DNA of 64,000 nucleotides. It comes from a virus. The notes beneath the pieces were generated by a model. The model searched no databases. It worked only from the letters and a program-made list of their open reading frames with translations, and had not been told where the DNA came from. The stretch covers positions 67,938-131,937 of the IMG/VR virus record IMGVR_UViG_3300045988_114508; one strand, given 5' to 3'. Positions within the stretch are counted from its first letter, which is position 1. Each line of letters opens with the position of its first letter. Shown in pieces: positions 1 through 64,000 of this stretch. The position numbers and the translations under genes were made by a program.

Positions 1-18
1 CCCATAAGTTCACAAGAT

Positions 19-3000
19 GTGATAGAAGCCTATGATACGCTTGTGGCTTTTGATGATTATTTTAATGTAAAATCAAGACAGGAAAAGAAGTTTACAGCCA
101 AAGACAAAGCCATGAGATCCTTGGTAAATGAATACCGAAGAAGTTTGATGGACTATAGGAATATGAATAACTTCTTGTCTAAGATGCTTGATAAAAGATT
201 CTTAGCTGAGGAAAACAGGGGGTTTTCAAAAGCGCTGTCTTCTCTATGGTCTACTCCTTATAAAGGGGATGACAAGGTTCCTGATTTTGCAGAGTCTAAT
301 AAAGTTGGTGAATATGACACTGATGAGGTAGTAGATCAAGCTGTGTCAGAAGGTAAGATTTCGGAAGACGAAGCTTGGACTATCAAGGCTTTTATGCATG
401 CTCTTGATAAAGTAAGGGAAGATAGGATGAAGGAAGCAGAAGATGATATAAAAGAGTCACCGCTTACGGAGTCTGTATCGGATGAAGATTATGAGGCTGC
501 TATGGATAATCCTATTATGGTTCCGGCCGTAAGGCAGTCTATAATTGATAAACTATATACAGGTAATGCCGATCTTCTTATTGCGAGAGAAAAAGATGTG
601 TATGATAAATACAAACAAGATTTTGATGATTATGTATCGTCTTTGGGTGACAGTCCCGTTAATCTCATAAAATCATTATCTGAAAAGGCTGATAGGCTTA
701 CAAGTCCGAGATCTGTGTATGAGGATAATAAAGCTATTATTGATATGGCTAAATCCAATTTGGAACCAGATCAAAGGAAGGAACTTGATGATGCTATTTC
801 TTCGTATGTTGATATAATGAACAGACGGGATAAAGGGGAGAAGGTTGACGAAGATAAGCTTGCCGATTCGGTATTTACCATAGAAGATCTTGGCCAGGTT
901 GGAAACATCACAGATCTCCTTTCTTATATCGAACAAAACAGGATTATTGATAAAGGTCGTATTTCCGAATCTACGTTAAGTAATTTTGGGGAGGATGATG
1001 CCAATATAGATTCTCTTGTAAATGAGTTAGATGAATCCGATAATACGCCTGGAGCCAATATAGATAGTGCCCAAAATCCAGAGACGTTGATGGTTAGAAG
1101 AATATCCAACGATGGCAACGAAAGGTATGAAATTGCGGGTCTTAGAGCCGATAAATTTATATCTTCTATAAAATCATTGGTTCCTATTCAAATAAGCTTT
1201 GAAACGAACGCTAATGGTACTAAAAGGTATTCTCTTAACATAGGTGGAGAAACGGCTACTATAATTGAACTGCCTTATCATGCGAGATGGTCTATAGACA
1301 AAGAATCGGCTCGTGTTCTTAACCGTTACACAGACGTGTCTATTCAGGACGTGGGTAATTCCTATTCTTTGGTTTATAAGCGTCTTGATTCAGATGAATT
1401 GGTTCCGTACAGAACAGGTGTCGGATTCGGAGAGAATGAGGTAGATAAAATAGATCAGGAAGCATTATCTTCTTTGAAAAAAGGAGATAAGGTTAATCTC
1501 GAAATAGATGTAAATGATACCTATAATCAGTCTCTTTTTGCCGAATACAATGATGCTGTTCAGTCCGGCGATAAAAAAAGAATAGAATCTGCTGAAAATA
1601 AACTGGTATCCAATATTGTTATCAAGGTCATGAGTGGAAACAGATTCGTTTCTGTTGTAAAAGCTGACACAGGGGGCATAGATGGTATAAGTAAAATAAG
1701 AAGAACGGCTTTTAACAAGTGGAAGAAGGACGCCGGACGGTCGGCTACCATCGGTGTCGGCACGCATGTTGTTGCCCAGACCCTTCCCGGGAGACCGGTG
1801 TTTAACATGAAGGTGAACGGTCAAGGATATGGCCAGGTAGAAAATCTCCCCATTACCGAAAAAGGTGCTGAAAAAGTATCTGATGTCGGATATGTATTAA
1901 ATGGCAAAGTCGTGCTTAAGAACGGATCTAAATACACAGGCTTCCCATTTGCTTATTCTATATTAAATGACAAGGGTAATAATTACAAAAATGTAAGAGT
2001 TCCGGTAGTCGTCATCAAAGGTAAAAACGGTCTTAATTATCTTTTCCCAGTTAGCCTACGTTCTGTAGAATCAGAGGAAGGGCAGAAATGGATGTCTTTT
2101 ATAGATATGCTGCTTGAATCTGGTGATTCTGAATTGCTACAGGTGGGTCAAGATGATATACAAGATCTTAATGCGTATCTAACCAAGTTAGGTCTTGATC
2201 CGGCTTCGTATCAAGTATCGTATTTGAATCCTATTTCAGGGCTTAGAAAAGCTCGTGAGGCTATAGAAAAATTATCTACGGTTCCTGATGTTGTTAAGTG
2301 GGTAGAAGATGAAAGCAGGAATGTGAAAGACATTGTGACGTCTGAAGTAGAATCTGGAATAGATTTCGAAGGTGAGATGTTTGTTGCTCCTAAGATCAGG
2401 ATTCAGTTTGGTAAATCATCTTCCAGACCTAAATCGCTTATAGAGGATGATCTTCCTTTCTCTGATGAGGGTAAGACCGTTACTTCTAAGGAAGACGTGG
2501 ATGTTTATGAAGAGGAAATGCCAGAGGAAGGGGCTGTCCGGGAGACTCAGCCGGCGCCATTAGCTCAGCCGGCTCCTGCGGCACAAGCTGCACAGTCTTT
2601 ACCTGGCAAGAAGCGTACCTCCAGGAAAAACTTCTCTCTTATGTTAAACGAAATAGAATCTCATATAGAAAAAGAAGGATTGCCGCCTTATGCTAATATT
2701 TTTGATTTTATAGCAAGGAAGATTGTAGGAGGTAATTTGAGGTTTCTTCGCGAGAGAGGCAATTCTAAAAGTCTTAAGGAGGAAATAGGATTAGAACCTA
2801 AAGGAACAGTAGGTGATAAAATATCCACTCCTTTCAGTAAAGGTGGTAAGACTTTAGAAGAATACGTTTCTTGGCTTCGTTCTCAAACAGATCAGGTAGT
2901 CGCGGATTATGTTGGGCCAAGATCTGACGAACAAATTATATCAGAGTTGAAAAACTTTTTGAAATATATTAATTTTGTTCCGAGCAAGGCTTTGAATTAT

Positions 3001-4266
3001 TCTCTTAGAGTCAATGGCATGGATACCCTAAAAGAATATGGCACAAAAGAGGAAGTAGAAAAAATGGAATCTGATATCAATAGTTTGGTTTCTAAAGTTT
3101 TGCCTACGGTGGATAACCAAACTGTAGAAGATGTTTCTACTGCAATAGGAACAAACAACTTGCCTGCCATATGGGAGCCAGTGGAAAGCCTTGATGTGAC
3201 AAACGAGGAAAAAATAGAGTTTTTGAATAATGTAGCAGATTTCCTTAGCGGCATTCCAGAGTATGATGCTGTTGTGGAATCTATAGAGTCAGAATCAGAT
3301 AATATTTTAAATAATGAGAAAGAAGGAAGCACAGGAGGTGGTACAGCACAGGCTAATGAAGAAGGCGGTGCAGTACGCACTGAGGAAGATGGCGATAAAA
3401 AGGGAGATGGAGAAGGCAAAGGACAATCCAGAACAAATGTCGAAGTTGAAGGAAATGTCGAATTACCTGGATCTCAAGAAGGAAAAGTAGATAACTATAG
3501 AAAGAACGGAGATAAGTTCTCTGATATTTCCGAAGTTACTTTATGGCTACTTAGAAGGGCTGCCGGCATAACTTCTATCCCGGAAGGAGAAGAGGTTTAT
3601 GTAGAGGGAGATGAGGTTAATAGTATTATGACCGATATGGAATCAAGGTACGGGATAGACACCATCAACCACTCGCATACGACTAAGGCTATAAGGGATC
3701 TTAACGGCGTGTCAGGTTATAAAGTAGAATACGGCTTAACCTTTTTGACACACGATCCTTTTATTAGAATATCCAATCTAAGGAAAGGATCTAAGGCTGC
3801 GAAAGACGAACCTCGTATATCCGAAGAGTCGCTTACTCACATATCAAGGGTGACAACCCCTTATTTCCTGTACGGCGGCGATGAAGCATATACATCTGTT
3901 CCGGCTAAGGTAGAACCTATACCGGAGAAGATAATGGGTCGTAATGGCATTAAATTTGGTATGAGTGTAGTCGAGTTAACCAAATTAGGGTACAAAAAAG
4001 CTGGTGGAAACTGGATATATAAATCCTATATGAACTCAGGTGTGTATGATTTGTATAATATCAGTACCGGTGAAGCGTTTAGGGCAAAACCGGATCTTGG
4101 AGTTAAGATAAGTTCCAGCGCATTCATCCGTTCTTTATCTCAATCTGGTAGAAAAATACAAAATATGATGAGTAACATGAGCCAGGAAGAGATAGATAGG
4201 AATAAGAATCTTGTAGAAGGTTCTGATAATTCGGATTCGATAAATGAGTTAAACAAGGAGTGTTGA
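19..4266 (+). CDS. giant protein, 5'-truncated at window edge (>=1415 aa); candidate virion-associated/ejected protein, function unknown
   Basis: uninterrupted 4.2-kb ORF open at the window start; Pro/Ala-rich linker PAPLAQPAPAAQAAQ; acidic Gly/Glu-rich segment (EGSTGGGTAQANEEGG...GDGEGKG); no catalytic motif recognised. Confidence 0.6.
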   Translation: MIEAYDTLVAFDDYFNVKSRQEKKFTAKDKAMRSLVNEYRRSLMDYRNMNNFLSKMLDKRFLAEENRGFSKALSSLWSTPYKGDDKVPDFAESNKVGEYDTDEVVDQAVSEGKISEDEAWTIKAFMHALDKVREDRMKEAEDDIKESPLTESVSDEDYEAAMDNPIMVPAVRQSIIDKLYTGNADLLIAREKDVYDKYKQDFDDYVSSLGDSPVNLIKSLSEKADRLTSPRSVYEDNKAIIDMAKSNLEPDQRKELDDAISSYVDIMNRRDKGEKVDEDKLADSVFTIEDLGQVGNITDLLSYIEQNRIIDKGRISESTLSNFGEDDANIDSLVNELDESDNTPGANIDSAQNPETLMVRRISNDGNERYEIAGLRADKFISSIKSLVPIQISFETNANGTKRYSLNIGGETATIIELPYHARWSIDKESARVLNRYTDVSIQDVGNSYSLVYKRLDSDELVPYRTGVGFGENEVDKIDQEALSSLKKGDKVNLEIDVNDTYNQSLFAEYNDAVQSGDKKRIESAENKLVSNIVIKVMSGNRFVSVVKADTGGIDGISKIRRTAFNKWKKDAGRSATIGVGTHVVAQTLPGRPVFNMKVNGQGYGQVENLPITEKGAEKVSDVGYVLNGKVVLKNGSKYTGFPFAYSILNDKGNNYKNVRVPVVVIKGKNGLNYLFPVSLRSVESEEGQKWMSFIDMLLESGDSELLQVGQDDIQDLNAYLTKLGLDPASYQVSYLNPISGLRKAREAIEKLSTVPDVVKWVEDESRNVKDIVTSEVESGIDFEGEMFVAPKIRIQFGKSSSRPKSLIEDDLPFSDEGKTVTSKEDVDVYEEEMPEEGAVRETQPAPLAQPAPAAQAAQSLPGKKRTSRKNFSLMLNEIESHIEKEGLPPYANIFDFIARKIVGGNLRFLRERGNSKSLKEEIGLEPKGTVGDKISTPFSKGGKTLEEYVSWLRSQTDQVVADYVGPRSDEQIISELKNFLKYINFVPSKALNYSLRVNGMDTLKEYGTKEEVEKMESDINSLVSKVLPTVDNQTVEDVSTAIGTNNLPAIWEPVESLDVTNEEKIEFLNNVADFLSGIPEYDAVVESIESESDNILNNEKEGSTGGGTAQANEEGGAVRTEEDGDKKGDGEGKGQSRTNVEVEGNVELPGSQEGKVDNYRKNGDKFSDISEVTLWLLRRAAGITSIPEGEEVYVEGDEVNSIMTDMESRYGIDTINHSHTTKAIRDLNGVSGYKVEYGLTFLTHDPFIRISNLRKGSKAAKDEPRISEESLTHISRVTTPYFLYGGDEAYTSVPAKVEPIPEKIMGRNGIKFGMSVVELTKLGYKKAGGNWIYKSYMNSGVYDLYNISTGEAFRAKPDLGVKISSSAFIRSLSQSGRKIQNMMSNMSQEEIDRNKNLVEGSDNSDSINELNKEC

Positions 4267-4268
4267 GT

Positions 4269-4799
4269 ATGAGAAGGAGATTTTTTAATGCTGCGGATAA
4301 TTTTGTGGGAGGATGTTATAATAAGTTATCCAATGAAGATATAAAAAGGCTTGGAGGAAAAAGACCTTATGTATGTCAGTTTAATAAAATTCATATACAT
4401 ATAGGGCCTGTATTAAAAGATCATGATTCCGATGTCAGTGATATAGTGTTTAATAGTGACTGGAATTATGGTAATTATGAATCTACGGTTTATCATCATA
4501 GCAATAATGGTATTTTTATATTAGGTGGAAATAAAATTGGTAATATAGAAGACCATATGCAAGATCTAACATATTGGTACGAATATGATCCGAGTCTTAA
4601 TGAAAATTATTGTTATTATTATTATGAAGCTGATAATAGTGGAAATGCTATTAAGTTGAATGGTGAGTTTAGTGATGTTAGCACTGTTTTTAATATTCCC
4701 AGTTTGAAAGTTACCACTCTTCGTGATGGCAGTTTGAGTTTTCCAGAGATTTATATAGAAGGAGTTTGGGATCCGTCATTGTATAAGTCGATTTTATAG
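4269..4799 (+). CDS. small N/Y/G-rich protein, MRRR(F/Y) N-terminus family (copy 1)
   Basis: ATG 4269 preceded by AAGGAG (4255-4260); track ORF starts at upstream GTG 4260; N-terminus MRRRFF shared with ORFs at 4886, 20603, 21224; a ~45-bp 5' cassette is duplicated at 4851-4895. Confidence 0.55.
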   Translation: MRRRFFNAADNFVGGCYNKLSNEDIKRLGGKRPYVCQFNKIHIHIGPVLKDHDSDVSDIVFNSDWNYGNYESTVYHHSNNGIFILGGNKIGNIEDHMQDLTYWYEYDPSLNENYCYYYYEADNSGNAIKLNGEFSDVSTVFNIPSLKVTTLRDGSLSFPEIYIEGVWDPSLYKSIL

Positions 4800-4885
4800 T
4801 TAATTTTGAAAAAAAGTTAATTATTATGGGTGTCAAATGTCAGATAGAAAAATTCGATAAATGAGTTAAATAAGGAGTGTTAAGT

Positions 4886-5464
4886 ATGAGAAGGAGATAC
4901 GAAGATGTTTCAAGTCTTGTTCAGTATCAGTTGAAGACCAATCAGCAGGGGAATATAGAGGTTTATGTTGATGACAGGTTTGTTGGAAACGTAAGTGAAG
5001 GAGTCTGTAATTGGAAGGATATTGAATACAAGAGTAAGGTTACTATATCTTTGAAAGGAGTCGAGGATAAGGCTAAAACTTCAAGTAAAAGAGTCGGTCC
5101 TTATTGTCACATTTATAGCATATTTGGAGGAAATGAATCTTATCATGCAGGTCCGGATAGTAATATAAAAAAGAGTCCGGTTACCACCTTTATAATGTAT
5201 TGTTATAAAAATGGGGATATTACAACTACCACTACTTATACTAAAAATTTATCTGGAACTCTTCAGATAGGTAAAACACAATTGACTATCAATTACAAAC
5301 AAAGTAAAAGTCAGTCTTTCTCCGGTGGTTCTGGAGATTATGTAACATCCGTATCTGATTTCCCTTTTGTTACTGGTCCAGGAAATGATAGCGTTGAGTT
5401 CGAAGGAGAGGGAAGATTGATAGTTGATACAGAGGCTTCGCATTATGAAATAGAAGTTTCATAA
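4886..5464 (+). CDS. small N/Y/G/T-rich protein, MRRR(F/Y) N-terminus family (copy 2)
   Basis: ATG 4886 preceded by duplicated AAGGAGTGTTAAGT cassette; begins MRRRYEDV; Thr run TTTTTYT. Confidence 0.55.
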   Translation: MRRRYEDVSSLVQYQLKTNQQGNIEVYVDDRFVGNVSEGVCNWKDIEYKSKVTISLKGVEDKAKTSSKRVGPYCHIYSIFGGNESYHAGPDSNIKKSPVTTFIMYCYKNGDITTTTTYTKNLSGTLQIGKTQLTINYKQSKSQSFSGGSGDYVTSVSDFPFVTGPGNDSVEFEGEGRLIVDTEASHYEIEVS

Positions 5465-5479
5465 TTTCTATTTTTATAC

Positions 5480-5487
5480 TATCTTTG
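5480..5487 (+). promoter_or_regulatory. Bacteroidetes-type -7 promoter box TATCTTTG (TAnnTTTG)
   Basis: exact match to the TAnnTTTG consensus, 19 nt upstream of ATG 5506. Confidence 0.4.
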
Positions 5488-5505
5488 TCTAAAATATTTA
5501 TCACT

Positions 5506-7764
5506 ATGGGTGTCAAATGTCAGATAGAAAAAAAGGAAAATGAAATAAAACGGGTTAAGGCTCCTAACGGGGAGCCTTCCGTTCTTTACGAAAGTGCTTT
5601 AAAAGTATTAGGAAACAGCGAGCGGGCTCTTCAGGTATGGGCTAAGGCTTACACTCCTGGTTTTTTGTCGTATTACGGTCATTGGAATAACCCGGCTCCA
5701 GGGGAGATGTTTAACACCGATCCCAATGGCGAACCTCTTTTAGAAGATGTGCTGTCGTATATGAAGCGTCAGACTTATTTTGCTGATCCTTTAACGGCTC
5801 AGGATGTTAAGGATGTAAGGGATTTCCTTTTGTCTACTCATTATTTTTTCAATGCGTCTTCATTGTCTAATGCTATCCTCTTCGATTTTTATGTAGATGG
5901 CAGTTTGATACTGAATGAGCAGAAATTAAGGAGATCCGGTTTGTATGATGAAACAGAAATAAGTCGTATTTTATCCGATCCTTCTGTTTTAAATGAGGTT
6001 TCGATTTCCATGAGAAAGTTAATAGATTGTTCTATTAACGAACATGATAGGGAAAAGGATAATTATTTTATGTCTATTGACTATCAGTATGGTCCTATTG
6101 TTTACAAGGAGGGAGTGTTTAACCAATTTGGTAAAAAAGTACCATATAATCCTTCTGAGCTTTATTATGCTATGCGTAAAACAGTAGCCGGCATAAAAAA
6201 CTTTTCTGAATTTTCATCTGCTTTTGAATCGTTGAGAAACTCATACCCTGAACTGGTTGATAAATTCGTTTATGATAAAGAATTTGCCGAATCTATGTTT
6301 GATGAGTTCTCATCTACGAATAAGATTCCGGTAATAAACATAGAAGGGGATGATGTGGTAGAAGGCAAGAGAAGATCCTTGTCTAAGCTACAAGATCTGT
6401 CTTATTACAATCCTGGCAAAATAGAGTTCCTAAGAGCTCGTATATCAGCTTATTTACATAGGGCTAATGCCGACACCGAATCCGATTTAAGAAGCATGAT
6501 ATGGGATATAGAAGAGGCTTGTACGTGGTTTGGCATAGATATAATAGGGACATCGGAAACTTATGATGGCACAGAAGAATCTTTGAATAAGATAGATAAT
6601 TTGATGCTGGATCTTGATATTTATGTGGCCAGGCATAATGATGTAAATTATGCTCCAACGCTGGCATCTTCTATAGATGATGTTCTTGGTGATAGCACAG
6701 ATTATTATTTTGGATTATTACCGGAGTATATGGATAATTTGAATATCGTTTATTCTGAATCCGATATAGACCCAGTAGAGGCATTTGAGAAACATTCATT
6801 GCTTAAGGTAGGAGATAATCTATATCAAAGGATCAGCAAAGATGATCTTAACGAGATGTATCAAATATCAACAGTATTAGCCAAGCACAACCTAACTCAT
6901 TTTTCTACTAAAATATATCCTGAATCTTGTTTTAAGAACGGCGTTTTGGATAAAGAGAAAGTACGGAACGTAGATAATAATACGCTCATGGATTCCATTA
7001 AAAAATACGTCAGATCGTTCATGGATTCTCAGAACACGGAGGACATGATAATGACCAGGATGGCGTTTGGTCACCCGGCGGTACTTGACGTTCCTTACGT
7101 GGATGTGGATCGGGAGTATAGTCGATACATGAACAAAAAACAAGATAGCGAAAACCCATTATCCTTATTCGATTTATACCAATCTTACCTTGACAACAAA
7201 CTCCATAAAACAAAATTATATGATAATGCCTATAAGTATCTTGACTTCAAACCTGGTCCATCTTTGGGTCTTATTTCTGATGATCCTGATATTTTGAAAT
7301 CAATAGAATTATCTTTATCTGGAAAAGATAGGCTGATGTTGTTTGATTATAGCATGACCAGCACCGACCCTTTTTTATCAGAATTGTTTTATTTGGAGAA
7401 GTATGACTCTTCGTATGCCGGGAATGATTTTGAACATTATTTTTACACCAGGCACCCGTATCTGTTAAAAGAAAAATCGGGTCCTAATATCGTAGAGCAA
7501 GATGGTGTTATAACAGCCGAAGGTATTTATGATAATTTTATAAGAGTAGGTAATAAGATATGGTCTAAAGTAAGCGAGAGTAGTTCCGGCTCTATCTACC
7601 AAAATCTGACAGGAACCGAATCAGAGGTGAAATACGATTCTACTCAGAAGGCTAAGACGGTAGAAACCGATTACGCTCCATACCAAAACAGATCTGGCCT
7701 GACGCAAGATATGATCGTAAGCAAGTCTGAATTGGATGATCTTAACAAATTAGAATGCAAATAA
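5506..7764 (+). CDS. large protein (~753 aa), function unknown; candidate virion/ejected protein
   Basis: 2.2-kb ORF; track start 5485 is TTG; first ATG at 5506 sits inside a 27-bp repeat also present at 4826-4852; no motif recognised. Confidence 0.6.
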   Translation: MGVKCQIEKKENEIKRVKAPNGEPSVLYESALKVLGNSERALQVWAKAYTPGFLSYYGHWNNPAPGEMFNTDPNGEPLLEDVLSYMKRQTYFADPLTAQDVKDVRDFLLSTHYFFNASSLSNAILFDFYVDGSLILNEQKLRRSGLYDETEISRILSDPSVLNEVSISMRKLIDCSINEHDREKDNYFMSIDYQYGPIVYKEGVFNQFGKKVPYNPSELYYAMRKTVAGIKNFSEFSSAFESLRNSYPELVDKFVYDKEFAESMFDEFSSTNKIPVINIEGDDVVEGKRRSLSKLQDLSYYNPGKIEFLRARISAYLHRANADTESDLRSMIWDIEEACTWFGIDIIGTSETYDGTEESLNKIDNLMLDLDIYVARHNDVNYAPTLASSIDDVLGDSTDYYFGLLPEYMDNLNIVYSESDIDPVEAFEKHSLLKVGDNLYQRISKDDLNEMYQISTVLAKHNLTHFSTKIYPESCFKNGVLDKEKVRNVDNNTLMDSIKKYVRSFMDSQNTEDMIMTRMAFGHPAVLDVPYVDVDREYSRYMNKKQDSENPLSLFDLYQSYLDNKLHKTKLYDNAYKYLDFKPGPSLGLISDDPDILKSIELSLSGKDRLMLFDYSMTSTDPFLSELFYLEKYDSSYAGNDFEHYFYTRHPYLLKEKSGPNIVEQDGVITAEGIYDNFIRVGNKIWSKVSESSSGSIYQNLTGTESEVKYDSTQKAKTVETDYAPYQNRSGLTQDMIVSKSELDDLNKLECK

Positions 7765-7809
7765 TTTTTGTATATATATAATATAGTTTTTTCATAGTTA
7801 TAATTTGGG

Positions 7810-7840
7810 AAGTGAGGCTTGTGAAAGTCTCACTTTTCTC
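7810..7840 (+). terminator. hairpin + T-rich tail downstream of the 753-aa gene
   Basis: AAGTGAG-N12-CTCACTT stem followed by TTTCTC. Confidence 0.35.
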
Positions 7841-8267
7841 ATATATGTACGTATATCAATAACATACAAGAAAAGTTAGATTTTCATTGTTTATGAATTA
7901 TTTTTATTAAGTTTGCAATATTAGTTTCAGGAAGGGATTATAGAAATAGGAAAAAGTAAGAACCGGACGTAACTAATAACAGTAGGAAATGAGAATCAGT
8001 ACCATCAAACGTAACAACAGCATTCATCTTATGTATAAAAACATTATGAATGATTTAGGTCAATTAAGAACTGTAGTTTCAAAATCCTATATTTATAATC
8101 TGATACGAAATCAAACCGGATTAAGTATCAGAACTATATCCCATGTCTTGAATCACACAAAAGAACAGGATACAGATTCTTTGTGAAAAGCGTACATTTT
8201 CATACATTTGTGTATTCTTTAGTTTTTAGATTTAAGTTTTTCATGGTATTAGTTTAGATTAGTGTAG

Positions 8268-8304
8268 ATCAGGGTTCGCAGTGATGCGGGCCCTGGTTTG
8301 ATTT
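8268..8304 (+). terminator. GC-rich hairpin + TTTGATTT
   Basis: CAGGGTTCGC...GCGGGCCCTG imperfect stem followed by a T-rich tract; local GC spike in an AT-rich spacer. Confidence 0.3.
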
Positions 8305-8343
8305 AAAAAGTATTAAAATATTTGCTATTTAAGATCCTGTTCC

Positions 8344-8351
8344 TATCTTTG
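8344..8351 (+). promoter_or_regulatory. Bacteroidetes-type -7 promoter box TATCTTTG
   Basis: exact TAnnTTTG match 51 nt (44 nt box-to-ATG spacer) upstream of ATG 8395. Confidence 0.35.
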
Positions 8352-8394
8352 TTTCAGAAACAATGAACAACGAGATCCCACCTCTGGTTGTTTG

Positions 8395-9126
8395 ATGTTG
8401 AAAGATATTTTTGGCTCATTAGGGTTTGTCATAGTGGGATCTGACATTCTCTTTTGGGCCTATTTTTTTATTATGGATAATACTTGTATTCCTTTTGTGT
8501 TAATAAACGACAGAAAAATGATTGACGCAAAACATGTTCATAAATTGTTAGAATGTAAGTATGATTTTAAACATTGGATTAAGGATGTAATATCATCTTT
8601 TAATTTTAAGGATGGAATAGATTATATATCATATAGATATGATAATAATGGAGAACAAATAATAGATAATAATAGTCATGTATTTAGGCATGACTATTAT
8701 TTATTCCCCAAATCGATTCTGTGTATCATCTATATGAAGTGTGATAGATCTTTATTTAAAGATTTTATTTATGATATATTTGATTGTTGTAATATTAAAA
8801 ATGACGATCGGGTATTAGATATAATACATAGATCTATCGATAGGTATAATAAAAAATGTATAAAATATTTTACATATATAATAAGAAATAATAATAATGG
8901 TTTTTATAAAATAGGTAAAAGCTCTGATGTAAAAAGAAGGCTATCTGGGTTGTCTATTGTAGAAGATAACTTAACATTAATAGCTTATGTGGATAAAGAT
9001 ATAGAGAGCGAGCTTCATGCAAGATTTGATATCAAAGGGATATACAGAGAATGGTTCAACTTATCAGATTGCGATTTGAATGATATAATTGATAAATATA
9101 AATTCAAGTTGTGTGACATGGCTTGA
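8395..9126 (+). CDS. T5orf172 / GIY-YIG-like (MUG113-type) domain protein with hydrophobic N-terminus
   Basis: C-terminal FYKIGKSSDVKRRLSGL ... ELHARFDIKGIYREWFNL matches the T5orf172/GIY-YIG-like signature (YKIG.T.....R...L ... lH..f....EWF); N-terminal hydrophobic segment; AT-rich, Ile/Asn/Lys-heavy composition typical of a cargo gene. Confidence 0.45.
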   Translation: MLKDIFGSLGFVIVGSDILFWAYFFIMDNTCIPFVLINDRKMIDAKHVHKLLECKYDFKHWIKDVISSFNFKDGIDYISYRYDNNGEQIIDNNSHVFRHDYYLFPKSILCIIYMKCDRSLFKDFIYDIFDCCNIKNDDRVLDIIHRSIDRYNKKCIKYFTYIIRNNNNGFYKIGKSSDVKRRLSGLSIVEDNLTLIAYVDKDIESELHARFDIKGIYREWFNLSDCDLNDIIDKYKFKLCDMA

Positions 9127-9308
9127 ATTTTATTACAATAAAAAGTGATTAAGAGATGAGTCTATGGTGATATTTACTCATCTTTTCTTATTTTTCTGAA
9201 AATACTTCTCTTCTATAGGAAATAAACACACCCATATTCCACCCTGCAATCATGATCTTTGTTACGTGCTTCATGCACGTATGTTTAACAATTAAATACT
9301 ATAAAATT

Positions 9309-10043
9309 ATGGGTGGTGATAAAATCGTCCTTTTAGATGGAGCCGGGGCTAACGGTGGTGGTGCAGCCACTAACGGTCTTCTTTCAATGATTCCCGGCAT
9401 GTTTGCTAATTTGATAGGTGGTAATAAAATGGATCCGAATCTGGTGGCGGCTTTGATGAACGGTCGTAACAACCAGGACGGTTTCGGTGGGGCTAACGGT
9501 TGGTGGCTCTGGATAATTGTTTTGTTCTGGCTGTGGGGTGGACGCGGCTTCGGTAACGGTTTTGGAAATGGCGGTGATTGTTGTGCCAATGGTTTGCCGG
9601 CTCAGTTGAATAACGATTACGGTCGTGAACTTTTGATGCAGGCAATTCAAGGTAATCGTAGCGCCATAGATCAGATTGCTTCTGCTTTGAACTGTTCTAC
9701 TACTCAACTTCAAAACGCTATCTGCAACGTACAGGGTGCCATTGATAAAGTAGCTGGTCAGGTAGGTATGACTTCTCAGGCTGTTATCAACGCAGTTCAA
9801 CAACAAGGTTGTGAAATAGGAAATCAAATCAGCTCTTGCTGCTGCAATCTGAGTTCATTGATCAATCAAAGCATTTGCCAGACTCAGGGAATGATTACTC
9901 AGCAAGGTTTTGAAAAGATATTTTTGAAAAGTGCGGAGCGAAGAAGCCGGATAAAGCGACATGGGGCGATGTCCAATATGTCTTTGCAATGTACTATTCG
10001 GATGGTTTTCCGAAGGTCTTCAAATGTGAGAACGAGTTGGTGA
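9309..10043 (+). CDS. glycine-rich single-pass membrane protein with Cys/Gln-rich C-terminal domain
   Basis: MGGDKIVLLDGAGANGGGAATNG...; Trp-rich TM segment GWWLWIIVLFWLWGG; GFGNGFGNGG repeats; C-terminal CC/CCC clusters and Q-rich tract; ATG 9309 is an internal start of the track ORF 9252. Confidence 0.45.
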   Translation: MGGDKIVLLDGAGANGGGAATNGLLSMIPGMFANLIGGNKMDPNLVAALMNGRNNQDGFGGANGWWLWIIVLFWLWGGRGFGNGFGNGGDCCANGLPAQLNNDYGRELLMQAIQGNRSAIDQIASALNCSTTQLQNAICNVQGAIDKVAGQVGMTSQAVINAVQQQGCEIGNQISSCCCNLSSLINQSICQTQGMITQQGFEKIFLKSAERRSRIKRHGAMSNMSLQCTIRMVFRRSSNVRTSW

Positions 10044-10601
10044 AAGCTACGTTAATGTATTTGGATGATCCGGATGCTCCCGAAGGAGTAGCCTTTATAA
10101 GATGGCTTGCCGTGCAAGATTACCTCGGCGAAAAAATAAACTGGAAGGATCTGACCTGAGATCCAGACCCAGGTCCTTCCGGTGGTGCGGGAGCCATAGT
10201 AAAAAATATGATTCCCGCATTCCCGTTTTTCCCGTTTGGAAAAAAAGAATAAAAATGTTATACCGGTCGGCGGGCAATAGAATACCCGTGGCCGGTTTGT
10301 TTCACATAACTTTTTTTTGACATGAATATAGCACACGAATCTAAATCGAATAAAACCCCATTGTATTTAATAGGAGAGTTGATTGGCGTACCGAATACAG
10401 TTATGGACTCAGCATTGCATGAACTGAAAGATAGAATAGACAAAGACCCTAAATATAAAGATGTTAAAAATTGGCTCGAATCTTTACCCAAGATCTGAAC
10501 CTATTTTTTTTCAATACCAGGCCCGATGCGATTTTAACGTATCGGGTTTTTATTTTAATTCATATTGTTTTATTTTAAATCTAATTAATTCATGAATGTC
10601 G

Positions 10602-10609
10602 TACTTTTG
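10602..10609 (+). promoter_or_regulatory. Bacteroidetes-type -7 promoter box TACTTTTG
   Basis: exact TAnnTTTG match 18 nt upstream of ATG 10627. Confidence 0.4.
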
Positions 10610-10626
10610 TTGAAAAAGTATTTTTT

Positions 10627-10854
10627 ATGGAAAATAAGGAAGATTACGTTGGTTACGAAGATCAAGAACTGTGTAACCGGTATTACAAAGAGGCTGAAGC
10701 CATGAGGCAAAAGCAGGACTGGTCTCGGCTTAGGGCCGTTCCTGCTCCGGCTAAGGGAACGCCATCGCCCGGCTGGGGTCAGCTTGGACGTGGAAATGAT
10801 GTCCGTGTTAAGTATGTTAGCATCAATTCAGGATTAGGAGGAGATAGGTTATGA
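10627..10854 (+). CDS. hypothetical protein (75 aa)
   Basis: ORF immediately after a -7 box; stop overlaps the next start (ATGA). Confidence 0.4.
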   Translation: MENKEDYVGYEDQELCNRYYKEAEAMRQKQDWSRLRAVPAPAKGTPSPGWGQLGRGNDVRVKYVSINSGLGGDRL

Positions 10855-11066
10855 CTGTAGAAGAATTGGCTAATAAAAGATACGGTGGCGAATTTGTTTT
10901 CATGTTTGGTCATCTTGAAGGTAGAACAAGATTCGTTTTTGAATGCTTTGATCCCAGACCTGATCACGAAGGTAAAAACACTTATATGGTTTCCTATTTT
11001 GATAAGGGACTTCGTAGAAGAGATGTGGTAGATATGCCGTGTTATATGAATATTTTGCCAAAATAA
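10851..11066 (+). CDS. hypothetical protein (71 aa)
   Basis: start overlaps the upstream stop; its stop overlaps the next ATG (TAATG). Confidence 0.4.
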   Translation: MTVEELANKRYGGEFVFMFGHLEGRTRFVFECFDPRPDHEGKNTYMVSYFDKGLRRRDVVDMPCYMNILPK

Positions 11067-11269
11067 TGGAAACATTAATCTTAGATGTACCTGTATTTTC
11101 CGGTAAGATTATTTCTCCTATCTGGATTAAAGCCGTAAGAGATTTTCAATCCAAATCGAAGACAGAAAGAGACTCGTATTGTTTGATTTGTGGATGTACA
11201 GGAGGGTGTAACTTGTGCGATGATATAAGTAAATATAGGATTTCAGAACAATTAAAATATTACAAATAA
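11066..11269 (+). CDS. small Cys-cluster protein (CLICGCTGGCNLCDD)
   Basis: ATG 11066 (METLILD...) inside track ORF 11039; CxxCxC...CxxC cluster. Confidence 0.35.
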   Translation: METLILDVPVFSGKIISPIWIKAVRDFQSKSKTERDSYCLICGCTGGCNLCDDISKYRISEQLKYYK

Positions 11270-11344
11270 TGGAATTAAAAGATTCAGTCAGGGTAATGAC
11301 TAAAGAAGAGTTCGAATCAGCAATCAACGAAGATATTAAATTCG

Positions 11345-12001
11345 TTGAAGGAATTAAGCATTTTTTTTAAACATGATGATGCTACGAGGGTAATGGAACA
11401 CGTAAAGTCCGTGTTAGAGGCATCAGTAGACTACCACTACCCGAATCATCCTGAACCTGAAGCAGAACCTGGAGACATGGGAGAGGTTTCTGATGGATAC
11501 CATACTTTCAATGAATTGTATCGGTACCGCATGTTGTATAACGCCGCCTTCTTTAATCTATTAGCCAGAAACGGACAGGTTGAAGTTTGCAAATCAAGGA
11601 GACACAGCGATGGAGAAAAATGCTTCGGTTCTGATGATTGGTTTATTGTGATGGCGATCCTACCTACCGGTCAGGTATCTAATCACTATGAAAGCAAATA
11701 CTGGGATTTGTTTGATGTTCCTGAAAGAGAAACCGCTTTCGAATACGATGGCCATACACCAAATGAAGCTGCCGACAGACTTAAAAAGTATCTCAAACTG
11801 CCTCGTCGTGGCATGACATTCGAACAGGCTTTAGAACGGCTTAAATTAGGTCGTAAGATAAAAAGAATTGATTGGGGTAAAAAGTATATCTGTATGTTTG
11901 ACGTAAATATATTGATGGTAGATACAGGTCAAAAAGTAGCATCAAATTGGAATCCAACCGAACATGATATTATGTCTAATGATTGGGAGATTGCAGGATG
12001 A
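11345..12001 (+). CDS. two-domain protein with C-terminal DUF2829 (Tad2-like) domain; N-terminus possibly extended from 11270 across a T8 run
   Basis: C-terminal MTFEQALERLKLGRKIKRIDWGKKYICMF resembles the DUF2829 N-terminal signature (M.F.eAlealK.Gkkv.R.gW.gk); ORF 11270-11368 (MELKDSVRVMTKEEFESAINEDIKFVEGIKHFF*) becomes in-frame with this ORF if the T8 run at 11359-11366 were T7. Confidence 0.45.
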   Translation: MKELSIFFKHDDATRVMEHVKSVLEASVDYHYPNHPEPEAEPGDMGEVSDGYHTFNELYRYRMLYNAAFFNLLARNGQVEVCKSRRHSDGEKCFGSDDWFIVMAILPTGQVSNHYESKYWDLFDVPERETAFEYDGHTPNEAADRLKKYLKLPRRGMTFEQALERLKLGRKIKRIDWGKKYICMFDVNILMVDTGQKVASNWNPTEHDIMSNDWEIAG

Positions 12002-12204
12002 GTTTGTTTGTTTGTTCAAAATGTGGCTGTATAGATAATACAGCCACATCATATTATTGGGCTCTTATAAGACCTTGTAAGAATCGTATTTACGATAAGT
12101 CGCTAAAGGGATATGAAGGCAAGCCTCTTTGTTCTGAATGTGCCGCTATTGAATATAGTAAGGGGGGGGGGAGAAGTGGTAGTTCCTGGAACGTGGCATG
12201 GTAA
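11998..12204 (+). CDS. Zn-ribbon protein (CSKCGC...CSEC) carrying an internal G10 homopolymer
   Basis: ATGA overlap with the upstream stop; four Cys in two CxxC pairs; G10 tract at 12165-12174; removing one G gives a longer, more protein-like C-terminus (…VVPGTWHGKFKKGMAY). Confidence 0.4.
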   Translation: MSLFVCSKCGCIDNTATSYYWALIRPCKNRIYDKSLKGYEGKPLCSECAAIEYSKGGGRSGSSWNVAW

Positions 12205-12278
12205 GTTCAAGAAAGGAATGGCCTACTGAAGAAGAAAAGAAGCATATTGGTAAAAACGGTATTTTAAATATGTAAATT

Positions 12279-12584
12279 ATGTGTGATAAGGAAATTGTTG
12301 TATGCGCAGCTATATGGGTTCAAGATCACAAGAACAAGCCTCACGGTCCAGTAAATATACCATCTGGAACCGTATTTTGTGGATTGAGACACTGTTCCAT
12401 AATATCGCAACTTGCGGCATACGGAATAGCCCATAAAAACCGCAGTGTTCAAGGATTTTTGACAAGCAAGAATCGGTTTCTAACAAGAGAGGAGGCATCT
12501 GCTCTTGTTAAGAGCAATAATCAGGAAATGGTAGTAGATAGGAGTGCCATTAGAGAACAATTGTATTCAGAAGATCTATATTAA
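12279..12584 (+). CDS. hypothetical protein (101 aa)
   Basis: ORF in a co-oriented small-gene array. Confidence 0.4.
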   Translation: MCDKEIVVCAAIWVQDHKNKPHGPVNIPSGTVFCGLRHCSIISQLAAYGIAHKNRSVQGFLTSKNRFLTREEASALVKSNNQEMVVDRSAIREQLYSEDLY

Positions 12585-12601
12585 CTAAAAAACAAAACAA
12601 C

Positions 12602-12955
12602 ATGGGGTTTAAAATCAAAAAGTCAATCACTTATGATATGATGGACGACAGTCGGGTAGAGTACGAATTTGATAATACCAATGATTTAAATCATATCATA
12701 TTTAAAGGTAATTGTAGAGAACCTTTTTCATTCAGCAGAGTACTTGTTGAAGAATTAATTAAGACATTTGAAACCATACGGGATAGATACTCTGATAATT
12801 ATGAACTTAAGGTCTATCTTTACAATTGTATAATTCAACTGAGCGTAAATCCAAAGGATCCCAGTGAATCCTTTTTTGGCGTATATGATAGAGATGAGAT
12901 GAAATTGATATACGGAATAAAGATCAGTATTCTGAAAGGAATGTTTGGCATATGA
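12602..12955 (+). CDS. hypothetical protein (117 aa)
   Basis: ORF; stop overlaps the next start (ATGA). Confidence 0.4.
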   Translation: MGFKIKKSITYDMMDDSRVEYEFDNTNDLNHIIFKGNCREPFSFSRVLVEELIKTFETIRDRYSDNYELKVYLYNCIIQLSVNPKDPSESFFGVYDRDEMKLIYGIKISILKGMFGI

Positions 12956-13269
12956 TGACTAAACAAGATATACAAGCAGCAGCATCGTATGTTTTCCGAA
13001 GCAGTTTTGTCTCGGAGGACCAGACAAGGAAAACAATGGTAAAAGCCGGCAATAACGCTACCAAGATCCTCGTCAAGACCTTTAGAGGCAAATTGTTCAA
13101 GAAAGCTTTTGAAAGAGCCCGTAGAGGAAAGGATATCAGTTCTTTTGAAAGACAGGAAAAAGAAAGTGGTTTCAATTTTCTTTACAATCCTAATAATGGT
13201 CGTATGCAAAGCGGTCATATTATAATAGATGGAATTGGTCTGTTTAAACAAATAATTCATGAAAGGTAA
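12952..13269 (+). CDS. hypothetical basic protein (105 aa)
   Basis: ORF; Lys/Arg-rich. Confidence 0.4.
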   Translation: MMTKQDIQAAASYVFRSSFVSEDQTRKTMVKAGNNATKILVKTFRGKLFKKAFERARRGKDISSFERQEKESGFNFLYNPNNGRMQSGHIIIDGIGLFKQIIHER

Positions 13270-13478
13270 AAAAGTTGATATTCGTTTAGGCAGAGGTCTG
13301 GCGAATCAGATTAAGATAAACAAAACCATCCCAGTGTCTCATAAACCAAAAGAAGAACGTCGAATGATGTTTGTTTGTGGTGATGATATTGCTTCTCTTA
13401 TAAAGCGGTTTGAAAATGAATCAAAGTAATATAAAGTCGGACATGTGTCTTGTCCGACTTTTTTTATATATTTGTGGC

Positions 13479-13802
13479 ATGGCAAGAGGTTATTATTGGA
13501 TACCACAAACAGATGAAACGTTAAATAGCAGAAGCTATTACGTGGCTAAGATAGTAGGAGATATCACGTTTGATACTAAACGAAAAAGAATAGTGTTTCA
13601 AACTACCAGGTATTTCCCAGTAGGCTCCGTATTCCATTTTACTCACAACTGCTTTAAATACGTCATAACCTGCCGGCTCCGTAAGCCGGGGCTGTGGTAT
13701 GAGGCAAGGAGGGAAGACTGCGGACCTATTGGACCGGATGATGTGGAAAGGTTCGAATCAGGAAGGTTTATTCATAGAAATGGGTACAAATATAATGCGT
13801 AA
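13479..13802 (+). CDS. hypothetical protein (~107 aa from ATG 13479; track ORF from 13410)
   Basis: ORF; start uncertain. Confidence 0.35.
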   Translation: MARGYYWIPQTDETLNSRSYYVAKIVGDITFDTKRKRIVFQTTRYFPVGSVFHFTHNCFKYVITCRLRKPGLWYEARREDCGPIGPDDVERFESGRFIHRNGYKYNA

Positions 13803-13856
13803 GCGTAACTTGACGATTTACGTCAGATTATAATTATTTTTTTCATATGTATATTA

Positions 13857-13892
13857 AGCCGTCAGACTGGGAAGTTAGACGGCTTTGTTTTT
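13857..13892 (+). terminator. rho-independent terminator
   Basis: AGCCGTC-N14-GACGGCT stem followed by TTGTTTTT. Confidence 0.55.
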
Positions 13893-13913
13893 ATCATGTG
13901 CCTGATTTTTAAT

Positions 13914-13921
13914 TACCTTTG
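13914..13921 (+). promoter_or_regulatory. Bacteroidetes-type -7 promoter box TACCTTTG
   Basis: exact TAnnTTTG match 22 nt upstream of ATG 13944 of the 2148-aa gene. Confidence 0.4.
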
Positions 13922-13943
13922 TGTCAAAACAAAATAAATTCTT

Positions 13944-16900
13944 ATGGCGTCAACGTGTATTATTAAAAGAGATAATAAAAAGAAAGTTGTTTCTGTCTCT
14001 ACCAGATCAGGGGACAGGTCTATGTTGTTTGATAAAATAGCATCTGTTCCCCTTATGGAGAATAGGGAACGGGCTACTACTGTTTTTAAAACCGTATTTT
14101 CTAATAAGTTCTTAAAGGCTTTTGGCGACTGGAGAAAGAGAGTGCCTATCAACAAACAGGCCTACAATAAGGTGAAATCCAACATCGATCTTATTCCGGA
14201 AGCCTATAGAGAAAGGGTACTGGATAAGGCTTCTAAGATGAGTAATCCTGTTCTTGTGTCAAAATCAGATGCACCTTATGAAATCCAAGAATCGGGCTTT
14301 GGATTTTACAGCCAAGATCTGGGTGATAATATTATGTTGGTGGATGCTATGGTCCCGTCAAGTATTTCCGTACCGGAAGGACCGGGAATAGACGCCGGGC
14401 AGTATCTACAAGATGCTATATCTTCGGACTTCACTCCCGTATCTATGGTACAGGATAAGGGTGTTAATTATATGGTTATAAAGGACGGTCTTAAGATATT
14501 TAGCCCAGAAGAGTTACCAGAAACAGATTCTAATCCTGTGGGTGTAACGTATCAGACCGGAGAGCCTCGTTTGTTTTTCATGAACGATCGTAGTCAATTA
14601 TTTGAAGATTACGGAGAAGCTCTTCGCTCTGGCGGTAATGATATTAGAATAGGATTCTTATCAGGCACCGTTCAAGAATCCACCGTGGATGGCGTGGCAG
14701 ACATTACTTACAAGGCTGGGAAGTATGTTCTTAATAATCCCAAGTCTTTTATACCGGTCATGACCGCTTCTGCTTCTACTTCTTTATCAACAAAAGGTGG
14801 TATAATTAACTACCTTATAAAGAAAGGTCTTTTGTCAGGATCTAAGATATTCGATCCTGAAACAAGAAGCTATTATCTTACAGGAGAAGGTCATACAGGA
14901 CAAATTAGACTTTTCAATTCAGCCTTATCATACACTGAGCTCCGTAATCATTTTGGTTCCGATGTTTCCATGAACGACCAGGGTATGATAACCATAAGCT
15001 CGTTGGATAACAGTAAGGTAACTATGAGACTTGCCACCGGAGGAACGGAAAGGGTTAGTAGGGAACAGATAAAGAACGATCTTAAGTCAGGAAGATACAA
15101 TGAATTGGACGCCAAGTACGATCATTTTGATGCGCTTGTAGTTTCATTCATATTAGAAGACAACGATCTTTATGCTGATACTAAAGCTAAGATCGTATCA
15201 GATTATAGCAGGCAGGAACGTGACCAACGAAATTCTATTGTCGAGATACTGAAAACTCTTGGCGTTAGCGTCATAGGTATGACCGATTATATAGAGAAGT
15301 ACCAAACCAAATACGGGCACGAGCCTTCTGCTAAGGCATTGGCGGATATTGCCAATAACGTAATAGCAGTTGGTGAAGATGCTACTTTATCTGATTTAGT
15401 AGAAGAAACAGCCCACTTCCTTGTAGAGGCATACAGAGATCAGAATGCTGTTGAGGCTGTTCTGCAAGATGTAGAAGGTACGGAAGAGTGGAACCAGTAT
15501 GCAGGTCAGTATTATAATACATACGGTAAAGTATATGAAGGAGCTGAGCTTGATAATGCCGTTAGGAGAGAAATTCTTGGAAAGATCCTTGCCAGGGAGA
15601 TGCAGACCGGCACAGCACAGGCTCCGGTAGAGCCCACCTCCTTCCTGGGGCGCGTCCGGCAGCTTTTCTATGGAATCGTAAGCTGGCTTAAATCAGCTTT
15701 ATCAACCCAAAGACAGGATTTGAATAACGTTATTAAAAACATTCGTGATCTTGCCATTACTGACATAGATAAAGGATTTGACACCTCTCTGTTAAAGGAT
15801 AATGACTTTACATTATACTCTCTTTCTTCTATGAACAAGAACAAGTTTCTTGAGTCCAAGATCAGATCACTAAGAAAAACATTAAGAGACTTACGTCAGA
15901 TAAGCTCTGATAGGGCTGTAACTACGTCTATGACCCTTGCTCAGCTTAAGATCATAGAAGATAAGATAAATAAGGTAGAGACCGAAATAGACAAGAATGA
16001 GATGGCGGCTGCCATGAACAGCATGATCTCCACAGCCGAAGCTCAGGTCAGATACTTAAGTAATGTGGTGAACACCATCCTTCATGGTGATACCAAAGAC
16101 GGCAAGCTTCACTTCAATACCAATGATCGAAAGAACGTAGATATTATCAACAATCAGGTTCTTCCGATCATGAACGATCTTCGAGGATATATCCGTAACA
16201 GAAGTACCGAATTTGATGAACGTGAAAAGCAGGATTATACAAATAGGATCAATACCGTCATTGCCGACATCAATGGTGTTCAGTCTGATATTAAATCAGT
16301 ACAAGACCTTGATGAAAGTACGTTGCTTGATAAGTTAATGAACGAACTTCATGTGCCGGCAGATAAGGTAAAGAGAGTAAAAGAATTTTTCGACAAGGTT
16401 CAACACGATGTTTCTTGGATAAGTAGGTGGTTTGGTATATTAGAGCATTCTTCCAGTCCGTTCAATAACGCTCTTGGAGCTATGATTGCCAAAGACAATT
16501 ACAATGCGATGGTGAATGCCCAGCCCGCCATATCCGACTTCCTGGCATATGCTAAAAAGCATGGTTTTAACAAATCTGAATTTGAAAAACTGCTTCAGAA
16601 AGTAGACGGCAAAACTTCTAATTACCTTCGTAGTGCTCTTGATATGGCTAAATACGATCGTAATAAGAAGCTGGCGCAGATGCGAGCGTTTGCGACTGCC
16701 ATGAACATAGAGATATCAGAAGAAGAAATCAATGATGTGGTTGACAATAACCGTAATTACGTATTTAAAAGAGAAGTAGTTGACAAGGATGGAAATACGG
16801 TTACTGAAAACGCTAAATTCAAACCATCGTCTGATAGAGTTAATACCGATATTTTTACCATCGAGCAGGAAAAGATCTATACGGAACAGATGGAAAAGTG

Positions 16901-19900
16901 GGATGCTGAAAATTCGGAACTGGAATTTAGCGAAAGTTATGCCACAAGAATGGAATCCATATACAAAAAGGCTGAAGAAGAATTAGGGCATCCAGTTTCT
17001 CAAACAACCAAAGAATATCTTAATGCTCTATCCCGGCAAAAACGGATATTGAGGCAGCCTTTTATTGATAGCGGTGGTAATTTTGATGAGGTTGCCTATT
17101 TTAAAAGCAGCAATTACGAAGAAGAAGGACTGCTTCGTAAACAACGTAAGGAAGCAGCTTCAGAATACATATATGTAGGAACCAGGAGAGTGGAAAAAAC
17201 CGGCGACCAACTTAAGATGGCCAAAGAAATACAAGCTATAAATGAAGTTTGGAGAAAGGAATCAAATAATGTCACTAATGCCGTATCAGAATCGTTTTTG
17301 CAAAAATTAAGAACGATTCAGAGCGAGTCAGGAGGAGAAGCTGCGCTGAAGACACTTATGTTGGGAGGTCACCTGTCATTTAATGATCGGTTTTGGAATG
17401 ATGTAGAATCGGAACAGTCGGCACGTACCGAATCAAATAACAAGGCTTCGTATCTTAAAATGGCGCATGATATCATTAGCTCTACGACAAGTGATAGAGA
17501 TGCGACTGACGTGGATTCTGTTGTGAAAGATATAGAAAAAAATAAGGCTATTATCAAGGAAATAATCGGAAACAATCGCGATGTGGCTGATATCGGAGAA
17601 ATTAATGAAGCGACATTTACCTTATCTGAAAGAGATGCTTTTAGGGCCGCATCTGAAGCTATTGAAGCCGATTACGCTATTTTGATAGATTATGCTAAGA
17701 TGGTGGGTCTTGAAGATATTGATAAGTACCTTACTAAAAGCAGTAAGGCTGAAAACGAAGTAAATCAGTCTTATTTAAATGCTCTTGCTGACTCCAAGGA
17801 AGTAGAATGGAAGTTCGTACAACGTCATACTACGGCGAAGAAAGCAAAAAGGATTCAGGCTTTAAGGGATAAGCTGTTTAAGGCTGCTGATAACCGATAT
17901 CTGTTTACCGTATCTGAAACCAACTACCTGTCAGAAAAGCTTGGTATAAGCAAAGAATTAGACGGTAGAGATTTTAGGAATGCTGTTAATGCTAAGATGG
18001 CCAGCTTATTTTTAAATAATACAAGGGAAGAGGGTATAGAAGCTGACATAAAAGCGGGCATAGAAGAAGCTAATGCTATTGTTAATGAATTTGCCAGGAG
18101 CCAGGTCTTTTCGTACTATAAACGCATGGCGCCTACCGGATATGCGGCTATGATCGACAAAATCGGTCGAGGTGAGATAGATGTAGCGCAGATGGTTAAG
18201 GACGTACAAAACGGTACATCCACCCAAGATTATGGCATGGACATATCATACCTGTCTTTCGATCCTGCAAGGGCATGGGTGGCTGAATCTGAAGCCGAAA
18301 ATAGCGGCCGTAATCCTGATTATGTAAAAGATCATGGGTATGGTCATCGCATGCCTAAGAAAAGCCTGTATCGTGATGAATCGTATTTCAATGACTTTGG
18401 TATCAAGTATGATGCTGACGGTAATGAAGTTGCTACTAAAAACGTAGAGCAGTGGAATATGATTCAAAAACTCAAGGAAATAAAAAGACAATCCCTTGAT
18501 CTATACAAAGAGCAGAGCCCGAACCTGTATGCTATTCCACAGATATCAAAACAAGATATAGAACGTATAGAAGGATTGGGTATTAACTTCAAAAATACGG
18601 TTCGTAATTTTGTATCAGATCTGTGCCTGGACAGAGTAGACGATTCTCTATACGGTAAAACCAGACAAGGGGAAGTGTATGATCCGGAAGACAGACTTAG
18701 GTCTATACCTAAATACTACATATATGAATTGGAGAACCAAGATGATGTATCTCACGATTTTGGCTACTCTTATTCGATGCTTATGATGCAGTCATCGTTA
18801 TACAACGAAAAGCAGAAGTCTATAGAGCTCGCTCAAGGACTGGAGCAGATGTTGCTGAACAAACAATTTGAAGGCGGTAAGAAGGCTGAAGCAACCCAAG
18901 CATATCAGATGTTCAGGGACTTCTTCAACGATCATTATTATGGCATTAGGATGAACACCAAAAAACTTACGGTGAACATCGGAGGATATACGGTAGACCT
19001 TACAAGAATTATGATGGCTGTTGAAAGATTTATGTCGGTCATGAACTTGGCACTGTCTCCGTTTGTGGCAGCTACCGGCGCCCTGACAGGTCATATCAAC
19101 CTCATCATGGAATCTGCCGTAGGACAGTATATAAGCAAAGACTCCCTTAAATACGCATCGGCTGAATTTTCACGCCTTGCTCCATCTTGTATAGCAGAAA
19201 CCGGAGACATAGATAGGAAAAGCAAATTATATGTCATAGGTGAGAGAATGGGGATATTCAATATCCGAAATCGTATGTATGGTGCCGGATACAATAGAGC
19301 GGCCAGGACCTTAATGCGTTCGCCTATGTATGCTTTTATGGAAATCCTGAACTACCCTCTTGATCCGCAGGTTATGATTGCTACTATGGACAATGTTCGT
19401 TATTACAAAGGTCGGTTCTACACGTTCCAAGATTTCAAGATGGAAAAAGAACGTAATAAAGAACAGAGTACCATAAAAAGAGAATGGAACGCATTAAAAG
19501 ATCGTACTTTATGGAGTATGGTAGACGTCGTGGATGGGAAGGTGGTTGTAAAGCCCGGATCAGGTGTTACTGTTGAGGAAGTTGAAACCCAGATGGCTAT
19601 AACCAGGAATCAAGTCCGTAGCTTGTCGCAGATATGTAACGGATCTTTGAATGAAGAAAACCGAACTGCCGCATCGCGCAACTGGATAGCCAGGTTCATG
19701 ACCGCCCACCGAGGATGGTTGGTGCTGGCGGCTCAACGTCTGTGGAAAAGACGTGGCTTCAATTTCCAGACAATGCAAGAAGAGGAAGGGTTGTCAATTA
19801 CGTTAAAGAATATGATAGCCAAAACATTTAGCCTGGCTTCCGAGTCTGGTATGAAAAACATCATAGATGTCTGGAATGAAAATAAAGACAATATGAATGA

Positions 19901-20390
19901 GGTAGAAAAAACCAATCTCAAACGTCTCAGTGTCTATGCCGGCACGTTCCTTATCATGCAGGCCGTATCTATGCTTCTTGCCGGATGGCGTGATGATGAT
20001 GAAAACGAAGAAAGTTGGCTTACTCAATTTGGATCCTATGTCGGATTCAGAACCATAAACGAAATAGCTTCACAGATGCCGTTTATTATGGAGCTTAACG
20101 TGGTAGATATCATTAACGATCCGTTTGTTATGGGGCGAAAACTGAAGGATCTTACCGATCTTAGGAATTATTCACTTGATAAAGTAACATCCGGTACATA
20201 CAAGGGAGAGTCTAAGTTATTTAGGCAACTCGCCAAACAGACGTTTATCAAACAATGGTATAATATCAAGACGCCGGAAGACGTAGCGCGCGCCTATAAT
20301 TGGTGGCAGCAGACGAACAACAAGTCAATGATGTTCTTCATCGGCGCCACTCCTGATTCGGAAGGTGATGAGGATACAAGCTACAAATAG
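13944..20390 (+). CDS. giant protein (2148 aa), function unknown; candidate virion-packaged/ejected protein, cf. the large cargo/RNAP proteins of crAss-like phages
   Basis: 6.4-kb uninterrupted ORF behind its own promoter and terminator; size class matches crAss-like virion RNAP/cargo proteins, but no DxDGD-type catalytic motif found (closest: DIDKGFD, YDADGNE); long alpha-helical/coiled-coil-like middle. Confidence 0.6.
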   Translation: MASTCIIKRDNKKKVVSVSTRSGDRSMLFDKIASVPLMENRERATTVFKTVFSNKFLKAFGDWRKRVPINKQAYNKVKSNIDLIPEAYRERVLDKASKMSNPVLVSKSDAPYEIQESGFGFYSQDLGDNIMLVDAMVPSSISVPEGPGIDAGQYLQDAISSDFTPVSMVQDKGVNYMVIKDGLKIFSPEELPETDSNPVGVTYQTGEPRLFFMNDRSQLFEDYGEALRSGGNDIRIGFLSGTVQESTVDGVADITYKAGKYVLNNPKSFIPVMTASASTSLSTKGGIINYLIKKGLLSGSKIFDPETRSYYLTGEGHTGQIRLFNSALSYTELRNHFGSDVSMNDQGMITISSLDNSKVTMRLATGGTERVSREQIKNDLKSGRYNELDAKYDHFDALVVSFILEDNDLYADTKAKIVSDYSRQERDQRNSIVEILKTLGVSVIGMTDYIEKYQTKYGHEPSAKALADIANNVIAVGEDATLSDLVEETAHFLVEAYRDQNAVEAVLQDVEGTEEWNQYAGQYYNTYGKVYEGAELDNAVRREILGKILAREMQTGTAQAPVEPTSFLGRVRQLFYGIVSWLKSALSTQRQDLNNVIKNIRDLAITDIDKGFDTSLLKDNDFTLYSLSSMNKNKFLESKIRSLRKTLRDLRQISSDRAVTTSMTLAQLKIIEDKINKVETEIDKNEMAAAMNSMISTAEAQVRYLSNVVNTILHGDTKDGKLHFNTNDRKNVDIINNQVLPIMNDLRGYIRNRSTEFDEREKQDYTNRINTVIADINGVQSDIKSVQDLDESTLLDKLMNELHVPADKVKRVKEFFDKVQHDVSWISRWFGILEHSSSPFNNALGAMIAKDNYNAMVNAQPAISDFLAYAKKHGFNKSEFEKLLQKVDGKTSNYLRSALDMAKYDRNKKLAQMRAFATAMNIEISEEEINDVVDNNRNYVFKREVVDKDGNTVTENAKFKPSSDRVNTDIFTIEQEKIYTEQMEKWDAENSELEFSESYATRMESIYKKAEEELGHPVSQTTKEYLNALSRQKRILRQPFIDSGGNFDEVAYFKSSNYEEEGLLRKQRKEAASEYIYVGTRRVEKTGDQLKMAKEIQAINEVWRKESNNVTNAVSESFLQKLRTIQSESGGEAALKTLMLGGHLSFNDRFWNDVESEQSARTESNNKASYLKMAHDIISSTTSDRDATDVDSVVKDIEKNKAIIKEIIGNNRDVADIGEINEATFTLSERDAFRAASEAIEADYAILIDYAKMVGLEDIDKYLTKSSKAENEVNQSYLNALADSKEVEWKFVQRHTTAKKAKRIQALRDKLFKAADNRYLFTVSETNYLSEKLGISKELDGRDFRNAVNAKMASLFLNNTREEGIEADIKAGIEEANAIVNEFARSQVFSYYKRMAPTGYAAMIDKIGRGEIDVAQMVKDVQNGTSTQDYGMDISYLSFDPARAWVAESEAENSGRNPDYVKDHGYGHRMPKKSLYRDESYFNDFGIKYDADGNEVATKNVEQWNMIQKLKEIKRQSLDLYKEQSPNLYAIPQISKQDIERIEGLGINFKNTVRNFVSDLCLDRVDDSLYGKTRQGEVYDPEDRLRSIPKYYIYELENQDDVSHDFGYSYSMLMMQSSLYNEKQKSIELAQGLEQMLLNKQFEGGKKAEATQAYQMFRDFFNDHYYGIRMNTKKLTVNIGGYTVDLTRIMMAVERFMSVMNLALSPFVAATGALTGHINLIMESAVGQYISKDSLKYASAEFSRLAPSCIAETGDIDRKSKLYVIGERMGIFNIRNRMYGAGYNRAARTLMRSPMYAFMEILNYPLDPQVMIATMDNVRYYKGRFYTFQDFKMEKERNKEQSTIKREWNALKDRTLWSMVDVVDGKVVVKPGSGVTVEEVETQMAITRNQVRSLSQICNGSLNEENRTAASRNWIARFMTAHRGWLVLAAQRLWKRRGFNFQTMQEEEGLSITLKNMIAKTFSLASESGMKNIIDVWNENKDNMNEVEKTNLKRLSVYAGTFLIMQAVSMLLAGWRDDDENEESWLTQFGSYVGFRTINEIASQMPFIMELNVVDIINDPFVMGRKLKDLTDLRNYSLDKVTSGTYKGESKLFRQLAKQTFIKQWYNIKTPEDVARAYNWWQQTNNKSMMFFIGATPDSEGDEDTSYK

Positions 20391-20602
20391 ACGAAGAATA
20401 TCGAGCTTACATTACTTTGATGTGAGCCAGATATGTTATCTTAGCATTGTCAAAGAGTAGACTATACGTTTTTTGTTCTTACTTTAAGGTTATGTAGGTT
20501 TAATTTTTTCTGAAATTGTTTTCTTACCGGTTCTCAGTCAGAGATGATAGGGAACCGGTTTCTTTTATGTTGTCAATTATTGCTATCTTGCAAACAAAAA
20601 TC

Positions 20603-21016
20603 ATGAGACGAAGATTTCAAATAGGGATGGGGGTAAATCCCTCGCTTATAATCAATAAAGGCATATACATCCAACATGTAGATGGAGGATTATATACAAA
20701 AGAAAATTGGTCTAATAAAGGATATTCCAATGATCTATGCAATGGAATAGCTCTTGTAGATAAAGTGTGTTTTGTTATAGCCACCGAATATATTGGCACA
20801 TCTCGTTGGGGTAAGGATGGAGAAATAGACAATATATTTGCACAAGATAGTTCTCATATTGGAACTATTAAAAAGGATTATTGGGGGCGTGAAAATCAGA
20901 ATGCGTATCTTGAATATGATACCAGTAATACAGATTACGCTTTTAATAAAGCTAATAGCTATTTATTTAAAAATGGTCAAAATGGATATGTAGGTGGCGC
21001 CGGAGAGTTTTTTTGA
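20603..21016 (+). CDS. small protein, MRRR(F/Y) N-terminus family (copy 3)
   Basis: ATG 20603 begins MRRRFQIG; N/Y/G-rich like the 4269 and 4886 genes. Confidence 0.45.
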   Translation: MRRRFQIGMGVNPSLIINKGIYIQHVDGGLYTKENWSNKGYSNDLCNGIALVDKVCFVIATEYIGTSRWGKDGEIDNIFAQDSSHIGTIKKDYWGRENQNAYLEYDTSNTDYAFNKANSYLFKNGQNGYVGGAGEFF

Positions 21017-21219
21017 TATCATTGTATGCTAATGAAATAAATGAATGCCTTTTAATGGTAGGAGGTACGATAATGAGTAATAGAATGTGGACATCCACTC
21101 GAAATACAAAATTTACCTATTCGTGGTATTATGATATAAACATCCAAGGAGATCATTTGGATACAGGTTCAAGGGGTAGTTCACATTATGTCCGCCCTTT
21201 TACTGAATTAATTTTATGA
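21013..21219 (+). CDS. hypothetical small protein (68 aa)
   Basis: ORF with ATGA overlap to the previous stop. Confidence 0.3.
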   Translation: MISLYANEINECLLMVGGTIMSNRMWTSTRNTKFTYSWYYDINIQGDHLDTGSRGSSHYVRPFTELIL

Positions 21220-21223
21220 AATT

Positions 21224-21673
21224 ATGAGAAGAAGATTTGAAAATATTAAGACAGTTGCCGGCGTCAAGATCCCTGTTTTTGCTTGTTCGATTTCGGCCCC
21301 TACAACCACATGGCGAAATCCTGTACCTATTCTTGGTTGTAGATACCGATCTAATGGAGCAACTATGGCGGCTTCCTATGTTTTAGATGAAATTAATAAT
21401 AGCAAGGTATGTACGATGGGCGGTAATCCTATAAATTGTACGATATCAAATTCTGGACAATATATCCAGGCTTACTTTAATGAAGGACAGGTAACAGGTG
21501 ATATTATATTACAGTTTACGATTGGAGACGTTTTTTATTATTTCTTTATTACAGAAGGGTCCAATCAAGTACCTCAACTGAAATTAAGTCCAAGTACTCA
21601 CCTTATTCATTCAATATATAAGATAAGTACAATTGGCAGCTTTGTTCCTATTGACACCTATGTAGAATTATAA
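21224..21673 (+). CDS. small protein, MRRR(F/Y) N-terminus family (copy 4)
   Basis: begins MRRRFENIK; Cys/Asn/Thr-rich. Confidence 0.5.
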   Translation: MRRRFENIKTVAGVKIPVFACSISAPTTTWRNPVPILGCRYRSNGATMAASYVLDEINNSKVCTMGGNPINCTISNSGQYIQAYFNEGQVTGDIILQFTIGDVFYYFFITEGSNQVPQLKLSPSTHLIHSIYKISTIGSFVPIDTYVEL

Positions 21674-21743
21674 TAAAAGATATAAAAATGGTACTAAAAT
21701 GTATTAGTATAAGATAAGACGGTTATTAATCATATATTACAAT

Positions 21744-21780
21744 AATCCCCAACCGTACACCTATTGTATGGCCGGGGATT
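21744..21780. terminator. hairpin at the convergent junction (bidirectional terminator candidate)
   Basis: AATCCCC-N23-GGGGATT between the convergent genes ending at 21673 (+) and 21788 (-). Confidence 0.35.
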
Positions 21781-21787
21781 ATTGTAG

Positions 21788-22045
21788 TTACCATCTTTTC
21801 TTGTAACAAGAATCCACTACCTTTACCTTTTCTTCTTTGTTCTTACCATAATTAAATTCATACGCATCTTCGAATGAATAAAAAACAGCATAACACGCCA
21901 TGCCAAACATATCGTATTTTATCCTGTTTTTCCATTTCCCAAAAATGTTTTGATATTGGCACCAATATTCTACCTCTCCATTAGTTAATTTCCTTTCAAC
22001 TATTCTAATAGAAATATGAAATAAGTTTCTAAGCATTAACTTCAT
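21788..22045 (-). CDS. hypothetical protein (85 aa)
   Basis: last gene of the long minus-strand array. Confidence 0.4.
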   Translation of the reverse strand: MKLMLRNLFHISIRIVERKLTNGEVEYWCQYQNIFGKWKNRIKYDMFGMACYAVFYSFEDAYEFNYGKNKEEKVKVVDSCYKKRW

Positions 22046-22517
22046 GACCTTCCCTATCTGTGAAAACTAAACCAATACCTTCTACAATATATCCTACTAC
22101 AGGAGCTTTGTCAAATTCCTCCTTCGTAGCCCAAGTAGCATTATCAGGCATAAGATCCTTGAATGCGTCCGAAACATCACCTTGACACCAGCAGTTATTT
22201 GATGTAACAATGCCTTTCCCTTCAATATTGATATACATTTTTCTTCCACCACATCCAAGGCTGTTCCATCCGCTCGGTACGTTTTCCACCATAGGCTTAA
22301 GCACCCAGCTTTCACCGTCTATCCTAACCCATCCCGGATCGTCTTTGTGTTTGTCGTACATATTTTGCCAAAAAGAGCATTCGTAGCACCACCCCCTGTC
22401 TTCCATGACAGTTCTTATCTCACACCTTTCAAATCCATCTGCATCCATCGTGTGCGGAGAATGAGGCTGGTGAGGGGTGCCACATTTTGGACATACGAGT
22501 TTTAAATTATTTTTCAT
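22029..22517 (-). CDS. Zn-ribbon-containing hypothetical protein (162 aa)
   Basis: N-terminal CPKCG...H..H; further Cys pairs. Confidence 0.45.
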   Translation of the reverse strand: MKNNLKLVCPKCGTPHQPHSPHTMDADGFERCEIRTVMEDRGWCYECSFWQNMYDKHKDDPGWVRIDGESWVLKPMVENVPSGWNSLGCGGRKMYINIEGKGIVTSNNCWCQGDVSDAFKDLMPDNATWATKEEFDKAPVVGYIVEGIGLVFTDREGHEVNA

Positions 22518-22518
22518 A

Positions 22519-22752
22519 TTATTTCACTTTTACGATTTTAATAGAATCTCCGATATTGTATTCTCCTTGGTATCCAACGAATTTTATAAGCCTATTATTA
22601 TAAAATATTGAAATTCTTTCGTCTTCACCATAATACATTATACATCCATCTTCTAAAGGACGTAGATCATATATAACCCATCCGTTATTAACCTGACTAT
22701 CATGCGAACATGATGATAACACAAGTGCCATCAATAAAATAAAATACTTCAT
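22519..22752 (-). CDS. small lipoprotein (77 aa)
   Basis: signal peptide with lipobox MKYFILLMALVLSSC. Confidence 0.5.
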   Translation of the reverse strand: MKYFILLMALVLSSCSHDSQVNNGWVIYDLRPLEDGCIMYYGEDERISIFYNNRLIKFVGYQGEYNIGDSIKIVKVK

Positions 22753-22759
22753 ATTATTT

Positions 22760-22951
22760 TCAGCATAAAAATTTGTAACCTGGTTTTACTGTCTCCGCTT
22801 CTTCTCTCGTATCAAACATTAAGGTAGTGACAGCTCCTATGCCTTCGCAAACGTAAGATACTTTCACCCACCACCTAAAAATCCCAGATCCGTAATCATC
22901 ATAGTACGGCTCAGAAAGAACTTCTTCTACATACCCATCCAAATAATTCAC
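22760..22951 (-). CDS. hypothetical protein (63 aa)
   Basis: ORF; overlap with the upstream stop. Confidence 0.35.
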   Translation of the reverse strand: MNYLDGYVEEVLSEPYYDDYGSGIFRWWVKVSYVCEGIGAVTTLMFDTREEAETVKPGYKFLC

Positions 22952-23661
22952 GATCGCTCCTCCTTATTTTTAGATTCAGCCTCTTCAAGTATGCTGATCA
23001 CCTTATCAACAATATCCGAATCAGACATTTTCTCAATAAAAATATCCATTGCCTTAGTTATGTCATTGGCTTCTTTTTCTTCAAGAGCTATTTCCCCACC
23101 GGTAATAGCATCAGATAATGATGTAGATAAGTGTCTTATCTTATCAATGCTCATAAACGTAAATGGATTACCACCTTGACCCCCACCCATTTCTTTCATG
23201 ATCTGATATCCACCTGAGATAAGTCTGCCTGATGTCGTGGCCAAGGAGGATACGATTAGGGACAGTACCGCCGCTTCCGTCCGCTCCTCGGACACACCCT
23301 TCGACCACACGGCTGCCCTTATAGCGCCGGCCAGATCGTCTATGTATGGCATGAGGCAATCTTCCATCGCTTGTGTTATATCAGCTATAACCTCACTACG
23401 CTCTTTATTTATGTAGTAGATAGAAGCATTGTACCTCTTTATCTCCTTATCCATATCATTCAAAAATCGTTTGACATTATGTTTGTACATAGGACCACCC
23501 TTAATCACTTCCTTTAGCTTAAGAATGTAATTATAAGCCTGGTCGTTTACGAACAACGTCATGGTTTCAACCGTTGAATGAAGCGTGTTGAGGCTGTTAA
23601 GAATCTTATCGAAATTGTTTATCAAATAAGCTTTTCTGGCTTTTGCCGCGTAATTAATCAT
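22948..23661 (-). CDS. hypothetical protein (237 aa)
   Basis: ORF in a packed array. Confidence 0.5.
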   Translation of the reverse strand: MINYAAKARKAYLINNFDKILNSLNTLHSTVETMTLFVNDQAYNYILKLKEVIKGGPMYKHNVKRFLNDMDKEIKRYNASIYYINKERSEVIADITQAMEDCLMPYIDDLAGAIRAAVWSKGVSEERTEAAVLSLIVSSLATTSGRLISGGYQIMKEMGGGQGGNPFTFMSIDKIRHLSTSLSDAITGGEIALEEKEANDITKAMDIFIEKMSDSDIVDKVISILEEAESKNKEERS

Positions 23662-24196
23662 CGTATTCGAATTTTAGATTTTCAAGTTCGTGTATTTGTA
23701 ACTTAAGAGACTTAATTAAATCCGTTCTCTGCTCCTCTGCATGTTTTAAAGCCTCTTCCTTGCTTTCAAAAGCACAATCCCCTATCTGATAAGGGGTGTA
23801 ACGACCAGGAGTGTCGGCTAATAAAAGACCACCACAATCTTCTATTCTGGCTTTTACCTTTCTTATTTTCCCATCTTTTAGACACATGTCCGTAACCCAT
23901 ACGAATTTACCATATAATTTATCATACTCTTCTAATCTCTCTTCTTGCAATTCATACCATTTAGGCTTAGGAAATCTTAATGTGAATTTAACCTCAGTAT
24001 CTTTTTCTAAGACATTAATATCGTATGCTTCCGGCCACAGCTCTTTTATGCTGTCTTCGTCTTCGGCATACGCTACAAGTATGAATGAATCATCGGATTC
24101 ACCACTGCACCAATATGGATATTTTATAGGCCATTTGACTGGACGGTAGTCGTTATCGCAGTCGGATTTTTTAATGTAAAATCTTGTTCTAATCAT
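23654..24196 (-). CDS. hypothetical protein (180 aa)
   Basis: ORF in a packed array; start overlaps the MTase stop. Confidence 0.5.
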   Translation of the reverse strand: MIRTRFYIKKSDCDNDYRPVKWPIKYPYWCSGESDDSFILVAYAEDEDSIKELWPEAYDINVLEKDTEVKFTLRFPKPKWYELQEERLEEYDKLYGKFVWVTDMCLKDGKIRKVKARIEDCGGLLLADTPGRYTPYQIGDCAFESKEEALKHAEEQRTDLIKSLKLQIHELENLKFEYDD

Positions 24197-25446
24197 GATT
24201 CTTTTATTCTTTTAAGTATATGTTCAATCACTTTAATAGTCCACCCGTTCCCCAACATCTTGTACTGTTGGGTTTCGCTGCATTCCCATTTATACCAATC
24301 TGGTACAGTCTGTAACCTGGAGCACTCTGTAGGGGTTAATCTTCTTATTCTGAAATCGCTATGTAATGCTCTCTGTATGATAAAATTGTTTCTATCATAT
24401 GAATTACAAGATAATGTTGGAGCCTTATCTTCATGAAATCCACCTTTGTTAAATCCTCTTGGTATTTGGAAAATAAGATTATTTTTCTGAACTGTTGTGA
24501 GACAATTGGATTTTCCATCGTTTTTAAATTCAATCATCTGAACTGTTTTAAGACCAGATTCTCTACATGTAGGTTTTTCTGGATTCCTACCTCTCATTGC
24601 TACACAAATAAGATCGTACATGTATTTACCCTTTACGGTAACAGTATTGGATTTCTCATCTTTTGTTTTAATATTAGCTCCATAACAATTTCCCTTGTCG
24701 TGATTTCTTTTCAAGTGAAAAGCTAAATTGTTTAAAACTTTTTCAGATAAGTAATATTTTTCATCTACTTCATATTCCGCTATATCACTTATGGTCAAAC
24801 CTTCGTCTTTAGGTTGAGGGATAATGCCGCCTTGAATATTAGTCCAATAAATACGTTTCCTGGTTTGAGCGGAAACAAGTGCTGAATTAATATGATTGCC
24901 TTTACACCCTATAGCATCATCAAATACCGGCTCCCATTTCTTTCCCATCTTAACGTTCTCAAGAAGAAACAATACATCAGGATTAGTTTTTCTTACATCA
25001 TTCAAAATACGAATAAACTCCCAGAATAAGTAAGACTGACCGACAAATTCAAATCCTTGTTTTTTTAATTCAAGATACTCATTAAGTGATTTGATTTCTA
25101 TTCCTTCTACGGTAGACAACCCTTTTCTTTTTCCAGAAAAGGACATATCCGTACATGGGCTGCCGGCTAAAATAAGATCTATGTGTCCAAGATCTTCTAC
25201 ATTCAAATCCCTTACATCTCCTACTTGTATAGTATTAGGGAAATTTAATTGCGTTTGTTTAATAGCAAACTTATCTATTTCTGATGCATAATATACTTCA
25301 GGTGTGATCCCTATTTCTTTTAACGCTATTTGACCACATGACATTCCGTCAAATAAACTTAACACTCTCATGGCATTATACACATTTTTCAATTTTAATT
25401 GATTTTGATGATAGATACATATTCCATATTCCTCTGCCTCTGTCAC
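24193..25446 (-). CDS. DNA (cytosine-5)-methyltransferase
   Basis: motif I LSLFDGMSCG (FxGxG), motif IV GSPCTDMSFSGKRKG (PC catalytic Cys), motif VI LLENVKM (ENV); no adjacent restriction endonuclease recognised. Confidence 0.8.
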   Translation of the reverse strand: MTEAEEYGICIYHQNQLKLKNVYNAMRVLSLFDGMSCGQIALKEIGITPEVYYASEIDKFAIKQTQLNFPNTIQVGDVRDLNVEDLGHIDLILAGSPCTDMSFSGKRKGLSTVEGIEIKSLNEYLELKKQGFEFVGQSYLFWEFIRILNDVRKTNPDVLFLLENVKMGKKWEPVFDDAIGCKGNHINSALVSAQTRKRIYWTNIQGGIIPQPKDEGLTISDIAEYEVDEKYYLSEKVLNNLAFHLKRNHDKGNCYGANIKTKDEKSNTVTVKGKYMYDLICVAMRGRNPEKPTCRESGLKTVQMIEFKNDGKSNCLTTVQKNNLIFQIPRGFNKGGFHEDKAPTLSCNSYDRNNFIIQRALHSDFRIRRLTPTECSRLQTVPDWYKWECSETQQYKMLGNGWTIKVIEHILKRIKES

Positions 25447-25684
25447 CTTTTTCGTTTTGTTTTTGGATTGTCAAGTACAGATCTCCGTCTTCACATACTT
25501 CAACTTTTTTCAAGAAGCCTATCATTTCATCTCCTGCTTCGTGTAAAATACGGATCTTATCTCCTTCTTTTAACCCATAATTGGAATCAAAATATTCTTT
25601 TTTGATTCTATCAATATTGTCTTTATGGTTTTTTATAGCATAAAGCTCTTTTCTTAATAAATAATTTAGTTGTTCTATTGTCAT
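25376..25684 (-). CDS. hypothetical protein (102 aa)
   Basis: ORF; 3' end overlaps the MTase start by ~70 nt. Confidence 0.4.
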   Translation of the reverse strand: MTIEQLNYLLRKELYAIKNHKDNIDRIKKEYFDSNYGLKEGDKIRILHEAGDEMIGFLKKVEVCEDGDLYLTIQKQNEKGDRGRGIWNMYLSSKSIKIEKCV

Positions 25685-26226
25685 TTCTTTTCCTCCTTAT
25701 TTAATGGTATCAACCCTTTTCCATGCTTGTCATACCACAGCATAGCTATGCAGTTCCATGCACATTGTGCAAGATGAAAACATCCTGTATCGGAATCCAC
25801 TCTTTCTCCTTTCATGTATTCCATCAGGTGTCGAAACATTGCAGCTCGATACCGTTCAAACCCATTGTCAAGGTTCTGCCATTTATTGGGTCCGTACTTC
25901 TTTGCACCAGCATGATAGACTCTTACAATATCCTCAATCTCTTCCATTGGAAGCAAATCCCATCGTAGTTTATCGTCAATGATGTCATTCTTTACCGACT
26001 TACTTTCTTTATTTTCAAAAAGAGTATTATCACTCTTAGATATATATTCAACTGGTACATCGAACTTCATACGACCTTCGTATGACAGTGTAACTTCTGT
26101 ATCTCCTTTTTTGATATCCTTTTCACATGCAACCTTAAGTCCTTTTCTGGCTACTGTTACTTCACGAACATTAAGATCTCTGTTAAGAACTACATCGGTT
26201 CCTTTTTTAATAATAATATCGTCCAT
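25681..26226 (-). CDS. putative nucleotide pyrophosphohydrolase-like all-alpha domain protein (DUF550 / dATP-dGTP diphosphohydrolase N-domain-like)
   Basis: W..L..E..ED..RVYHAGAKKYG...W....GFERYRAAMFRHL.....GE..DSDTGCFHLAQCAWNCIAMLW resembles the conserved core of phage DUF550-type proteins; assignment made from memory of the family signature. Confidence 0.35.
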   Translation of the reverse strand: MDDIIIKKGTDVVLNRDLNVREVTVARKGLKVACEKDIKKGDTEVTLSYEGRMKFDVPVEYISKSDNTLFENKESKSVKNDIIDDKLRWDLLPMEEIEDIVRVYHAGAKKYGPNKWQNLDNGFERYRAAMFRHLMEYMKGERVDSDTGCFHLAQCAWNCIAMLWYDKHGKGLIPLNKEEKK

Positions 26227-26271
26227 CTTTTATTTTGTTTTATCGTTATTTTAATTAACTGTCTAATAATA

Positions 26272-26616
26272 TCATCCATCATCTCCTACAAAGCGATCAA
26301 ATTCTTCTCCGCTCATGATAATGCGATTAATGATAATTATGCCGTTATTGCTATAACTATCATTTTTAACTCCCATGTCATCAAGCTCCTTCTTTAAATC
26401 TTCAAATGTAGGGCCTTTCTTGTCTTTAAAAAATAAAGTAGCATACACAACCCTTCCGTCGTTTTGTTTTATTCTTACGGTATAGACATACCCTTTTTCA
26501 TCTTCATCCTTTTTATTGATACCATCAAGGATGCTATTTATCATATCCTTGTCCTCACGTGATAGGTTGGATATGGCTATTCTGCCCTTTAATCTAAATA
26601 CTTCATTTTCGTTCAT
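26272..26616 (-). CDS. hypothetical protein (114 aa)
   Basis: ORF. Confidence 0.45.
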   Translation of the reverse strand: MNENEVFRLKGRIAISNLSREDKDMINSILDGINKKDEDEKGYVYTVRIKQNDGRVVYATLFFKDKKGPTFEDLKKELDDMGVKNDSYSNNGIIIINRIIMSGEEFDRFVGDDG

Positions 26617-26900
26617 GACTTTCTGTTTTTGTTGTTTTCAAAATATTGTCTTACGGATTCTATGGCTTTATCATCATCAAAAGCTTCTTCAAACTCCGTG
26701 TAGAACCTATCTCGCTCCATGCAGAATGTGTTTTTCCCTTCCGGTATAGGACGGAACACAACCACCTTCTCTTTGTCGTGATTGGTTCCTATTATGTTAT
26801 TGTCTAAGATAATAGAATACCTTCTTGAACTTTTGTTGATAACAACATCATGTTGAAGACCATACAATTTAAGTATTTCCCTTAATTCATTTGTTTCCAT
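26613..26900 (-). CDS. hypothetical protein (95 aa)
   Basis: ORF; overlaps both neighbours. Confidence 0.45.
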   Translation of the reverse strand: METNELREILKLYGLQHDVVINKSSRRYSIILDNNIIGTNHDKEKVVVFRPIPEGKNTFCMERDRFYTEFEEAFDDDKAIESVRQYFENNKNRKS

Positions 26901-27675
26901 TATTTGAAGATTTTATATTTTTAGAAGATACTGCTCCCGATCCCCACTTTTTCTTATATATAGCCCCCATCATGTTTATTAAATCGGAAAAAGAAGATAT
27001 GGTTCCCATTTCTATACAAAATGCAAGATTGGATTGAAGCATTTCAAGTTCTTTTAACTGCTCTTGAGTTGCTCTGTTTCTTATCATGCTCTCATGTTCG
27101 TTAAAAACGATCCAATTGAGGCCTTTAGCCATTCTCGTATAATCAGCATCAGGAAATCTTGATATGGCCCTTGATAGGACATTATATTTATCTCCTGCTT
27201 CTATCCTATTTAAAATAAGTTTGTCCGTCAACCATGTTACTACTTCAGCATACAGCATAGGGTTAAGCTCCATAGCTACAAGAACCCATATATAAGGATT
27301 GCACATCGTCCTCCTATTCTCTCCTCTTCCCATAGTTTTATAAGCTCCCATCTTTTTCATCACTTTTATAAGTGATTCTTTTTCAACAGATTGGATAAAA
27401 CCAGGAAATCCTGCTTCTATCGTATATCCCTGTTTTTCAAGGATATAGTATATTCGTTCAGCACTTTCTTTATTGGACAGAATGTTCTCTATTCTCTTTT
27501 CATTCCATCCCATTTCTATCCTTTTTCTCGTATAAGCCTCTTGTAGGTCTGTTAAGGACATAAATGATGTTTTGGTGTCTTGTTTAATTATAACACCAAA
27601 CAGTTCCCGATCTTTCGATACCATTGTAACATTTGTTTTCATGAAATATAACACTAAAAAAATATCATGATGCAA
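26887..27675 (-). CDS. putative KilA-N-like DNA-binding domain protein
   Basis: N-terminal ...RELFGVIIKQDTKTSFMSLTDLQEAY... resembles the KilA-N/APSES fold signature; weak. Confidence 0.35.
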   Translation of the reverse strand: MHHDIFLVLYFMKTNVTMVSKDRELFGVIIKQDTKTSFMSLTDLQEAYTRKRIEMGWNEKRIENILSNKESAERIYYILEKQGYTIEAGFPGFIQSVEKESLIKVMKKMGAYKTMGRGENRRTMCNPYIWVLVAMELNPMLYAEVVTWLTDKLILNRIEAGDKYNVLSRAISRFPDADYTRMAKGLNWIVFNEHESMIRNRATQEQLKELEMLQSNLAFCIEMGTISSFSDLINMMGAIYKKKWGSGAVSSKNIKSSNNGNK

Positions 27676-27743
27676 ATATATACATCATGATACATCAATA
27701 AAAAATTATAGTGTTAAATTTTACTTATAGTGTTTTTATGGAC

Positions 27744-28100
27744 TCACATTATTCCTACCAAATTTACTTTTATAGAACCATTTATGGTTTTAATGCTCCC
27801 ATCTATGGTCGAAATCACATCATCTATATCATTTATAATACTTTCCATGTCATCAACCACCTCCTCCATATCAGTTACAGCCTGATCTGATTCCCAATAT
27901 CTTTCTGAGTCTTGTAACGATTCCGGTATATTATCTCTCGCCTCAGTCTCTTCGTCTAAAATCATATCAACATCATCTTTGGCTGAATTTATGTTGTGCT
28001 TCAACTCCGACAACTTTGATTTGATGTATTCAAAATCTGTTTTATACTTATTTACATTGTTAATAACATCCGATATTTTTTTTCTTCTCTTGTTGTTCAT
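27744..28100 (-). CDS. hypothetical acidic protein (118 aa)
   Basis: ORF; Asp/Glu-rich C-terminus. Confidence 0.45.
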   Translation of the reverse strand: MNNKRRKKISDVINNVNKYKTDFEYIKSKLSELKHNINSAKDDVDMILDEETEARDNIPESLQDSERYWESDQAVTDMEEVVDDMESIINDIDDVISTIDGSIKTINGSIKVNLVGIM

Positions 28101-29518
28101 GCTTTTATCCTATTATAATATTCTATAACCTTTTCTTTTCTATCTCCTGGTTTTACTGCCATATTCTCAGCCAAGAACCTAAAATACGACACCGGTATGT
28201 CCTTGAATCTAATTCCTTCATATTTTCCAAACCACATTATTATACTGTCAAGATCGTCTTCTCTCCTACCATCTCCATTCACAGATTTAAGCGAGGCTGC
28301 CCGGCGAAGGATCTCGTCTTTGGTAATAATATCACCCATCCTTATATTGGACAGAAGTTGATCGCCGGCAAACATACACCAGCCCTTAGAAGGGAATTGT
28401 TCGATTGTCAGGTCTTCTATCCGACCGAAACGCCTCATGTTGTCGCAGCAATCAACTATCAGTGCCTCTTTCTTGTCAGGATGGATGCGTACGGCGCGGC
28501 CTAATATTTGGTAATATGTTGAATATGAGAACGTTGGGCGACCAAACATCACGCAATCAAGTTCAGGAAAATCAAATCCGGTAGCAAGCGTTGAATAATT
28601 AAAAACCACCTTCAACTTACCTTCTTTAAAATCTGATATGATTTGCTCTCTTTTCTTTTTGGTTGTTAGCGATGTTACGACACCGGTTATGGCTCCCATC
28701 CTGGCATTCATGAACTCTGATATTCTATTACATGATTCGATAGAATCCATGCAAACCAAAATGGCTTTACGTTCGTTCATAAGTTGAAGAAGGCGCTTGT
28801 AGATAGAGTTGTTTAAGCCATTTCGTACAATACTTTCTTTAATAGATTCGTTGGTGTATTCAGCTCCGGTACTGTTTAACATCAGAGCCGATTCATCAAA
28901 CGACCATCGTTCGTACTTAAGTGGACACCAAAACCCTTGAGAAGTTAGTTCTTGTATTTGAGTTACATGAACTATTTTCTTGAAGAAGTTATGCTCGTCT
29001 TTCGTCAGCATATTGAGCTTGCTGTAGTTTCCTTCCAGCATGGAACTGTAGGTTCGGAGGCGGCAGGGAGTGGCGGTGAAGCCCAGCACCTTCGCCTCTG
29101 GAAACCCGTTCATAAACTCCATAAATTCAGAACCTTCTTCAGGAGAATATCCTGAATGACATTCGTCTATCAATAAGGTATCTATCCCTATATCCTTCAA
29201 CCTCGCTACATCTTTCTTTATGCTCTTTAATGTTGCATAAGTCATAGCCGACAGCTCCTTTATACCACATGAAGCAGAATATATGGTAGGTTTAGAACCG
29301 AATGATACGGCCTTTGCATAATTCTGCTCCAGAATCTCTTTTGAGGGCTGTAATACTAATGTCGGTCTATTTATTTCATGTGCTATCTTGGATATCAGAA
29401 GGCTTTTTCCACATCCGCATGGGGCTACGATTATGCCAGGCTTCTTAGATCTTCCTGTAAGAAACTTAAGCCCGGCATCTACTGCTTCTTTTTGGTAAGG
29501 TCTAAGTTCAAAGCCCAT
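28097..29518 (-). CDS. superfamily-2 DEAH-box DNA helicase with DUF3820-like C-terminal tail
   Basis: motif I APCGCGKS, motif II LLIDECHSG (DECH), motif III TATPCR, motif VI QILGRAVR; C-terminal MWFGKYEGIRFKDIPVSYFRFL resembles the FGKYKG...IP..YL.WL DUF3820 motif. Confidence 0.75.
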   Translation of the reverse strand: MGFELRPYQKEAVDAGLKFLTGRSKKPGIIVAPCGCGKSLLISKIAHEINRPTLVLQPSKEILEQNYAKAVSFGSKPTIYSASCGIKELSAMTYATLKSIKKDVARLKDIGIDTLLIDECHSGYSPEEGSEFMEFMNGFPEAKVLGFTATPCRLRTYSSMLEGNYSKLNMLTKDEHNFFKKIVHVTQIQELTSQGFWCPLKYERWSFDESALMLNSTGAEYTNESIKESIVRNGLNNSIYKRLLQLMNERKAILVCMDSIESCNRISEFMNARMGAITGVVTSLTTKKKREQIISDFKEGKLKVVFNYSTLATGFDFPELDCVMFGRPTFSYSTYYQILGRAVRIHPDKKEALIVDCCDNMRRFGRIEDLTIEQFPSKGWCMFAGDQLLSNIRMGDIITKDEILRRAASLKSVNGDGRREDDLDSIIMWFGKYEGIRFKDIPVSYFRFLAENMAVKPGDRKEKVIEYYNRIKA

Positions 29519-29894
29519 CGCAATCTATTTTACTGTTTTTTGAAAGTTCTATTATCGCCTCTTTCAACATCTCCCTTGCCTTATTCTCATTATCTTCAAA
29601 CAGGCATACACTGCATGTAGCACCTTTGGAGGGGTAGTCTCTGTAGGCTTCTGCTCTTTCTACAACGTACTCACAACAATAGTCGTGACTCATGTCTTTT
29701 GCTATACTTATAAAATGATCTTCTCCATCCATCAACACGCAATATTCAGCATCGTTTTCACATGCAATAACACCTTTGTTTTTTAAAATGGATAGCACTT
29801 TATTTCCAAAAAGTCCAATATAGACCCATATATCTTTCCCTGCATTTTTGTAAAAAATATCCATCCCTTCTTTGATTGTGACTTTCTTTTCCAT
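29508..29894 (-). CDS. hypothetical protein (128 aa)
   Basis: ORF; Cys-containing. Confidence 0.45.
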   Translation of the reverse strand: MEKKVTIKEGMDIFYKNAGKDIWVYIGLFGNKVLSILKNKGVIACENDAEYCVLMDGEDHFISIAKDMSHDYCCEYVVERAEAYRDYPSKGATCSVCLFEDNENKAREMLKEAIIELSKNSKIDCDGL

Positions 29895-30126
29895 AACCCC
29901 TTATTTTATATCAGTAATTAAAACATATCTTTTAACAATATCTTCAAGACTCACAGAAGAACGTATATATAGTTTTTCTTCGTACTCATATAGAGCGTAC
30001 CCTTCTTTTATGATTATTTAACCAACAAAACCACCATACTTTAGAAGGTGGATGAATTGGTTTGATTAATTTTGAATCAAAATTACAGATAAAAAAATGA
30101 TTTCATACAAATACAACATCTATCAT

Positions 30127-30348
30127 TCAAAGAAAACGAAGTATCTTAATCACATGCTTGCCTCTTTCAAATGGATCCTCAAAGTAGCTCTTATGTTCGT
30201 ATCTTTGACCTACTTTGATTTTGTCAGTTTTCTTCTTCATCTTATAACGACCTACCGCTCTACCCGTTTTTATGAAAGCTGTCGTGAGTAAGTATAATAA
30301 AACTAAATACAAAAGGATCGCTACTCCACATATTAGATCTTCTTTCAT
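30127..30348 (-). CDS. small membrane protein (73 aa)
   Basis: one hydrophobic helix (GVAILLYLVLLYLLTTAFI) followed by a basic tail. Confidence 0.35.
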   Translation of the reverse strand: MKEDLICGVAILLYLVLLYLLTTAFIKTGRAVGRYKMKKKTDKIKVGQRYEHKSYFEDPFERGKHVIKILRFL

Positions 30349-30514
30349 TGGACTCCCTTTAAGTAGTTAAACCATATATCCTCCAGTCTTTCCTGAAGCT
30401 CAAATGCTTTCTTAAAATTCCCGCTTCTTACAGCAACGTCTCTCATGTATGTCAAGTTTATAACTTCCGGATCTTGCCGGTATTTTGTTCTTAACTTTTG
30501 AACATCCTCGTATT

Positions 30515-31534
30515 TCATCGTTTTATCTTTTTAGACGGATCCCAATCTGAAGAGAAAGGGCATTCGTTTTTGTTATGTAATCCAAAGTCACAATAATAAC
30601 ACAGTGCTGACGGGCAGGGTAGCTTGTTTTGCGGAACAGGCTGACTTAGGGTGGCGCGCCGCTTGCTATACCTGGCTCCTTCTGCTCCCTGGATGTACGC
30701 TTGAAATGTTTTTACACTATTATCTTCAAAATCATACATTTTGGATAAAGTGTCATTTAGCATCTCTATAGATTTTGTTTTACGTTCCTCATCTACCTTA
30801 ACCTTTTGGTACTGCCTGGTTCTGGTAAAGAAATAGATGTTCATATCTGGCAAAACTCCACCATATTTTCTATAGATGTAAAATGAATATATAGGATGCT
30901 GTAAATTCGTTTCCAATTTCTTAGAATCAAAAACCTTATTTCCTGATTTCCAATCTATGACATAATGGTGAACTACGTTCTTGCTTTTTATAGCCAGATG
31001 AAGGTCTACCGATCCTACTATGTACACATGTGTATGAACGTCACCATTTATATCAACAGGCTTAGGAAGACGATACGGCAGCACAAAATCTTCTTCGACT
31101 CCAACTATAGCGCCGTGTCTGATAAGTTTTTCACAGGGATTAAGATCACTATCAGCTATCATAAACCTATTGCCGTCTTTTTTGAACAGATCCACAATCC
31201 AAGCAAGAAGTTCCCCAGATTGCTTCATGGCCATCATCATATTTTCCGGTGATTGCCAAGGTATGTCTTCTTGGTAAGCATAGTAACTTATCGCTTCTCC
31301 AAGGTCTTTACCAGAAGGCTGTCTTCCGTTCTTAAAAAAGTATTCCAGTGTCTTATGGATAACCGTACCATAAGACGTAGCTTCTTGTTTTTCCGTAGAC
31401 CTTTTGCCCTCTACGTAAGTCTTATACCATTTCATTGGACAGGTAAGAAACGTATCTATCTGGGAATAAGATATGGCAAGACGTTTCACACCATTAAACT
31501 CCTTATATAGCAAATGCGTTTCCGGGACCATCAT
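30515..31534 (-). CDS. Cas4/RecB-like PD-(D/E)XK nuclease with Fe-S-type Cys cluster
   Basis: motif I GTVIHKTLE, motif II VGSVDLHLAIK, motif III VIDWKSGN, QxxxY motif LQHPIYSFY; N-terminal Cys (LTCPMKW) plus C-terminal CPSALCYYCDFGLHNKNECP. Confidence 0.6.
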   Translation of the reverse strand: MMVPETHLLYKEFNGVKRLAISYSQIDTFLTCPMKWYKTYVEGKRSTEKQEATSYGTVIHKTLEYFFKNGRQPSGKDLGEAISYYAYQEDIPWQSPENMMMAMKQSGELLAWIVDLFKKDGNRFMIADSDLNPCEKLIRHGAIVGVEEDFVLPYRLPKPVDINGDVHTHVYIVGSVDLHLAIKSKNVVHHYVIDWKSGNKVFDSKKLETNLQHPIYSFYIYRKYGGVLPDMNIYFFTRTRQYQKVKVDEERKTKSIEMLNDTLSKMYDFEDNSVKTFQAYIQGAEGARYSKRRATLSQPVPQNKLPCPSALCYYCDFGLHNKNECPFSSDWDPSKKIKR

Positions 31535-31890
31535 AAGTCATTGTCTTTAAATCCTTCCGGGTAATATACGACATACTTCTTACCGTCTTCTGGTGTCATG
31601 GCAAACTGCATGTAGTTATTACGATTACGATGCTTGCCATCTAATCCTCGCTTCCAATACAGGATGCCGTCTATATCCACATAAGACCGTCCGCGTTCGG
31701 CTCTAACTACGTCCGTGTGTAGCAGATACCCGTCGGAAGACACAATCCATACTTTATCCCCTTTGTTTAAATAAGATATTCTTTTTCTTACAACAACCTT
31801 TTTCTTATTATCCAATACAAATTCCTCATCAGTCATACTCTTCATCCTCCTCTTCTTCTGTTTCAAAATCAATTCCATAACACTGATCAT
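31531..31890 (-). CDS. hypothetical protein (119 aa)
   Basis: ORF overlapping the nuclease start. Confidence 0.45.
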   Translation of the reverse strand: MISVMELILKQKKRRMKSMTDEEFVLDNKKKVVVRKRISYLNKGDKVWIVSSDGYLLHTDVVRAERGRSYVDIDGILYWKRGLDGKHRNRNNYMQFAMTPEDGKKYVVYYPEGFKDNDL

Positions 31891-32053
31891 AATGCTTGGT
31901 CAGTTCTTCTGGTTCTAAATCTTGTCCAAAATCCATGTTAAAAATATCGTAATTAGTAAAGCACTTAAAATCACTATTCCTGCTGGCATGAAATCTATAA
32001 ATGCTGCTTTTGCTTCTTCAATTAGGCCCAAGTGTAACCTTGGGCCGTTGTAT

Positions 32054-33754
32054 TTATTTTTTGTCATCTCCTTTTAACTTCTTTAAAGTATCTGCAATCG
32101 GAAGCTGATCAATGACTCCCAATGCCGGAGCGACGGTCTTGACAACATTGTTAAGGAAATTACCGGTACTGTTCTGACCGCCGTCAAATACCGTGATATT
32201 TCCGAGGTTAATGTGCTCAAATGCCTTAACCTGTTCTCCGGCAATTTCTTTCCACTGATTAACCATCTTGTACTGGATGGCGATCTGAGGATTGGATTCT
32301 GCTGCTTCCACCATAGCCTTAAATCCGTCGGCTTCTGCCATCAACGATTTTTTCTTACCTTCGGCTTCTGCCTCCAGCTTCATCTGAATAGCTTTTGCCT
32401 CCGCCTCAGCTTTTGCCAAATGTGCTGCTGCCTCTGCCTCAGCCCGGCGTTTGATCTTCTCGGCCTCGGCATCAGCTTGCAAGATAGCCTCTTCCTTCTG
32501 GGTTTCAGCCGGCACAATCTTTTCAGCCTTAAGCGCAGCCTGAACTTTCTTAGCCTTAGCTTCTTCCACTTCTTTATCAGCAAGCTCTTTTGCTGTTTTT
32601 ACAGCCGCTTCCGATTTAACTTTTTCTTCTCCGGCCTTCTTCTCTGATTGAGCTTTGATAATCTGTAGTTCTGATACTGACACAGCAACCTCCTTCTGGG
32701 CATTGTTGTATCCTATAGACGCATTTTTTTCAGCCTCAGCCTTCTTAATCTGAGCTTCAGAGTCTTGTATTGCTATAGCTGCTTCCTTGTCAGCTTCAGC
32801 CTTATTCTTTCCGACTTCTTCCATCCTTTCAGCCTCGGCTTTATTTACTTCAAGTTCTGCCTTAGATCTTGCGATCGCTGATTCCTTATCAGCCAAAGTC
32901 TTTGCAATAACCGCAGCCCTATCTCTATCGGCTTGAGCTACACCGATCTGTTTTTCTTTATCGGTTAAAGCCAAAGCTACTTCTTTTTCTTTCTTTGTTT
33001 CAGCTACTACCGTTTCCTTTTCTTTTTCAGTATAGGCAATTTGAATCTCTTGCTCTTTTTGGGTATTAGCTACAGCCGTTTCTTTTTCCTTTTGCTGTAC
33101 AGCAATCTTAATAGCACCCAGCTTTTCCTGTTCTTCGATATTAGCCTGTGCTTCGTTCAGGGCCTTACTTTCAGCTTCTTTGCCAAGATTCATGATATAG
33201 CCGGCTTCGTCTCTGATGTCACTGATGTTGATATTTAGGAGGTAAAGGCCTAACTTATTAAGTTCGTTATCAATGTTTTTTCTTGCCTTATCCAAAAACT
33301 CATCCCTGTCAGAATTAAGTTTTTCAATCGTCATTTCAGCAATGATCAAACGCATTTGGCCATAAACGATATCCGTAATAAGATTTTCAGTAGATTCAGT
33401 ATCCATCCCCAAAAGCCTTTCTGCTGCATTCTGCATAATTTCAGGATTTGTGCTGATTGCTACTGTAATAGTAGTAGGTACATCCACTCTGATATTTTGA
33501 GACGACAAAGCACCGGTGAGCCTACAATCTATTTGCATAGGCTCCATAGACAAAATATCATAGCTTTGAATAATAGGCAAGACGAATGCCGCTCCACCAT
33601 GATATAATTTCGCCGATTTCTTTTCCCCACCTGTCTTACCATAAACGACCAAGACCTGATTAGGCTTACATCTACGATACCTTGATAAGACTCCGATGAT
33701 TGTCAAAATAATCACTACAGCTAAGATAGCTGACACGTACATGATTGTTGTCAT
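32054..33754 (-). CDS. flotillin-like SPFH (band-7) domain membrane protein
   Basis: N-terminal TM helix, then VLVVYGKTGG...SPFH core; flotillin-type segment ISDIRDEAGYIMNLGKEAESKALNEAQANIEEQEKLGA; ~250-aa Glu/Ala/Lys coiled-coil of EA-type repeats; C-terminal oligomerisation-type tail. Confidence 0.75.
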   Translation of the reverse strand: MTTIMYVSAILAVVIILTIIGVLSRYRRCKPNQVLVVYGKTGGEKKSAKLYHGGAAFVLPIIQSYDILSMEPMQIDCRLTGALSSQNIRVDVPTTITVAISTNPEIMQNAAERLLGMDTESTENLITDIVYGQMRLIIAEMTIEKLNSDRDEFLDKARKNIDNELNKLGLYLLNINISDIRDEAGYIMNLGKEAESKALNEAQANIEEQEKLGAIKIAVQQKEKETAVANTQKEQEIQIAYTEKEKETVVAETKKEKEVALALTDKEKQIGVAQADRDRAAVIAKTLADKESAIARSKAELEVNKAEAERMEEVGKNKAEADKEAAIAIQDSEAQIKKAEAEKNASIGYNNAQKEVAVSVSELQIIKAQSEKKAGEEKVKSEAAVKTAKELADKEVEEAKAKKVQAALKAEKIVPAETQKEEAILQADAEAEKIKRRAEAEAAAHLAKAEAEAKAIQMKLEAEAEGKKKSLMAEADGFKAMVEAAESNPQIAIQYKMVNQWKEIAGEQVKAFEHINLGNITVFDGGQNSTGNFLNNVVKTVAPALGVIDQLPIADTLKKLKGDDKK

Positions 33755-33785
33755 AACTTTTAAAATTTAATTGTTGATAAAAAAA

Positions 33786-34280
33786 TTAGATACTTAATTC
33801 TCCTTCTTCATATTTTATATTCACCTTGTCGCCGTTTTTGTAGGTTTTTCCAGACAAGCATTTTACTCTCATTTGCTCTTGTCTTCCATTTTTCGAAATA
33901 TTTACCATATAATGATTCTTCCCTGATCTAAATACTATCTCAACTTCTCTTCCGTTTAAATCTTCCGGACATTCGTACACCATTTCTTGCTTTAACTTAA
34001 GAAGTAACTTATATACGTAAAACAAAACGATAAAGAAAAACGACCCTATCACAACCCCTACTAAATGGGAACCCGAAAAGTAGGTAGTCCAGCTATATCC
34101 AAGAATAAAATGTGTTATGCCCTTGAATGATATGATGTCCGACAAAGACATGCTTAAATCAGAAGCACTGTCAATGTCAATATCCGTATCCAGATCAGAT
34201 CCTAATATCGACAACAAAAACTGTATAACAAAAGCAAATGATGCTATTAAAGCCATGCATAAAATTATATCACTTCCCAT
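33786..34280 (-). CDS. NfeD-like membrane protein (SPFH partner)
   Basis: two N-terminal TM helices plus C-terminal OB-like beta domain (GREVEIVFRSGKNHYMVNISKNGRQEQMRVKCLSGKTYKNGDKVNIKYEEGELSI); lies directly upstream of the SPFH gene as in yqiJK-type operons. Confidence 0.55.
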   Translation of the reverse strand: MGSDIILCMALIASFAFVIQFLLSILGSDLDTDIDIDSASDLSMSLSDIISFKGITHFILGYSWTTYFSGSHLVGVVIGSFFFIVLFYVYKLLLKLKQEMVYECPEDLNGREVEIVFRSGKNHYMVNISKNGRQEQMRVKCLSGKTYKNGDKVNIKYEEGELSI

Positions 34281-34521
34281 ACCCTTCTGTTATTATTTTG
34301 TAAACAAGATCAGTCATATCTTTGATGGTCTCCATATCATAATCAATAATAACAATATTGAATTTTTGTTCCACCATCACATCAAGCTCAATTCGATCAA
34401 CAGAATCTAATCCAAGTTCTTTAAACGTCACATCTTCTTCATGAACTATATCTATTTCCGAATTAAGAAACTGAGTAATAATTATATCCTCTATTATCTT
34501 TCTGATTCTTACTTTTTCCAT
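34270..34521 (-). CDS. acyl carrier protein-like (83 aa)
   Basis: ...FKELGLDSVDRIELDVMVEQKFNIVI... matches the ACP helix-II phosphopantetheine-attachment signature (LG.DSLD.VEL.M..E..F). Confidence 0.6.
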   Translation of the reverse strand: MEKVRIRKIIEDIIITQFLNSEIDIVHEEDVTFKELGLDSVDRIELDVMVEQKFNIVIIDYDMETIKDMTDLVYKIITEGYGK

Positions 34522-35222
34522 TGCTTTCTAATTTTGTTAAATAAATACGTTTTTATGTTTTTCAATCGCTCTTTGTCTGTTTCAGAACTTCCGGTAAACA
34601 AATAATCCGGATTGCCTTTAGCCGGCGGCGTAGGCAATTTAGATACGGCAAACAACCAATCCATTTCCTTATTCTTCTTAGACTCCAAATAAGGCTCGGT
34701 AGCGATCTTAAATTTTTCAGCTATTAAGTCAAAGAGCTTTGAATTTTTAAGGTTCATATGAACTGAAAAAGCCTGAGAAGGCGGTTTCCATATGAAGTTA
34801 CATAAGCTCATTGTGTAATCTCCTGACTCTGCTATATAAGATTCTGTTACCTGAAGTATGACCTCTTTCTTAAATGAGGTGTTACCCATAAACCAACACA
34901 ATCTGGATTCCGCTTCTTTTCTGCTGATACCTATGTCTTTTGAATATGATTCGTACATTCCTATCATAATCTTCAACGTTTCCAGAACCTCGTCCGTCAT
35001 TTCCGGTGTCTCTATATAATTCACAAAAGACGTTCCTTTGTTGGTTAATCTCATCACGCCTGATTTTAATTTCTCAACCAGGCCAAGCTCTATATACCTC
35101 CCAGCATCTTCTTCCGGCATGGCTTCGATCATAACCGAATCCTTCTGTCTTATGGCAAGAAGATTAGCGAGATCATTAGGAGTCATGTCTGATGCTGCAA
35201 GTTGTCTGAAATTGATGTACAT
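34509..35222 (-). CDS. hypothetical protein (237 aa)
   Basis: ORF. Confidence 0.5.
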   Translation of the reverse strand: MYINFRQLAASDMTPNDLANLLAIRQKDSVMIEAMPEEDAGRYIELGLVEKLKSGVMRLTNKGTSFVNYIETPEMTDEVLETLKIMIGMYESYSKDIGISRKEAESRLCWFMGNTSFKKEVILQVTESYIAESGDYTMSLCNFIWKPPSQAFSVHMNLKNSKLFDLIAEKFKIATEPYLESKKNKEMDWLFAVSKLPTPPAKGNPDYLFTGSSETDKERLKNIKTYLFNKIRKQWKK

Positions 35223-35224
35223 GC

Positions 35225-35431
35225 CTAATCAGCTTTAATAAAAATAACATCCTTGTTATCCTCCCTCTCCGCGTGATTACACGGACCTGCAACCACACCC
35301 ACTGCCCCGCATGTAAAGTAATTAAATATACATCCTTCACATCCTGCATCTGGTGCCGTAGGTTCCACGCATTTTAATCTCACAAGTCCGGCATCAAACA
35401 CTTCTCCTATTTTAAATTCCTTCTTTTCCAT
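35225..35431 (-). CDS. small Cys-rich protein (68 aa)
   Basis: CVEPTAPDAGCEGCIFNYFTCG...CNH. Confidence 0.4.
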   Translation of the reverse strand: MEKKEFKIGEVFDAGLVRLKCVEPTAPDAGCEGCIFNYFTCGAVGVVAGPCNHAEREDNKDVIFIKAD

Positions 35432-35446
35432 ATTTCCTCCTTGTTT

Positions 35447-36049
35447 TTAACTGTTGTACCCTTCTTTAATAATCGAATTTCTACCGGTAGATACCGACTG
35501 TCGAAGATCGTCATGTACAGAATCTACCGTAGAATACTTGTTTCTGGTTGTAAAAATCACTTCCAGCATCTCCTTGTAATCACCTAAAGCTACTTCGTAT
35601 CTCGGATCTACTTTGGCTTTTCTTTCAGCCTCGGCATTACTTTTAGCCAGCTCCCGGTCGAGGAGGTCTTCTTTGATTCGGTCAGCAATCATATCAAGTT
35701 CTTTTTTAATAACTTCTCCTGCTGCCCGAAGTTGACCTTCTACGTCACCAAGCTGGTCTTGGACGGTTCCTATTTCTTTCTTTAGGCGATCGTATTCGTT
35801 AATCATACCCATATCACCTGCATAGCCGGAAAAGTCCTTGATTATTCTGGTTCCTTCTTTAAGGAGCTCAATAACTCGTCTTTTACGTTCTCTGCTTATT
35901 AAAGACGGAAGACGATAATTCATATCCGCCACCGCCTTATCATGTATGGAGTTGATTAAAAACATCTCTCTTTCATCTCCTGCAAACTCAGTAAGAACCA
36001 AAAGGAACTTACTTATCAGGTATTCGTTTTCTTCTACTGTTAGTCTCAT
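35447..36049 (-). CDS. hypothetical protein (200 aa), predicted alpha-helical
   Basis: ORF immediately downstream of the DnaB-like gene; possible helicase accessory/loader, but no motif. Confidence 0.5.
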   Translation of the reverse strand: MRLTVEENEYLISKFLLVLTEFAGDEREMFLINSIHDKAVADMNYRLPSLISRERKRRVIELLKEGTRIIKDFSGYAGDMGMINEYDRLKKEIGTVQDQLGDVEGQLRAAGEVIKKELDMIADRIKEDLLDRELAKSNAEAERKAKVDPRYEVALGDYKEMLEVIFTTRNKYSTVDSVHDDLRQSVSTGRNSIIKEGYNS

Positions 36050-36064
36050 GGTTCTTATTTTTTT

Positions 36065-37198
36065 TTAATACAATGACTGTTCTTCTTTTGTCTCTTGTTC
36101 TTGTTCCTGATTGTCCGTAACGTCTTCCACAGTATAGAGCTTAGGCGACGTCGGCGGCTGGTTGGGGTTCACGAACTTCGTCCCTCCCTCCCCGTACATC
36201 CATCCATGCCCCGGCAGGATCTCTGGGTGGATTGTATTAGTAAGCTCTTCCATACTAACTTGCCTTACCTTCAGTATATGATGAAACACCAGTCCGGCTG
36301 TCCTGAATGATGTTTTGTTTTCAGTTTTAAACCGGTCAAGAGTCTGATACCAATCTTTTCCAAATATCATATACTTATCCAGCCCGTATCTGCGAGGATT
36401 ATGCAAGCCTATCATTAACGTACATAGTTGTCCCAACGTATCAGATTGGTAAAAATCAGAAAGACGCGGAGGCTGCTCTTGTGGGCTTTTTATCCTTCCT
36501 TCTATCTCTCTGTTGAATTGTGATATGATGAGGAAAAATATGTTTTTATATACTAATTTAGCTTCGTTCATAACCGCCACCAAATCATCTATAGCCGACT
36601 TAGGATCTAACCCCATTCTTTTTATCAAAGCAATATGATCGACTTTAAATATTATAAGACGTTTGTCTTTGTGTTTGGTAGCTATATGATACACAGCCGC
36701 CTCAAACTCTTTTACCGTACACGGAGCATCGATGTATATTATATTATTCCTGATTTCACCTTGAAGGATTTCAAACATCCTCATCTCTTCCACTGTATTA
36801 GAATCTTGCCTTCTTAGTATTTCAGGAGCCCGCTTTTTCATATCCTGGCTCATTCTACGAAGAAGAAGATCTTGAGGATTCATTTCGAACTCGCAATTAA
36901 CAAGAAAATAATCTTCTGCTTGCGGGTTGATCATCGGATTCATCACATTTTTCAATATCTTTTGGGCCACATACGATTTACCCACAGATGGCCGGGCTCC
37001 TATAGCAATAGCATGCTGAGGAAAAATACCTCCAAGCAAAGCCTCATCAATATAATCGTATCCGGTTTTAGCGGGGATAAGCTCTCCCCGCCTGTATTTC
37101 AAGATATTCTCATACGCCTCTTCCATGACCTGTTTAGAGGTCTTGAATATCCTTCTTATATCTATCCTATTTGCTATCTCCTCGTGCATTTTTGTCAC
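36065..37198 (-). CDS. DnaB-family replicative DNA helicase (RecA-like C-terminal domain; reduced N-terminal domain)
   Basis: Walker A IGARPSVGKS, Walker B LIIFKVDHIALI, H3 IISQFNREIEGR (SQLNR-type), H4 RLSDFYQSDTLGQ. Confidence 0.8.
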   Translation of the reverse strand: MTKMHEEIANRIDIRRIFKTSKQVMEEAYENILKYRRGELIPAKTGYDYIDEALLGGIFPQHAIAIGARPSVGKSYVAQKILKNVMNPMINPQAEDYFLVNCEFEMNPQDLLLRRMSQDMKKRAPEILRRQDSNTVEEMRMFEILQGEIRNNIIYIDAPCTVKEFEAAVYHIATKHKDKRLIIFKVDHIALIKRMGLDPKSAIDDLVAVMNEAKLVYKNIFFLIISQFNREIEGRIKSPQEQPPRLSDFYQSDTLGQLCTLMIGLHNPRRYGLDKYMIFGKDWYQTLDRFKTENKTSFRTAGLVFHHILKVRQVSMEELTNTIHPEILPGHGWMYGEGGTKFVNPNQPPTSPKLYTVEDVTDNQEQEQETKEEQSLY

Positions 37199-37490
37199 CT
37201 TTTGTATCCGATTTGGATCCCCTATTAGCTTTTACTGATTTATACCTAAGACCGTTCTTAGTATGAGAACAATCCTTGCCTTTCCTCCAGCCCTTACCCT
37301 TCTTCTTGTCCGTTTCGTAGTTTTTACGACCAAGCTCTCGGCGTTTGGCTTTCTGTTCTGGTCTGGCATTTATCTCCTTGTCCTTTTTAGCCTTTTTCTT
37401 CCTGGCTTCGGGATGAGTCCTGTAGTACTCTGTCGATCTACCCATGTGCTTATATTTTTTTTTGATGAATAATAGCACAAAGATAGGCAA
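37167..37490 (-). CDS. highly basic Lys/Arg-rich small protein (107 aa)
   Basis: ~40% K/R (KKKAKKDKEINARPEQKAKRRELGRK...); 3' end overlaps the dnaB-like start by 32 nt. Confidence 0.4.
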   Translation of the reverse strand: MPIFVLLFIKKKYKHMGRSTEYYRTHPEARKKKAKKDKEINARPEQKAKRRELGRKNYETDKKKGKGWRKGKDCSHTKNGLRYKSVKANRGSKSDTKGDKNARGDSK

Positions 37491-37498
37491 TTCGCGCC

Positions 37499-38065
37499 CT
37501 ATTTCAACCTGCCGTAGCTCATATCAGGATCACACCAGACATACCCGTCTTTCTCATCATGAAGATACTCAGGACATCCTCTACATGCGCTACTTCCTGA
37601 CACTATTTGATTGTTCTTATTAGGGCACTTATCTCCAGGCTTATGCCATTCTATTCTCGAACCTGATCGCTCTTTGTTTACATGACAGAATTGAAATACT
37701 TTTCCCATCGTCTTCTCGCCAAACATACCTATATGTGTGTATTCTTCCGGTATAGAGAGAAATTCAGATAAATCTTTATACATCCTTTCCCGTTCCTCCG
37801 GCGTAGACCATAGTCTGTCAAGTTCGGCATGGACTCTTATCTTAAGAGATCTCAGTGATGGCCCCGCAAGCCGGCCTTTAGCTTTTCCCTTATTCGGCCC
37901 TGATTCATGAACACCGACATAAGCGTTGCATGGTTTACACATCATAACCATCCCTAAGCCTTTTCTGCTATATATTTTATCGGCATTTACCAGCTCAGTC
38001 TCTCTTCCGCAATAAGGACAAATTTCGCCTCTTAAAACCCGTTGTTGGCGCTCATTAAGTTCCAT
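37499..38065 (-). CDS. Zn-ribbon protein (188 aa)
   Basis: CPYCG...CKPCN and CRGCPEY...C pairs. Confidence 0.5.
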   Translation of the reverse strand: MELNERQQRVLRGEICPYCGRETELVNADKIYSRKGLGMVMMCKPCNAYVGVHESGPNKGKAKGRLAGPSLRSLKIRVHAELDRLWSTPEERERMYKDLSEFLSIPEEYTHIGMFGEKTMGKVFQFCHVNKERSGSRIEWHKPGDKCPNKNNQIVSGSSACRGCPEYLHDEKDGYVWCDPDMSYGRLK

Positions 38066-38307
38066 ACCCTATTCTTTTGTTTTTCTTTAAACTTTTCATA
38101 CAAACTGCTTTCAGTTTCCATTTCCGAAACCTCTACCTCTACGTCCTCTCTTTTGAAAATTACTTTCTTGGCTGTCGGATACGCGCATTTAGAGATACGA
38201 ATAGCATTGCGAATAGCGTAAACAAAATACGTTTCTGGTGACGATTCGATCACCACTACCTCATTTAAAGTGTTTTTGTAATTTTCCATATTATCTACTT
38301 GCTTCAA
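38032..38307 (-). CDS. hypothetical protein (91 aa)
   Basis: ORF. Confidence 0.4.
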   Translation of the reverse strand: MKQVDNMENYKNTLNEVVVIESSPETYFVYAIRNAIRISKCAYPTAKKVIFKREDVEVEVSEMETESSLYEKFKEKQKNRVWNLMSANNGF

Positions 38308-38644
38308 TTATATAACCCGGATGATCTTCGCACGCCTCTTTATATTCGATAAGAAACTTAAGAAATGAATCATAAGACCCCCATCCATTTTCTGGCTCGT
38401 ATTTCAAAAGACTTTTTCTCTTGGAGATCATAATACATATACCTTTTGTAAGTACATTCTTCATCTCATTGGTATATATTTCTCTATACAATTCTTCTGG
38501 TCTCCAAACATAATCGTATAATGTTTCTTTGTTTTTCGATACGAATATTTTTTGTGCCATCTTGTTCATGTTGTGGGTGATGTTTGCAACCCATCTATAA
38601 TCCTCTTCTTTCTTCTTACTTTTAATATAAACGTCCAGGCTCAT
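38291..38644 (-). CDS. hypothetical protein (117 aa)
   Basis: ORF. Confidence 0.45.
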   Translation of the reverse strand: MSLDVYIKSKKKEEDYRWVANITHNMNKMAQKIFVSKNKETLYDYVWRPEELYREIYTNEMKNVLTKGICIMISKRKSLLKYEPENGWGSYDSFLKFLIEYKEACEDHPGYIIEASR

Positions 38645-39635
38645 ACTGTTTTTCTTTTACCTTATTACTAATTATCAAATCTGCCACATCATCTCCGTCT
38701 CCTACATTTTCAACATTTTGAAGATAGTCCGATACTTTTATCCTTGACTTCATCATCATCCCATCTATCTTTTTACTCCATGTGTCAAATGCTTGTCCTT
38801 TGTCCGGAAAAGCTACAGTCTTTCTATCTTTTAAAACATCTATAACTTCCGGTCTTAGATTCTGCAACCCACCGGTAGCCACAAATAACTCATCTGGTTT
38901 ATTCACAGCGCATATAATAGCCGTCTTTTCTGATTCCACCAAATTAACTACCTTATCTGGATACTGGCTTAGAAGATGTTCTCCAAACAGGCATTGTCTA
39001 AACAAGAAGTCTCTTGCATGTAACGAGTGATAAAACATAACATGAGGCCGCTCATTGTCACCGTCTTTTTCCTTCACTCTTTTTACATCAATCTCATTCC
39101 CCTGGCTGTCGGTCTTTATATAAAAGTCCATGATCTTTCCGGTTCTACATACAAAATCTTTGTCTATCTGCCAGAATACACAACATCCTTTCCATCCCCA
39201 TAAGTCCATTGTTCCGACATGATACCTTCTGAACACATCAGATACCCTTTCTTTTCCCCATAGAGACGATAAAAATCTAAATACAGTATTTCTATCATCT
39301 GGAACTACAGTCCTCTCAAACTCGCTAAAAGGTATGTAATTTACAACGTCAGGATTTACAGGAGGACGATAAGCTCTTATACACTTATTTCCCGAAATCC
39401 AAAGATCTTTGTCACCTACATCCTTGCCGGTAGGCCGTTTATCATAACCGCAAGTCCGTTCATGATCGCATCTCCCGAACTCATTTCCAACTACCTGACC
39501 TGTTGCCACATCAATATAAGGAGTGAGGCATCGGCTTTTCCCGCAAGCCGGGCAGGTTAGCTTCAGTCGGCTCCTGCCAGGTCTGCGGTCAAGTTGAAAC
39601 CGAGGTACGTTTTCGTATTTTCTAAAATCAAGCAT
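38622..39635 (-). CDS. DNA primase, DnaG-type Toprim with N-terminal Zn-finger
   Basis: Zn-binding CPACGKSRC...GRCDHERTCGY; Toprim VVNLVESEKTAIICAV (degenerate EGxxD), VATGGLQN, D-x-D segment VAFPDKGQAF. Confidence 0.65.
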   Translation of the reverse strand: MLDFRKYENVPRFQLDRRPGRSRLKLTCPACGKSRCLTPYIDVATGQVVGNEFGRCDHERTCGYDKRPTGKDVGDKDLWISGNKCIRAYRPPVNPDVVNYIPFSEFERTVVPDDRNTVFRFLSSLWGKERVSDVFRRYHVGTMDLWGWKGCCVFWQIDKDFVCRTGKIMDFYIKTDSQGNEIDVKRVKEKDGDNERPHVMFYHSLHARDFLFRQCLFGEHLLSQYPDKVVNLVESEKTAIICAVNKPDELFVATGGLQNLRPEVIDVLKDRKTVAFPDKGQAFDTWSKKIDGMMMKSRIKVSDYLQNVENVGDGDDVADLIISNKVKEKQYEPGRLY

Positions 39636-39978
39636 TTTTAACTCCTCTCATTGCCTCTATGATTCTATCTGCTATAGTTATAGACCATGACACCACATCT
39701 GGTACATATACTCCGCAATCTATTTCACCTTTTCTATTTTGTGCTTTAACAAACTCAATAGAATAAGCTTTAACAAGATCGAATCTACGTTGTTCCCAGT
39801 CTACATCTTTGTTTTCGTCATTTACAGGAAGGGTATCGAGATAAAAATTTAAACTCTCACTTATTACATTCCCATTATCACCATAGAACTGTATTCTGTC
39901 ATGGTCGCTTCTTGTAGTTGAGCTACTAAAGGTGATTACGTCTATTATCTCTCCTGTTCTTCTAATTTTTCTCTTCAT
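39628..39978 (-). CDS. hypothetical protein (116 aa)
   Basis: ORF. Confidence 0.45.
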   Translation of the reverse strand: MKRKIRRTGEIIDVITFSSSTTRSDHDRIQFYGDNGNVISESLNFYLDTLPVNDENKDVDWEQRRFDLVKAYSIEFVKAQNRKGEIDCGVYVPDVVSWSITIADRIIEAMRGVKNA

Positions 39979-40208
39979 ACTCTTCTTGTATTTCTGACCA
40001 GTATAGGCATTGTTACATTAACAGTCTTGCCATATTTCTCGTAAGATGTGAGTATGCATATTGCATACTTATCCCCTATTTTCAAATCTTTCGATAATCT
40101 TAATCTTGAACCCCTTTTGATGTTAATAAAATAATCACCAAAAGGATTGATACATATCGGTTTTACGATTTCCACGTAATCTCCTTTAGGAATAACAATA
40201 TCACTCAT
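39975..40208 (-). CDS. hypothetical protein (77 aa)
   Basis: ORF. Confidence 0.4.
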   Translation of the reverse strand: MSDIVIPKGDYVEIVKPICINPFGDYFINIKRGSRLRLSKDLKIGDKYAICILTSYEKYGKTVNVTMPILVRNTRRV

Positions 40209-41521
40209 ATTACGAATCTTTTAGACATTTCCTCAGCAATATCATATACAACAATATGATCCTCTTCATTGTACGGCTTATTAATATTCAGCACTCCTTT
40301 TCTAATTTTGAACTTCTTATCTTTTCTAAGGTGATTCAACATCCCTTGTTGGAATACGCAGTCCGCCTTTTCAAGTGCTATACTGTCTTCTGTCCATTCT
40401 TTCAGCGTATATCCTTTGCTGCTCGTGCTTTTTGGAGAAAAGTTCATAATACGTGCATCAATCCCATACCATGCTTTAACCATTCTTCTTTCAGCTTCTA
40501 ATTGAAATGCGTATGATTCCCATATTCCCCCTGATTTAAAGTCGAGAATAACCACTTCTTCCTTCTCCACTTCTCTTACCTCCTTCTTCGGATCACCTTT
40601 CTTAAACTGCCCTGTGGCCCTTTGATACACGGCTCCAAAATAACCTTCTTCTTTGTATTTGAATGTCATTTTCACCATAGCATCTATCGGCGTAGCTACC
40701 AAATAGTCCTCTAATGACAATATTCTTTCAATCATCATCGGCTTAACCTTATACTCCGAACAAAATTTGGCAAACTTCATAACTCTGACAATCATATCGT
40801 CAAGATCATCTATGCTGTTAAAAAATCGGTCAAGATTTTTCTTCGATATCTTCAGCTTACCTTCTTGTACGGTCTTAACTATAAAACTTCGATTTAAAAC
40901 CATATCTCTACCTGTTAGGTACAATCCGTATAAGTAGTGCATGATCGTTCCCTTATCAGCTTCATACTGCGCCACCTCTTCCGGATTGCGACCAAGCATC
41001 TTCATCTCTTGCTTCCATTCCTGAAGTGCGGTCTTATCATCTACATACCCATCTTTGATTAAAGTTGTTACTGAAGCATATATCTTGGCCGTCCCATCAT
41101 CCATCTTCCTTACATAAAAACGATTATCGTCTAATGTCAATCTTACGAATTTGGGAGTCTCAATCTTCTTTAACTCATCACAGATATAAAATGGTTCTAA
41201 CGTTTCCTGATTTTCTGTAAACGGATTCGAATCCTCTTCTCCAGGGTTAGGAGCCGCTTCCTTTGTCGGAGCTTCCGGTTCCTCTCCCTGGGCCTGCTCT
41301 GGCTCAGGCGCCGGCTCTTTAACTACTGGAACCTGTCCGCCTCTTTCTGCTATGTCTTTATTCTTTATCAAAGACATAACTTCCTTTTTCAATTGTTCTG
41401 GTGTTTGATTAGGATCTGATACCGACATCACAACATCGTTCATCCTAAACAACGTATTTCCTTCTCCTCCTACCATAGGCACAAACCCTAAATCTGTCAA
41501 TATTTTTATTTTCTCTTTCAT
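40205..41521 (-). CDS. PD-(D/E)XK-family nuclease (recombination exonuclease candidate) with acidic Pro/Glu-rich N-terminal linker
   Basis: C-terminal VVILDFKSGG (Cas4/RecB motif III (I/V)DYK(T/S)G-like) preceded by ATPIDAMVKM; N-terminal low-complexity PAPEPEQAQGEEPEAP. Confidence 0.5.
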   Translation of the reverse strand: MKEKIKILTDLGFVPMVGGEGNTLFRMNDVVMSVSDPNQTPEQLKKEVMSLIKNKDIAERGGQVPVVKEPAPEPEQAQGEEPEAPTKEAAPNPGEEDSNPFTENQETLEPFYICDELKKIETPKFVRLTLDDNRFYVRKMDDGTAKIYASVTTLIKDGYVDDKTALQEWKQEMKMLGRNPEEVAQYEADKGTIMHYLYGLYLTGRDMVLNRSFIVKTVQEGKLKISKKNLDRFFNSIDDLDDMIVRVMKFAKFCSEYKVKPMMIERILSLEDYLVATPIDAMVKMTFKYKEEGYFGAVYQRATGQFKKGDPKKEVREVEKEEVVILDFKSGGIWESYAFQLEAERRMVKAWYGIDARIMNFSPKSTSSKGYTLKEWTEDSIALEKADCVFQQGMLNHLRKDKKFKIRKGVLNINKPYNEEDHIVVYDIAEEMSKRFVI

Positions 41522-41703
41522 GATCTTCCTCTAATTAATTCTTCTTTAATACAATGTAACACCGTTTCCACTTCATCCTTATCTCTATCTTTCACTTCGA
41601 TAGCTATATCCTTACCATAACTCTCTCTTTGTATGTGAGCATAAAAGATAGTTTCATCGTCAGCTTCTATTCTTATTTTATAAAGTTTTCTCATATCTGT
41701 CAA
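41518..41703 (-). CDS. hypothetical protein (61 aa)
   Basis: ORF. Confidence 0.35.
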   Translation of the reverse strand: MTDMRKLYKIRIEADDETIFYAHIQRESYGKDIAIEVKDRDKDEVETVLHCIKEELIRGRS

Positions 41704-42193
41704 TTATTTCAATAATTAATCTACCTCTTTCTTTAATCATTCCCCTGCTTTCCATATCCAGCACCTTCTTTACCGCATACTTCCATACAAAAGGAAATTC
41801 TGTTTCAAGTTTATCAAATTCCATCCGGTCAAGATACATGTCGAATACCGTATGCTCCGATTCATGTAGGAAAACTATATTATCTCTGCAAGTGGCAACC
41901 GACTTATATATCCTTTTTGGAAGTATGTGACATACGTTACATACTGTAGGAAAATGAATAGCCCTACCAGTCATAGACATCCGAATACTATTCAGCTCTT
42001 CCAGCATAAGACGAAAAAACCCGGATAAATCCGGGCTCTCTAACTTTTTCTTCTTGTTGCTGTTTTTAATGGATGTAATTCTGTTTTTTTTCTTCGGAGT
42101 CAACTCTTTGCTCCTGCAAGCCTGGCATAAGCCATGACTTCTTATCATCACTTTTCGTCCGCATTTTTCGCAGACGTACAATTTCTTTTCCAC
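41678..42193 (-). CDS. Zn-finger / HNH-like putative endonuclease (NinG-like)
   Basis: N-terminal CEKCG...CQAC ribbon; CNVCHILPKRIY...NIVFLHESEH consistent with an HNH core. Confidence 0.4.
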   Translation of the reverse strand: MEKKLYVCEKCGRKVMIRSHGLCQACRSKELTPKKKNRITSIKNSNKKKKLESPDLSGFFRLMLEELNSIRMSMTGRAIHFPTVCNVCHILPKRIYKSVATCRDNIVFLHESEHTVFDMYLDRMEFDKLETEFPFVWKYAVKKVLDMESRGMIKERGRLIIEIIDRYEKTL

Positions 42194-42378
42194 TTTTTGT
42201 ATTTAGATACAAGCGATATAGTTGAAAAGGACAACGCCGTTAAAGACAACGTATATGGTAAGTTCATTAACCATCTTGGTACCTCTTCTGTCTTAATCAC
42301 TATCAGCAAAGTAGCACCTGCTACTACCAATAATACAATTGCTGTCGCAAGTGCTACACGGGAAACAACATCACTCAT
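42148..42378 (-). CDS. small membrane protein (76 aa)
   Basis: TM helix ALATAIVLLVVAGATLLIVI. Confidence 0.35.
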   Translation of the reverse strand: MSDVVSRVALATAIVLLVVAGATLLIVIKTEEVPRWLMNLPYTLSLTALSFSTISLVSKYKKWKRNCTSAKNADEK

Positions 42379-42841
42379 CAGTTTTCTTTTCTCCCAATTT
42401 TTCTACGCCTTTTTGCAGATCGTATTTAAATACTTCAATGATTTTCGTTTCTGCAATAGACTCACAATTCCAGTCTCCTAACGTGCCCTGCATACCTTTA
42501 GTTAACACAGCTTCGGCGTCTTTAGGATTGCCGGCCTGGACATACATATAGCATGGTGTTTTCTTTTCTTTGCCTTTCTTTTCATTCAGTGTAATGTAAT
42601 TCACCTTACACTTATACCAGTACTCAGCTTCTCCGTTGAAGAAGATTTCCGACACTTTAATAGGATTTATTTTAACAATGTCGAACACTTGAAATAAATC
42701 CTTGAAAATCTCTAAAGATCTTGATTCTGCCTCTGTATAAGATAAGGCATCTACCAAATACTTTTCAGTTACTTTCTTTTTTTTGCCGTTCTCGATATTA
42801 TCAATCTCGGCTTTTACCGTAATTTCAAACCAGCGATTCAT
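42371..42841 (-). CDS. hypothetical protein (156 aa)
   Basis: ORF. Confidence 0.5.
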   Translation of the reverse strand: MNRWFEITVKAEIDNIENGKKKKVTEKYLVDALSYTEAESRSLEIFKDLFQVFDIVKINPIKVSEIFFNGEAEYWYKCKVNYITLNEKKGKEKKTPCYMYVQAGNPKDAEAVLTKGMQGTLGDWNCESIAETKIIEVFKYDLQKGVEKLGEKKTDE

Positions 42842-42852
42842 TGTATTAATAT

Positions 42853-43107
42853 TTAATTAGTTGATTTCTTTCCTTTCTCTATACTATTTTTAAATCTTTC
42901 AGAACACCACTGCAAAACGTCCATCATCATCATTTCATTATTAGATAAGATGCCTTTTATAACTAACGCCAATTGATACTGTGACATTCTTTGGCTCATA
43001 TCAAATCTTCTTTCCTCTTCATTTACTATCGTAGCCACGAAATACTTACACCCCTCTAAGTGCGTCAGGGCTTCAATCATAGCTTCTTTTATCTCTTTTT
43101 CTTCCAT
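42853..43107 (-). CDS. hypothetical protein (84 aa)
   Basis: ORF. Confidence 0.4.
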   Translation of the reverse strand: MEEKEIKEAMIEALTHLEGCKYFVATIVNEEERRFDMSQRMSQYQLALVIKGILSNNEMMMMDVLQWCSERFKNSIEKGKKSTN

Positions 43108-43182
43108 TCTGTTTGTTTTTTTTTGGACAAAGATATGTCTTTTGATAATAAAAAAGATTCAAAATGATTTAATTTAGCTTAA

Positions 43183-43851
43183 TTACTGCTCTTTTGATTC
43201 GTCCGGTATAGGCATGTCAAACTTTTTTCTGATAAACGACTCTGTTTCTTCATTGAATGGATAGGCCTCCTTGATAAAATTCATAGCTACCTCCATGTCA
43301 CCGTCTGCTATATCTTTATACCTTTCAAAGATACCAACCAGGTCATTGTTGTATGAACGTTCTTGTTTTATGTTGTACACGTATTTCAATACCCTGTCTT
43401 TGATTTCATTGGCTTTTTTCACAGTATCATTGAAAGAATTTATACTTTCCAATTCTGGATCTTTGTTTTCCTTGTTTACCTTATCAAACTCTTCCTTGCT
43501 ATATCCCGCTTCTCCTGTAATGGCTGGGCAAACACTTCCATTTATGATCCAAAACTGCTCATACGATCCTATCAGAAACCTTGATTCTATTTTAAATGCA
43601 TTATATTTAACAAGCAAATTAGCCACCTCTGTTGCACCTTCTATGGTTCTAAAACCGATGCCGATATCTTTTAATATAAATACTGGAACTCCAGTTCTTG
43701 GATACACGACTTCTTTTTTGTTCTTTATATTCCAGTTTTTAGCTTCAATTGGAATACCTTTACCAGCAAGCTCTTTGTCTATATACAGATATATCTCTTT
43801 GCATGTCAATGACACAATCTCATCTCTGCTTAAATCAAAAACTGTTTTCAT
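43183..43851 (-). CDS. hypothetical protein (222 aa)
   Basis: ORF. Confidence 0.5.
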   Translation of the reverse strand: MKTVFDLSRDEIVSLTCKEIYLYIDKELAGKGIPIEAKNWNIKNKKEVVYPRTGVPVFILKDIGIGFRTIEGATEVANLLVKYNAFKIESRFLIGSYEQFWIINGSVCPAITGEAGYSKEEFDKVNKENKDPELESINSFNDTVKKANEIKDRVLKYVYNIKQERSYNNDLVGIFERYKDIADGDMEVAMNFIKEAYPFNEETESFIRKKFDMPIPDESKEQ

Positions 43852-44051
43852 TTCTTTTTATTTATTAAATTAAACAATCTACCTCTTTGTTCGGGCTCCG
43901 TATATTCAACCCATATATCGGCTGCCACATTTCTAAGAAATTCCATAAAGTCTTGATGATCCCTGTATTCAGCAGAATCAACTTTTCTCACAAAACTTAG
44001 AATTTCCTTTAACATCTTATTGTTTTCTTCAAGAAGTTCTCTGTCGGTCAT
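43848..44051 (-). CDS. hypothetical protein (67 aa)
   Basis: ORF. Confidence 0.4.
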   Translation of the reverse strand: MTDRELLEENNKMLKEILSFVRKVDSAEYRDHQDFMEFLRNVAADIWVEYTEPEQRGRLFNLINKKK

Positions 44052-44171
44052 AACCTTTCATATTTTCTTCTTAAGTCTTTACCTGCCCAGATATCATGAT
44101 CTTTTTCTTGTTCTTGATAAATCTTTGCTGCTTTTTCAATATCTTCTCTTTTCATAATTTTATACTTTAAT

Positions 44172-44420
44172 CTAACCTCCAATAAAATCATCGGGAGTTA
44201 TATATCCTACTGATTCCATACGGTCTATAATCTCATTCGCATTCATTTCTGAACCATTCCATTCAAGTATGATTTCATTTCCTGAAGCCATGCTCAAATT
44301 AGGCTCATTATCTCTAAATCCTGAGAAAGCAAGATGTTTCCAAATGGATTGCAGTGCAAGGTCCGCTTCGTTTTGTTTGTTTTCTGCTTTCTTTATGGCA
44401 TTTCTTAATTTTTTATTCAT
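44172..44420 (-). CDS. hypothetical protein (~82 aa from internal ATG; track ORF extends to 44507)
   Basis: internal Met start gives exact abutment with the upstream gene. Confidence 0.35.
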   Translation of the reverse strand: MNKKLRNAIKKAENKQNEADLALQSIWKHLAFSGFRDNEPNLSMASGNEIILEWNGSEMNANEIIDRMESVGYITPDDFIGG

Positions 44421-44422
44421 TA

Positions 44423-44683
44423 TCACCCCCTTTCTTCTTCGCATGGGAGCAAGTCCTCGATGTATGCCCAGCGCAAAATCTTGTTGTAATAGCAAGATTT
44501 TACCCATTCATATTCAGAACGCCAATCAATACAAATGCAGACATTTCCGTCTATATCCATGTGTTCAACCAAACAATCCTTTCCTGGTTCAGCTATGTCA
44601 CTCGGTTTGTGCCATACGCTGTTAATGCGCCACTCTGCACCAGCTTTAAAAAGAGGAACAGCATATTCTATATCTTGTTTCAT
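44423..44683 (-). CDS. hypothetical protein (86 aa)
   Basis: ORF. Confidence 0.4.
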   Translation of the reverse strand: MKQDIEYAVPLFKAGAEWRINSVWHKPSDIAEPGKDCLVEHMDIDGNVCICIDWRSEYEWVKSCYYNKILRWAYIEDLLPCEEERG

Positions 44684-44727
44684 GTCTTATTATTGTTTAA
44701 TTAATTTAAATATTTTTAGTTTTGAAA

Positions 44728-44973
44728 TTATTTAATATGCTTATCGGCTGGATTGATTATCAATCCATCGTCACATGAAGGGAATGATATGTTAGATTCT
44801 CCATTATCAAGATTAGTCAATTTAACCGTTCCAGCATATTCATCATCCACAAAAAACAATTGACCCGAAGAAACCACAAACCTGCATTGATATGCATTCA
44901 TCATTGTCCCAAGTTGTCTAATCTTAGTTTTAATCTCTAAAAGTTGAGCGTTGTTGATTATATTCTTATTCAT
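44728..44973 (-). CDS. hypothetical protein (81 aa)
   Basis: ORF. Confidence 0.4.
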   Translation of the reverse strand: MNKNIINNAQLLEIKTKIRQLGTMMNAYQCRFVVSSGQLFFVDDEYAGTVKLTNLDNGESNISFPSCDDGLIINPADKHIK

Positions 44974-44984
44974 ATTTTATTAAA

Positions 44985-45120
44985 GTTTATCTATTATTTT
45001 GTCACCCATTTCCTGCCATTCATCACTCACGCTTATAACCAATCCTATGACAGTGAATGATAATAACAACGTAAAAATAAGCCATAACAGAAAGCAGATA
45101 AAAACACATACATACCTCAT
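44985..45120 (-). CDS. small hydrophobic membrane peptide (~45 aa; below the 60-aa track cutoff)
   Basis: ATG at 45120 (minus strand); MRYVCVFICFLLWLIFTLLLSFTVIGLVISV... Confidence 0.25.
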
Positions 45121-45126
45121 GATTTT

Positions 45127-45873
45127 TTAGTTGTTAGATAAAAGCAAAATCGGTTCATTTGACTCCGCAATTGCTTTTATTTGTTCTGGATTGATAAAAC
45201 TCTTGACTTGTTCACTTATCTTACAAATAGATTTGATCATATCAACGAATAATTTCGAGGTACATTCGTTACATTCCACTTCCATTACCGGTTTATGTCT
45301 ATTGTATGATATACTTACTACACAATTCAGCCAGTGTGTATAAGTTCCTTTTTCTGTACTTAATCTATCGTATTCTACTTTTGTCTCTCCATTTCCATAT
45401 TCAATTACTCTTTTTAGAAATGGTTTTGCATAAATACTAAAACCGAAAGGTTGGGCATTTAAAGCATCTAAACGAGAAGTTCCCTCTCGCCATTCTCCGT
45501 TTTCACCACTCTCTGTCCATTCCTTAGAGGGGTTAGGGATAATATTTCCGTTTTTGTCATAGGAAAACATGCAATTCGTTTCCAGTTGATACTTAATAAC
45601 AGGCACTTCTTCTACTATTTTATAACTTAAACATCTCTTCAGAACTTCCCTGATTTGACTTTCCAAATCAGAAAGTGCTATACTATTGAAATATCCTTCG
45701 TTGCCTAATCTGTTTGTAGGTAATTTGATCCTATAAGAATGAATCTTATCCACATCTTCTTTTGACAATGTAGTGGTAAACACTCCTTCTTTGGTGACAT
45801 TCACTTTAATAGTTACAGACAAACTGTTATTAGCGTTCTTTTCCGTTATATTTAGTGTTGTTAATGCTGCCAT
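45127..45873 (-). CDS. hypothetical protein (248 aa)
   Basis: ORF. Confidence 0.5.
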   Translation of the reverse strand: MAALTTLNITEKNANNSLSVTIKVNVTKEGVFTTTLSKEDVDKIHSYRIKLPTNRLGNEGYFNSIALSDLESQIREVLKRCLSYKIVEEVPVIKYQLETNCMFSYDKNGNIIPNPSKEWTESGENGEWREGTSRLDALNAQPFGFSIYAKPFLKRVIEYGNGETKVEYDRLSTEKGTYTHWLNCVVSISYNRHKPVMEVECNECTSKLFVDMIKSICKISEQVKSFINPEQIKAIAESNEPILLLSNN

Positions 45874-45891
45874 AATCAGATCTTTTTAAAA

Positions 45892-46143
45892 TCAATTTGA
45901 ATAAATATAATGCATTCCTGCTTCATATACCTTATGTACATCAGGGTCATTCTTGTCTTCCGGTTCCAATTCACTCTCTTCACAAGTATAATCCCATTCA
46001 GAGTTGTAGTACATATCCTCGTCTGTTTTCTCCAAGGAACAATCTTTCATTAGATTCATATTTTCTCCCCATACTGCAACTTCTTGTCGTTGCTCTTCTT
46101 CCGTCATAAGGGATATTTTGTCTTTCAATTCTTTCCAGGTCAT
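45892..46143 (-). CDS. hypothetical acidic protein (83 aa)
   Basis: ORF. Confidence 0.4.
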   Translation of the reverse strand: MTWKELKDKISLMTEEEQRQEVAVWGENMNLMKDCSLEKTDEDMYYNSEWDYTCEESELEPEDKNDPDVHKVYEAGMHYIYSN

Positions 46144-46167
46144 GATTTTTAAAAGATGATTAATAGT

Positions 46168-46590
46168 TTATTCTACATCAAAAAGTTGATCTAACACCAA
46201 TAATTCGGCATCCATGTCTTCATCTTTCGGGAAACGAACTTTTATATTTCCAAACTTAGATGTCTTAAACAAGATGTAGGGGTTCATATCTTCGGCAGTC
46301 ACCGGCTTATACTCCTTAACTTCCGACATCTTGAGATACCAGTCACCTATTTTTACAAACCCAGAAAAGATAGAACACAGATGCGCTTTTACAGACTGTA
46401 TCTCCTTTTTATCTTTGAAAGGTATAATTTCGTCCTTTCCCCTTATCTTGATTGACAGAAAAGGACGAATGTTATCTGTTTCATTTTGGAACTTGAAGCC
46501 TGTTATAGCTTGCTTGGGGATTCTTCTTCCCATTAATATGAAATAAGCCATTGCGATAAGTTTATGTAAAATAGTATATAATTGTTTCAA
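46168..46590 (-). CDS. hypothetical protein (140 aa), contiguous downstream partner of the ABC-type ATPase
   Basis: start codon directly abuts the ATPase stop (46590/46591). Confidence 0.5.
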   Translation of the reverse strand: MKQLYTILHKLIAMAYFILMGRRIPKQAITGFKFQNETDNIRPFLSIKIRGKDEIIPFKDKKEIQSVKAHLCSIFSGFVKIGDWYLKMSEVKEYKPVTAEDMNPYILFKTSKFGNIKVRFPKDEDMDAELLVLDQLFDVE

Positions 46591-47388
46591 TTAAATAGAT
46601 GCAAATATGCGAATTTTGTTTAGATATCCTTCTGTCATCTCTATAAAATTCACACAATCTAATTTGCTTAACTTGTAAATCAACACTGGATTGTGTACTA
46701 TGGCTATAATTTGTGTTTGTGGTTTATGGAATGACAATACATTATAAATTTGCATTATGTTGTCAATGTCAAGATTTCTGTCTGGCTCATCCATGAGAAC
46801 CGTGTATTCAAAACTGCTTTTTGTTAATGTTATGCGGTTTCTTTTATAATACTTCAACAGGTTATCAATTCTTTTAATCCAAAACGCATTTGATTTTTTC
46901 TTGTATTCTACAAGATCTTGTATTGGAAACGTATAATCCTTTTGACCGAACATTAAATTGAAAAGTGATTCCAATGATAACACCACTTTCTCTCCATAAG
47001 ATCTTCTAATATTATTCACATACAAATCTAAATTGCTGATATTTTTCAATACGCTATCTCGATTCATCTCCGTAGATGGCAATAAACGGAATACTTTCCC
47101 TGCATAATCGGATAATATGTCAATCCCATCAAAAACCTTGTCATCATCATCAAATATAGATGGAAAATCCAGTGCCTCGATCGGCATTTCAGAGCACATA
47201 GACTTCTCGCATAACGCATACATTGATATGATATTAAGTAAGGTCGATTTTCCACTACCGTTTTCACCTATAATCACATTCACTCCTGGCTTGAAAATAA
47301 ATTCTCTGCCATTTTCAAACGCTTCTATGTCAGAAGCATATTCAAATGGAGTTTTTGTATTGTCTTTTATTTTTACCGATGTTATCAT
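46591..47388 (-). CDS. small ABC-type (AAA_21/SMC-like) ATPase
   Basis: Walker A IIGENGSGKSTLLNI; signature-like RSYGEKVVLSL (LSGGEK-type); Walker B VLMDEPDRNLD; H-loop IAIVHN. Confidence 0.65.
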   Translation of the reverse strand: MITSVKIKDNTKTPFEYASDIEAFENGREFIFKPGVNVIIGENGSGKSTLLNIISMYALCEKSMCSEMPIEALDFPSIFDDDDKVFDGIDILSDYAGKVFRLLPSTEMNRDSVLKNISNLDLYVNNIRRSYGEKVVLSLESLFNLMFGQKDYTFPIQDLVEYKKKSNAFWIKRIDNLLKYYKRNRITLTKSSFEYTVLMDEPDRNLDIDNIMQIYNVLSFHKPQTQIIAIVHNPVLIYKLSKLDCVNFIEMTEGYLNKIRIFASI

Positions 47389-47503
47389 ATGTAATCCTTT
47401 TTAAAAATCAATTACCGTCCGAACCATGTCTCCGATGTGCTTGTTGCCGGTGCCCGTGAGGCCACTGGAGAAGACCACGTACCACGCGACGGCCTGGCTG
47501 CTC

Positions 47504-48004
47504 TCAGTGCTGGACCAATACCACGTCGAGGGATTCTAATATGGTGTCTACAAACTCCGTTATTTTATCAACGGATTCTTTTGATAAGGTATATCTTCTC
47601 CAATCCCATCTAAAATGCGCTTTTGGGAGATTTTTAGTAGAATATTTTTCATTTCCGTCCTTGTTAGTCCATTCGTAATTATCCTCTGGATCCGCCACTT
47701 TTATCCCCGATTTAGGTCCGTTACGAAAGCTATATAGCATTCTTATAACCGATTCAAAATCCGAACCTATATCAAATAGCATATGATACACCTTGTTTAT
47801 TAAAGCCCTATCAGCTTGTTCCAAGTCTTCACCAAACAACTCTCTTACACTCCAATTTTTCATTTCTGAATAACGAATGAAATTAAGTTTCCCTTTTTCT
47901 ATATTAGGATTTTTTCTTGATAATACAAGCTCCAAATCTTTCACAAATGATTCTTTTAGCTTCTGTTGTCCTAACAAGGCGGTGTATTTGCTTACTATAT
48001 CCAT
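47504..48004 (-). CDS. hypothetical protein (166 aa)
   Basis: ORF. Confidence 0.5.
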   Translation of the reverse strand: MDIVSKYTALLGQQKLKESFVKDLELVLSRKNPNIEKGKLNFIRYSEMKNWSVRELFGEDLEQADRALINKVYHMLFDIGSDFESVIRMLYSFRNGPKSGIKVADPEDNYEWTNKDGNEKYSTKNLPKAHFRWDWRRYTLSKESVDKITEFVDTILESLDVVLVQH

Positions 48005-48228
48005 TATCCAAAGTTTTTTAATATTGCTTCAAACGAATCATATTTAATTCCTAATGTATCATGCGCCTTTTGGGATCCACATTCACATTCTCCTACCTTA
48101 TGTTCTGATCCACAATCGCATAAGTCGATCCCCAAATGGTTGACGCAGTGGTCGCAGCAGCAGGACTGGTGAAGCCATGTGGCATCACCAGCATCCAAAT
48201 CCAATTTTTCAAATGTTTCCCAAAACAT
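48004..48228 (-). CDS. Cys/His-rich metal-binding small protein (74 aa)
   Basis: CCCDHCVNHLGIDLCDCGSEHKVGECECGSQKAH. Confidence 0.4.
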   Translation of the reverse strand: MFWETFEKLDLDAGDATWLHQSCCCDHCVNHLGIDLCDCGSEHKVGECECGSQKAHDTLGIKYDSFEAILKNFG

Positions 48229-48298
48229 GCTATTCGAAGCTCCATTATCAAATCTGATAGTGACTGCACCGCATTTACATTTTGTATGTATTCTATTT

Positions 48299-48547
48299 TC
48301 ATATATGTTCCATTTTCAAAATTTCTGGGGACAGATATTCTTGTAACTCCAATTTGCGTATTGGAACAAGACAATCCAGATGTTTAGCATCCATTTCTTG
48401 CTTATCTTCATCTACCCACGTTAAAGTACCTTCACTGCTACATTCCGGGCATTTGTCAGCTCCACATGGAAGAAGCATTTGTGCTCCACATAAGACACAT
48501 CTTACCCAGTCTCCGTGCTGCACCCCTTCGTATGTTCTTGTTTTCAT
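48299..48547 (-). CDS. Zn-ribbon small protein (82 aa)
   Basis: CVLCG...CGADKCPEC. Confidence 0.4.
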   Translation of the reverse strand: MKTRTYEGVQHGDWVRCVLCGAQMLLPCGADKCPECSSEGTLTWVDEDKQEMDAKHLDCLVPIRKLELQEYLSPEILKMEHI

Positions 48548-48549
48548 AT

Positions 48550-48744
48550 TTATTGTTTATCATTTATAACATTTACTTCTTTACTCCACAAACGTCTCTT
48601 ATATATCGGAGTGATGCCGATCAGAATACCACTATCTTCGCCCCAATACTGAAGTATTTTGGACTCAATTTTATGATGCAATTCCTGTATTCCTCCTTTG
48701 TTTCTGTCATAAGGAGAAAAATCAGATAACTTTACCGTTTTCAT
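48550..48744 (-). CDS. hypothetical protein (64 aa)
   Basis: ORF. Confidence 0.35.
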   Translation of the reverse strand: MKTVKLSDFSPYDRNKGGIQELHHKIESKILQYWGEDSGILIGITPIYKRRLWSKEVNVINDKQ

Positions 48745-49475
48745 TTTTCTGGATTTTCAGCAGTTTCTAAAAGGCATTCATTGCCCTCAAAAGGAATGCA
48801 ACAGTCCCATAATGTTCCATTGGAACATTCATACTTATAAGACAATCCATCAGAATCGTCCACAATTTCCCTTGCAAACAAGCTGATATGCCATTCTTTA
48901 TCGTCCTCGTCTCTTACCAGCACTTTGTCAAACGGCTTAAAATCATATTTCGGCTTTTCTTCAATCCCGAAGAAGCGTTTCAGATATTCTTTTGCTTTAG
49001 GATTTTCGCTTTTCTTTAACGCTTTAATCATCTTCTGTTTTTCCGAATCTGTTGCAAGTCTATAACATTCTATGTGGTTTTCGTGTGCAGCCAAATTATC
49101 CGATATATTAAGACTTGTTCCCGCTGCAAGACTCGCATACAAAGATGTTAAATATTTCCCATGTGTATTTAAAATAAAAATATAACTTCCATCTTCGTTG
49201 CTTAACACATCTCCATCTTTAAACGTAGTATATTCTGGAACTTCAAGAAGGAGTCGATTTGCGCTGCTAAGTGCTTTTCCTGTAGCAGAAAACCAGTCTG
49301 CCGATACAGAAATCGAATGAATTACAACCAATAACGGACAATTTGACGAATTGTCTTCATATACGATTTCTGCTCTATTTTGTCCTTTCTCTGTCACAAT
49401 ACGACCTGCTATTTCCCCTATGTTTATTTTTTTCGCCGTATTTAAATCAAACGGAACAATAATTGAATTTTTCAT
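48741..49475 (-). CDS. hypothetical protein (244 aa)
   Basis: ORF. Confidence 0.5.
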   Translation of the reverse strand: MKNSIIVPFDLNTAKKINIGEIAGRIVTEKGQNRAEIVYEDNSSNCPLLVVIHSISVSADWFSATGKALSSANRLLLEVPEYTTFKDGDVLSNEDGSYIFILNTHGKYLTSLYASLAAGTSLNISDNLAAHENHIECYRLATDSEKQKMIKALKKSENPKAKEYLKRFFGIEEKPKYDFKPFDKVLVRDEDDKEWHISLFAREIVDDSDGLSYKYECSNGTLWDCCIPFEGNECLLETAENPEK

Positions 49476-49517
49476 ATTTTTCTTATTTTTTAGTTGTTAT
49501 GAAATAAGATGGGTTAC

Positions 49518-50579
49518 TTAAACCCATCCCAGTTGTTTTGCTATTCTCTCCATTTCGTCATATGCTATCCTATGACATCCAGCGGTTAGCAAATCGTTTT
49601 CGTACCGATTTAGACTCCACTGGTGACCGGTGACGTCCTCCACCAGACCGTGCCGAAACTCGGCGCCCCGGTGCATTGCCGACACAGCCCGCCACAGTTT
49701 TCTGGCTTCTGCTATTCCAATCTTTATCTGTTTACTTGTCTCAATAATATTTCCTTTTATACGGATCCAGGCGTTAGGTTTTTCACCAGGAATATAGAAA
49801 GGTGTATTCAAGAAATTGATTTCTCCTGACTTCCACTCTTCCAGTTTTTCATCAAAATCCTTGTAACGGGCTTCTTCTTCCTTTCTTAATCTCTCTAATT
49901 TTATTCTTTCTCTTTCTTCCTCACCCTTTCTCCATCTTTCAGATCTTTCTGAATACTTAATCCATGTACCTTCCCCGCAAACTTCATCAACAATCACATT
50001 TACGGTCCCTAACACTTTTAATCCTTGATGATCCAATAAAATTTGAAAGATGCGTTTTAATTCATGTACGTGCTTACGCTTGATACTATCTTCGCTCTTG
50101 GATAATTCATGATTGGTTCCAAGCCAATCATTAGCACTCTTTTTAAGGATACTCTTAGCAGTTCCCATGTTAAAGAACTGAATGTAATCCATCATATTCC
50201 CAAAAGCGCCCCAAATATCTGTATAAGATAATTCTGTTTTAGCTCTTTTGTATTTTTCAATAGACTTCTTAATTGATTCCAGTTTGCTGGCAACGAACCT
50301 CATATTACCAGTATCCGATATATTATCCCCTACACTGAAAACCATTGCCCAAGTTGGTATCGCATTACGAACATAGCATTGATGTTTGCTCGTGGTAGCA
50401 GAATAATAATCTTCATTTATCAGGTATGCTTTCTTCCCTTGTTTGTTTTTTACTATTCTTCCGACTTCAAAGTGATGCCCATAAGAATAAATACTTGTAC
50501 CTTCAAAGAAGAAATTGCTCCCTAATGCTGATTCTTCTTGTTCATGAGCCCACAAGTGAGCGACCATTGAATTGTTCAT
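49518..50579 (-). CDS. hypothetical protein (353 aa) with charged coiled-coil segment
   Basis: ORF; KGEEERERIKLERLRKEEEARYKDFDEKLEEW. Confidence 0.5.
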   Translation of the reverse strand: MNNSMVAHLWAHEQEESALGSNFFFEGTSIYSYGHHFEVGRIVKNKQGKKAYLINEDYYSATTSKHQCYVRNAIPTWAMVFSVGDNISDTGNMRFVASKLESIKKSIEKYKRAKTELSYTDIWGAFGNMMDYIQFFNMGTAKSILKKSANDWLGTNHELSKSEDSIKRKHVHELKRIFQILLDHQGLKVLGTVNVIVDEVCGEGTWIKYSERSERWRKGEEERERIKLERLRKEEEARYKDFDEKLEEWKSGEINFLNTPFYIPGEKPNAWIRIKGNIIETSKQIKIGIAEARKLWRAVSAMHRGAEFRHGLVEDVTGHQWSLNRYENDLLTAGCHRIAYDEMERIAKQLGWV

Positions 50580-50591
50580 ATAAATATCTTT

Positions 50592-50906
50592 TTAATTGTT
50601 TAACTTACCTTTATCATATGACATTCTCTTTTCGTATTTTTCAATACGTTCGGTTATCATATCGCAGAAGACTTGCCCCTCTTTTTCGGAACCTCTGAAG
50701 TAACTAATCATCTTCAGGATATTCCCGTTAAACTCATGGACAAACTTGTTATAATAATGTTCACCCATAACTTTCCCGTATTTTCCCATAAACAAATCCT
50801 TGTCTAACGACTCATCCTTGAAACAACGGTTGTAATCCCATCTTACAATACGAAACAATGTTTCAAAATCCAATCTTTCCATATCCTGTATTTTATTTAA
50901 GCTCAA
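50592..50906 (-). CDS. hypothetical protein (104 aa)
   Basis: ORF. Confidence 0.45.
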   Translation of the reverse strand: MSLNKIQDMERLDFETLFRIVRWDYNRCFKDESLDKDLFMGKYGKVMGEHYYNKFVHEFNGNILKMISYFRGSEKEGQVFCDMITERIEKYEKRMSYDKGKLNN

Positions 50907-51789
50907 ACTTAATACCTTCCGGCAACTGAGAGCGGTCTACCTTATTCACAAAATCATCAAACTCTTCCTGTGTGATTTTTTCTCCATAACCGTTCCAGTT
51001 GAAAGACAAAGTGTTCGTGTGAGAATAATATATAACATTATCGGTAGACAGCCCATAATCAAACACACAGAGCATTATCTTCTTTTCTGCTTCTGCTTGT
51101 CTGATTTTCTTATCGTATCGCTCACAAATTTCAGCACGCTTTTTCAACACCTTTGCCTTATGAGCCTCTTCCCTACGTTTTTCGATATTTTCTGCGGAAT
51201 AATACCCGGCTTTAATGCGCTCTTCAATAAGCAAACGTTCCTCGTCCGTTAATGTCAAAGTAAACCTTTCCTTTTCCGGCGTATACGGATTTACCCATTT
51301 CTTGCCACACAGATCTTCAAGTTCAACAAGAAGCTCGTCTGATTCACGTTTCCATCTATCCACAATTCCTAAATCGAAAAGCAGATACTTGAAATACATC
51401 TCATCGTCCACTGCTTCAGATAATTTGGAATATTCCTTGTCTGATATACGTAAATATTCAATAGCCACAGACTTATCGCTATTCTTTATGTGATACGTGC
51501 CATTTTCCACCGGATACATAGGAGCACCATAATGGTTACAAAGATGCAACGATATGAATTTTGCCAATTCCGGAAAATGTTTTGCGACTTCATTGTGACA
51601 GCAGCCTCCCATATACTCCTTGTATTGTCCACGTTGATTTTTCCATCTAATATCGGCTGTTACGCTCCAGTCACATATATTGTTATGACAATCATCATTT
51701 AAAGATACCGTGACTGTTATTCTGTATTCTTTTTTGTTTTCTGTAAAGAATTTTGTACTTAAATAAGTTAGTTTGTTTGTAGTTTCCAT
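50893..51789 (-). CDS. hypothetical protein (298 aa)
   Basis: ORF; GGCCHNEVAKH...HLCNH Cys/His cluster. Confidence 0.5.
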   Translation of the reverse strand: METTNKLTYLSTKFFTENKKEYRITVTVSLNDDCHNNICDWSVTADIRWKNQRGQYKEYMGGCCHNEVAKHFPELAKFISLHLCNHYGAPMYPVENGTYHIKNSDKSVAIEYLRISDKEYSKLSEAVDDEMYFKYLLFDLGIVDRWKRESDELLVELEDLCGKKWVNPYTPEKERFTLTLTDEERLLIEERIKAGYYSAENIEKRREEAHKAKVLKKRAEICERYDKKIRQAEAEKKIMLCVFDYGLSTDNVIYYSHTNTLSFNWNGYGEKITQEEFDDFVNKVDRSQLPEGIKFELK

Positions 51790-51800
51790 ATTGTTTCAAT

Positions 51801-52034
51801 TTAATCATTACACTTATGAAAAATAAAATCTGCACACTCTCCGGGAAGTGTTCCTGCGTCATTACAACGGTAAAACCCCTGCGTTCCCCAGTCTACATCT
51901 ACCGGATAACCTTCTGTTTTTTCCAAGAAGCGTTGGATTTCCTCACATTCTTCATCCGTTAATCCAGTGTAATCATCATTGATTAACGGGCAAGCCCAAT
52001 AAGAGGGCAGTCTGTATCTTATTACTTCTATCAT
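51801..52034 (-). CDS. hypothetical protein (77 aa)
   Basis: ORF. Confidence 0.4.
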   Translation of the reverse strand: MIEVIRYRLPSYWACPLINDDYTGLTDEECEEIQRFLEKTEGYPVDVDWGTQGFYRCNDAGTLPGECADFIFHKCND

Positions 52035-52423
52035 GGCTTTATCAGTTTACAATTTGCATCTTCAAATACTGGAATCATCCCTTGTTCTCTAAAATAGGCA
52101 GTGGCCACTTTAAAAGCATACAGCGGATTCACTTTCTTAATTTCTCGCTGTGATTTGTAAAAAGATAACGGCTGACATATATAGAAATTTTCATTGCCAA
52201 GACTCCCAAAAAGCCAATCCATACTACCTTCATCACAATTAGTGCCACCCAGTATTATTAAATCACATCCGGTCTTTCGGGTTCCAAGGATAAATATCTT
52301 ATTCTTGTTTTTCGGTTGCATAAATATCTCCCTGTCAATCCTAAACCAGTCACTCTGGCAACTCTCCACATCCCGGCGAACAATTTCGTCAATCTGGCTG
52401 GCATATTCCTCTTGTGTTTTCAT
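52031..52423 (-). CDS. hypothetical protein (130 aa), possible Rossmann-like fold
   Basis: IFILGTRKTGCDLIILGGTNCDEG pattern; weak. Confidence 0.45.
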   Translation of the reverse strand: MKTQEEYASQIDEIVRRDVESCQSDWFRIDREIFMQPKNKNKIFILGTRKTGCDLIILGGTNCDEGSMDWLFGSLGNENFYICQPLSFYKSQREIKKVNPLYAFKVATAYFREQGMIPVFEDANCKLIKP

Positions 52424-52459
52424 AAGACATGTTATTAAAATGATAATTAAATATGTTTC

Positions 52460-52747
52460 TTAAAAGAAACTCCAACAAGATGTTACGATAAATCTCCCCA
52501 TTCCGTATTCAGCAAGTTGCCTAAACGATTCTATCCCATTGCAATAACAAAAAACATCATCATTGTCATCATCGTTGATGTTCAATGATAGTTTTATTGT
52601 CGTTCTTTGTTCATCTCCTGTTTCTTTCCATACAATCTGACATTCTATGTATTCAGGCTCCTTCCCGCCCTTTCTATATACTACGAATCCTTTTTCTTTT
52701 AGGATCTTAACCACTTTATTTAATTTATTTTCTACGTTCATTTTCAT
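52460..52747 (-). CDS. hypothetical protein (95 aa)
   Basis: ORF. Confidence 0.4.
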   Translation of the reverse strand: MKMNVENKLNKVVKILKEKGFVVYRKGGKEPEYIECQIVWKETGDEQRTTIKLSLNINDDDNDDVFCYCNGIESFRQLAEYGMGRFIVTSCWSFF

Positions 52748-53198
52748 GCAAAAATTTAAAAACGACCTTCATTACATTTCCAAAGTTCTCCACCTTAACC
52801 CACTCGTGAGCTACTGCTCTAAGTACGGATGTTTCGTATGTCGGAATATCGTCTTCTTCAACCACCTTACAAGAAGCCAGAACTCCTTCAGTCGGCTTTA
52901 GTCCGAGGTCATGCAGCTCGCAGAGACCGCCCGGCTGGCGGAATGCGCACCACCCGTCTTTTTCTGTTGGCTGGATCATCGCTATTGGTTTTTCTTTCAC
53001 TGCAAGATACCCTACCATCCACATTGTTTCTTTTAACCTGTCAGCGTATCCGGCATCTATGATAGCCTCTATGTCTTTTGGCGTACCAATACAAGGAACT
53101 TTACACATGTTTTTACATTTATCACATGTACAAGGTTGCTCCCATCTGTTATGATCTATGCCTACCAACTTCTTTATCCGTTCTACTTCTTCTTTCAT
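52725..53198 (-). CDS. Cys-rich hypothetical protein (157 aa)
   Basis: CTCDKCKNMCKVPC cluster plus later Cys. Confidence 0.45.
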   Translation of the reverse strand: MKEEVERIKKLVGIDHNRWEQPCTCDKCKNMCKVPCIGTPKDIEAIIDAGYADRLKETMWMVGYLAVKEKPIAMIQPTEKDGWCAFRQPGGLCELHDLGLKPTEGVLASCKVVEEDDIPTYETSVLRAVAHEWVKVENFGNVMKVVFKFLHENERRK

Positions 53199-53199
53199 A

Positions 53200-53481
53200 T
53201 TATACTATCTCTGTTAGTTTTTCATAATACAACTTCATTTCCGGTGAAGCATATTCCATGAATGCTTCGAATAAGTAGGGTACCTCTATTATCATATTCA
53301 CATTACAACCTTCTGCCTGTGAAAGAGATTCAAGATCATTGCTGTATGAACACGTTACATGAGCTCCTACATTAAACACATGTAAATCTAATCTTACATA
53401 TTCCATACATAAATCTAACGCTTTAAACAAGTTTTCTACCTCAATCTCCTGAAATAGGTCTATAAACATCCTTAAATCCAT
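53200..53481 (-). CDS. hypothetical protein (93 aa)
   Basis: ORF. Confidence 0.4.
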   Translation of the reverse strand: MDLRMFIDLFQEIEVENLFKALDLCMEYVRLDLHVFNVGAHVTCSYSNDLESLSQAEGCNVNMIIEVPYLFEAFMEYASPEMKLYYEKLTEIV

Positions 53482-53864
53482 TATTTTACCACCCTTTCTA
53501 CATGTTTAATTAATACTACTGCTATTCCATTGCCGGTTTTTATCGCACATTCCGATCCCCTTATCCATTCTACACACCCTACATACTTTTCCGTAGCATG
53601 AAATCCGGGATTGTATTTTCCAGATGTACTGAACTCTACCGTATCCCCTACCTTCAAATCATCAAAAGCAATAGACCATGTGGTCCAAATTCTATCATGT
53701 CTCCCAGGCTGAATGGCTCCGATTACGCCTTTTTTACGACCGTTTTTTATCGCCCTTAGTATTATCTTCCTATCACCTTCGATAAGGCTGCAAAAGCGCC
53801 CGTAAAAGGTCAAATCAACCTGTTTTCCTCCTATTTCTTCTCTTATTTTTGTTATTCTGTTCAT
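53481..53864 (-). CDS. hypothetical protein (127 aa)
   Basis: ORF. Confidence 0.45.
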   Translation of the reverse strand: MNRITKIREEIGGKQVDLTFYGRFCSLIEGDRKIILRAIKNGRKKGVIGAIQPGRHDRIWTTWSIAFDDLKVGDTVEFSTSGKYNPGFHATEKYVGCVEWIRGSECAIKTGNGIAVVLIKHVERVVK

Positions 53865-54108
53865 TTTCTGATTTTGTTTTATTTTTTTCTTTGTTTTTTC
53901 TATCTTCTATAGAAGATGATAATAACATTATCTTTTCTATGTTACTTTTTGACTGTAAAAAAGAATCGCATTTCATTACTACTACCACCTTCTTAAGTTC
54001 CCCATTATCGTATAGCGATACACGCATCATGTTTTGCGCCTCGTCCACTATCAGACCTGGAGTAGTCTTAGCTATTTTACGTAGCTTGTTATACTCCGGT
54101 CTTTCCAT
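53815..54108 (-). CDS. hypothetical protein with basic C-terminal tail (97 aa)
   Basis: ORF; KNKEKNKTKSENEQNNKNKRRNRRK. Confidence 0.4.
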   Translation of the reverse strand: MERPEYNKLRKIAKTTPGLIVDEAQNMMRVSLYDNGELKKVVVVMKCDSFLQSKSNIEKIMLLSSSIEDRKNKEKNKTKSENEQNNKNKRRNRRKTG

Positions 54109-54373
54109 TTCCTCTGTTTATTACTCTATAGTATTTATCCTTATCCCCTTCTTTTAACTTCTCCAGATAGAAAATTCCATCATGTAAATGAGACAAACAA
54201 AATCTGTATCCGTATTTCTGTACTCTTCTTACATGATCCCGCAGTCTTATCTCTTCACTTTTGTCTTGTACTTTGATCTTAATACTGTCTCCTTCTTTGA
54301 TTGTGTATAAAATAGTTTGAATCTCTTCTTTTTTCATCTTATAAAATATTTTAACGGCAGCACCTATACTCAC
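54089..54373 (-). CDS. hypothetical protein (94 aa)
   Basis: ORF. Confidence 0.4.
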   Translation of the reverse strand: MSIGAAVKIFYKMKKEEIQTILYTIKEGDSIKIKVQDKSEEIRLRDHVRRVQKYGYRFCLSHLHDGIFYLEKLKEGDKDKYYRVINRGNGKTGV

Positions 54374-54400
54374 GCACCACTACTGCCTTATGTTTAACAA

Positions 54401-55210
54401 TTAAATACTTAACTCTTCAATGGTCAAGCCTTTTTCTTTTGCCCATTTTAACATTGCGCATAATTCTGTTTCTGACTTATATTTCGGATCACGCCACGCC
54501 CATCCGAATTTATCCAGGACATGATGATATAATTCGTCGGCCTTTGCCGTGTAAATGTCTTTGAATAAATGCTCCGAACCTTCTGGTATAAGCATCTCTG
54601 TTGTTGCAAAATCGGAATACGATAAACATCCGTAAGCATATTCTGTTATTTCACTCCATGCTTCTCCGGCTTTAAATCCAAATTCTTTTACAAAAGCCAA
54701 AGTTAGATACATATTTAATAATATTGTTACATCATATTCCGAATCCGACTTTCTTTCTATTATTTCCTTTTCAAATTCCTTTAAATCTTCAGGCCCTAAA
54801 AAGATGTATCCTGATACCGACCGGTAATTAGCCTCCGCATACTTCTTGCATTTATCATCATTGGCAATCTTACCAATGTTAGATAACATCTTTTGCCTCC
54901 ATTCATCACAAAACTCTACCCTTACATCCATCCAATCAGTACCATAATTGCGATCTTTTGGATGTCCGACCGATATTACCTTTATGTTATTCACACCATA
55001 TTCATAAAGGCGTTCGCCCACCTTATTCGCCCATTCCTGTACAAAAGGAATAAACTTATTGCAATAAGAATCAAAATCAAAATCTAATTCCTCCTCATAT
55101 TCCGGCATCTCTTCATAATCTTGTTCAAAGAAATAGCGAGGATCTGCTATTGTTTCATAGAAACTTACGTTAATGAAACAAAACTCGTTGGTTGTCGTTT
55201 TTAATATCAT
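54401..55210 (-). CDS. hypothetical protein (269 aa)
   Basis: ORF. Confidence 0.5.
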   Translation of the reverse strand: MILKTTTNEFCFINVSFYETIADPRYFFEQDYEEMPEYEEELDFDFDSYCNKFIPFVQEWANKVGERLYEYGVNNIKVISVGHPKDRNYGTDWMDVRVEFCDEWRQKMLSNIGKIANDDKCKKYAEANYRSVSGYIFLGPEDLKEFEKEIIERKSDSEYDVTILLNMYLTLAFVKEFGFKAGEAWSEITEYAYGCLSYSDFATTEMLIPEGSEHLFKDIYTAKADELYHHVLDKFGWAWRDPKYKSETELCAMLKWAKEKGLTIEELSI

Positions 55211-55461
55211 AGCTTTTTGTATTTACGTACATTTTTCTTGCCATAGAATCTACACATGGCACGAATCTGACTATAAAATACTTTTGTCCTCCTGGCCTCA
55301 AAGTATTTAAACATTTCTTCATTCTTTGTTTCCCACACGTAATCCGTTTGAGAACTCATGTGATTTTTGTCCTTGCGTGAATAATGGTAATATGATACCA
55401 CAACACGTTTCGCACCATTCTTTACAGGTACGATATTCACGTCTATGTTATTATCTGTCAT
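55207..55461 (-). CDS. hypothetical protein (84 aa)
   Basis: ORF. Confidence 0.4.
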   Translation of the reverse strand: MTDNNIDVNIVPVKNGAKRVVVSYYHYSRKDKNHMSSQTDYVWETKNEEMFKYFEARRTKVFYSQIRAMCRFYGKKNVRKYKKL

Positions 55462-55580
55462 ATTATTATCGTTTTATATATTATACAAATACAAAGAGCG
55501 CATACCTTCACAGGCCGGCGCTCTTTTCAATAAAAATGAAAAAACTAACATTACATAAACATATTGTTTTCTGCTCTTTA

Positions 55581-55814
55581 TTACAATACTTTTGTCCCAC
55601 AATTGTTATATCGTCCGTACTCTTTTTTCGTATCATTCAAGATTTCAAACACCATCTTCTTATGATCTTTGTTTGGTAACTTGTCTTTAACAGCCGATAT
55701 CACGCTCGCTATAGACGTAAAGCCTGAATCTGTTATTGAACACAACAACAAACCTCTGTCGTCGTCTGTGCTTATCGCTGACGCCTTTATAATATCATTT
55801 TTATATATTCTCAT
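55581..55814 (-). CDS. hypothetical protein (77 aa)
   Basis: ORF. Confidence 0.35.
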   Translation of the reverse strand: MRIYKNDIIKASAISTDDDRGLLLCSITDSGFTSIASVISAVKDKLPNKDHKKMVFEILNDTKKEYGRYNNCGTKVL

Positions 55815-55992
55815 AATCTTTCGTTTTATTATCTACAAACTTATCTATATCGTCTCTTATTCTCTTTAGCACTCCGGCTATAATTTCCGGCATCTCTCCT
55901 TCGGTACGGTTCAGAGTTTCTATCACCCCATCAATCCTACCAATTTGACGCCATAAGAAATTGGCGTCTTTCGCATTAAATTTCCCCATCAT
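55801..55992 (-). CDS. hypothetical protein (63 aa)
   Basis: ORF. Confidence 0.35.
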   Translation of the reverse strand: MMGKFNAKDANFLWRQIGRIDGVIETLNRTEGEMPEIIAGVLKRIRDDIDKFVDNKTKDYENI

Positions 55993-56224
55993 GTCTTATT
56001 TTACAGTAAACAACTTGCTTTTTTAAGCACCAGTCTTGCGATTCTGAGAGTGAACACCGTTCGGAGTTGTTAAAAAATATACAATCTTTGCAGAACATAA
56101 GAGGATCTTCGTCGTCACCAACTACTTTGACATCATACTCTATACCATACAATTTTAATCTAAATACATCTCCTGTTTTTTTAGAAGACAAATCCATGTT
56201 CGGACCGAATGTTATTACTTCCAT
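55976..56224 (-). CDS. hypothetical protein (~83 aa from internal ATG; track ORF runs into the tRNA-like element)
   Basis: MEVITFGPNMDL... start avoids overlap with the tRNA-like element. Confidence 0.4.
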   Translation of the reverse strand: MEVITFGPNMDLSSKKTGDVFRLKLYGIEYDVKVVGDDEDPLMFCKDCIFFNNSERCSLSESQDWCLKKQVVYCKIRHDGEI

Positions 56225-56245
56225 ATAATTATGTTTTAATGTTGT

Positions 56246-56312
56246 GTGAGATCGCCGGAATCGAACCAGCCTACCGCACCATGAATCCCATAAAGCAAAT
56301 GCTCCGATCTTC
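56246..56312 (-). other. tRNA-like element: canonical T-arm + acceptor-like 3' part (GCTGG-TTCGATT-CCGGC); no foldable D/anticodon arms
   Basis: minus strand reads ...GGCTGGTTCGATTCCGGCGATCTCAC; 5-bp T-stem, 7-nt TTCGATT loop, 5/7 acceptor pairing (GAAGATC/GATCTCA); ~67 nt, too short for a canonical tRNA. Confidence 0.35.
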
Positions 56313-56446
56313 GCAGATGGGAGCATTCTGTCTAAAGCATAAGAAAATTAATGAAGAAATTTTTCTCACTTACGCCATAGCATCTAAAATAGCTATCAGC
56401 ACTATTTCTATGACAAACATAATAGAAAATATCTTAAATGCCTTTT

Positions 56447-56770
56447 TCATATTATTTCCTCCTTCTTCTTTATGTTTATAGTTCTTCTATACAGTATCTC
56501 TCCGGTCGTAATATCCTGTGCGCTTACACTAATACGAACACAGTCCTTTAACCAACTCGGTCTGTGTTTAAGCAATTCTTTAGCACTCGTTCTTAATATC
56601 ATCTCTTTGGCATCTGATACCGGCATAGACCTGTTGCTTATTAGTCTACTACTTTTCGAACCTGTATAAGATATCCAATTTATCCAAATATAATGTATTG
56701 TTCTTTCCATCTTTTTTCTTTTTACGTTCCACAATAAACTGTCCCGGCTCTGCTCCGAACTACGTTCCAC
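56447..56770 (-). CDS. hypothetical protein (107 aa)
   Basis: ORF. Confidence 0.4.
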   Translation of the reverse strand: MERSSEQSRDSLLWNVKRKKMERTIHYIWINWISYTGSKSSRLISNRSMPVSDAKEMILRTSAKELLKHRPSWLKDCVRISVSAQDITTGEILYRRTINIKKKEEII

Positions 56771-56785
56771 CTACAACCGCAGGCC

Positions 56786-57064
56786 TTAGCCCAAGGCGCC
56801 GCCTACTCCCCCCTCTATGGCAGCCTGTTCGTACCTACAAAGCCAGTCTCCATCTACACAACTAACACTACGCGATAATAAACATTTATTCTTATAACAA
56901 TCATTAAAAATACACCCCTCACAACTGTAATCCTTAACTCCTTCACAGCTAACTACCTTAGCATATACTATACCATCACCGTCTTCTATTCCTTTTACCC
57001 CAAAAATAGAACCTTCTTCCTCCTTACTCAAATCTAAGTCAGGCGCAAAATCATATACGTTCAT
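56786..57064 (-). CDS. Cys-rich small protein (92 aa)
   Basis: CEGVKDYSCEGCIFNDCYKNKCLLSRSVSCVDGDWLC. Confidence 0.4.
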   Translation of the reverse strand: MNVYDFAPDLDLSKEEEGSIFGVKGIEDGDGIVYAKVVSCEGVKDYSCEGCIFNDCYKNKCLLSRSVSCVDGDWLCRYEQAAIEGGVGGALG

Positions 57065-57117
57065 GTTGTTTATATTTTAATTGTTAAACATTTCACTTAC
57101 TACCAGCCTATGGAATG

Positions 57118-57267
57118 ATGTTTTAAAACGCTATCATACTTTATTTTGTTGGAAAACCTACAGAATACTGTTTTAAAACGCTGATAGTCTTAATTTTGTT
57201 GGAAAACCTACAGAATACTGTTTTAAAACGCTGATAGTCTTAATTTTGTTGGAAAACCTACAGAATT
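57118..57267. repeat. 3 tandem direct repeats of a 50-bp unit (TGTTTTAAAACGCTGATAGTCTTAATTTTGTTGGAAAACCTACAGAATAC)
   Basis: copies start at 57118 (diverged), 57168 and 57218, period 50; immediately 5' of the minus-strand gene starting at 57064. Confidence 0.85.
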
Positions 57268-58000
57268 TTGTTGGTAGGGAGTGCCCTCCCTCTCCCCCTC
57301 TCCAACCCCGGCTAATCCTCTGTCTTTCCGCATAGAACCTGCGCTCTCGGCCTCACTACAGGCATACGGAGAGCGCTACTGAGCTATACTATGGCATGAA
57401 GTATGGGGTGTTTGGAGATAATATCATTCCATAGAGAGAATAGAAGCCTTCAGCCAACGCCCTACCGTCTGCTCCTCCTATCAAAATAGATATTTAAACC
57501 TATAATCAAAGCCAATAAAGAAAAGCAAAAGACCATTACAATATTATACTGATCCGGTCCGTACTCCAACATAGAGCGAATACCAACTGACAGAAAATAC
57601 AAGTCAGCTACTAATAAAAACCACCACATAAAATAAAAAATTTACAATAAGTATATCCGAAAATACGGGAATTACAAAACCTAACTAATTGATAATCAAG
57701 AATACCTCATTTTTAAGAAAAATACAATAAGCCTAATTTTCAATCCATAGAGACGAAAAAGGCGGCATCCGACGCCCTATTTTGGGTCAGAAAACCGCCT
57801 CCAGTTTCGTTTTATACCAATTTTAACGACATGGCATAGACAAAATACCGGCATTATATCCGAATACTCATATTTTAGTTTCATTTTAGACCAATATCGT
57901 TCACGTCCGCCGTTCACTCTCAGAATATCTTACCCATAAATAGAAAGAGTAGGATACGAAAATAGGGCTGCTCCGACATTCGGAACAACCCTACTCCTGT

Positions 58001-58207
58001 TTAAATACTGTTTATGTTTTCCTTCACGTATGTTCGTGATGTATGGACTTTGCGTTTGCATTTGTCCTTTCCCGTATCGGAATGATACGCTTCTTTGAGA
58101 TCACGATACAACATAAATTCACGATACGCTCTTTTCCTCTTTTCTTTAGCTTCTTTCCTGGACAGACCGCGAACATCTACCATGTAAGATTTAAATTTCC
58201 TTTCCAT
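58001..58207 (-). CDS. small basic protein (68 aa)
   Basis: ORF; Lys/Arg-rich. Confidence 0.4.
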   Translation of the reverse strand: MERKFKSYMVDVRGLSRKEAKEKRKRAYREFMLYRDLKEAYHSDTGKDKCKRKVHTSRTYVKENINSI

Positions 58208-58229
58208 TTTCTTTATGCTTTAATTATGA

Positions 58230-58400
58230 TTAACCCCAGCGGTTAAGTGCTTCAATATAGAAACCCTCCGCCTCTTTGTACTCACTTTCGCTTAATGTTT
58301 CCACCGTCTCGATATAGTTACGCAATGTTATTTTTACGCAACTGTTTTTAGATTTATTGAACGCTTCAATTAAAGCGTTGATCATTGCTTTCTTTTCCAT
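58230..58400 (-). CDS. small hypothetical protein (~56 aa; below the track cutoff)
   Basis: ATG at 58400 (minus); MEKKAMINALIEAFNKSKNSCVKITLRNYIETVETLSESEYKEAEGFYIEALNRWG. Confidence 0.3.
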   Translation of the reverse strand: MEKKAMINALIEAFNKSKNSCVKITLRNYIETVETLSESEYKEAEGFYIEALNRWG

Positions 58401-58423
58401 GCTATTATATTATTTATAATTTA

Positions 58424-58487
58424 GAGGTTGCTCCGGAATCGAACCGGACACGCATTCCTATCCTATAGAGATTTTATGCTACAACCA
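58424..58487 (-). other. second tRNA-like element (TCCGG-TTCGATT-CCGGA T-arm + acceptor-like pairing)
   Basis: minus strand reads TGGTTGT...GTGTCCGGTTCGATTCCGGAGCAACCT; shares the 13-nt core CCGGAATCGAACC with the element at 56246-56312; ~64 nt, no canonical cloverleaf. Confidence 0.35.
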
Positions 58488-58980
58488 ACAGCCCGTAATT
58501 AGTACGTAGTTCTTGCGTACAGGCTCGTACTATGTTGTTATTATATTTTTCGTCTGCTACACTATTTCGCCACACATAACGGCATAGTGTCCTTGCGTTT
58601 TGATATATCACGCTCCCATATGGTAGGCTACATGCTTGTACCCTGTAATTTAATCTACAGCCTTGTTCTATTTTTCGTGTAAGCAAGTAAGACACGTTTC
58701 GATCTGGAGATAAACCTCGTACAACGGCATGTTTTCCAAACTGTAATCACATACCTAACATAAATCACGCCTATTCGGGTGATTCATGCAGTAATACCAG
58801 CCCTTTAATTGCCAACGGCAAGAGCAACGGTATATCTATCTCCAATATGTAAAATAACTCTCTGCTTGTCAGCTTCAGTCTAAAGCATACGCGGGGCGTG
58901 CACCCACTGACAATGGCGTACAGGCGCGTTAAGGTACGCGCCGAACCTTTGGAGAGCTTAACGGCGCTCTCCGTGCCTTG

Positions 58981-59520
58981 TTACTGTTGTGTACTCTCGT
59001 GTGCGAGGTATTCACTTACACACTTTGCCACAGTGCGAATAGAATAAGATTTGATCTTAATAGCCACATAAGTAGCTTTGTACTCGTCGGTTTCTTTTAT
59101 TAACCATTTAGTGCTTTTTTGGGTCTCCAATGATTCAGCAGTAGCAAAGCCAAATGATTTATATTCGCTACCGTAAACAACATTCTCAGTGCACCAATCA
59201 GCCGTTTTAGCCTCGACTCCTTTCTCCTTGTCTACCTTGTTATCCTTATATACTTTAGAGTATAGAGAAAATTTAACAAAGGTATCACCCACTTTAGGCA
59301 ACATTTGGCTACACACGGCAACCAGCCGTTTTTTGTCCTTTGCGAGTGCTGCAACCTTTACAGCATATTCGGCTGGTATTTCCAACGTCTTACAAATTGC
59401 TTTCAGGTCAGCACCATTTGCAAATAAAGCATTATACAACTTTACAGCACCCACCAGGTTAGAGGCCATCTCTTTAATAACAGCGTTCTGTAGCTTGTTA
59501 ACATTTTTCTTTGTAATCAT
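58981..59520 (-). CDS. hypothetical protein (179 aa)
   Basis: ORF flanked on both sides by long non-coding regions. Confidence 0.5.
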   Translation of the reverse strand: MITKKNVNKLQNAVIKEMASNLVGAVKLYNALFANGADLKAICKTLEIPAEYAVKVAALAKDKKRLVAVCSQMLPKVGDTFVKFSLYSKVYKDNKVDKEKGVEAKTADWCTENVVYGSEYKSFGFATAESLETQKSTKWLIKETDEYKATYVAIKIKSYSIRTVAKCVSEYLAHESTQQ

Positions 59521-60006
59521 ATCAATATGTATTTATTTGTTAAACAATATCACCTCAATATATCACCTCTTTACAACGCAAAGAGGCAAAAGGTATTGCC
59601 ATACAATACACCCAACGGGAGTATATATATAGCTTCATTATGTAACACCAATATTCTCGCTTGAATACGGTGCAAATATACAACCTTTTTCGGTATTACA
59701 AATATATATACTATCTTTTTTTTGTTAACTTGTATTAATTTCGATTCTATTATCTGATTATCAGCAAGTTGCAAAACACACAAGAGCAGTACTATACGCG
59801 TACATTAATATGTAGGATATATGTTTATTTAAGTGGCTTATAATCAATATGTTATAATAATACATTGATTATCAATAATTTAAATAAACTGTTGATAATC
59901 AGCGAGTTTGTAGGTTTGAGATAAAAACGCGTTTCCGGTTTTCCAGCGAAGGGGGTGTGGGGGAGAAAACGCGTTTCGGGGGCGGGAGGTTCGTGATAGG
60001 TACCCC

Positions 60007-60150
60007 CTCTCTCCCATCACATAAACATTTTTAATCTCTCTCCCATCACATAAACATTTTTAATCTCTCTCCCATCACATAAACATTTTTAATCTCTCTC
60101 CCATCACATAAACATTTTTAATCTCTCTCCCGTAACATAAACATTTTCAC
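60007..60150. repeat. tandem direct repeats: ~4.5 copies of a 29-bp unit (CTCTCTCCCATCACATAAACATTTTTAAT), no spacers
   Basis: units begin at 60007, 60036, 60065 and 60094, with a degenerate copy at 60123. Confidence 0.9.
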
Positions 60151-60168
60151 CTTTCTTCCTCATCACAT

Positions 60169-60205
60169 AAAAAAAAGCAGGGAAGCCTATTTAGGACCTC
60201 CCTGC
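60169..60205 (-). terminator. rho-independent terminator for the minus-strand operon ending at 60237
   Basis: minus strand reads GCAGGGAGGTCCTAAATAGGCTTCCCTGC followed by T8. Confidence 0.65.
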
Positions 60206-60236
60206 TTACTACAACCAACAATATTTTAAAATTACC

Positions 60237-60629
60237 TCACTTACTTTCCCATATTAATTTATCTCGTACTTTTCCTTTCTTTACTTCTTCACACTTTCCT
60301 GCCACCCATCCAACGAGGTAGCAGAAAGGTTCTGATTTCATTACTTTTTCTCCTAAGAAATCAAATGCATTGAGAGACACATGGGCTGCCTCGTGTGAGA
60401 CTGTGTTAAAATCAATAACGTTCTTATTAATAAACCATATCAAAAATCCTGTGCAAGGATCTGATTTGCATCCTCCATATGGTACGGTTATGGTTGCGCC
60501 CATACTATTATCTATGTAACTAAAATCGTTATTGAAACACTCTACCATACCAGAAACATCTTTACCTACATATATCCACAGATTAAAGGGATAGACTTCT
60601 GGGGTAAATTGATACAGTTCGCACTTCAT
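60237..60629 (-). CDS. small HExxH-motif protein (putative zincin-like metallopeptidase domain)
   Basis: TVSHEAAHVSL contains HEAAH. Confidence 0.35.
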   Translation of the reverse strand: MKCELYQFTPEVYPFNLWIYVGKDVSGMVECFNNDFSYIDNSMGATITVPYGGCKSDPCTGFLIWFINKNVIDFNTVSHEAAHVSLNAFDFLGEKVMKSEPFCYLVGWVAGKCEEVKKGKVRDKLIWESK

Positions 60630-61582
60630 TGTGATATAAGTTTATGTTTTTCTATAAATTCCCTGAATCTGATATCCGTGACATCAAGCACAAACCCAGC
60701 AGCACCGGCATGTCCTCCACCACCGAATCTCTTACTTACCTCACAGCAATCCGCGCTGTCTTCTACGCATTCATAAAGAGAGAACCGGACTTTACCACCT
60801 GGCATGATACAAAATGGCATCAAGGCTTTAATTTTTCTACCATCTAACCAGTCTCGTGTAAGAGAATCAAATACCTTAGAACTAAATTCGGTGGTATTCA
60901 TCGCCACTACCTTCACCTCATCAACATACGCTTCGAACGAGCACGCACTTACCTCTTGTTCGTTTTTACCAGCCATGTAGTTAATTATAGCACGTCCTTC
61001 TTTAGCGAGATCATAAAAAATAAGATCAACCTCATTGTCCTTCATATTTTCTTTAAAGTGATCATACAAATACGACAATGCTATTAATACATTGAGTCTT
61101 ATTTTTGATCTCAAGGCATACTGGATAGCTACTACCGTATCCCATCCTAATTCAGAATCTTTATTCCACACATCGTAGTCTGACAGGCACCGGACGATCG
61201 CCGGCACCTTCCCCATCAGCAGGTCGGCAGCAAGTGCGCACGCACCAGTACCGACTCTCCTAAGCCCTGGAACAGTGAACCCCCATGTCTTACTATCTTC
61301 TATAATTCCCTTGTGATGATCTATCCACATCAGGCTCTTTCCTTCATCAAGCCACTTTTTGAAAACCGTTTTAGAATCGGCTCCGAAAGACACGTCAAGA
61401 ACATAAACAACATCTAAGTCACGCACTTGGTCAACAACTTTCTTAACATCATCTTCATACGAATACGGGATATAAACAACATCCTTGTTTTTACTGTGTT
61501 CATACATAGTTGCGATGGCTGCCGACACAACGCCATCTAAATCCGATTTATGATAAACTATCGCTGTTTTCTTTACTTTCAT
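60626..61582 (-). CDS. DHH-DHHA1 family phosphoesterase (NrnA-like nanoRNase / pAp phosphatase type)
   Basis: motif I YHKSDLDGVVSAA, DHH motif MWIDHHKG, DHHA1 GGGH motif FGGGGHAGAAG. Confidence 0.7.
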   Translation of the reverse strand: MKVKKTAIVYHKSDLDGVVSAAIATMYEHSKNKDVVYIPYSYEDDVKKVVDQVRDLDVVYVLDVSFGADSKTVFKKWLDEGKSLMWIDHHKGIIEDSKTWGFTVPGLRRVGTGACALAADLLMGKVPAIVRCLSDYDVWNKDSELGWDTVVAIQYALRSKIRLNVLIALSYLYDHFKENMKDNEVDLIFYDLAKEGRAIINYMAGKNEQEVSACSFEAYVDEVKVVAMNTTEFSSKVFDSLTRDWLDGRKIKALMPFCIMPGGKVRFSLYECVEDSADCCEVSKRFGGGGHAGAAGFVLDVTDIRFREFIEKHKLISQ

Positions 61583-62426
61583 GATACAAACTTGTATATT
61601 TGATACTACCGTCTTTTAATGTTTCTATTTTTATAACATCACTATATAAATTGAAATTCTGATCTTTATCAATCCTTATATTCAGCACATCATCTACGGT
61701 TGCAGTTTTTCCATCATCGGTTTCAATCTTATAAAAATCTTTTAAAGTGATTTTTATATTAAGACCAACACCATATGGATTTTCAAGGATATATATATGA
61801 TCGTTGTTGAGAATAACTATTCCTTCACTTGTATGTTCTTTGGACAATACATACTCTAAATCAAGATCTTTACCAAGAAACTGAATAACGTCCATATAGT
61901 CAACGCCGGCCTTCTCAGCGCATACCTTATCCGAATCAGAGAACTGCCCTGGAAGACCACTGGCGTCCCCGACCATCAACGAACATCCCTTAAGTTGACT
62001 AAAGTTCATACCACGCATTACCGTGTCTTTACACTTCATAAGAATATCATCAATCATGCCAGTGTTAGGCTTCCTCATCGGATCTTGTTCGTCATTTGAA
62101 TAACACAACCTTTTTTCATATAGGACGCCTCTTATGCCTCTCTTTACCGCCAGATCATGTACGGACCTCAGTACGTATTCTATCTTAGCTTCAATATCAG
62201 CTCCAGAAACAAACCCAGCTTCTACTCCTCCTTGATTGCTTACGATAGCAAATACCTTAACACCGTTCTCCTGCATGAGGTCAAGAGCCTTATTCACCAC
62301 ATCCATCTTAATCCTCATATCTGTCAAGTCTGTAGCGAACGTATTCCCAGAAGCGGTTTCTATAAGCGTCCCGTCAAAATCAAATAGCAGTATTCTTTTG
62401 TTTTTAATATCTATATCGTTCATCAT
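61548..62426 (-). CDS. HAD-IIIA-type phosphatase (GmhB/PNK-3'-phosphatase-like) with C-terminal beta-rich extension
   Basis: motif I LLFDFDGTL, motif II IVSNQGG, motif III RKPNTGM, motif IV MVGDASG; no P-loop kinase motif. Confidence 0.65.
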   Translation of the reverse strand: MMNDIDIKNKRILLFDFDGTLIETASGNTFATDLTDMRIKMDVVNKALDLMQENGVKVFAIVSNQGGVEAGFVSGADIEAKIEYVLRSVHDLAVKRGIRGVLYEKRLCYSNDEQDPMRKPNTGMIDDILMKCKDTVMRGMNFSQLKGCSLMVGDASGLPGQFSDSDKVCAEKAGVDYMDVIQFLGKDLDLEYVLSKEHTSEGIVILNNDHIYILENPYGVGLNIKITLKDFYKIETDDGKTATVDDVLNIRIDKDQNFNLYSDVIKIETLKDGSIKYTSLYHESKENSDSLS

Positions 62427-62833
62427 TTTTCACTCCTACTCTTTTTTATTACCCTAAGCTGAAGACGGAATAGATTACTGTCTTCTTTTATAATATCATA
62501 CACAGCATAAGAATTTTCTCCTATATCCCATCCAAGATAATCGAGCAGGTCTTTTAAGTAAATTCTCTTGTATTTTACACCAAGGTTATTTACCTTAAAC
62601 GATCTCTCGTCTTCAACATCAGAAGCAGCCAGATAAAAAACCGTATTTTCAACTCCTTCAAATATCTTCCCTTCTTCTAAGCCGATAACAACCGCATCCG
62701 TTACCCCCATCCAATTCAAATTATCGACAGAGATAGTCATTATCTTACTTTTGCTGATTGACAACTTCCGGATCTTGCTTTCTTTAGTTTTAGATCCTAA
62801 AAAATCCTTACTGTTAAAAAAATCTACTTTCAT
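62423..62833 (-). CDS. hypothetical protein (136 aa)
   Basis: ORF overlapping the HAD gene start. Confidence 0.45.
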   Translation of the reverse strand: MKVDFFNSKDFLGSKTKESKIRKLSISKSKIMTISVDNLNWMGVTDAVVIGLEEGKIFEGVENTVFYLAASDVEDERSFKVNNLGVKYKRIYLKDLLDYLGWDIGENSYAVYDIIKEDSNLFRLQLRVIKKSRSEK

Positions 62834-62913
62834 GGTTATAATATTTTATATTGATGTTGCAAACATACATAATAATATCAACAATACTATTTAAAAACAG
62901 TTAAAATATGATA

Positions 62914-64000
62914 TTATAATGCTGGTAATTTTTTAAACTGCTCAGGACTTACTTCGGATATGGTCCCACGGAAAGCAAGACGCGAACCGTAGGTCAAATC
63001 CTGGCTCGACGCATATTTACCAGCACCCGAATACGCCACGCCGCCATACTCATTCGAATTAAAATAGGAGCGAGCCAAAACAAGGGAATTGTCCGATGCC
63101 TGATAATAACGATCTGAATAATATTTTAAATTGCTACCGCCAACTCTTGTAGGCACCACATCAAAAAACGGACCATTTTCGGCTGCTATATTTTTTATCC
63201 AACCGCTGACAGTCCCGGCGTTCACGTTGCGAATCGAACCGTCAGGATCGGTTATTTTCCAAACTCGGTTATTTATTTCTACACCTTCAACAAATTCACA
63301 GATACCACCAAATACGCCTTCAAGTCCTAAGCCACAAACGTACTTTGAATATTCGTTTTCGGTATCCGCACCACCGGTTGCGTTGCTGCTTCCCGTTGTT
63401 GTAGCCGGATCACAGGTTGCGCCACCGGGTCCTAATACGCCTTGCAGGTTACGTGTTTTGTATTTAGCATACAACATCATAGCAATCACGCAATGTTGTT
63501 GGAAATCTATCACCTGGTATCCGGTACCACGTGCTTTTGCGTAACTTCTGAAATCAGATAATGATACGTTAGTCGTAGGAGTAACATCACTCCAGCTATA
63601 TAATCTATTCAAAGATACATATCCTTTATATGCTCCAACAAGAGATTTCGGGACATGGATGTAAGTGCCGTCAATATCATGATCAGCAAAATGATAAAGA
63701 AATCTATTATCATCCACCTTATACCATTTATACCAAAATTCTAAGAAAACGACCATCACATCACCTTCTGGTCCGGTAAGATTAGCCGGACTACCATCAA
63801 GATAGAAGTTACTGTCGTTATCATCTAATCTACATACAAAAACCTCTCCTCCTCCCATAGCGCTCTTGCAAAGAACTCTATAGAAGCCATTGGTAATCAA
63901 CCTATATAAAAAATCACTGTCTTCGCTTATTGTTATATTAGCCGGATCTGATACAGATTTATCAAAAACTATAAAATTATCAGTAGGGAGACCGCCCCCC
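62914..64000 (-). CDS. hypothetical Gly/Thr/Ser-rich protein, N-terminally truncated by the window end (>=362 aa); possible structural/fibre-like protein
   Basis: frame stays open through 64000; track start at 63900 is a TTG; GGATCDPATTTGSSNATGGADTENEY low-complexity segment. Confidence 0.5.
   Translation of the reverse strand, partial: GGGLPTDNFIVFDKSVSDPANITISEDSDFLYRLITNGFYRVLCKSAMGGGEVFVCRLDDNDSNFYLDGSPANLTGPEGDVMVVFLEFWYKWYKVDDNRFLYHFADHDIDGTYIHVPKSLVGAYKGYVSLNRLYSWSDVTPTTNVSLSDFRSYAKARGTGYQVIDFQQHCVIAMMLYAKYKTRNLQGVLGPGGATCDPATTTGSSNATGGADTENEYSKYVCGLGLEGVFGGICEFVEGVEINNRVWKITDPDGSIRNVNAGTVSGWIKNIAAENGPFFDVVPTRVGGSNLKYYSDRYYQASDNSLVLARSYFNSNEYGGVAYSGAGKYASSQDLTYGSRLAFRGTISEVSPEQFKKLPAL

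What the first reader, a model, noticed from the sequence alone, without database searches (positions are those of the whole stretch)
11800..12001. Tad2-like (DUF2829) domain: candidate anti-Thoeris/signal-sponge protein
The C-terminal ~65 residues (GMTFEQALERLKLGRKIKRIDWGKKYICMFDVNILMVDTG…) match the DUF2829 signature. DUF2829 is the family of Tad2 proteins that sequester Thoeris gcADPR signals and of related phage sponge proteins. Here it is fused to an upstream ~150-aa domain of unknown function (HTFNELYRYRMLYNAAFFN…DDWFIVMAIL). This suggests a two-domain anti-defence protein.
Basis: partly seen in the sequence, partly recalled or inferred. Interest (0 to 1): 0.55.

Follow-up and report, generated by a model that had tools for sequence, protein, structure and literature searches.

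The report
Minimal Tad2-like module fused to WDGH
A gut-phage gene really does end in a stripped-down copy of the Tad2 "immune-signal sponge" fold, joined to a very conserved domain of unknown function (WDGH); it is a plausible but untested anti-defence protein, and its binding pocket differs from that of proven Tad2 proteins.

Summary

The Tad2 module is a minimal core. It keeps the two pocket tryptophans and the aspartate. It lacks the phosphate-binding asparagine (Gly here). It also lacks the whole β2-β3 insertion that forms the cyclic-dinucleotide pocket.

Among near-identical phages this ~260-bp module behaves as a swappable cassette: 65-73% DNA identity between 95-100% flanks. It is under purifying selection (dN/dS 0.25). 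It survives as a stand-alone 62-66-aa gene where WDGH is frameshifted, replaced or deleted. More distant homologues carry WDGH-Sequestin-Tad2, with Sequestin a proven 3'cADPR sponge.

My best reading is an autonomous signal-binding (sponge) module of uncertain ligand, joined to an enzyme-like WDGH module (confidence about 0.5). Canonical gcADPR/Thoeris specificity is not supported. The gene is also split by a T8 run that recurs in independent assemblies.

The parts
11345..12001 (+). ORF of 218 aa as called (TTG start; the first in-frame ATG is at 11393): short helical N-terminus, WDGH domain, Tad2-like domain, stop at 11999-12001
   Evidence: the ORF listing; Pfam; 2489 homologues, most of the top 120 with the PF25311+PF11195 architecture
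11269..11370 (+). 33-codon upstream ORF (MELKDSVRVMTKEEFESAINEDIKFVEGIKHFF*). In full-length homologues (P0031, P0001) this is the contiguous N-terminus of the same protein. Here it is in the -1 frame relative to the main ORF
   Evidence: Sequence; homologue sequences; DNA alignment with csAssE-Sib
11361..11368 (+). T8 homopolymer that splits the gene (T7 in phage csAssE-Sib). A +1 slip at TTT-TTT-TAA, or loss of one U in the transcript, would recreate exactly the T7 protein (...KHFFKHDD...)
   Evidence: T8 plus an intact 33-aa ORF in six independent assemblies L004-L009
11480..11788 (+). WDGH domain (PF25311), aa 46-148. Invariant residues: D50 G51 H53 F55 E57 L58 Y59 R62 S84 H87 D89 G90 G109 H114 D135 G136 H137
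   Evidence: Pfam E 1e-36; pLDDT about 95; invariant columns in 147 representatives and in distant phage members; no PDB relative by fold or by profile
11813..11998 (+). Minimal Tad2-like domain, aa 157-218: helix α1 (MTFEQALERLKLG), a 5-stranded antiparallel sheet and a short C-terminal helix. It begins with an ATG that is the start codon of the stand-alone 62-66-aa versions in related phages
11873..11881 (+). W177-G178-K179, at the position of the canonical W-N-G loop (SPO1 W25-N26; HgmTad2 W21-N22-G23). The Trp is kept; the phosphate-binding Asn is replaced by Gly
   Evidence: phmmer alignments to 8sme and 8kbi; residue roles from 10.1101/2023.05.01.538930 and 10.1101/2023.11.15.567273; family table
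11897..11908 (+). β2-β3 turn (F185-D186-V187-N188). The 24-41-residue insertion of SPO1 and HgmTad2 is absent. There is also a 12-nt in-frame indel (IVES) relative to csAssE-Sib
   Evidence: insertion limits
11948..11968 (+). W202-N-P-T205-E-H207-D208, equivalent to SPO1 W73..S76..T78-D79. W, T(S) and D are kept; Thr is replaced by His
11760..12020 (+). Divergent cassette that coincides with the Tad2-like domain. It shows 65-73% DNA identity to L004/L005, flanked by 95-100% (WDGH) and 98% (next gene)
   Evidence: Sliding identity; per-domain identities; dN/dS

Best explanation
The gene encodes a modular phage accessory protein. Its C-terminal 62 residues form a minimal Tad2-fold module that acts on its own as a small-molecule binding ('sponge') unit. 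By analogy with solved Tad2 proteins, it would oligomerise through helix α1. It would hold a nucleotide- or ADP-ribose-derived host immune signal between the conserved Trp177 and Trp202 and Asp208 of two protomers. The phosphate-binding Asn is lost, an adenine-contacting Thr has become His, two lysines follow Trp177, and the insertion domain is missing. For these reasons the ligand is probably not the canonical 1''-3' gcADPR, and the second (cyclic-dinucleotide) pocket is absent. The N-terminal WDGH domain is a separate, extremely conserved and probably metal-binding or catalytic module. In this phage lineage it is sometimes fused to the Tad2 module, sometimes only adjacent to it, and sometimes absent.

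Shown here: family membership, fold, residue pattern, cassette behaviour, purifying selection, and persistence of the module without WDGH.

Inferred: oligomerisation, ligand binding, an anti-defence role, and any activity of WDGH.
For: - Pocket core: W177 and D208 are invariant and W202 nearly invariant in 40 homologues. They correspond to SPO1 W25, D79 and W73, which contact gcADPR.
- Cassette behaviour: the domain is a discrete diverged cassette between near-identical flanks, with at least 5 cassette types on WDGH backbones that are at least 95% identical. It is under purifying selection (dN 0.268, dS 1.08).
- Autonomy: the same module (at least 90% identical) exists as a stand-alone 62-66-aa ORF starting at the same Met. 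It is retained where WDGH is frameshifted (L046/L047), replaced (L048) or deleted (L049).
- Precedent for fusions: homologues P0111, P0114, P0103, P0109 and P0117 carry WDGH + PF21825 + Tad2-like. PF21825 (Sequestin) is an experimentally shown 3'cADPR sponge that was itself found through fusion to Tad2 (10.1101/2025.07.12.664507).
- Ligand breadth: members of the Tad2 family bind many different signals, namely gcADPR, His-ADPR, N7-cADPR, cyclic dinucleotides and cUMP/cCMP.
Against: - Gly replaces the Asn that binds the diphosphate in both solved complexes. In HgmTad2 the W21A/N22A double mutant loses binding.
- T78 is replaced by His, D67 by Gln and H71 by Ser.
- Helix α2, which in SPO1 Tad2 forms the V-shaped dimer interface, lies in the missing insertion, so the tetramer may not form.
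- No oligomer or ligand modelling was possible with these tools.
- No other sponge family was found in the window.
- The host is unknown, so it is not known whether it has Thoeris, CBASS or Pycsar.
- WDGH is mostly not associated with Tad2 (4 of 147 representatives). In some phages it sits in head-gene clusters, so guilt by fusion is weak for WDGH.
Confidence: 0.5

Rival explanations
1. Canonical anti-Thoeris Tad2: the domain forms a homotetramer that sequesters 1''-3'/1''-2' gcADPR exactly as SPO1 Tad2 does and blocks type I Thoeris.
For: Same Pfam family and fold. W25, W73, D79, T65 and S76(T) equivalents are kept. Helix α1 is close to the canonical sequence (MTFEQALERLKLG against MTFGQALESLKRG in HgmTad2).
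Against: N26/N22 is replaced by Gly178 and G23 by Lys. T78/T92 is replaced by His207. The insertion with helix α2 is absent. Long-insert relatives in the same WDGH family keep W-N-G and S/T-D, so the window's form is a derived departure from the canonical pocket.
Confidence: 0.15
2. The Tad2-like domain is not a sponge here. It serves as an oligomerisation or ligand-sensing appendage that assembles or regulates the WDGH module, whose (unknown, possibly non-immune) activity is the real function.
For: WDGH is far more conserved than the Tad2 part (dN 0.008 against 0.268). It has 17-22 invariant residues, including four His and three Asp. It occurs in 3736 clusters with many partners. Sponge folds are natural oligomerisation modules.
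Against: The Tad2 module is retained intact, with its own start codon, in genomes where WDGH is deleted or replaced (L048, L049). WDGH likewise occurs without it (P0049, P0090; 143 of 147 representatives). The two modules therefore do not need each other.
Confidence: 0.2
3. The gene is a decaying pseudogene in this genome: the T8 frameshift inactivates it and the domains are relics.
For: T8 against T7 splits the reading frame. The neighbouring ORF also carries indels in this window. Frameshifted, truncated and deleted variants are common in this lineage.
Against: Both domains lie downstream of the frameshift in an intact 218-codon ORF. WDGH has dN/dS of about 0.03 and the Tad2 part 0.25 between T8 genomes. 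T8 with an intact upstream ORF recurs in at least 7 independent assemblies on two sequence backgrounds. An in-frame ATG (11393) or recoding can give protein.
Confidence: 0.07

Closest known systems
SPO1 Tad2 (Gp34.65; PDB 8SME/8SMF/8SMG), founding anti-Thoeris sponge
   Same: Same Pfam family PF11195. Same α1 + β-sheet + C-terminal helix fold (Foldseek E 6e-5, TM 0.74). W25, W73, D79, T65 and S76 equivalents are present.
   Different: The window domain is 62 aa rather than 89. It lacks residues equivalent to 36-59 (helix α2). N26 is replaced by Gly, T78 by His, D67 by Gln and H71 by Ser. It is fused to WDGH rather than stand-alone. Function is untested.
HgmTad2 / AcrIIA7 (PDB 8KBI-8KBM), from a Bacteroides phage; binds gcADPR and cyclic dinucleotides in separate pockets
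   Different: The window lacks the whole 32-72 insertion that builds the cGG/cGAMP pocket. It also lacks N22 and G23.
ModTad2 (PDB 9EIB), a His-ADPR and cUMP/cCMP sponge
   Different: It is 27% identical and carries an insertion. Its cUMP site lies at a second protomer interface; whether that interface can form here was not tested.
Sponge-sponge fusions: Acb4-Tad2 (Pasteurella phage Pm86) and Sequestin(PF21825)-Tad2 (10.1101/2025.07.12.664507)
   Same: Tad2 as one module of a multi-module phage protein. Relatives of the window protein are WDGH-Sequestin-Tad2.
   Different: The window protein has no Sequestin or Acb4 domain. Its partner, WDGH, has no demonstrated function and looks enzyme-like rather than sponge-like.
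Stand-alone minimal Tad2-like proteins (for example Klebsiella phage vB_KpnM_KpS110 A0A2K9VAK2, 60 aa; P0268/P0270 in this lineage)
   Same: Same insertion-less core (Foldseek TM 0.91 on the target for A0A2K9VAK2). P0268 and P0270 are at least 90% identical to the window module.
   Different: These are separate genes. None has been tested experimentally, as far as the searched literature shows.

Membership tests
Tad2 / DUF2829 (PF11195) | Match to the family HMM above the curated threshold | tested here: met
   43.6 bits against a cut-off of 25, E 4.5e-11, profile positions 1-72 of 73
Tad2 / DUF2829 (PF11195) | Tad2 fold: N-terminal helix, antiparallel β-sheet, short C-terminal helix | tested here: met
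Tad2 / DUF2829 (PF11195) | Aromatic and acidic core of the gcADPR pocket (SPO1 W25, W73, D79) | tested here: met
   W177, W202 and D208; invariant or nearly invariant in 40 homologues
Tad2 / DUF2829 (PF11195) | Phosphate-binding Asn after the first Trp (SPO1 N26; HgmTad2 N22-G23) and adenine-contacting Thr (T78/T92) | tested here: not met
   G178-K179 and H207
Tad2 / DUF2829 (PF11195) | β2-β3 insertion (α2 dimer interface in SPO1; cyclic-dinucleotide pocket in HgmTad2/SptTad2) | tested here: not met
   The span is 4 residues, against 24 in SPO1 and 41 in HgmTad2
Tad2 / DUF2829 (PF11195) | Homotetramer with inter-protomer pockets | not testable with these tools
   Only single-chain prediction was available
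Tad2 / DUF2829 (PF11195) | Sequesters an immune signal and restores phage growth on a signalling defence system | not testable with these tools
   Needs biochemistry and plaque assays
Tad2 / DUF2829 (PF11195) | Short, autonomous phage protein | tested here: inconclusive
   It is fused in the window. The same module is a 62-66-aa stand-alone ORF in sister genomes L046-L049.
WDGH domain (PF25311) | HMM match above threshold and presence of the family's invariant residues | tested here: met
   125.6 bits against a cut-off of 27; all invariant columns of A3 and A4 are present in the window sequence
Sequestin (PF21825, crAss001_48-related) | HMM match to PF21825 | tested here: not met
   No hit in the window protein or in 64 other window ORFs. 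It is present only in relatives such as P0111.
Known anti-phage defence components (PADLOC) and NCBIfam named families | Any HMM match | tested here: not met
   No hits at E up to 1 (PADLOC) or up to 0.01 (NCBIfam)

The most novel reading that the evidence does not exclude
WDGH (PF25311) may be an unrecognised and very widespread phage counter-defence family. It would most likely be a small metal-dependent enzyme acting on a nucleotide-derived immune signal. It is detectable by the same 'fused to a sponge' logic that uncovered Sequestin. On this reading the window protein and its WDGH-Sequestin-Tad2 relatives are multi-pronged inhibitors of immune signalling, and the minimal Asn-less Tad2 cassette binds a signal not yet assigned to this family.
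Probability: 0.25. Interest if true: 0.75.

Novelty: new variant of a known kind. Interest (0 to 1): 0.45.

Why it matters
Tad2 is among the most widespread phage sponge families, and its members keep turning out to bind new immune signals. An insertion-less, Asn-less core that is swapped as a cassette among otherwise identical gut phages, and kept even when its partner is deleted, is a compact test case. It could show how sponge specificity evolves and what the smallest functional Tad2 unit is.

The partner domain is potentially the bigger prize. WDGH occurs in thousands of protein clusters, in phages of Bacillota, Actinomycetota, Pseudomonadota and Bacteroidota, including P22-like and Listeria Pecentumvirus (Herelleviridae) phages. 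It has an enzyme-like set of invariant His and Asp residues, no structural relative and no literature. Its fusion to two known sponge families gives a concrete, testable hypothesis for its role.

Tried and rejected
- Literature searches for 'WDGH', 'PF25311' and 'csAssE-Sib' found nothing relevant. Papers that mention DUF2829 say nothing about this architecture.
- A profile search of PDB sequences with a WDGH alignment gave only E 0.48 or worse.
- The AFDB50 library was unavailable.
- PADLOC and NCBIfam gave no hits.
- A Zn site built on C82 and C93 is rejected, because those cysteines are not conserved across the family.
- The apparent full-length WDGH+Tad2 match in Nocardia (L015) is a 571-aa coiled-coil protein with WDGH only. 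Nocardia phage NTR1 Orf92 likewise has only WDGH.
- Lockin and Acb5, the other families described in 10.1101/2025.07.12.664507, do not resemble WDGH from their descriptions.
- A diversity-generating retroelement as the cause of the variable cassette is rejected. The alleles differ by indels, are replaced wholesale, and have high dS.
- A sequencing error as the cause of the T8 run is rejected, because it recurs in independent assemblies.
- No tRNAs were found in the window that could hint at the host.

Full report
**What is there.** The flagged interval lies at the 3' end of the ORF window 11345..12001 (+), 218 aa. Pfam hmmscan finds two domains, both above their curated cut-offs:
- WDGH (PF25311), aa 46-148, E 1e-36, 125.6 bits.
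- Tad2-like/DUF2829 (PF11195), aa 157-216, E 4.5e-11, 43.6 bits.

PHROGs returns only families of unknown function. The window is 94% identical to phage csAssE-Sib (OR575929.1; 151 kb, human gut, Caudoviricetes), where the homologue is annotated 'protein of unknown function (DUF2829)'. The gene sits in a cluster of small unannotated ORFs between two giant 'structural protein' genes. The minus-strand part of the window carries replication and nucleotide-metabolism genes. No other sponge family was detected there.

**Fold.** I predicted the structure with AlphaFold2 from a 40-sequence alignment. Mean pLDDT is 86, with about 95 over WDGH and about 91 over the Tad2 part. pTM is 0.56, so the orientation between the domains is uncertain.
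- Foldseek against the PDB returns only Tad2 structures at E below 1e-3 (SPO1 Tad2 8smf: E 6e-5, TM 0.74 on the target).
- The whole 62-residue module therefore superposes on the Tad2 core.

**Pocket.** I mapped the published contacts onto the phmmer alignments. For SPO1 Tad2 these are W25, N26, I63, T65, D67, H71, W73, S76, T78 and D79 (10.1101/2023.05.01.538930). For HgmTad2 they are W21, N22, G23, W87, S90, T92 and D93 (10.1101/2023.11.15.567273).

| SPO1 Tad2 residue | Window residue | Status |
|---|---|---|
| W25 | W177 | kept |
| W73 | W202 | kept |
| D79 | D208 | kept |
| T65 | T194 | kept |
| I63 | V192 | conservative change |
| S76 | T205 | conservative change |
| N26 | G178 | changed |
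| (HgmTad2 G23) | K179 | changed |
| T78 | H207 | changed |
| D67 | Q196 | changed |
| H71 | S200 | changed |

The β2-β3 span is 4 residues here. It is 24 in SPO1 (helix α2, part of the V-dimer interface) and 41 in HgmTad2 (the cGG/cGAMP pocket). The aromatic and acidic core of the ADPR-signal pocket is therefore present. The phosphate-binding Asn and the second pocket are not.

Within the same WDGH-Tad2 family, the long-insert members keep W-N-G-K-G and S/T-D. The window form is thus a reduced, derived version. Tad2 members are known to bind gcADPR, His-ADPR, N7-cADPR, cyclic dinucleotides and cUMP/cCMP, so altered specificity is plausible.

**Population evidence.**
- Per-domain identities show at least five different Tad2 cassettes (37-100% identical to the window's) sitting on WDGH domains that are at least 95% identical.
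- At the DNA level, the window is 95-100% identical to L004/L005 across WDGH. Identity drops to 65-73% exactly over 11760-12020 and returns to 98% in the next gene.
- Nei-Gojobori estimates against L004:

| Region | dN | dS | dN/dS |
|---|---|---|---|
| WDGH | 0.008 | 0.256 | about 0.03 |
| Tad2 cassette | 0.268 | 1.08 | 0.25 |

  Both modules are under purifying selection. The cassette is an old, diverged allele brought in by recombination.
- A search with the Tad2 module alone found 62-66-aa stand-alone ORFs at least 90% identical to it, starting at the same Met. Their contexts are:
  - L046/L047: a 1-nt deletion splits WDGH and Tad2 into overlapping (ATGA) genes.
  - L048: WDGH is replaced by an unrelated 212-aa gene, and the Tad2 ORF is kept.
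  - L049: the whole WDGH gene is deleted, and the Tad2 ORF is kept.
- WDGH-only forms also exist (P0049, P0090).
- The minimal Tad2 module is therefore an autonomous, selected unit. This argues against it being merely a regulatory tail of WDGH.

**WDGH.**
- phmmer of the domain against 1.84 billion cluster representatives finds 3736 clusters at E up to 1e-3. The 150 best are proteins of 140-638 aa.
- Twenty-two residues are invariant among 147 representatives.
- Seventeen remain invariant when distant Salmonella, Listeria, Bacillus, Streptococcus and Nocardia phage members are added. These include H53, H87, H114 and H137; D50, D89 and D135; and E57, R62 and S84. I read this pattern as enzyme-like or metal-binding; that is inference.
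- Only 4 of the 147 carry a Tad2-like domain and 1 carries Sequestin. Most partner regions have no Pfam match.
- WDGH is present in 198 sequenced phages. In ST104 it lies between the coat gene and gp4. In Streptococcus phage Javan199 it lies in the head module. In Listeria LP-125 and Bacillus PBC2 it lies in clusters of small genes. It also occurs in genomes of many bacterial phyla.
- I found no literature on it.
- The one functional lead comes from relatives P0111, P0114, P0103, P0109 and P0117, which are WDGH-PF21825-Tad2. PF21825 (Sequestin) is a demonstrated 3'cADPR sponge discovered through fusion to Tad2 and Acb4 (10.1101/2025.07.12.664507).

**Frameshift.** Full-length homologues (247-254 aa) begin MELKD...KHFFKHDD. 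In the window that N-terminus is a separate 33-codon ORF (11269-11370). It ends in a T8 run (11361-11368), where csAssE-Sib has T7. T8 with an intact upstream ORF is present in six further independent assemblies, on a different sequence background. It is therefore a real polymorphism and not an error of this window. A +1 slip at TTT-TTT-TAA, or loss of one U during transcription, would give exactly the T7 protein. Otherwise translation could start at the called TTG (11345) or at ATG 11393, which keeps both domains. The mechanism remains open.

**Verdict.** This is a true, structurally minimal Tad2-family module, and it behaves in populations like an independent, exchangeable counter-defence cassette. 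Its pocket departs from the canonical gcADPR site, and no binding, oligomerisation or phenotype could be tested. The 'second anti-defence domain' is a named but uncharacterised family for which only guilt by fusion exists. I classify it as a new variant of a known kind and rate its interest as moderate.

Noticed in passing
window 11361-11368 (with ORF 11269-11370): A T8 run splits the gene. The same T8 plus an intact 33-codon upstream ORF occurs in six independent metagenome assemblies, while csAssE-Sib has T7. The sequence TTT-TTT-TAA would allow a +1 ribosomal slip or transcript slippage that restores the full-length protein. This could be recoding or phase-variable expression.
   Followed up: partly
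window 12162-12171 and about 12213 (ORF 11983-12204): A G10 run replaces GGGAGACGAAG of all seven relatives examined, and there is a second 1-nt insertion nearby. Together they truncate the next small Cys-rich ORF (91 aa in relatives, phrog_11861). The change is unique to this window, so it may be a poly-G sequencing or assembly artefact.
   Followed up: partly
window 11897-11908: A 12-nt in-frame indel (IVES) in the β2-β3 turn distinguishes phages that are otherwise about 94% identical. The loop where other Tad2 proteins carry their insertion domain is an indel hotspot.
   Followed up: yes
window 12279-12584 (+): The 101-aa ORF two genes downstream matches phrog_839, and in sister contigs it is labelled PF26092 (T4_Y16D). 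It stays linked to the Tad2 module in all contexts seen.
   Followed up: no
window 8392-9126 (+): An AntA antirepressor N-domain is fused to a T5orf172/MUG113 (GIY-YIG-like) domain. This is another shuffled modular protein in the same accessory island. Some relatives of the target carry Bro-N fused to WDGH (P0045, P0092).
   Followed up: no
window about 22000-64000, minus strand (exact ORF not located): One ORF matches PF18909, the dATP/dGTP diphosphohydrolase N-terminal domain (MazZ-like, E 8.6e-26). A C5 DNA methylase, PNK3P and an SPFH/flotillin protein are also present. This may hint at modified-nucleotide metabolism.
   Followed up: no
L048 2394-3201 (sister phage contig ERZ28579655 scaffold_68): An IS605 OrfB / Cas12f-like TnpB gene is inserted just downstream of the Tad2 / T4_Y16D genes. 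In the same genome WDGH has been replaced by an unrelated 212-aa gene.
   Followed up: no
L002 2315-2875 (Salmonella phage ST104 ORF54); L045 2423-2791 (Streptococcus phage Javan199): Stand-alone WDGH genes sit inside head-morphogenesis clusters: between coat gp5 and gp4 in P22-like phages, and between the portal-proximal genes and the scaffold gene in a streptococcal phage. This placement is unexplained for a putative counter-defence domain.
   Followed up: partly
P0140, P0155, P0168, P0217, P0221, P0228 (WDGH representatives): Many long WDGH proteins are built from repeated unannotated modules, such as '...KIRKEII..WIAWLEKQGE', 'EPKFKVGDWV...' and 'ATKEQRDFLFQKMKEAGYEWD'. They look like polyvalent modular phage proteins.
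   Followed up: no

Follow-up and report, generated by a model that had tools for sequence, protein, structure and literature searches.

The window analysed here, a 64,000-nucleotide stretch (positions 67,938 to 131,937) of the IMG/VR record IMGVR_UViG_3300045988_114508, includes three consecutive open reading frames on the minus strand, all of which were confirmed at the coordinates given in the original prediction: a gene for an 83-amino acid acyl carrier protein (ACP)-like protein (34270..34521), a gene for a 164-amino acid NfeD-like protein (33786..34280), also called the partner below, and a gene for a 566-amino acid flotillin (32054..33754). The ACP and NfeD-like genes share 11 nt, as predicted; the NfeD-like and flotillin genes, which had been thought to overlap as well, are parted by a 31-nt spacer. 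The description of the genes as fused in-line was overstated, since they are separate ORFs. At its other end the ACP gene overlaps by 13 nt the gene directly upstream, which codes for a 237-amino acid protein (34509..35222, minus strand) supported by synteny and a pN/pS of 0.058, and the stop of the flotillin gene runs 14 nt into a minus-strand ORF (31915..32067) coding for a 50-amino acid single-pass membrane protein with its transmembrane segment at residues 29-47. The locus lies in the replication module, where it had been placed from the start, between a DnaB-like replicative helicase (36065..37198, minus strand; Pfam DnaB_C, E 9.2e-17; PHROG 37407, E 4.9e-41) and a PD-(D/E)XK (Cas4-like) exonuclease (30515..31534, minus strand; Pfam PDDEXK_1, E 7.4e-21; PHROG 69, E 1.1e-23). 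Scans of the locus for sigma-70 promoters and terminators, with models that are ill-suited to Bacteroides, gave background levels only.

The window belongs to an epsilon crAss-like phage that is very common in the human gut; crAssE-Sib (GenBank OR575929) is 95.5% identical to it over 5 kb, and the window flotillin is 100% identical to the copy on a 151-kb IMG/VR contig. The G+C content of the flotillin gene (0.422) exceeds the window mean (0.374), as could be expected if host DNA had been joined to phage DNA in a chimeric assembly. However, at least 165 IMG/VR contigs show the same arrangement, as do crAssE-Sib and numerous ENA and Logan assemblies made independently, and the flotillin is just 62-67% identical to that of any host. 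Other conserved phage genes have a G+C content close to that of the flotillin gene (DnaB, 0.408; helicase, 0.411), the partner (0.339) and ACP (0.298) genes are AT-rich, and the GC skew continues unbroken through the locus, with none of the composition break that had been named as the mark of a chimera. A chimeric origin was rejected on the strength of the many independent assemblies, the low host identity, the matching G+C content and the unbroken skew, and can be considered practically excluded. Two of the genes are already annotated in OR575929, as "flotillin family protein" and "acyl carrier protein"; neither is mentioned in the crAssE-Sib paper, and our literature search for crAss-like phages with flotillin found none.

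The flotillin consists of four parts, all encoded on the minus strand: an N-terminal membrane anchor at residues 4-22 (33689..33745; Kyte-Doolittle score of 2.83 in a 19-residue window), an SPFH or Band_7 domain at residues 30-211 (33122..33667; Pfam PF01145, E 2.5e-25, 90 bits against a cut-off of 23.6), an Ala/Glu/Lys-rich coiled coil at residues 213-449 (32408..33118), and a C-terminal Flot domain at residues 450-559 (32078..32407; Pfam PF15975, E 2.2e-9, 37.9 bits against a cut-off of 27). The signature YIMNLGKEAESKALNEAQANIEEQEKLGA, quoted in the original prediction, begins at residue 186, and the EA-rich coiled coil announced there is borne out by composition (62% A/E/K/Q among residues 213-449, with 20 EA dipeptides over the whole protein). 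The best matches among solved structures were human flotillin-2 (E 4.9e-23) and flotillin-1 (E 1.5e-18), QmcA being marginal, and for this reason the protein is classed, by its sequence, as not of the HflK/C type. It scores 146 bits against the 700-bit cut-off of the FloT equivalog model NCBIfam NF058507; judged by these scores it is a member of the flotillin family and not a FloT equivalog, and because it lies so far below the cut-off, what has been worked out on the mechanisms of FloA and FloT in Firmicutes may not apply to it. The length of the coiled coil differs among phage isolates: related flotillins range from 464 to 595 amino acids, and two relatives (P0149 and P0154) have in-frame deletions in the coiled coil. 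A tandem-repeat search of the flotillin gene returned trivial repeats only, and therefore the length polymorphism does not come from a simple DNA tandem array. Such a protein is as unusual in phages as had been supposed, with matches in 9 of 50,697 GenBank phage records and in no PHROG family.

The membrane region of the NfeD-like protein comprises residues 2-96 (33993..34277, minus strand) and was delimited by an AF2 model (mf7ce82daaf59), hydropathy and family conservation; the model was built on an 83-sequence alignment and supersedes a 4-sequence model with a pLDDT of 72.7. The two transmembrane helices of the original prediction agree with the hydropathy profile, which has two clear segments (residues 5-23 and 76-94), but not with the model, which has three long helices (residues 2-26, 52-69 and 72-96). 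An acidic DxDxDxD loop at residues 27-45 is conserved, as are D33, S51, K53, G54, H57 and F58 across the family. The predicted C-terminal OB domain was recovered as a five-stranded OB-like β-barrel at residues 110-164 (33789..33953, minus strand) that resembles solved NfeD C-domains, and we infer that it is the flotillin-binding domain. The gene lies directly upstream of the SPFH gene on the same strand, across the 31-nt spacer, and in flotillin operons the first gene is NfeD (PMC11222466). The expected Pfam assignment failed: the 164-amino acid protein has no match to NfeD (PF01957) even at E<=10, and just 2 of 84 family members reach that model (best E 6e-5). NCBIfam and PHROGs gave nothing useful for this protein, and a shallow 4-sequence profile had no match in the PDB. 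Compared directly, the phage protein and a cellular partner are 39% identical (E 3e-40), and the family includes at least 423 clusters at 50% identity. The so far uncharacterised "transmembrane protein" beside the Bacteroidales flotillin is shown in this way to be the NfeD-type partner, one that Pfam misses.

The ACP-like protein was recognised, in agreement with the original prediction, by Pfam PP-binding (PF00550, E 8.5e-6, 26.4 bits against a cut-off of 20.8; 32.7 bits for its lineage-2 orthologue, lineages 1 and 2 being the two phage lineages in which the locus was found). It also matches PHROG 5934 "acyl carrier protein" (E 2e-8), and its profile finds solved ACPs of the FAS type (best E 6.2e-13). 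With NCBIfam ACP models its E-value goes down to 5e-7, but the scores stay under the cut-offs, and its 28-29 bits against the AcpP models TIGR00517 and PRK00982 compare with cut-offs of 70-71. These matches indicate a genuine ACP-fold protein with no assignable subtype. The predicted motif LGLDSVDRIEL begins at residue 36 and places the attachment serine at Ser40 of LGLDS (codon 34402-34404). None of the 33 variants found (78 of 81 loci; locus L048 was unresolved, and crAssE-Sib was first missed by the motif search owing to the orientation of its locus) has lost the serine motif, which crAssE-Sib and lineage 2 have as well. Substitutions concentrate on the helix after this serine. A tblastn search of GenBank phages with the ACP at E<=1e-3 gave no relative other than crAssE-Sib, and a deep profile search gave, among the matches listed, only micro-variants of 89-98% identity.

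Each of the 80 lineage-1 loci has the full set of genes, and the same gene order recurs at seven lineage-2 places, located on ENA and Logan assembly contigs. Whether IMG/VR was scanned with the flotillin of the window or with that of lineage 2, all contigs recovered belonged to lineage 1, and as a consequence this database supplied no distant viral synteny. The pN/pS values are 0.036 for the flotillin, 0.059 for the partner, 0.054 for DnaB, 0.054 for the PD-(D/E)XK nuclease and 0.33 for the ACP; constraint on the ACP is about 6 to 9 times weaker than on the flotillin or the partner. Since these values are well below 1, the three ORFs are genuine genes under selection and not chance ORFs, and purifying selection on the flotillin and its partner is as strong as on DnaB. 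Of the outer neighbours, the 237-amino acid protein is conserved in both lineages (76%) and has no match in Pfam, PHROG or NCBIfam. The 50-amino acid gene, with a pN/pS of 0.30, is present in all 80 lineage-1 loci, and no relative of it could be detected up to 4 kb from the host loci; lineage 2 has a 52-amino acid gene at this position with no detectable sequence likeness to it, and whether the small gene is part of the module is uncertain. Deletion alleles also occur in nature, in which the OB domain of the partner and the SPFH domain of the flotillin are lost. One resulting fusion allele (P0033) recurs over several sequencing runs, its phage surroundings being otherwise normal, and the same is true of P0028. 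Because such in-frame deletions exist, the partner-flotillin module is accessory, not essential, and its benefit would be conditional.

Cellular counterparts of the pair were found in 80 Bacteroidales genomes, whose flotillins are 62-67% identical to the phage copy. A partner homologue (30-41% identity) is located about 40 nt upstream of the flotillin in 79 of them, and in the sole exception the end of the contig cuts the locus; the pairing is thus the classic cellular operon that it was said to be. Identity to the host protein is unevenly distributed along the flotillin: it is about 80% in the SPFH domain, measured against the flotillins of Bacteroides, Parabacteroides and Prevotella, and 76-80% in the C-terminal Flot domain, but 54-57% in the coiled coil. 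All domain parts are retained in the phage pair, namely the anchor, SPFH, coiled coil and Flot domains of the flotillin and the helices and OB-like barrel of the partner. In a neighbour-joining tree drawn without support values, both phage lineages group together in a single clade, apart from the host genera sampled. This clade, together with the 62-67% host identity, indicates that the pair is a host-derived module that goes back to a single old acquisition. The ACP has no relative within 4 kb of the pair in any of the 80 host loci and is a phage-only neighbour, added in the phage lineage.

We propose, with moderate confidence, that the locus carries a host-derived NfeD-like/flotillin scaffold operon that was captured once, has been kept functional, and supports the membrane in infection. 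An ancestor of the epsilon crAss-like phages would have taken up the pair from a Bacteroidales-type genome and kept its function since. By analogy with published work on FloA-NfeD and FloT, the two genes would be expressed along with the replication genes, and the phage flotillin would enter the inner membrane and oligomerise through its coiled coil and C-terminal domain. The OB-like barrel of the partner would bind the coiled coil and stabilise the oligomer, so that the flotillin scaffold capacity of the infected cell would be raised or replaced; such a scaffold could keep the membrane fluid and membrane proteins stable during phage replication and assembly. In the published work, the OB-like domain of NfeD binds the FloA coiled coil and stabilises its oligomers, flotillin stabilises unfolded membrane proteins without ATP (PMC11222466), and membrane fluidity is under flotillin control (PMC7360373). 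Mixed assembly of the phage flotillin with the host flotillin is also plausible because the SPFH and C-terminal domains of the two are about 80% identical.

This last similarity can also be read as a sign of subversion, in which the phage flotillin co-assembles with that of the host, or is overproduced, and perturbs host microdomains, division or FtsH-type proteolysis. The domains relevant to oligomerisation are those that resemble the host's, and the coiled coil has diverged. The stability of lambda CII is controlled by the SPFH pair HflK/C with FtsH, which makes it conceivable that the outcome would be the tuning of a lysis-lysogeny style decision, or else host arrest. Repressor and anti-repressor genes are encoded by epsilon crAss-like phages (PMC11054128), and in Bacillus subtilis excess flotillin leads to division and differentiation defects and stabilises FtsH (PMC3892786). 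On the other hand, the phage protein has its best solved matches in flotillin-1 and flotillin-2 and is not classed with HflK/C, and the stabilising partner is under strong purifying selection too, which a properly assembled, functional scaffold explains more easily. Subversion, with either outcome, is in our judgment possible but rather unlikely, even though "supplementing" and "subverting" the host flotillin fit the present data alike. A role in superinfection exclusion or anti-defence was also raised in the original prediction. The scaffold would then keep the DNA of other phages from entering the cell, or serve to decoy host defences that contain or sense SPFH proteins. The membrane location of the proteins and the deletability of the module, a pattern typical of conflict genes, would suit such a role, but conflict genes usually evolve fast, and the flotillin and its partner are among the most constrained genes tested. 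There are no defence or anti-defence genes nearby, and PADLOC-DB at E<=1 gave no match for the flotillin, the partner or the ACP, only two meaningless weak matches on neighbouring genes. We regard this role as highly improbable.

The original prediction had also joined the ACP to the pair in one three-gene device, in which the ACP, loaded by a host phosphopantetheinyl transferase (PPTase), would deliver or hold acyl groups at the flotillin-NfeD platform and so remodel the lipid microdomains of the membrane, or would dock there as a subunit. The ACP stop overlaps the partner start by 11 nt (by 11-20 nt in lineage 2), as would suit translational coupling, the order of ACP, partner and flotillin is kept in both lineages in spite of an ACP identity that falls to 35%, and the attachment serine is always kept. 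Against these stand the lack of the ACP at the 80 host loci and beside the flotillin of Vibrio phage KIT04, its weaker constraint, the truncation of some of its alleles, and its persistence intact in the alleles that have lost the OB domain of the partner and the SPFH domain of the flotillin. Its adjacency is not specific either, because all neighbouring genes of the syntenic module are equally conserved in adjacency and often overlap. Finally, neither a Pfam scan of 30 window ORFs nor the annotation of crAssE-Sib yielded a PPTase, acyltransferase or fatty-acid enzyme; the ACP would depend on the PPTase of the host. Coupling of the ACP to the pair is therefore unproven, and a three-gene device appears unlikely. 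A more elaborate version, in which the phage builds its own flotillin-NfeD platform and the fast-evolving ACP docks there or feeds acyl groups to it, giving a private microdomain of lipid and protein for genome replication or virion assembly in the infected Bacteroidales cell, is a long shot; if true, it would parallel, in a virus of bacteria, the raft-based sites at which eukaryotic viruses assemble.

Pairs of flotillin and NfeD occur widely in bacteria, but their physiological role is debated; the proposals include a scaffold, the control of membrane fluidity and a holdase activity that needs no ATP. A gut phage lineage of high prevalence has kept a complete host-type pair, on which selection acts as strongly as on the replicative helicase, and this constitutes independent evolutionary evidence that the pair supplies something limiting in infection. 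To our knowledge no epsilon crAss-like phage is in culture; the natural in-frame deletion variants are ready-made comparisons for the contribution of the module.

Other known systems resemble the locus in part. Phage ACPs of PHROG 5934 are the family to which the window ACP belongs by its matches, which extend to FAS-type ACP structures, but no lipid-synthesis gene accompanies it among the scanned window ORFs or in the crAssE-Sib annotation; other phage ACPs are mentioned in genome papers, and for them, as for this one, we found no tested function. Vibrio phage KIT04 (Demerecviridae) likewise encodes a Band_7 protein that bears a flotillin annotation, but identity in the SPFH domain is only about 34%, and a Pfam match to the C-terminal Flot domain is lacking; its neighbours have no NfeD or PP-binding match in Pfam, and it is an independent acquisition. 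The B. subtilis yuaF-floT and Staphylococcus aureus nfeD-floA operons also combine NfeD with a flotillin, but are only remotely related in sequence: the phage partner fails Pfam NfeD, the phage flotillin has a Flot domain (PF15975) and falls far below the FloT cut-off, and the host of the phage is a Gram-negative anaerobe. The Bacteroidales chromosomal operon, found in Bacteroides, Parabacteroides, Phocaeicola and Prevotella, has the same gene order, a similarly short spacer (31 nt in the phage, about 40 nt in the hosts), and the protein lengths and domain layout of the phage pair. The phage copy differs from it in lying within a replication module, with the ACP gene directly upstream and the gene for the 50-amino acid membrane protein downstream, and in that its two lineages group in a clade of their own.

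The three consecutive minus-strand ORFs were found exactly where the original prediction placed them, namely the 83-aa acyl-carrier-protein-like ORF (ACP, 34270-34521), the 164-aa NfeD-like ORF, referred to as the partner (33786-34280), and the 566-aa flotillin (32054-33754), and both peptide signatures quoted for them were recovered. The genes had been described as overlapping, which holds for ACP and partner (11 nt); between partner and flotillin there is an AT-rich spacer of 31 nt. The flotillin stop is overlapped by 14 nt by a minus-strand gene coding for a 50-aa single-pass membrane protein (31915-32067) and the ACP start shares 13 nt with the 237-aa gene before it, overlaps of this sort being the rule along the whole leftward gene array. 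Pfam/PHROG matches confirmed what flanks the locus, a DnaB-like helicase (36065-37198) on one side and a PD-(D/E)XK nuclease (30515-31534) on the other. The same array includes a dATP/dGTP diphosphohydrolase N-terminal domain (25681-26226, E 8.6e-26) and a DUF3268 zinc-finger protein (37499-38065) that weakly resembles the Lar restriction-alleviation protein (E 8e-4). The sign of the GC skew flips at ~21 kb (~20000-22000), where plus-strand structural genes give way to minus-strand replication/early genes.

The 5 kb around the locus are 95.5% identical to GenBank OR575929, the 151-kb genome of the human gut phage crAssE-Sib, an epsilon crAss-like phage (PMC11054128), and IMG/VR contig 3300045988_105165 (151,444 bp) encodes a flotillin 100% identical to the one here. 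In the OR575929 annotation the products already go by the names 'acyl carrier protein', 'transmembrane protein' and 'flotillin family protein'; the crAssE-Sib paper makes no mention of them.

As predicted, the flotillin matched Pfam Band_7 (E 2.5e-25), and also Pfam Flot (E 2.2e-9), both over the cut-off, while the NCBIfam FloT equivalog model matched far under its own (146 vs 700 bits). The closest solved structures are human flotillin-2 (E 4.9e-23) and flotillin-1 (E 1.5e-18). The coiled coil (32408-33118, residues 213-449) is polymorphic in length among phages more than 90% identical, whose flotillins range from 464 to 595 aa, and two retrieved proteins, P0149 and P0154, have different large in-frame deletions in it; a repeat search of the flotillin gene found no DNA tandem array as the source of this variation. 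A cellular flotillin (P0158, 659 aa; locus L084, 6001-7980) includes an internal ~95-aa duplication across the end of the SPFH domain, which is either real or an assembly artefact.

The partner gave no Pfam match, so by the letter of the original prediction, which relied on recovery of the NfeD domain by HMM search, this assignment fails. Its NfeD-type identity is nevertheless accepted on profile, structure-model and operon-context evidence. Searched by profile, 1.84 billion representatives yielded a family of at least 423 clusters at E<=1e-3, mostly of 160-180 aa. An 84-member alignment of this family matches the solved NfeD C-domain of Bacillus subtilis YuaF, the partner of FloT in that species (PDB 2k14, E 0.033), over exactly its 68 C-terminal profile positions, and Pfam NfeD picks up 2 of the 84 sequences (best E 6e-5). 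The AlphaFold2 model built with 83 sequences (mean pLDDT 89.4; 95-98 for residues 110-164) places a small beta-barrel after three long helices. Furthermore, BFVD includes a full-length viral homologue, 35% identical and named 'NfeD-like C-terminal domain-containing protein' (A0A8S5RJ68, virus sp. ctML55), which belongs to a second viral lineage and suggests that other viruses carry the module. Taken together with the operon context, sequence and model point to an NfeD-type partner overlooked by the current Pfam models. Helices 1 and 2 are linked by an acidic DxDxDxD loop, DLDTDIDIDS (residues 27-45, 34146-34202), in a low-confidence region of the model; it is kept throughout the family of 83, in which D33 hardly varies, and could be cation-binding or otherwise functional.

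A metagenome contig of cellular origin, which also carries housekeeping genes, encodes a related flotillin preceded by a Pfam-less 165-aa protein that is 39% identical to the phage partner (E 3e-40). Scanning one genome per species, we found flotillins of 62-67% identity in 80 Bacteroidales genomes, including Bacteroides, Parabacteroides, Phocaeicola, Prevotella, Leyella and Xylanibacter, and a partner homologue (30-41% identity) ~40 nt upstream in 79 of them, the single exception having merely 50 nt of upstream sequence. This pairing makes partner and flotillin an ordinary operon on the chromosomes of the presumed hosts. Relatives of the phage ACP, 237-aa and 50-aa proteins were found within 4 kb at none of the 80 host loci, and the ACP is an addition on the phage side.

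In the phages the flotillin is encoded on at least 165 IMG/VR viral contigs, and ACP, partner, flotillin and 50-aa gene were present in all 80 IMG/VR loci retrieved. The proposed synteny check revealed a second epsilon crAss-like lineage, at seven sampled places, with identical gene order and a fully syntenic replication module, in which flotillin, partner and ACP are 83%, 61% and only 35% identical to those of the window. Summed pairwise comparisons with the window, which are not independent and hence descriptive, gave pN/pS values of 0.036 for flotillin, 0.059 for the partner, 0.054 for both the DnaB helicase and the nuclease, 0.33 for the ACP and 0.30 for the 50-aa gene. A neighbor-joining tree without support values groups the two phage lineages in a single clade, apart from the host genera sampled. 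The phage flotillin is ~80% identical to those of hosts in the SPFH domain, 54-57% in the coiled coil and 76-80% in the C-terminal domain. We read this clade, the domain identities and the pN/pS values as the result of a single old capture followed by purifying selection.

That the locus could be host DNA in a chimeric assembly was rejected: hundreds of independent assemblies share the arrangement, the closest host is just ~67% identical, GC skew is unbroken across the locus, and the flotillin GC (0.422) is on par with conserved phage genes (DnaB 0.408, helicase 0.411). Partner (0.339) and ACP (0.298) are the AT-rich members.

The ACP scored 26.4 bits with the PP-binding HMM (cut-off 20.8), in agreement with the prediction, and matched PHROG 5934 'acyl carrier protein' (2e-8), although it was under every cut-off of the NCBIfam ACP equivalog models. 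A profile of both phage lineages matches solved fatty-acid-type ACPs (best E 6.2e-13). The attachment serine is present in all 33 distinct sequences recovered, and substitutions cluster on the recognition helix just past it, DS[V/I/L]D[R/Q]IEL[D/E][V/A/M/T]. Micro-diversity is unusually high for an 83-aa protein; several loci among L003, L027, L028, L034, L043 and L079 have truncated, N-terminally shortened or read-through alleles, and a deep search collected 1,122 proteins at E<=0.001, as 90%-identity clusters. Neither 30 window ORFs scanned with Pfam nor the crAssE-Sib annotation yielded a PPTase, acyltransferase or fatty-acid enzyme, so any modification of the ACP would need a host enzyme.

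In several database proteins the partner membrane region is fused in frame to the flotillin C-terminus, with a different junction in each. These alleles (corresponding to 32054-34280; loci L257-L260) include at least five junctions (proteins P0020, P0027, P0028, P0031 and P0033); P0028 has the context of the window phage and its near relatives, and P0033 was recovered from three sequencing runs, one of its contigs in 7 samples, in an otherwise normal phage context. Together with the coiled-coil length variation, they show that the module, strongly selected where present, can be lost. The fusions also bear on the prediction that ACP, partner and flotillin form one three-part device. Adjacency and the start-stop overlap of the ACP with the pair speak for it, but these features are common to every neighboring gene; the ACP is absent from all host loci, evolves at a different tempo, and is retained intact, as are the flanking genes, where the partner OB domain and most of the flotillin are lost. 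The three-part device is thus unproven and on balance disfavored, and the ACP is treated as a neighbor of the pair. The original observation stands with small corrections, and its interpretation in part.

The analysis establishes the identity, origin, integrity and selection of the host-type pair; what the pair does is proposed from published work. The OB-like barrel of NfeD binds the flotillin coiled coil and stabilizes oligomers, and flotillin acts on unfolded membrane proteins as an ATP-independent holdase (PMC11222466), maintains membrane fluidity (PMC7360373) and, in excess, perturbs division and stabilizes FtsH (PMC3892786). The phage pair would form a membrane scaffold in the infected cell, supplementing or replacing that of the host, with which it may co-assemble. 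Such a scaffold could either support the cell to the phage's benefit or subvert it. The suggested defense or anti-defense role found no support, as none of the three proteins had a PADLOC match. The phage pair is of moderate interest because it is so well conserved in a gut phage lineage of very high prevalence.

Flotillin is rare in phages, as anticipated, matching 9 of 50,697 GenBank phage records, and neither flotillin nor partner matched a PHROG family. Besides crAssE-Sib, only Vibrio phage KIT04 has a match annotated as flotillin. No discussion of phage flotillin-NfeD modules was found in the literature. The T5-like KIT04 encodes an independent flotillin-family gene (locus L170, 3929-5350) whose single domain is Band_7; Pfam detected neither NfeD nor ACP domains in its neighbors. 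The phage-borne pair is a new addition to a known kind of operon: as a general rule such operons begin with NfeD and have flotillin in second place, and the Bacteroidales operon follows this published order (PMC11222466).

Follow-up and report, generated by a model that had tools for sequence, protein, structure and literature searches.

Two probably independent accessory genes, for a solo mini ABC-type ATPase and a predicted LytTR-fold protein, side by side in a mosaic cassette region of a human-gut phage

The window, by which we mean the whole 64,000-nt stretch of viral DNA that was analysed, carries two neighbouring genes on its minus strand at 46168-47388. The first of them (46591-47388, minus strand) is an ATG-started ORF with a TAA stop at 46591-46593 and encodes a stand-alone mini ABC-type ATPase of 265 aa of the AAA_21/PtuA-like kind. 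Translation verified all the motifs that a sequence-only reading of this DNA had assigned to it, namely the Walker A motif or P-loop GENGSGKST (residues 41-49; 47242-47268), the signature-like SYGEK (residues 130-134; 46987-47001), the Walker B motif with the catalytic Glu and the D-loop, LMDEPDRNLD (residues 198-207; 46768-46797), and the H-loop histidine His232 (46693-46695), all on the minus strand. In an alignment of 24 homologues with 51-92% identity, G41, N43, G44, G46 and K47 of Walker A, S130, G132 and E133 of the signature (S-x-G-E), L198, D200-D207 and H232 were invariant. The same reading had placed a contiguous 140-aa partner directly behind the ATPase. The ORF list does contain a 140-aa ORF (46168-46590) whose TTG at 46590 abuts the ATPase stop codon, but this extension is only mechanical. 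Homologue clusters of the second protein, comprising 756, 695 and 476 member sequences, have a length of 127 aa, and the corresponding CDS of phage csAssE-Sib, the closest annotated phage, is also 127 aa. Moreover, the DNA homology of the window with csAssE-Sib breaks at 46561, indicating that the TTG extension is not conserved. On these grounds the second gene starts at ATG 46551, and the 140-aa reading is an artefact. The gene (46168-46551, minus strand) encodes a 127-aa basic protein, for which a LytTR fold is predicted, and is separated from the ATPase gene by a non-coding spacer of 39 nt (46552-46590, minus strand), which stays in frame from the TTG but is not conserved. Among close relatives, dN/dS was 0.17 for the ATPase gene and 0.05 for the 127-aa gene. 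Both genes are under purifying selection, and therefore neither ORF is a chance one.

We searched the ATPase against profile and structure collections. It scored 38.3 bits against Pfam AAA_21 (PF13304; gathering cut-off 27) and 33.9 bits against AAA_23 (cut-off 27), and it fell below the cut-offs for SMC_N (39.5 vs 40) and ABC_tran (24.9 vs 25). The AAA_21 match consists of two stretches at the ends of the profile, one containing Walker A and the other Walker B and the H-loop. The score above the cut-off, together with the conservation of Walker A, the signature-like motif, Walker B with its Glu, the D-loop and the H-loop, places the protein in AAA_21. The best PADLOC matches were mad3 (3e-17) and AriA (1.5e-12), followed by HEC-01A, PtuA, LmuB and GajA, and the top structural neighbours were PtuA and retron PtuA-like ATPases. 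The earlier assignment to the minimal ABC-type ATPases of the AAA_21/AAA_15 kind is borne out by these results, and the best PADLOC and structural matches are defence ATPases. In PHROGs v4 and NCBIfam, the matches were at the P-loop level or far below threshold, and no PHROGs v4 family matched the solo ATPase beyond its P-loop. The gap between the signature and Walker B, which is about 65 residues in the sequence and is predicted to form two extra helices, is longer than in canonical ABC NBDs. No invariant glutamine was present at the Q-loop position, between Walker A and the signature, in the alignment of the 24 homologues. The AF2 model contains neither a long coiled coil nor a zinc hook, and the protein is acidic (pI 5.4). 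From its sequence, the ATPase appears to be a divergent minimal ABC ATPase nearest to the AAA_21/PtuA-like group, which has no effector domain and is predicted to be catalytically competent.

The known systems nearest to the ATPase are Septu PtuA and the retron-associated PtuA-like ATPases (PDB 8ee4, 9e8z, 9kjx), with Pfam AAA_21/AAA_15. Septu needs the adjacent HNH nuclease PtuB, whereas no conserved neighbour was found here in 16 ATPase lineages and the downstream gene has a predicted LytTR fold. The likeness to PARIS AriA (PDB 8v45, 8ux9) extends over short stretches only; the PADLOC AriA models gave 1.5e-12 and 1.8e-10, and the PDB profile match of 1e-4 was obtained via the P-loop. AriA is often carried by phages and satellites, and the solved AriA chain has 464 residues and is partnered by the TOPRIM nuclease AriB (PMC10802454). 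PARIS thus consists of an AriA of ~460 aa with a coiled-coil insertion and a TOPRIM/DUF4435 AriB, whereas the present ATPase is 265 aa in length, has no long coiled coil and is accompanied by no AriB-like gene. Neither gene flanking the ATPase gene, the 127-aa gene or a 166-aa ORF, matched a PADLOC model. The best PADLOC match, MADS mad3 (PDLC04135; 3.1e-17, 61 bits), is made up of two stretches and covers part of a profile of 374 positions. The other MADS genes are absent here, and mad3 is an inconsistently detected accessory component of the MADS models. It is needed for MADS defence, and once it is deleted mad5, which resists deletion on its own, can be removed as well (bioRxiv 10.1101/2023.03.30.534895). 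In OLD and Gabija GajA a C-terminal Toprim is fused to the ATPase, whereas the present protein is an ATPase domain throughout, with no Toprim detected by Pfam.

A word-indexed search with the ATPase returned 694 clusters at 90% identity, in which the full-length matches were mostly 263-273 aa. An exhaustive profile search gave 184 clusters at 50% identity with E<1e-30, and most of the 150 of these that were listed were 245-290 aa with full-length matches. Scanning of longer family members revealed no additional Pfam domain. IMG/VR yielded 327 matches, whereas a pattern-limited scan of representatives of 185,579 bacterial and archaeal species found just five full-length members. These five are located on four MAG contigs and one 6-kb contig, and at least two of them (L170 and L173) lie among phage-type small genes. 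Homologues at 60-63% identity had prophage-like or siphovirus surroundings, with genes for SSB, an antirepressor, an SPP1-type portal or an ImmA-type repressor. The ATPase belongs to a large and discrete family of free-standing mini ABC ATPases, which occurs mainly in phage and prophage sequences and represents a new, unannotated solo subfamily of a known ATPase kind.

The partner had been described as lacking a nuclease motif, and this description was correct, because the 127-aa protein matched nothing in Pfam, PADLOC, PHROG or NCBIfam, nuclease or otherwise. Its AF2 model, which was built from a shallow alignment (pLDDT 81.7, pTM 0.75), is composed of two units, each with five strands and a helix, and displays the beta-fold of LytTR, which is thus the predicted fold. 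A Pfam search of 15 family members for LytTR (PF04397) at E<=10 detected nothing, a PDB sequence-profile search gave no match, and hhalign against an approximate AgrA LytTR sequence also detected nothing. Among 5.8 billion proteins, profile searching recovered only 245 relatives, none of which carried a Pfam domain. The family is narrow, with 223-245 clusters and none below 52% identity. Where labels are present, all of them read 'hypothetical protein', twice with '[Bacteriophage sp.]', and the contigs examined were human-gut phage records. Compared with the LytTR domain of AgrA and ComE (PF04397), the 127-aa protein has no sequence-level match to LytTR, is a stand-alone domain without a receiver or sensor domain, and is known from gut-phage sequences only, as 245 clusters. 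A literature search on phage LytTR surfaced no stand-alone phage LytTR regulator. From the modelled fold we infer that the protein may regulate phage transcription by binding DNA at specific sequences. If the model is right, this narrow gut-phage family would be a cryptic LytTR-fold family missed by sequence methods. In some metagenomic relatives, in-frame chimeras made by deletion join the first ~75 residues of the LytTR-like protein to the C-termini of neighbours, and the fusion partners are 83-aa, 222-aa and 67-aa genes (relatives P0200, P0232 and P0235).

The nearest public record, at ~94-96% identity, is csAssE-Sib (OR575929.1), a human-gut member of the Caudoviricetes with a genome of 151 kb, and the present phage is a human-gut phage of roughly 150 kb. 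A literature search on csAssE-Sib returned no papers. We do not claim the crAss-like assignment that its name would suggest; the PHROG matches of the large structural ORFs were uninformative. Large plus-strand ORFs extend to ~21 kb of the window and include a 2148-aa ORF that matches a PHROG virion structural protein. They are followed by a minus-strand replication cluster at ~24-42 kb, which encodes a C5 methylase, an SF2 helicase, a PD-(D/E)XK nuclease, a DnaB-like helicase and a primase-like protein. Beyond this cluster lies a long minus-strand array of small genes, to which the ATPase and 127-aa genes belong. The replication cluster also encodes a protein of 566 aa (32054-33754, minus strand) that carries SPFH/Band_7 (2.5e-25) and Flotillin (2.2e-9) domains; a flotillin-like protein is unusual for a phage.

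Within the array, a hyper-mosaic cassette region spans ~43900-49500, between a 222-aa gene (43183-43851) and a 353-aa gene (49518-50579). Its dozen or so small genes keep their order, and each may be present, absent or truncated when genomes with a 95-97% identical replication protein are compared; the window itself lacks one of them, a poly(A)-polymerase/CCA-adding-like gene. Immediately upstream of the ATPase gene, a G+C-rich remnant (47401-47529, minus strand) ends 12 nt before the ATPase ATG and translates to STWYWSSTESSQAVAWYVVFSSGLTGTGNKHIGDMVRTVIDF followed by a stop codon. Alignment by blastn to L001 (8574-8725) identified it as a deletion scar, which retains the last 42 codons and the stop of a 278-aa 'DUF3988'/Lcl_C-like gene. 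In relatives the full-length 278-aa DUF3988 gene is located 12-13 nt upstream of the ATPase gene and is intact in most of them (in L001, 8595-9431). A weak match to Pfam Lcl_C (E 2.5e-4) was obtained for the C-terminus of its product (...WYWSSTESSQAVAWYVVFSSG...VRAVIDF). When 90 unique full-length copies were compared, sites with three or four alleles clustered in the last ~70 nt, in adjacent pairs and at codon positions 1-2, a pattern that resembles the variable region of a DGR. A DGR is not supported for the G+C-rich remnant: neither the window nor the complete csAssE-Sib genome contains a template-repeat copy, and a scan of the larger ORFs of the window revealed no reverse transcriptase. 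Rfam at gathering thresholds and ARAGORN detected nothing over the whole window, and the G+C-rich island is therefore not a known RNA. A scan of 45000-48500 for sigma-70 promoters and terminators found no more sites than in shuffled sequence. The 166-aa ORF upstream of the ATPase gene (47504-48004) ends with eight codons that run out of frame inside the DUF3988 remnant (47504-47531).

Mobile-element genes were observed near homologues of either gene in other gut-phage contigs. They include ORFs that read as putative TnpB/OrfB-like and an IS1595-type DDE transposase (precomputed Pfam), and they are located at 826-1683 of L010, 5598-6299 and 6455-6784 of L009, and 3332-4249 of L402. Such genes may contribute to the turnover of the cassettes.

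We compared 101 unique ATPase-to-partner spans, all taken from relatives in IMG/VR whose ATPase is at least 85% identical. The two genes were directly adjacent in 31 of these spans, and one or two ORFs lay between them in the other 70. The spacer was 12 nt in 15 spans and 39-42 nt, which is the state of the window, in 16. It was 309-318 nt and held a 56-aa ORF in 23 spans, 322 nt with a 102-aa gene in 22, 389 nt in two, and 771-781 nt with a 117-aa gene and the 102-aa gene in 23. In csAssE-Sib, too, the 102-aa gene lies between the ATPase gene and the partner gene. The pair is adjacent in the window only because it lacks the cassette genes, one or two in number, that intervene in most relatives, and this adjacency is one state of a hot-spot of recombination and deletion.

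The replication protein, 95-97% identical, served as an independent anchor, and 28 genomes spanning the region were kept. The ATPase gene was present in 20 of them and the partner gene in 18. Three had the partner gene without the ATPase gene, five had the ATPase gene without the partner gene, and five had neither. Remnants in the anchored genomes include ATPase genes truncated to 14% and 31% of their length, as well as pieces of the partner, poly(A)-polymerase-like and DUF3988 genes. The ATPase gene is accessory by this presence and absence, which agrees with the cargo status that the sequence-only reading had proposed; it follows that the gene does not show the core-genome synteny that had been named as evidence against cargo.

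Farther afield, the flanking genes in 15 distant ATPase lineages (35-69% identity) were unrelated to the partner and to one another. Read from their sequences, these neighbours include a DNA methyltransferase, a metallophosphatase, a YopX-like protein and a small membrane protein. A conserved upstream or downstream gene was sought in 16 ATPase lineages by all-against-all BLAST of the neighbours, and no family was consistently adjacent. Conversely, the homologue of the partner gene stands without an ATPase gene beside it in MT835500 and in ~100-kb phages; in the latter, ~800 nt without a called gene (L402 5206-6001) lie upstream of it. Two observations count against independence. The two genes never differ in order or strand when they occur together, and the ATPase gene accompanies every one of the 80 partner loci retrieved from the closest clade. 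Both are expected for collinear close relatives, although they are still compatible with a loose functional link.

The claim of a compact two-gene module therefore did not stand up to the comparison, since each gene has been gained and lost on its own within one species-level clade, since other genes intervene in 70 of the 101 spans and the pair is unlinked in more distant relatives, and since the predicted fold of the partner is that of a DNA-binding regulator and not of an effector. The interval probably contains two independent accessory genes, an ABC-type ATPase gene and a LytTR-fold protein gene, which are adjacent through the absence of other genes and do not form a functional pair. The locus is a clear cassette hot-spot: from one near-identical phage to the next, small genes are present, missing, truncated or fused in frame. 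It illustrates that an operon partnership is not safely inferred from a single genome.

If the two genes are independent, the ATPase may act as follows. The motifs required for an ATP sandwich and for hydrolysis in a head-to-head dimer are all intact, and by analogy with known ABC ATPases the protein could be a switch or clamp that dimerises under the control of ATP. It would act on, or through, either a component of the host or a protein whose gene lies elsewhere, and the 127-aa LytTR-fold protein would be a separate transcription regulator of the phage. For two independent genes, we tentatively favour a role of the ATPase in phage-host or phage-phage conflict, as counter-defence or exclusion, over a role in core DNA metabolism, at a confidence somewhat short of an even chance. 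The preference is based on circumstantial evidence: the protein is mainly phage-borne and dispensable, its gene lies within a small-gene array of variable content, and it is closest to the PtuA/AriA/mad3-type defence ATPases. Because the ATPase family is accessory and resembles immune ATPases, this family of solo mini ABC ATPases is a reasonable candidate for anti-defence and exclusion screens in Bacteroidales-type gut phages.

A more specific form of counter-defence is that the ATPase is an effector-less mimic of PtuA/AriA/GajA/LmuB-type immune ATPases of the host and acts as a poison subunit or as a sponge for their trigger. Exactly these immune ATPases are its nearest structures and profiles, it has neither effector nor partner, its distribution is mainly in phages, its gene varies in presence among near-identical phages within the small-gene array, and it is acidic. 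On the other hand, the likeness is weak and lies mostly in the nucleotide-binding motifs, and the whole catalytic set is conserved, which would be needless for a passive decoy. A literature search combining AAA_21 with anti-defence surfaced no ABC ATPase anti-defence protein, and we know of no anti-defence protein that is an ABC ATPase. We thus consider the mimic unlikely. There is likewise only a small chance that the family of ~260-aa solo ABC ATPases, with at least 184 clusters at 50% identity, represents a new class of phage counter-defence that poisons or titrates immune sensors via ATP-driven head-to-head dimerisation.

The ATPase could instead be an accessory factor of DNA metabolism, a clamp resembling a Rad50/RecF/SMC head without the coiled coil, which would sit on DNA ends or gaps and aid replication or recombination. 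However, compared with Rad50, SMC and RecF heads, the ATPase is acidic and has no coiled-coil insertion or zinc hook. Its gene is dispensable in near-identical genomes and lies outside the replication cluster (~24-42 kb), and no nuclease of the Mre11/SbcD type or recombinase is conserved as its neighbour. We therefore regard a DNA clamp as improbable.

We also weighed a two-component defence-like or superinfection-exclusion module, in which the ABC ATPase would be the sensor and the 127-aa protein the effector, as in PtuA-PtuB, AriA-AriB and GajA-GajB. The genes are on the same strand and 12-42 nt apart in the 31 directly adjacent spans, both are accessory, and the PADLOC matches of the ATPase are defence ATPases. 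These points are outweighed by the 70 spans with intervening genes, the occurrence of each gene alone in near-identical genomes, and the lack of linkage in the 15 other ATPase lineages and in the second clade of the partner. In addition, the partner has a predicted DNA-binding-regulator fold with no match in Pfam, PADLOC, PHROG or NCBIfam, and the selection on the two genes is unequal (dN/dS of 0.05 for the partner vs 0.17 for the ATPase). The two-gene defence module is thus the least likely reading of the pair, very improbable and largely refuted by synteny, and the claim should not be carried forward. That the ATPase is a nucleotide-binding subunit which plugs into the membrane domains of a host ABC transporter and blocks or hijacks export is scarcely credible, because ABC_tran stays below its cut-off (24.9 vs 25), all NCBIfam transporter models scored far below theirs, no permease or membrane-domain gene was seen nearby in any lineage, the signature-Walker B spacing of ~65 residues is atypical of transporter NBDs, an invariant glutamine is missing at the Q-loop position, and the source label is an automatic one. 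Since the defining partners or domains were not found, the ATPase is not to be filed under Septu, PARIS, OLD/Gabija, Rad50/SbcC or ABC transporters.

Two further features were observed around the ATPase genes of other lineages. A family of ~200-aa proteins that start with MKKIxFxDKxGLTQAVLxGxKTMTRR, and that may be ASCH-like, is encoded within 25-3400 nt of the ATPase gene, on either side, in 6 of the 16 lineages (L002 1635-2312, L170 3878-4540, L173 6808-7395, L305 6337-6960, L309 4167-4772 and 8569-9210, and L318 3697-4317). No other neighbour family occurs in more than three ATPase lineages, but even this one does not always adjoin the ATPase gene. The ATPase gene is flanked by putative DNA methyltransferase ORFs, recognised by eye from DKYYTP and WAMPS...DPPY, in L303 (5843-6646) and L312 (4383-4904). 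The best PADLOC model for the ATPase, mad3, also comes from a methylation-associated system, and its link to the methyltransferase neighbours may be a coincidence. These two lineages are distant and include a 351-kb jumbo-phage contig.

Follow-up and report, generated by a model that had tools for sequence, protein, structure and literature searches.

Most known examples of transcript punctuation by pieces of tRNA come from mitochondria or from a small number of eukaryotic and herpesviral RNAs. The closest described cases are tRNA punctuation in mitochondria, which is organellar, and the tRNA-like 3'-end processing of MALAT1/mascRNA and MEN-beta, which is eukaryotic. In T4-type phages, PeSL (promoter plus stem-loop) cassettes place short conserved intergenic hairpins at the borders of variable early genes, which are shuffled as modules. 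ROOL RNAs, which average 581 nt, and GOLLD RNAs are large, structured, encoded by phages or prophages and often found near tRNA islands, and GOLLD sometimes has covalently linked tRNAs (10.1101/2024.12.08.627333; PMC5737381). YrlA-type Y RNAs do not decode, possess a canonical T arm and are handled by tRNA enzymes (PMC4201824). Finally, 3' tRNA-like pieces at integration sites escape the tRNA calls of gene finders (PMC9897764).

Here we analyze two tRNA-like elements, E1 and E2, in a 64-kb stretch of viral DNA (the window). The phage is a crAss-like gut phage of ~150 kb with ~90% identity to csAssE-Sib, from a clade that is among the more abundant ones in gut data. Its relatives carry three T-arm elements, families A (E1), B, and C (E2), which in the 151-kb record of csAssE-Sib lie at 148.6–149.8 kb and 0.5 kb. 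A literature search found no paper tying crAss-like phages to tRNA-like elements and nothing relevant on csAssE. As in MALAT1/mascRNA, E2 directly follows a long structured non-coding RNA and the module does not decode; there, however, cleavage has been shown and the cloverleaf is full, whereas E2 has no D arm and E1 is an irregular minihelix. The locus also resembles ROOL and GOLLD in that a ~460-nt structured RNA carries a fused tRNA-like module and lies ~6 kb away from the phage's tRNA island, but the linked element is not a real tRNA and the known relatives fall within one tight clade. Unlike YrlA, A, B, and C lack a D arm, a closed acceptor stem-loop, and GNCGAA, and lie far from rsr; unlike PeSL, they are tRNA-like.

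Results

Canonical T-arms, with a 5-bp stem closed by G53-C61 and a loop of T54 T55 C56 R57 A58 N59 Y60, occur exactly twice in the window, both on the minus strand: in E1 at 56254–56270 and in E2 at 58432–58448. These are the two arms placed there by the first-pass annotation, GCTGG-TTCGATT-CCGGC (56270–56254) and TCCGG-TTCGATT-CCGGA (58448–58432), and a scan for any 5-bp stem with a TTCRANY loop returned E1 and E2 only (shuffled sequences give 0.1). The 13-nt core that they were said to share, GGTTCGATTCCGG, is confined to E1 and E2 in the 64 kb, with 0.04 occurrences expected by chance. The same annotation held that neither element is a standard tRNA gene, and indeed ARAGORN made no tRNA or tmRNA call in the window and never called A, B, or C in 80 relatives. 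The whole window matched no Rfam family at gathering thresholds, and the 4 kb from 55.5 to 59.5 kb matched none, YrlA included, at E≤10. The Rfam tRNA model gave no match at E≤10 with queries of 91–121 nt, the Rfam tmRNA models were negative in the window, and the YrlA model did not match B or C even in searches of ~100 nt. A functional tRNA or tmRNA was thus ruled out by ARAGORN and Rfam at several search sizes.

The motif exceeds chance expectation by far and is conserved in relatives. The loop TTCGATT is kept in 126 of 132 copies of A, B, and C, and in five of the six variant copies the change is confined to position 59, the one that varies in real T-loops. The 11 T-stem variants produce a single mismatch among 660 pair cells (132 copies) and include the paired switch from TCCGG/CCGGA to TCUGG/CCAGA. 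Acceptor stems are invariant in terms of pairing sequence except for a G-to-A change (U·G to U-A) in C. Family C is retained in 53 of 53 relatives covering that position and family A in 37 of 37 reaching its own, and the genes downstream of both vary. All homologues found are at least 83–85% identical, so that covariation is thin. Searches for more distant relatives stayed within this range: a conserved 19-mer matched this clade only, a search with the 179-aa protein encoded upstream of E2 yielded, among the matches listed, only sequences of at least 85% identity, and the NrnA homologues with 43–49% identity that turned up are not present in IMG/VR or JGI metagenomes. The GenBank phage collection holds a single close relative.

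E2 (family C) folds, both by minimum free energy and in RNAalifold, into a 62-nt D-armless tRNA-like module (58425–58486, minus strand). A 6-bp acceptor-like stem, GGUUGU/GCAACC, pairs 58486–58481 with 58431–58426, a central bipartite hairpin occupies 58479–58452, and a U stands at the discriminator position (58425). The acceptor-like pairing suggested for E2 on first reading is real and is 99% paired in 18 distinct relatives; over the entire structure the figure is 99.1%, and both the T stem and the inner hairpin show double changes. Acceptor and T stems (6 + 5 bp) follow one another without a spacer, in keeping with the ~11–12 bp of a tRNA-like processing handle. The 5' border of the module has U(−1)/G(+1), which is the preference of bacterial RNase P. 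Nucleotide diversity in the module is 0.071. At third codon positions, the upstream gene has a far higher value (0.331) and the downstream genes only a slightly higher one (0.086–0.126). E2 ends 24 nt before an ATG, with the trailer UCUAAAUUAU. The real tRNAs of the phage have no encoded CCA, and its tRNA-Cys ends 16 nt before an ATG with the trailer UCUAAAAAAAG. The E2 acceptor strand GGUUGU resembles GGCUUGU of tRNA-Cys, and a global alignment of the two scores ~3.6 sd above shuffles, mostly through the T arm, which is no more than suggestive of a descent of E2 from tRNA-Cys.

Directly upstream of E2 lies a conserved, ORF-free structured RNA body of ~460 nt (58487–58949, minus strand), in which conservation begins sharply at AAGGUU (58949). 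RNAalifold predicts 153 pairs, 19 of them with compensatory changes, and a far lower energy for the sense than for the antisense strand (−128.7 versus −73.3 kcal/mol). Its nucleotide diversity is 0.077, again to be compared with the 0.331 of third codon positions in the upstream gene. We searched this RNA for a conserved ORF and found none; an annotated ORF at 58474–58695 and its counterpart in the GenBank relative are probably not genes. The RNA belongs to no Rfam family and gave no match to ROOL (RF03087) or GOLLD (RF01998) even at E≤10 on 591 nt. This ~460-nt structured RNA, with E2 fused to its 3' end, is previously undescribed.

The surrounding genes suggest a transcription unit. Upstream of the RNA body is a 179-aa ORFan gene (58981–59520, minus strand), which has no Pfam or PHROG family and is frequent in public data, where the matches listed come only from close relatives. 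Between its stop and the RNA body, some relatives only have a hairpin, GGAGAG...CUCUCC (58951–58972, minus strand), which appears as a presence/absence block in the alignment. About 150 nt upstream of the 179-aa gene is a candidate Bacteroidetes-type promoter, TTTG-N18-TATATTTG (59673–59702, minus strand), a consensus match that is the sole full one upstream of E2 between 60.3 and 55.9 kb. Downstream of E2 (58001–58400, minus strand) are a 56-aa gene (58230–58400), which is absent from nine relatives that keep the leader unchanged, and a 68-aa gene (58001–58207); the latter is followed by a terminator-like hairpin and U tract read from the sequence (57964–57992, minus strand). Since a promoter match precedes the 179-aa gene and a terminator-like hairpin follows the 68-aa gene, the arrangement fits one transcript, and the 179-aa gene is probably co-transcribed with the structured RNA and E2. 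Both E1 and E2 are on the same strand as their neighboring genes.

E1 (family A) is predicted to fold into a T-arm minihelix (56246–56279, minus strand) whose helix is extended by GG/CU (56275–56274 with 56250–56249) and GUG/CAC (56279–56277 with 56248–56246). Across 20 distinct relatives, 99% of its pairs are kept, and the only changes are one-sided wobbles. As a processing handle it fits only loosely, with 5 bp, a 3×3 internal loop, and then 2 + 3 bp; because the internal loop breaks the helix, E1 imitates the 12-bp acceptor/T stack poorly. The strand that had been assigned to an E1 acceptor, AGATCG (56310–56305), belongs instead to a stronger hairpin (56298–56327, minus strand; 8+4 bp, with a C·C mismatch and a GCGA loop), three pairs of which show compensatory double changes in relatives. 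This hairpin is followed by UUGCUUUAU and may act as a terminator or as a 3' cap; it was not among the hairpins listed by a terminator scan. A putative long-range acceptor-like stem could also form between GUGAGA (56364–56369, minus strand), which lies directly 3' of the stop of a 26-aa ORF, and UCUCAC (56251–56246). Family B has GUGAGR at a similar distance, and GUGAGA/UCUCAC recurs in A and B and never varies.

The end of E1 lies 21 nt before the ATG of an 82-aa gene (55976–56224, minus strand). The intervening A-rich tail and leader (56225–56245, minus strand) consist of ACAACAUUAAAA followed by CAUAAUUAU, and at the junction between these two parts family-A sequence gives way to what, in relatives, stands downstream of family B; the 82-aa gene likewise follows B, not A, in relatives. 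There, A and B flank a cassette, which the window does not have, and the A/B hybrid junction of the window has 5 nt (UAAAA) in common. Because modules and tails are conserved between variable genes, they are also the places at which breakpoints of gene gain and gene loss fall.

The 2.2-kb interval between E1 and E2 had been described as gene-poor and repeat-rich and as a possible inserted element. Repeats are present (3 × 50 bp, 57119–57266), but the interval holds about six small ORFs and is ORF-poor only for ~0.9 kb (57.1–58.0 kb). Nor is it an insertion framed by a duplicated core: the C...A layout, spanning 1.7–2.3 kb, is found in every relative reaching that far, and no empty site for it was seen. 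A GC-rich segment (57270–57460) was considered as a second structured RNA and set aside as weak, with an alifold energy of −25 kcal/mol and many indels.

Discussion

Our preferred reading, held tentatively and somewhat short of probable, is that E1 and E2 are tRNA-derived handles for RNase P and RNase Z and serve to punctuate polycistronic transcripts. The first-pass annotation had offered three interpretations, and the one invoking RNase P/Z processing or transcript-boundary signals fits best because the elements are conserved, evolve in a structure-preserving way, are not tRNAs, and stand 21–24 nt upstream of ORFs, as tRNA-Cys does at 16 nt. Minihelices are substrates of RNase P, RNase Z, and the CCA-enzyme, and the modules would keep only what tRNA-processing enzymes need, namely a canonical T arm stacked on an acceptor-like helix. 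Presumably embedded in same-strand polycistronic phage transcripts, they would be cut on the 5' side by host RNase P and on the 3' side by RNase Z or an exonuclease. At E2, cleavage would give the ~460-nt structured RNA on the upstream side a defined 3' end and set it free, as RNase P does with MALAT1 upstream of mascRNA; the mRNA on the downstream side would be freed as well and would start with an A/U-rich leader of 24 nt. At E1, the upstream message would be capped by the stable hairpin, and the downstream message would begin 21 nt before its ATG. We infer co-transcription, recognition by RNase P/Z, and the cuts themselves. The hairpin before E1 may terminate transcription, in which case E1 would not be co-transcribed with the upstream genes.

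It is also possible, if doubtful, that E2 is the covalent tRNA-like 3' handle of a new ROOL/GOLLD-like RNA class of ~525 nt found in a very abundant clade of human-gut crAss-like phages, with A and B serving to punctuate and shuffle the neighboring early-gene cassettes. In such a class, the tRNA-derived minihelix would recruit the enzymes of host tRNA maturation, so that the RNA is released or marked. For ROOL and GOLLD, it is an open question why phages put large, ornate RNAs beside tRNAs. In the present locus the two are physically joined, the structured RNA carrying a tRNA-like handle, which leads to the hypothesis of 3'-end formation by RNase P. If true, reduced pieces of tRNA would be put to a new use by a dsDNA phage, as punctuation of its transcripts.

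The leading competitor, which we consider unlikely, is that the elements are decaying duplicates of phage tRNA genes that have no RNA function of their own, persist as the clade is young, and matter only as short homology patches for the loss or swap of cassettes. The first-pass suggestion of degenerate tRNAs is probably right about descent, and fails for function, where no covariance model gives a score. The E2 acceptor and trailer resemble those of phage tRNA-Cys, albeit with a weak score, and family B has four hairpins arranged like a class II tRNA, with an "anticodon-like" loop of variable length (7–10 nt). Breakpoints at element tails, the A/B hybrid junction of the window, and the high identity of all relatives (at least 83%) are likewise what such a history might leave. 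Decay is nevertheless difficult to reconcile with one mismatch in 660 T-stem cells over 11 stem variants, with T-loop changes limited to position 59 in five of six variant copies, or with families C and A never being lost while neighboring genes come and go. As for homology patches, the junction in the window shares only its 5 nt, so that homology there is minimal.

The modules might instead be tRNA-mimic ligands and not cut sites, acting as a handle for CCA addition, TruB, or TrmA, as a partner of Ro60 (Rsr), or as a defense decoy; this we regard as decidedly unlikely. Host defenses that attack tRNA acceptor or T arms are candidates for the target of a decoy. In its favor, csAssE-Sib encodes Rsr/Ro60 (rsr at 73.1–74.7 kb) with an adjacent YrlA-like RNA (Rfam YrlA 28.5 bits, E 0.002) as well as an enzyme of the CCA-adding/poly(A) polymerase type, and the genes for PNK3P and NrnA are 2–4 kb from E2. 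YrlA RNAs carry tRNA modifications and are substrates of RNase P and the CCA-enzyme (PMC4201824). Yet A, B, and C show no YrlA match and lack its distinguishing features, and ~75 kb separate the modules from rsr, a gene that usually has its Y RNA within 4 kb (PMC4201824). The window contains neither rsr nor a CCA-enzyme gene.

An improbable alternative concerns the topology of E2. In this reading, E2 is no module of its own and supplies the 3' half of a terminal domain like that of tmRNA, formed where the ends of the ~525-nt RNA would pair (AGGUU, 58948–58944, with AACCU, 58429–58425) beside the T arm. RNAalifold in fact prefers this closure, pairing the 3' strand of E2 with the far 5' end of the structured RNA, and conservation spans exactly AAGGUU to AACCUCU. 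The closure is only 5 bp, however, and never varies, whereas the local acceptor provides 6 bp flush with the T stem. Moreover, the G-to-A variants keep the local pair (U·G to U-A) and break the extended T stem of RNAalifold, and the tmRNA searches with ARAGORN and Rfam were negative.

That the elements are attP/attB-type 3' tRNA fragments flanking an inserted element, the first option of the initial annotation, is very improbable. Integration into tRNA genes usually leaves such fragments (PMC9897764), and the cassette that A and B flank in relatives is missing from the window. The annotation had itself remarked on the lack of an integrase nearby, and we found no such domain in nearby ORFs and no integrase or recombinase annotated in the complete 151-kb relative. 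Unlike att fragments, the elements exist in three copies, each with its own flanks, and have evolved in a way that preserves their structure; no intact partner tRNA was found. Between A and B, 5 of 33 positions differ, and the sequences upstream show no relation to each other. The 23-nt 3' end of E2 extended by A, C, or G had 0 matches in the metagenome collection, and in a genome scan with a degenerate pattern, none of the exact E1/E2-tail and Bacteroidales matches listed was a tRNA. Among the matches listed for an E1 20-mer, most fall in the coding motif GWFDSGDL of acyl-CoA synthetase-type genes.

Finally, that the elements are functional but very unusual tRNAs is scarcely credible: the outline of E2 is that of a D-armless tRNA, but the absence of ARAGORN calls and Rfam tRNA matches described above, together with central loops of 5 nt in C and of 7–10 nt, variable in length, in B, refutes this reading. 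When E2 was searched alone against Rfam, the sole match was a 13-nt T-loop alignment to cyano_tmRNA, at 5.4 bits.

Canonical T Arms Outside tRNA Genes

The two tRNA-like elements of the window lie on the minus strand and contain the T arms, sharing a 13-nt core, that a first-pass annotation had described: GCTGG-TTCGATT-CCGGC in E1 (56270-56254) and TCCGG-TTCGATT-CCGGA in E2 (58448-58432). The common 13-mer has no third site in the window (0.04 expected), and among all perfect 5-bp stems with G-C closure and a TTCRANY loop, only E1 and E2 were found on both strands of the 64 kb (shuffles, 0.1). ARAGORN, one of the checks suggested at first pass, tmRNA mode included, called no tRNA and no tmRNA across the window. 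Rfam gave no match at gathering thresholds in the window or at E<=10 within 55.5-59.5 kb; when E2 was searched alone (91 nt), the tRNA model was still absent and the sole related match was a 13-nt T-loop hit to a tmRNA model (5.4 bits). Together, these scans indicate that E1 and E2 are real canonical T arms and not tRNA genes, in agreement with the earlier view that they are not standard ones. Separately, E1's GGCTGGTTCGATTCCGGCGATCTC (56249-56271) equals DNA with which unrelated bacteria encode GWFDSGDL in their acyl-CoA synthetase-type genes, a chance identity that will mislead BLAST-style checks of the core.

A Large Structured RNA Upstream of E2

The 580-nt interval between the stop of a 179-aa gene (58981) and the ATG of a 56-aa gene (58400) is 83-100% conserved and holds no ORF conserved among relatives. 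A 73-aa ORF (58474-58695) that the GenBank relative lists as a CDS is probably spurious; a 1-nt indel disrupts it in other genomes. The conserved, ORF-free RNA, including its tRNA-like 3' module, spans ~525 nt on the minus strand (58425-58949), with conservation starting at AAGGUU (58949). RNAalifold on 50 distinct sequences predicted 153 pairs, and 19 of these show compensatory double changes; for several hairpins, 3-4 covarying versions exist. The modeled structure is strand-specific (alifold energy of -128.7 kcal/mol on the gene-sense strand vs -73.3 on the other) and rich in G.U pairs. Nucleotide diversity is 0.077 in the ~460-nt body (58949-58487) and 0.071 in E2; at third codon positions it is 0.331 in the upstream gene and 0.086-0.126 in the two downstream genes. 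Rfam returned no match to the RNA, even in a search confined to 591 nt, and tests for membership in tRNA, tmRNA, YrlA, ROOL, and GOLLD were each negative. The nearest known systems in context are ROOL and GOLLD, large RNAs that phages frequently encode close to tRNA islands, GOLLD sometimes with linked tRNAs (10.1101/2024.12.08.627333; PMC5737381), but the RNA did not match their models. Most of the added interest of the finding lies in this undescribed large RNA.

The E2 module (58486-58425, minus strand) consists of a 6-bp acceptor-like stem (GGUUGU/GCAACC) followed by one unpaired A, a bipartite central hairpin (GCAU/AUGC plus AUYY/RRAU, 5-nt loop), a 3-nt connector, and the T arm, flush with the acceptor 3' strand. 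Across 18 distinct relatives 99.1% of cells are paired, with one double change each in the T stem and inner hairpin and a G-to-A acceptor variant converting U.G to U-A. The fold has no D arm and cannot decode. The acceptor and trailer, GGUUGU...GCAACC-UCUAAAUUAU, resemble those of the phage tRNA-Cys, GGCUUGU...ACAAGCC-UCUAAAAAAAG, with weak overall similarity. E2 and E1 end 24 and 21 nt, respectively, from the next ATG, and the genuine tRNA-Cys ends 16 nt ahead of the next gene.

A Covarying Hairpin Precedes E1

The acceptor-like pairing proposed for both elements stands for E2 but not for E1, whose supposed 5' acceptor strand forms part of a 12-bp hairpin (56327-56298) that has GCGA as its loop. 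This hairpin carries three compensatory pairs and is followed by UUGCUUUAU; it may serve as a terminator or protect the 3' end as a cap. Nearby pairs lengthen the E1 T arm to an irregular minihelix (GUG-c-GG-uag-[T arm]-gau-CU-CAC), which is 99% paired and whose changes are G.U to A-U only. A long-range pairing of GUGAGA (56369-56364) with UCUCAC, which also turns up in family B, is an unproven alternative for E1.

Conservation among Relatives

The region is 89.5% identical to 'phage csAssE-Sib' (OR575929.1, 151 kb, human gut), in which the counterpart of the window runs from roughly 87.8 to 151.3 kb plus the first ~5 kb, in blocks 83-98% identical. Several features of that genome are crAss-like: ring and muzzle proteins, carbohydrate-binding proteins of the BACON type, a diversity-generating retroelement (DGR), and two TnpB genes. 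In csAssE-Sib and 80 IMG/VR loci fetched via the NrnA-like protein, we found three families of T-arm-only elements: A (E1), B (absent from the window), and C (E2). The elements follow one another as C-A-B in 33 loci. Eight loci have C-A only, and in six of these eight, as in the window, the sequence continues for >5 kb past A; A-B spacing is discrete (853, 862, 1066, 1194, or 1249 nt). All 53 loci that cover the position of C keep C, all 37 that cover the position of A keep A, and ARAGORN never called any of the three families a tRNA in the relatives. Among 132 copies the T-loop is TTCGATT in 126, TTCGAGT in five, and TCCGATT in one; the TTCGAGT change falls at position 59, which is variable in real tRNAs too. 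The 11 T-stem versions comprise 528 Watson-Crick cells, 131 G.U, and 1 mismatch, and include the double change TCCGG/CCGGA to TCUGG/CCAGA. This pattern is evidence for selection on structure. A 3.9-kb contig binned in a Veillonella MAG (NZ_DXLG01000138.1) bears C and A of this phage and is almost certainly a phage fragment assigned there in error.

Transcript Layout and Module Borders

A full consensus match to a Bacteroidetes-type promoter, TTTG-N18-TATATTTG (59702-59673, minus strand), lies upstream of the 179-aa gene, within ~650 nt of non-coding DNA (59521-60174) that follows a strong terminator-like hairpin (60207-60175); no second full match occurs between 59673 and E2. Another terminator-like hairpin (57992-57964) follows the 68-aa gene. 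These positions fit a single transcript carrying the 179-aa gene, the large RNA, E2, and two small genes.

Genes 3' of A, B, and C vary among relatives, with breakpoints at element 3' tails or gene starts. Between A and an 82-aa gene, csAssE-Sib has three other genes plus element B; at the window junction of ACAACAUUAAAA and CAUAAUUAU, an A-type element is joined to the downstream sequence of B, with UAAAA as the only homology. The elements thus mark module borders; with so little homology at the junction and no recombinase, the evidence is against a dedicated site-specific system.

Possible Roles of the Elements

The T-loop kept in three unrelated upstream contexts, the structure-preserving substitutions, the lack of loss, and the placement like that of CCA-less tRNAs (none of the six csAssE-Sib tRNA genes encodes CCA) together suggest that tRNA-specific enzymes recognize the elements, most simply for transcript punctuation. 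Cleavage by RNase P on the 5' side of the module, where E2 carries U(-1)/G(+1), and by RNase Z or exonucleases on its 3' side would release an upstream structured RNA or hairpin-capped message plus downstream mRNA. This is the first-pass option of RNase P/Z processing or transcript-boundary signals; we propose it as the best reading but tentatively, with somewhat less than even confidence, because E1 makes a poor acceptor/T stack and cleavage is predicted from sequence. MALAT1/mascRNA and mitochondrial tRNA punctuation are the nearest mechanistic parallels.

Given breakpoints at their tails, the elements might be functionless tRNA relics acting only as recombination patches, which we consider unlikely. 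Somewhat less likely again are tRNA-mimic ligands or decoys, tied for example to Rsr or the CCA enzyme. csAssE-Sib encodes Rsr/Ro60, a CCA-adding/poly(A) polymerase-type enzyme, PNK3P, and an NrnA-like protein, and a scan of its whole genome revealed one further T-arm-only element, adjoining rsr. This YrlA-like Y RNA candidate (72601-72705; segment L204 14601-14705), outside the window and just upstream of tRNA-Tyr, tRNA-Lys, and the Rsr/Ro60 gene, matched Rfam YrlA weakly (28.5 bits, E 0.002; gathering score 69) and indicates that the clade does use tRNA mimics. Families A, B, and C did not match the YrlA model; the window lacks the CCA-enzyme gene and does not reach the rsr position.

RNAalifold also pairs AGGUU (58948-58944) with AACCU 3' of the T arm, a predicted tmRNA-like closure that would compete with the local acceptor stem. 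Both pairings are invariant among relatives, so sequence variation does not separate them. The G-to-A acceptor variants favor the local stem. We regard a tmRNA-like closed topology of the large RNA as improbable. Att cores, raised at first pass, are highly improbable: the test against host tRNA 3' ends was negative for E2 in the metagenome collection and, for genomes, among the matches listed, junction homology is limited to UAAAA, and no recombinase is annotated; the earlier remark that no integrase is visible nearby agrees with the csAssE-Sib annotation, which has none. Odd functional tRNAs, one form of the degenerate tRNAs once suggested, are the least credible, as ARAGORN never called them and E2 cannot decode.

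Other Features of the Interval and of csAssE-Sib

The repeats noted earlier in the 2.2-kb interval are real: three tandem 50-bp units (57119-57266) lie upstream of a 92-aa gene, each with TAGGTTTT, matching the Bacteroidetes -7 motif at 7/8 positions. More than 12 IMG/VR relative contigs stop ~1.2 kb past element C, within this array, which could mean that assembly fails there or that the genome ends there. The adjacent 57270-57460 is non-coding, GC-rich, and G-tract-rich, with many indels among relatives, weak consensus structure (alifold -25 kcal/mol), a D-loop-like UAGCUCAGU, and a T-loop-like GGUUCUAUGC.

Small genes are gained and lost among close relatives: the 87-aa gene (56447-56710) is absent from csAssE-Sib, and 9 IMG/VR relatives lack the 56-aa gene (58230-58400), their junction falling where gene starts resemble each other, ATGGAAA(A/G)GAAA. 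At window ~47376-47532, ~2.6 kb of csAssE-Sib (135402-138010), including the CCA-adding/poly(A) polymerase-type gene, is missing. The annotated DGR of csAssE-Sib (VR/TR with a reverse transcriptase) and its two TnpB genes (segments L203 37751-39816 and L204 986-2125, 6190-7413) all lie outside the window. Two small hydrophobic ORFs occupy the minus strand of the interval, one of 55 aa (57462-57629) and one of 26 aa (56370-56450), the latter conserved upstream of element A in relatives.
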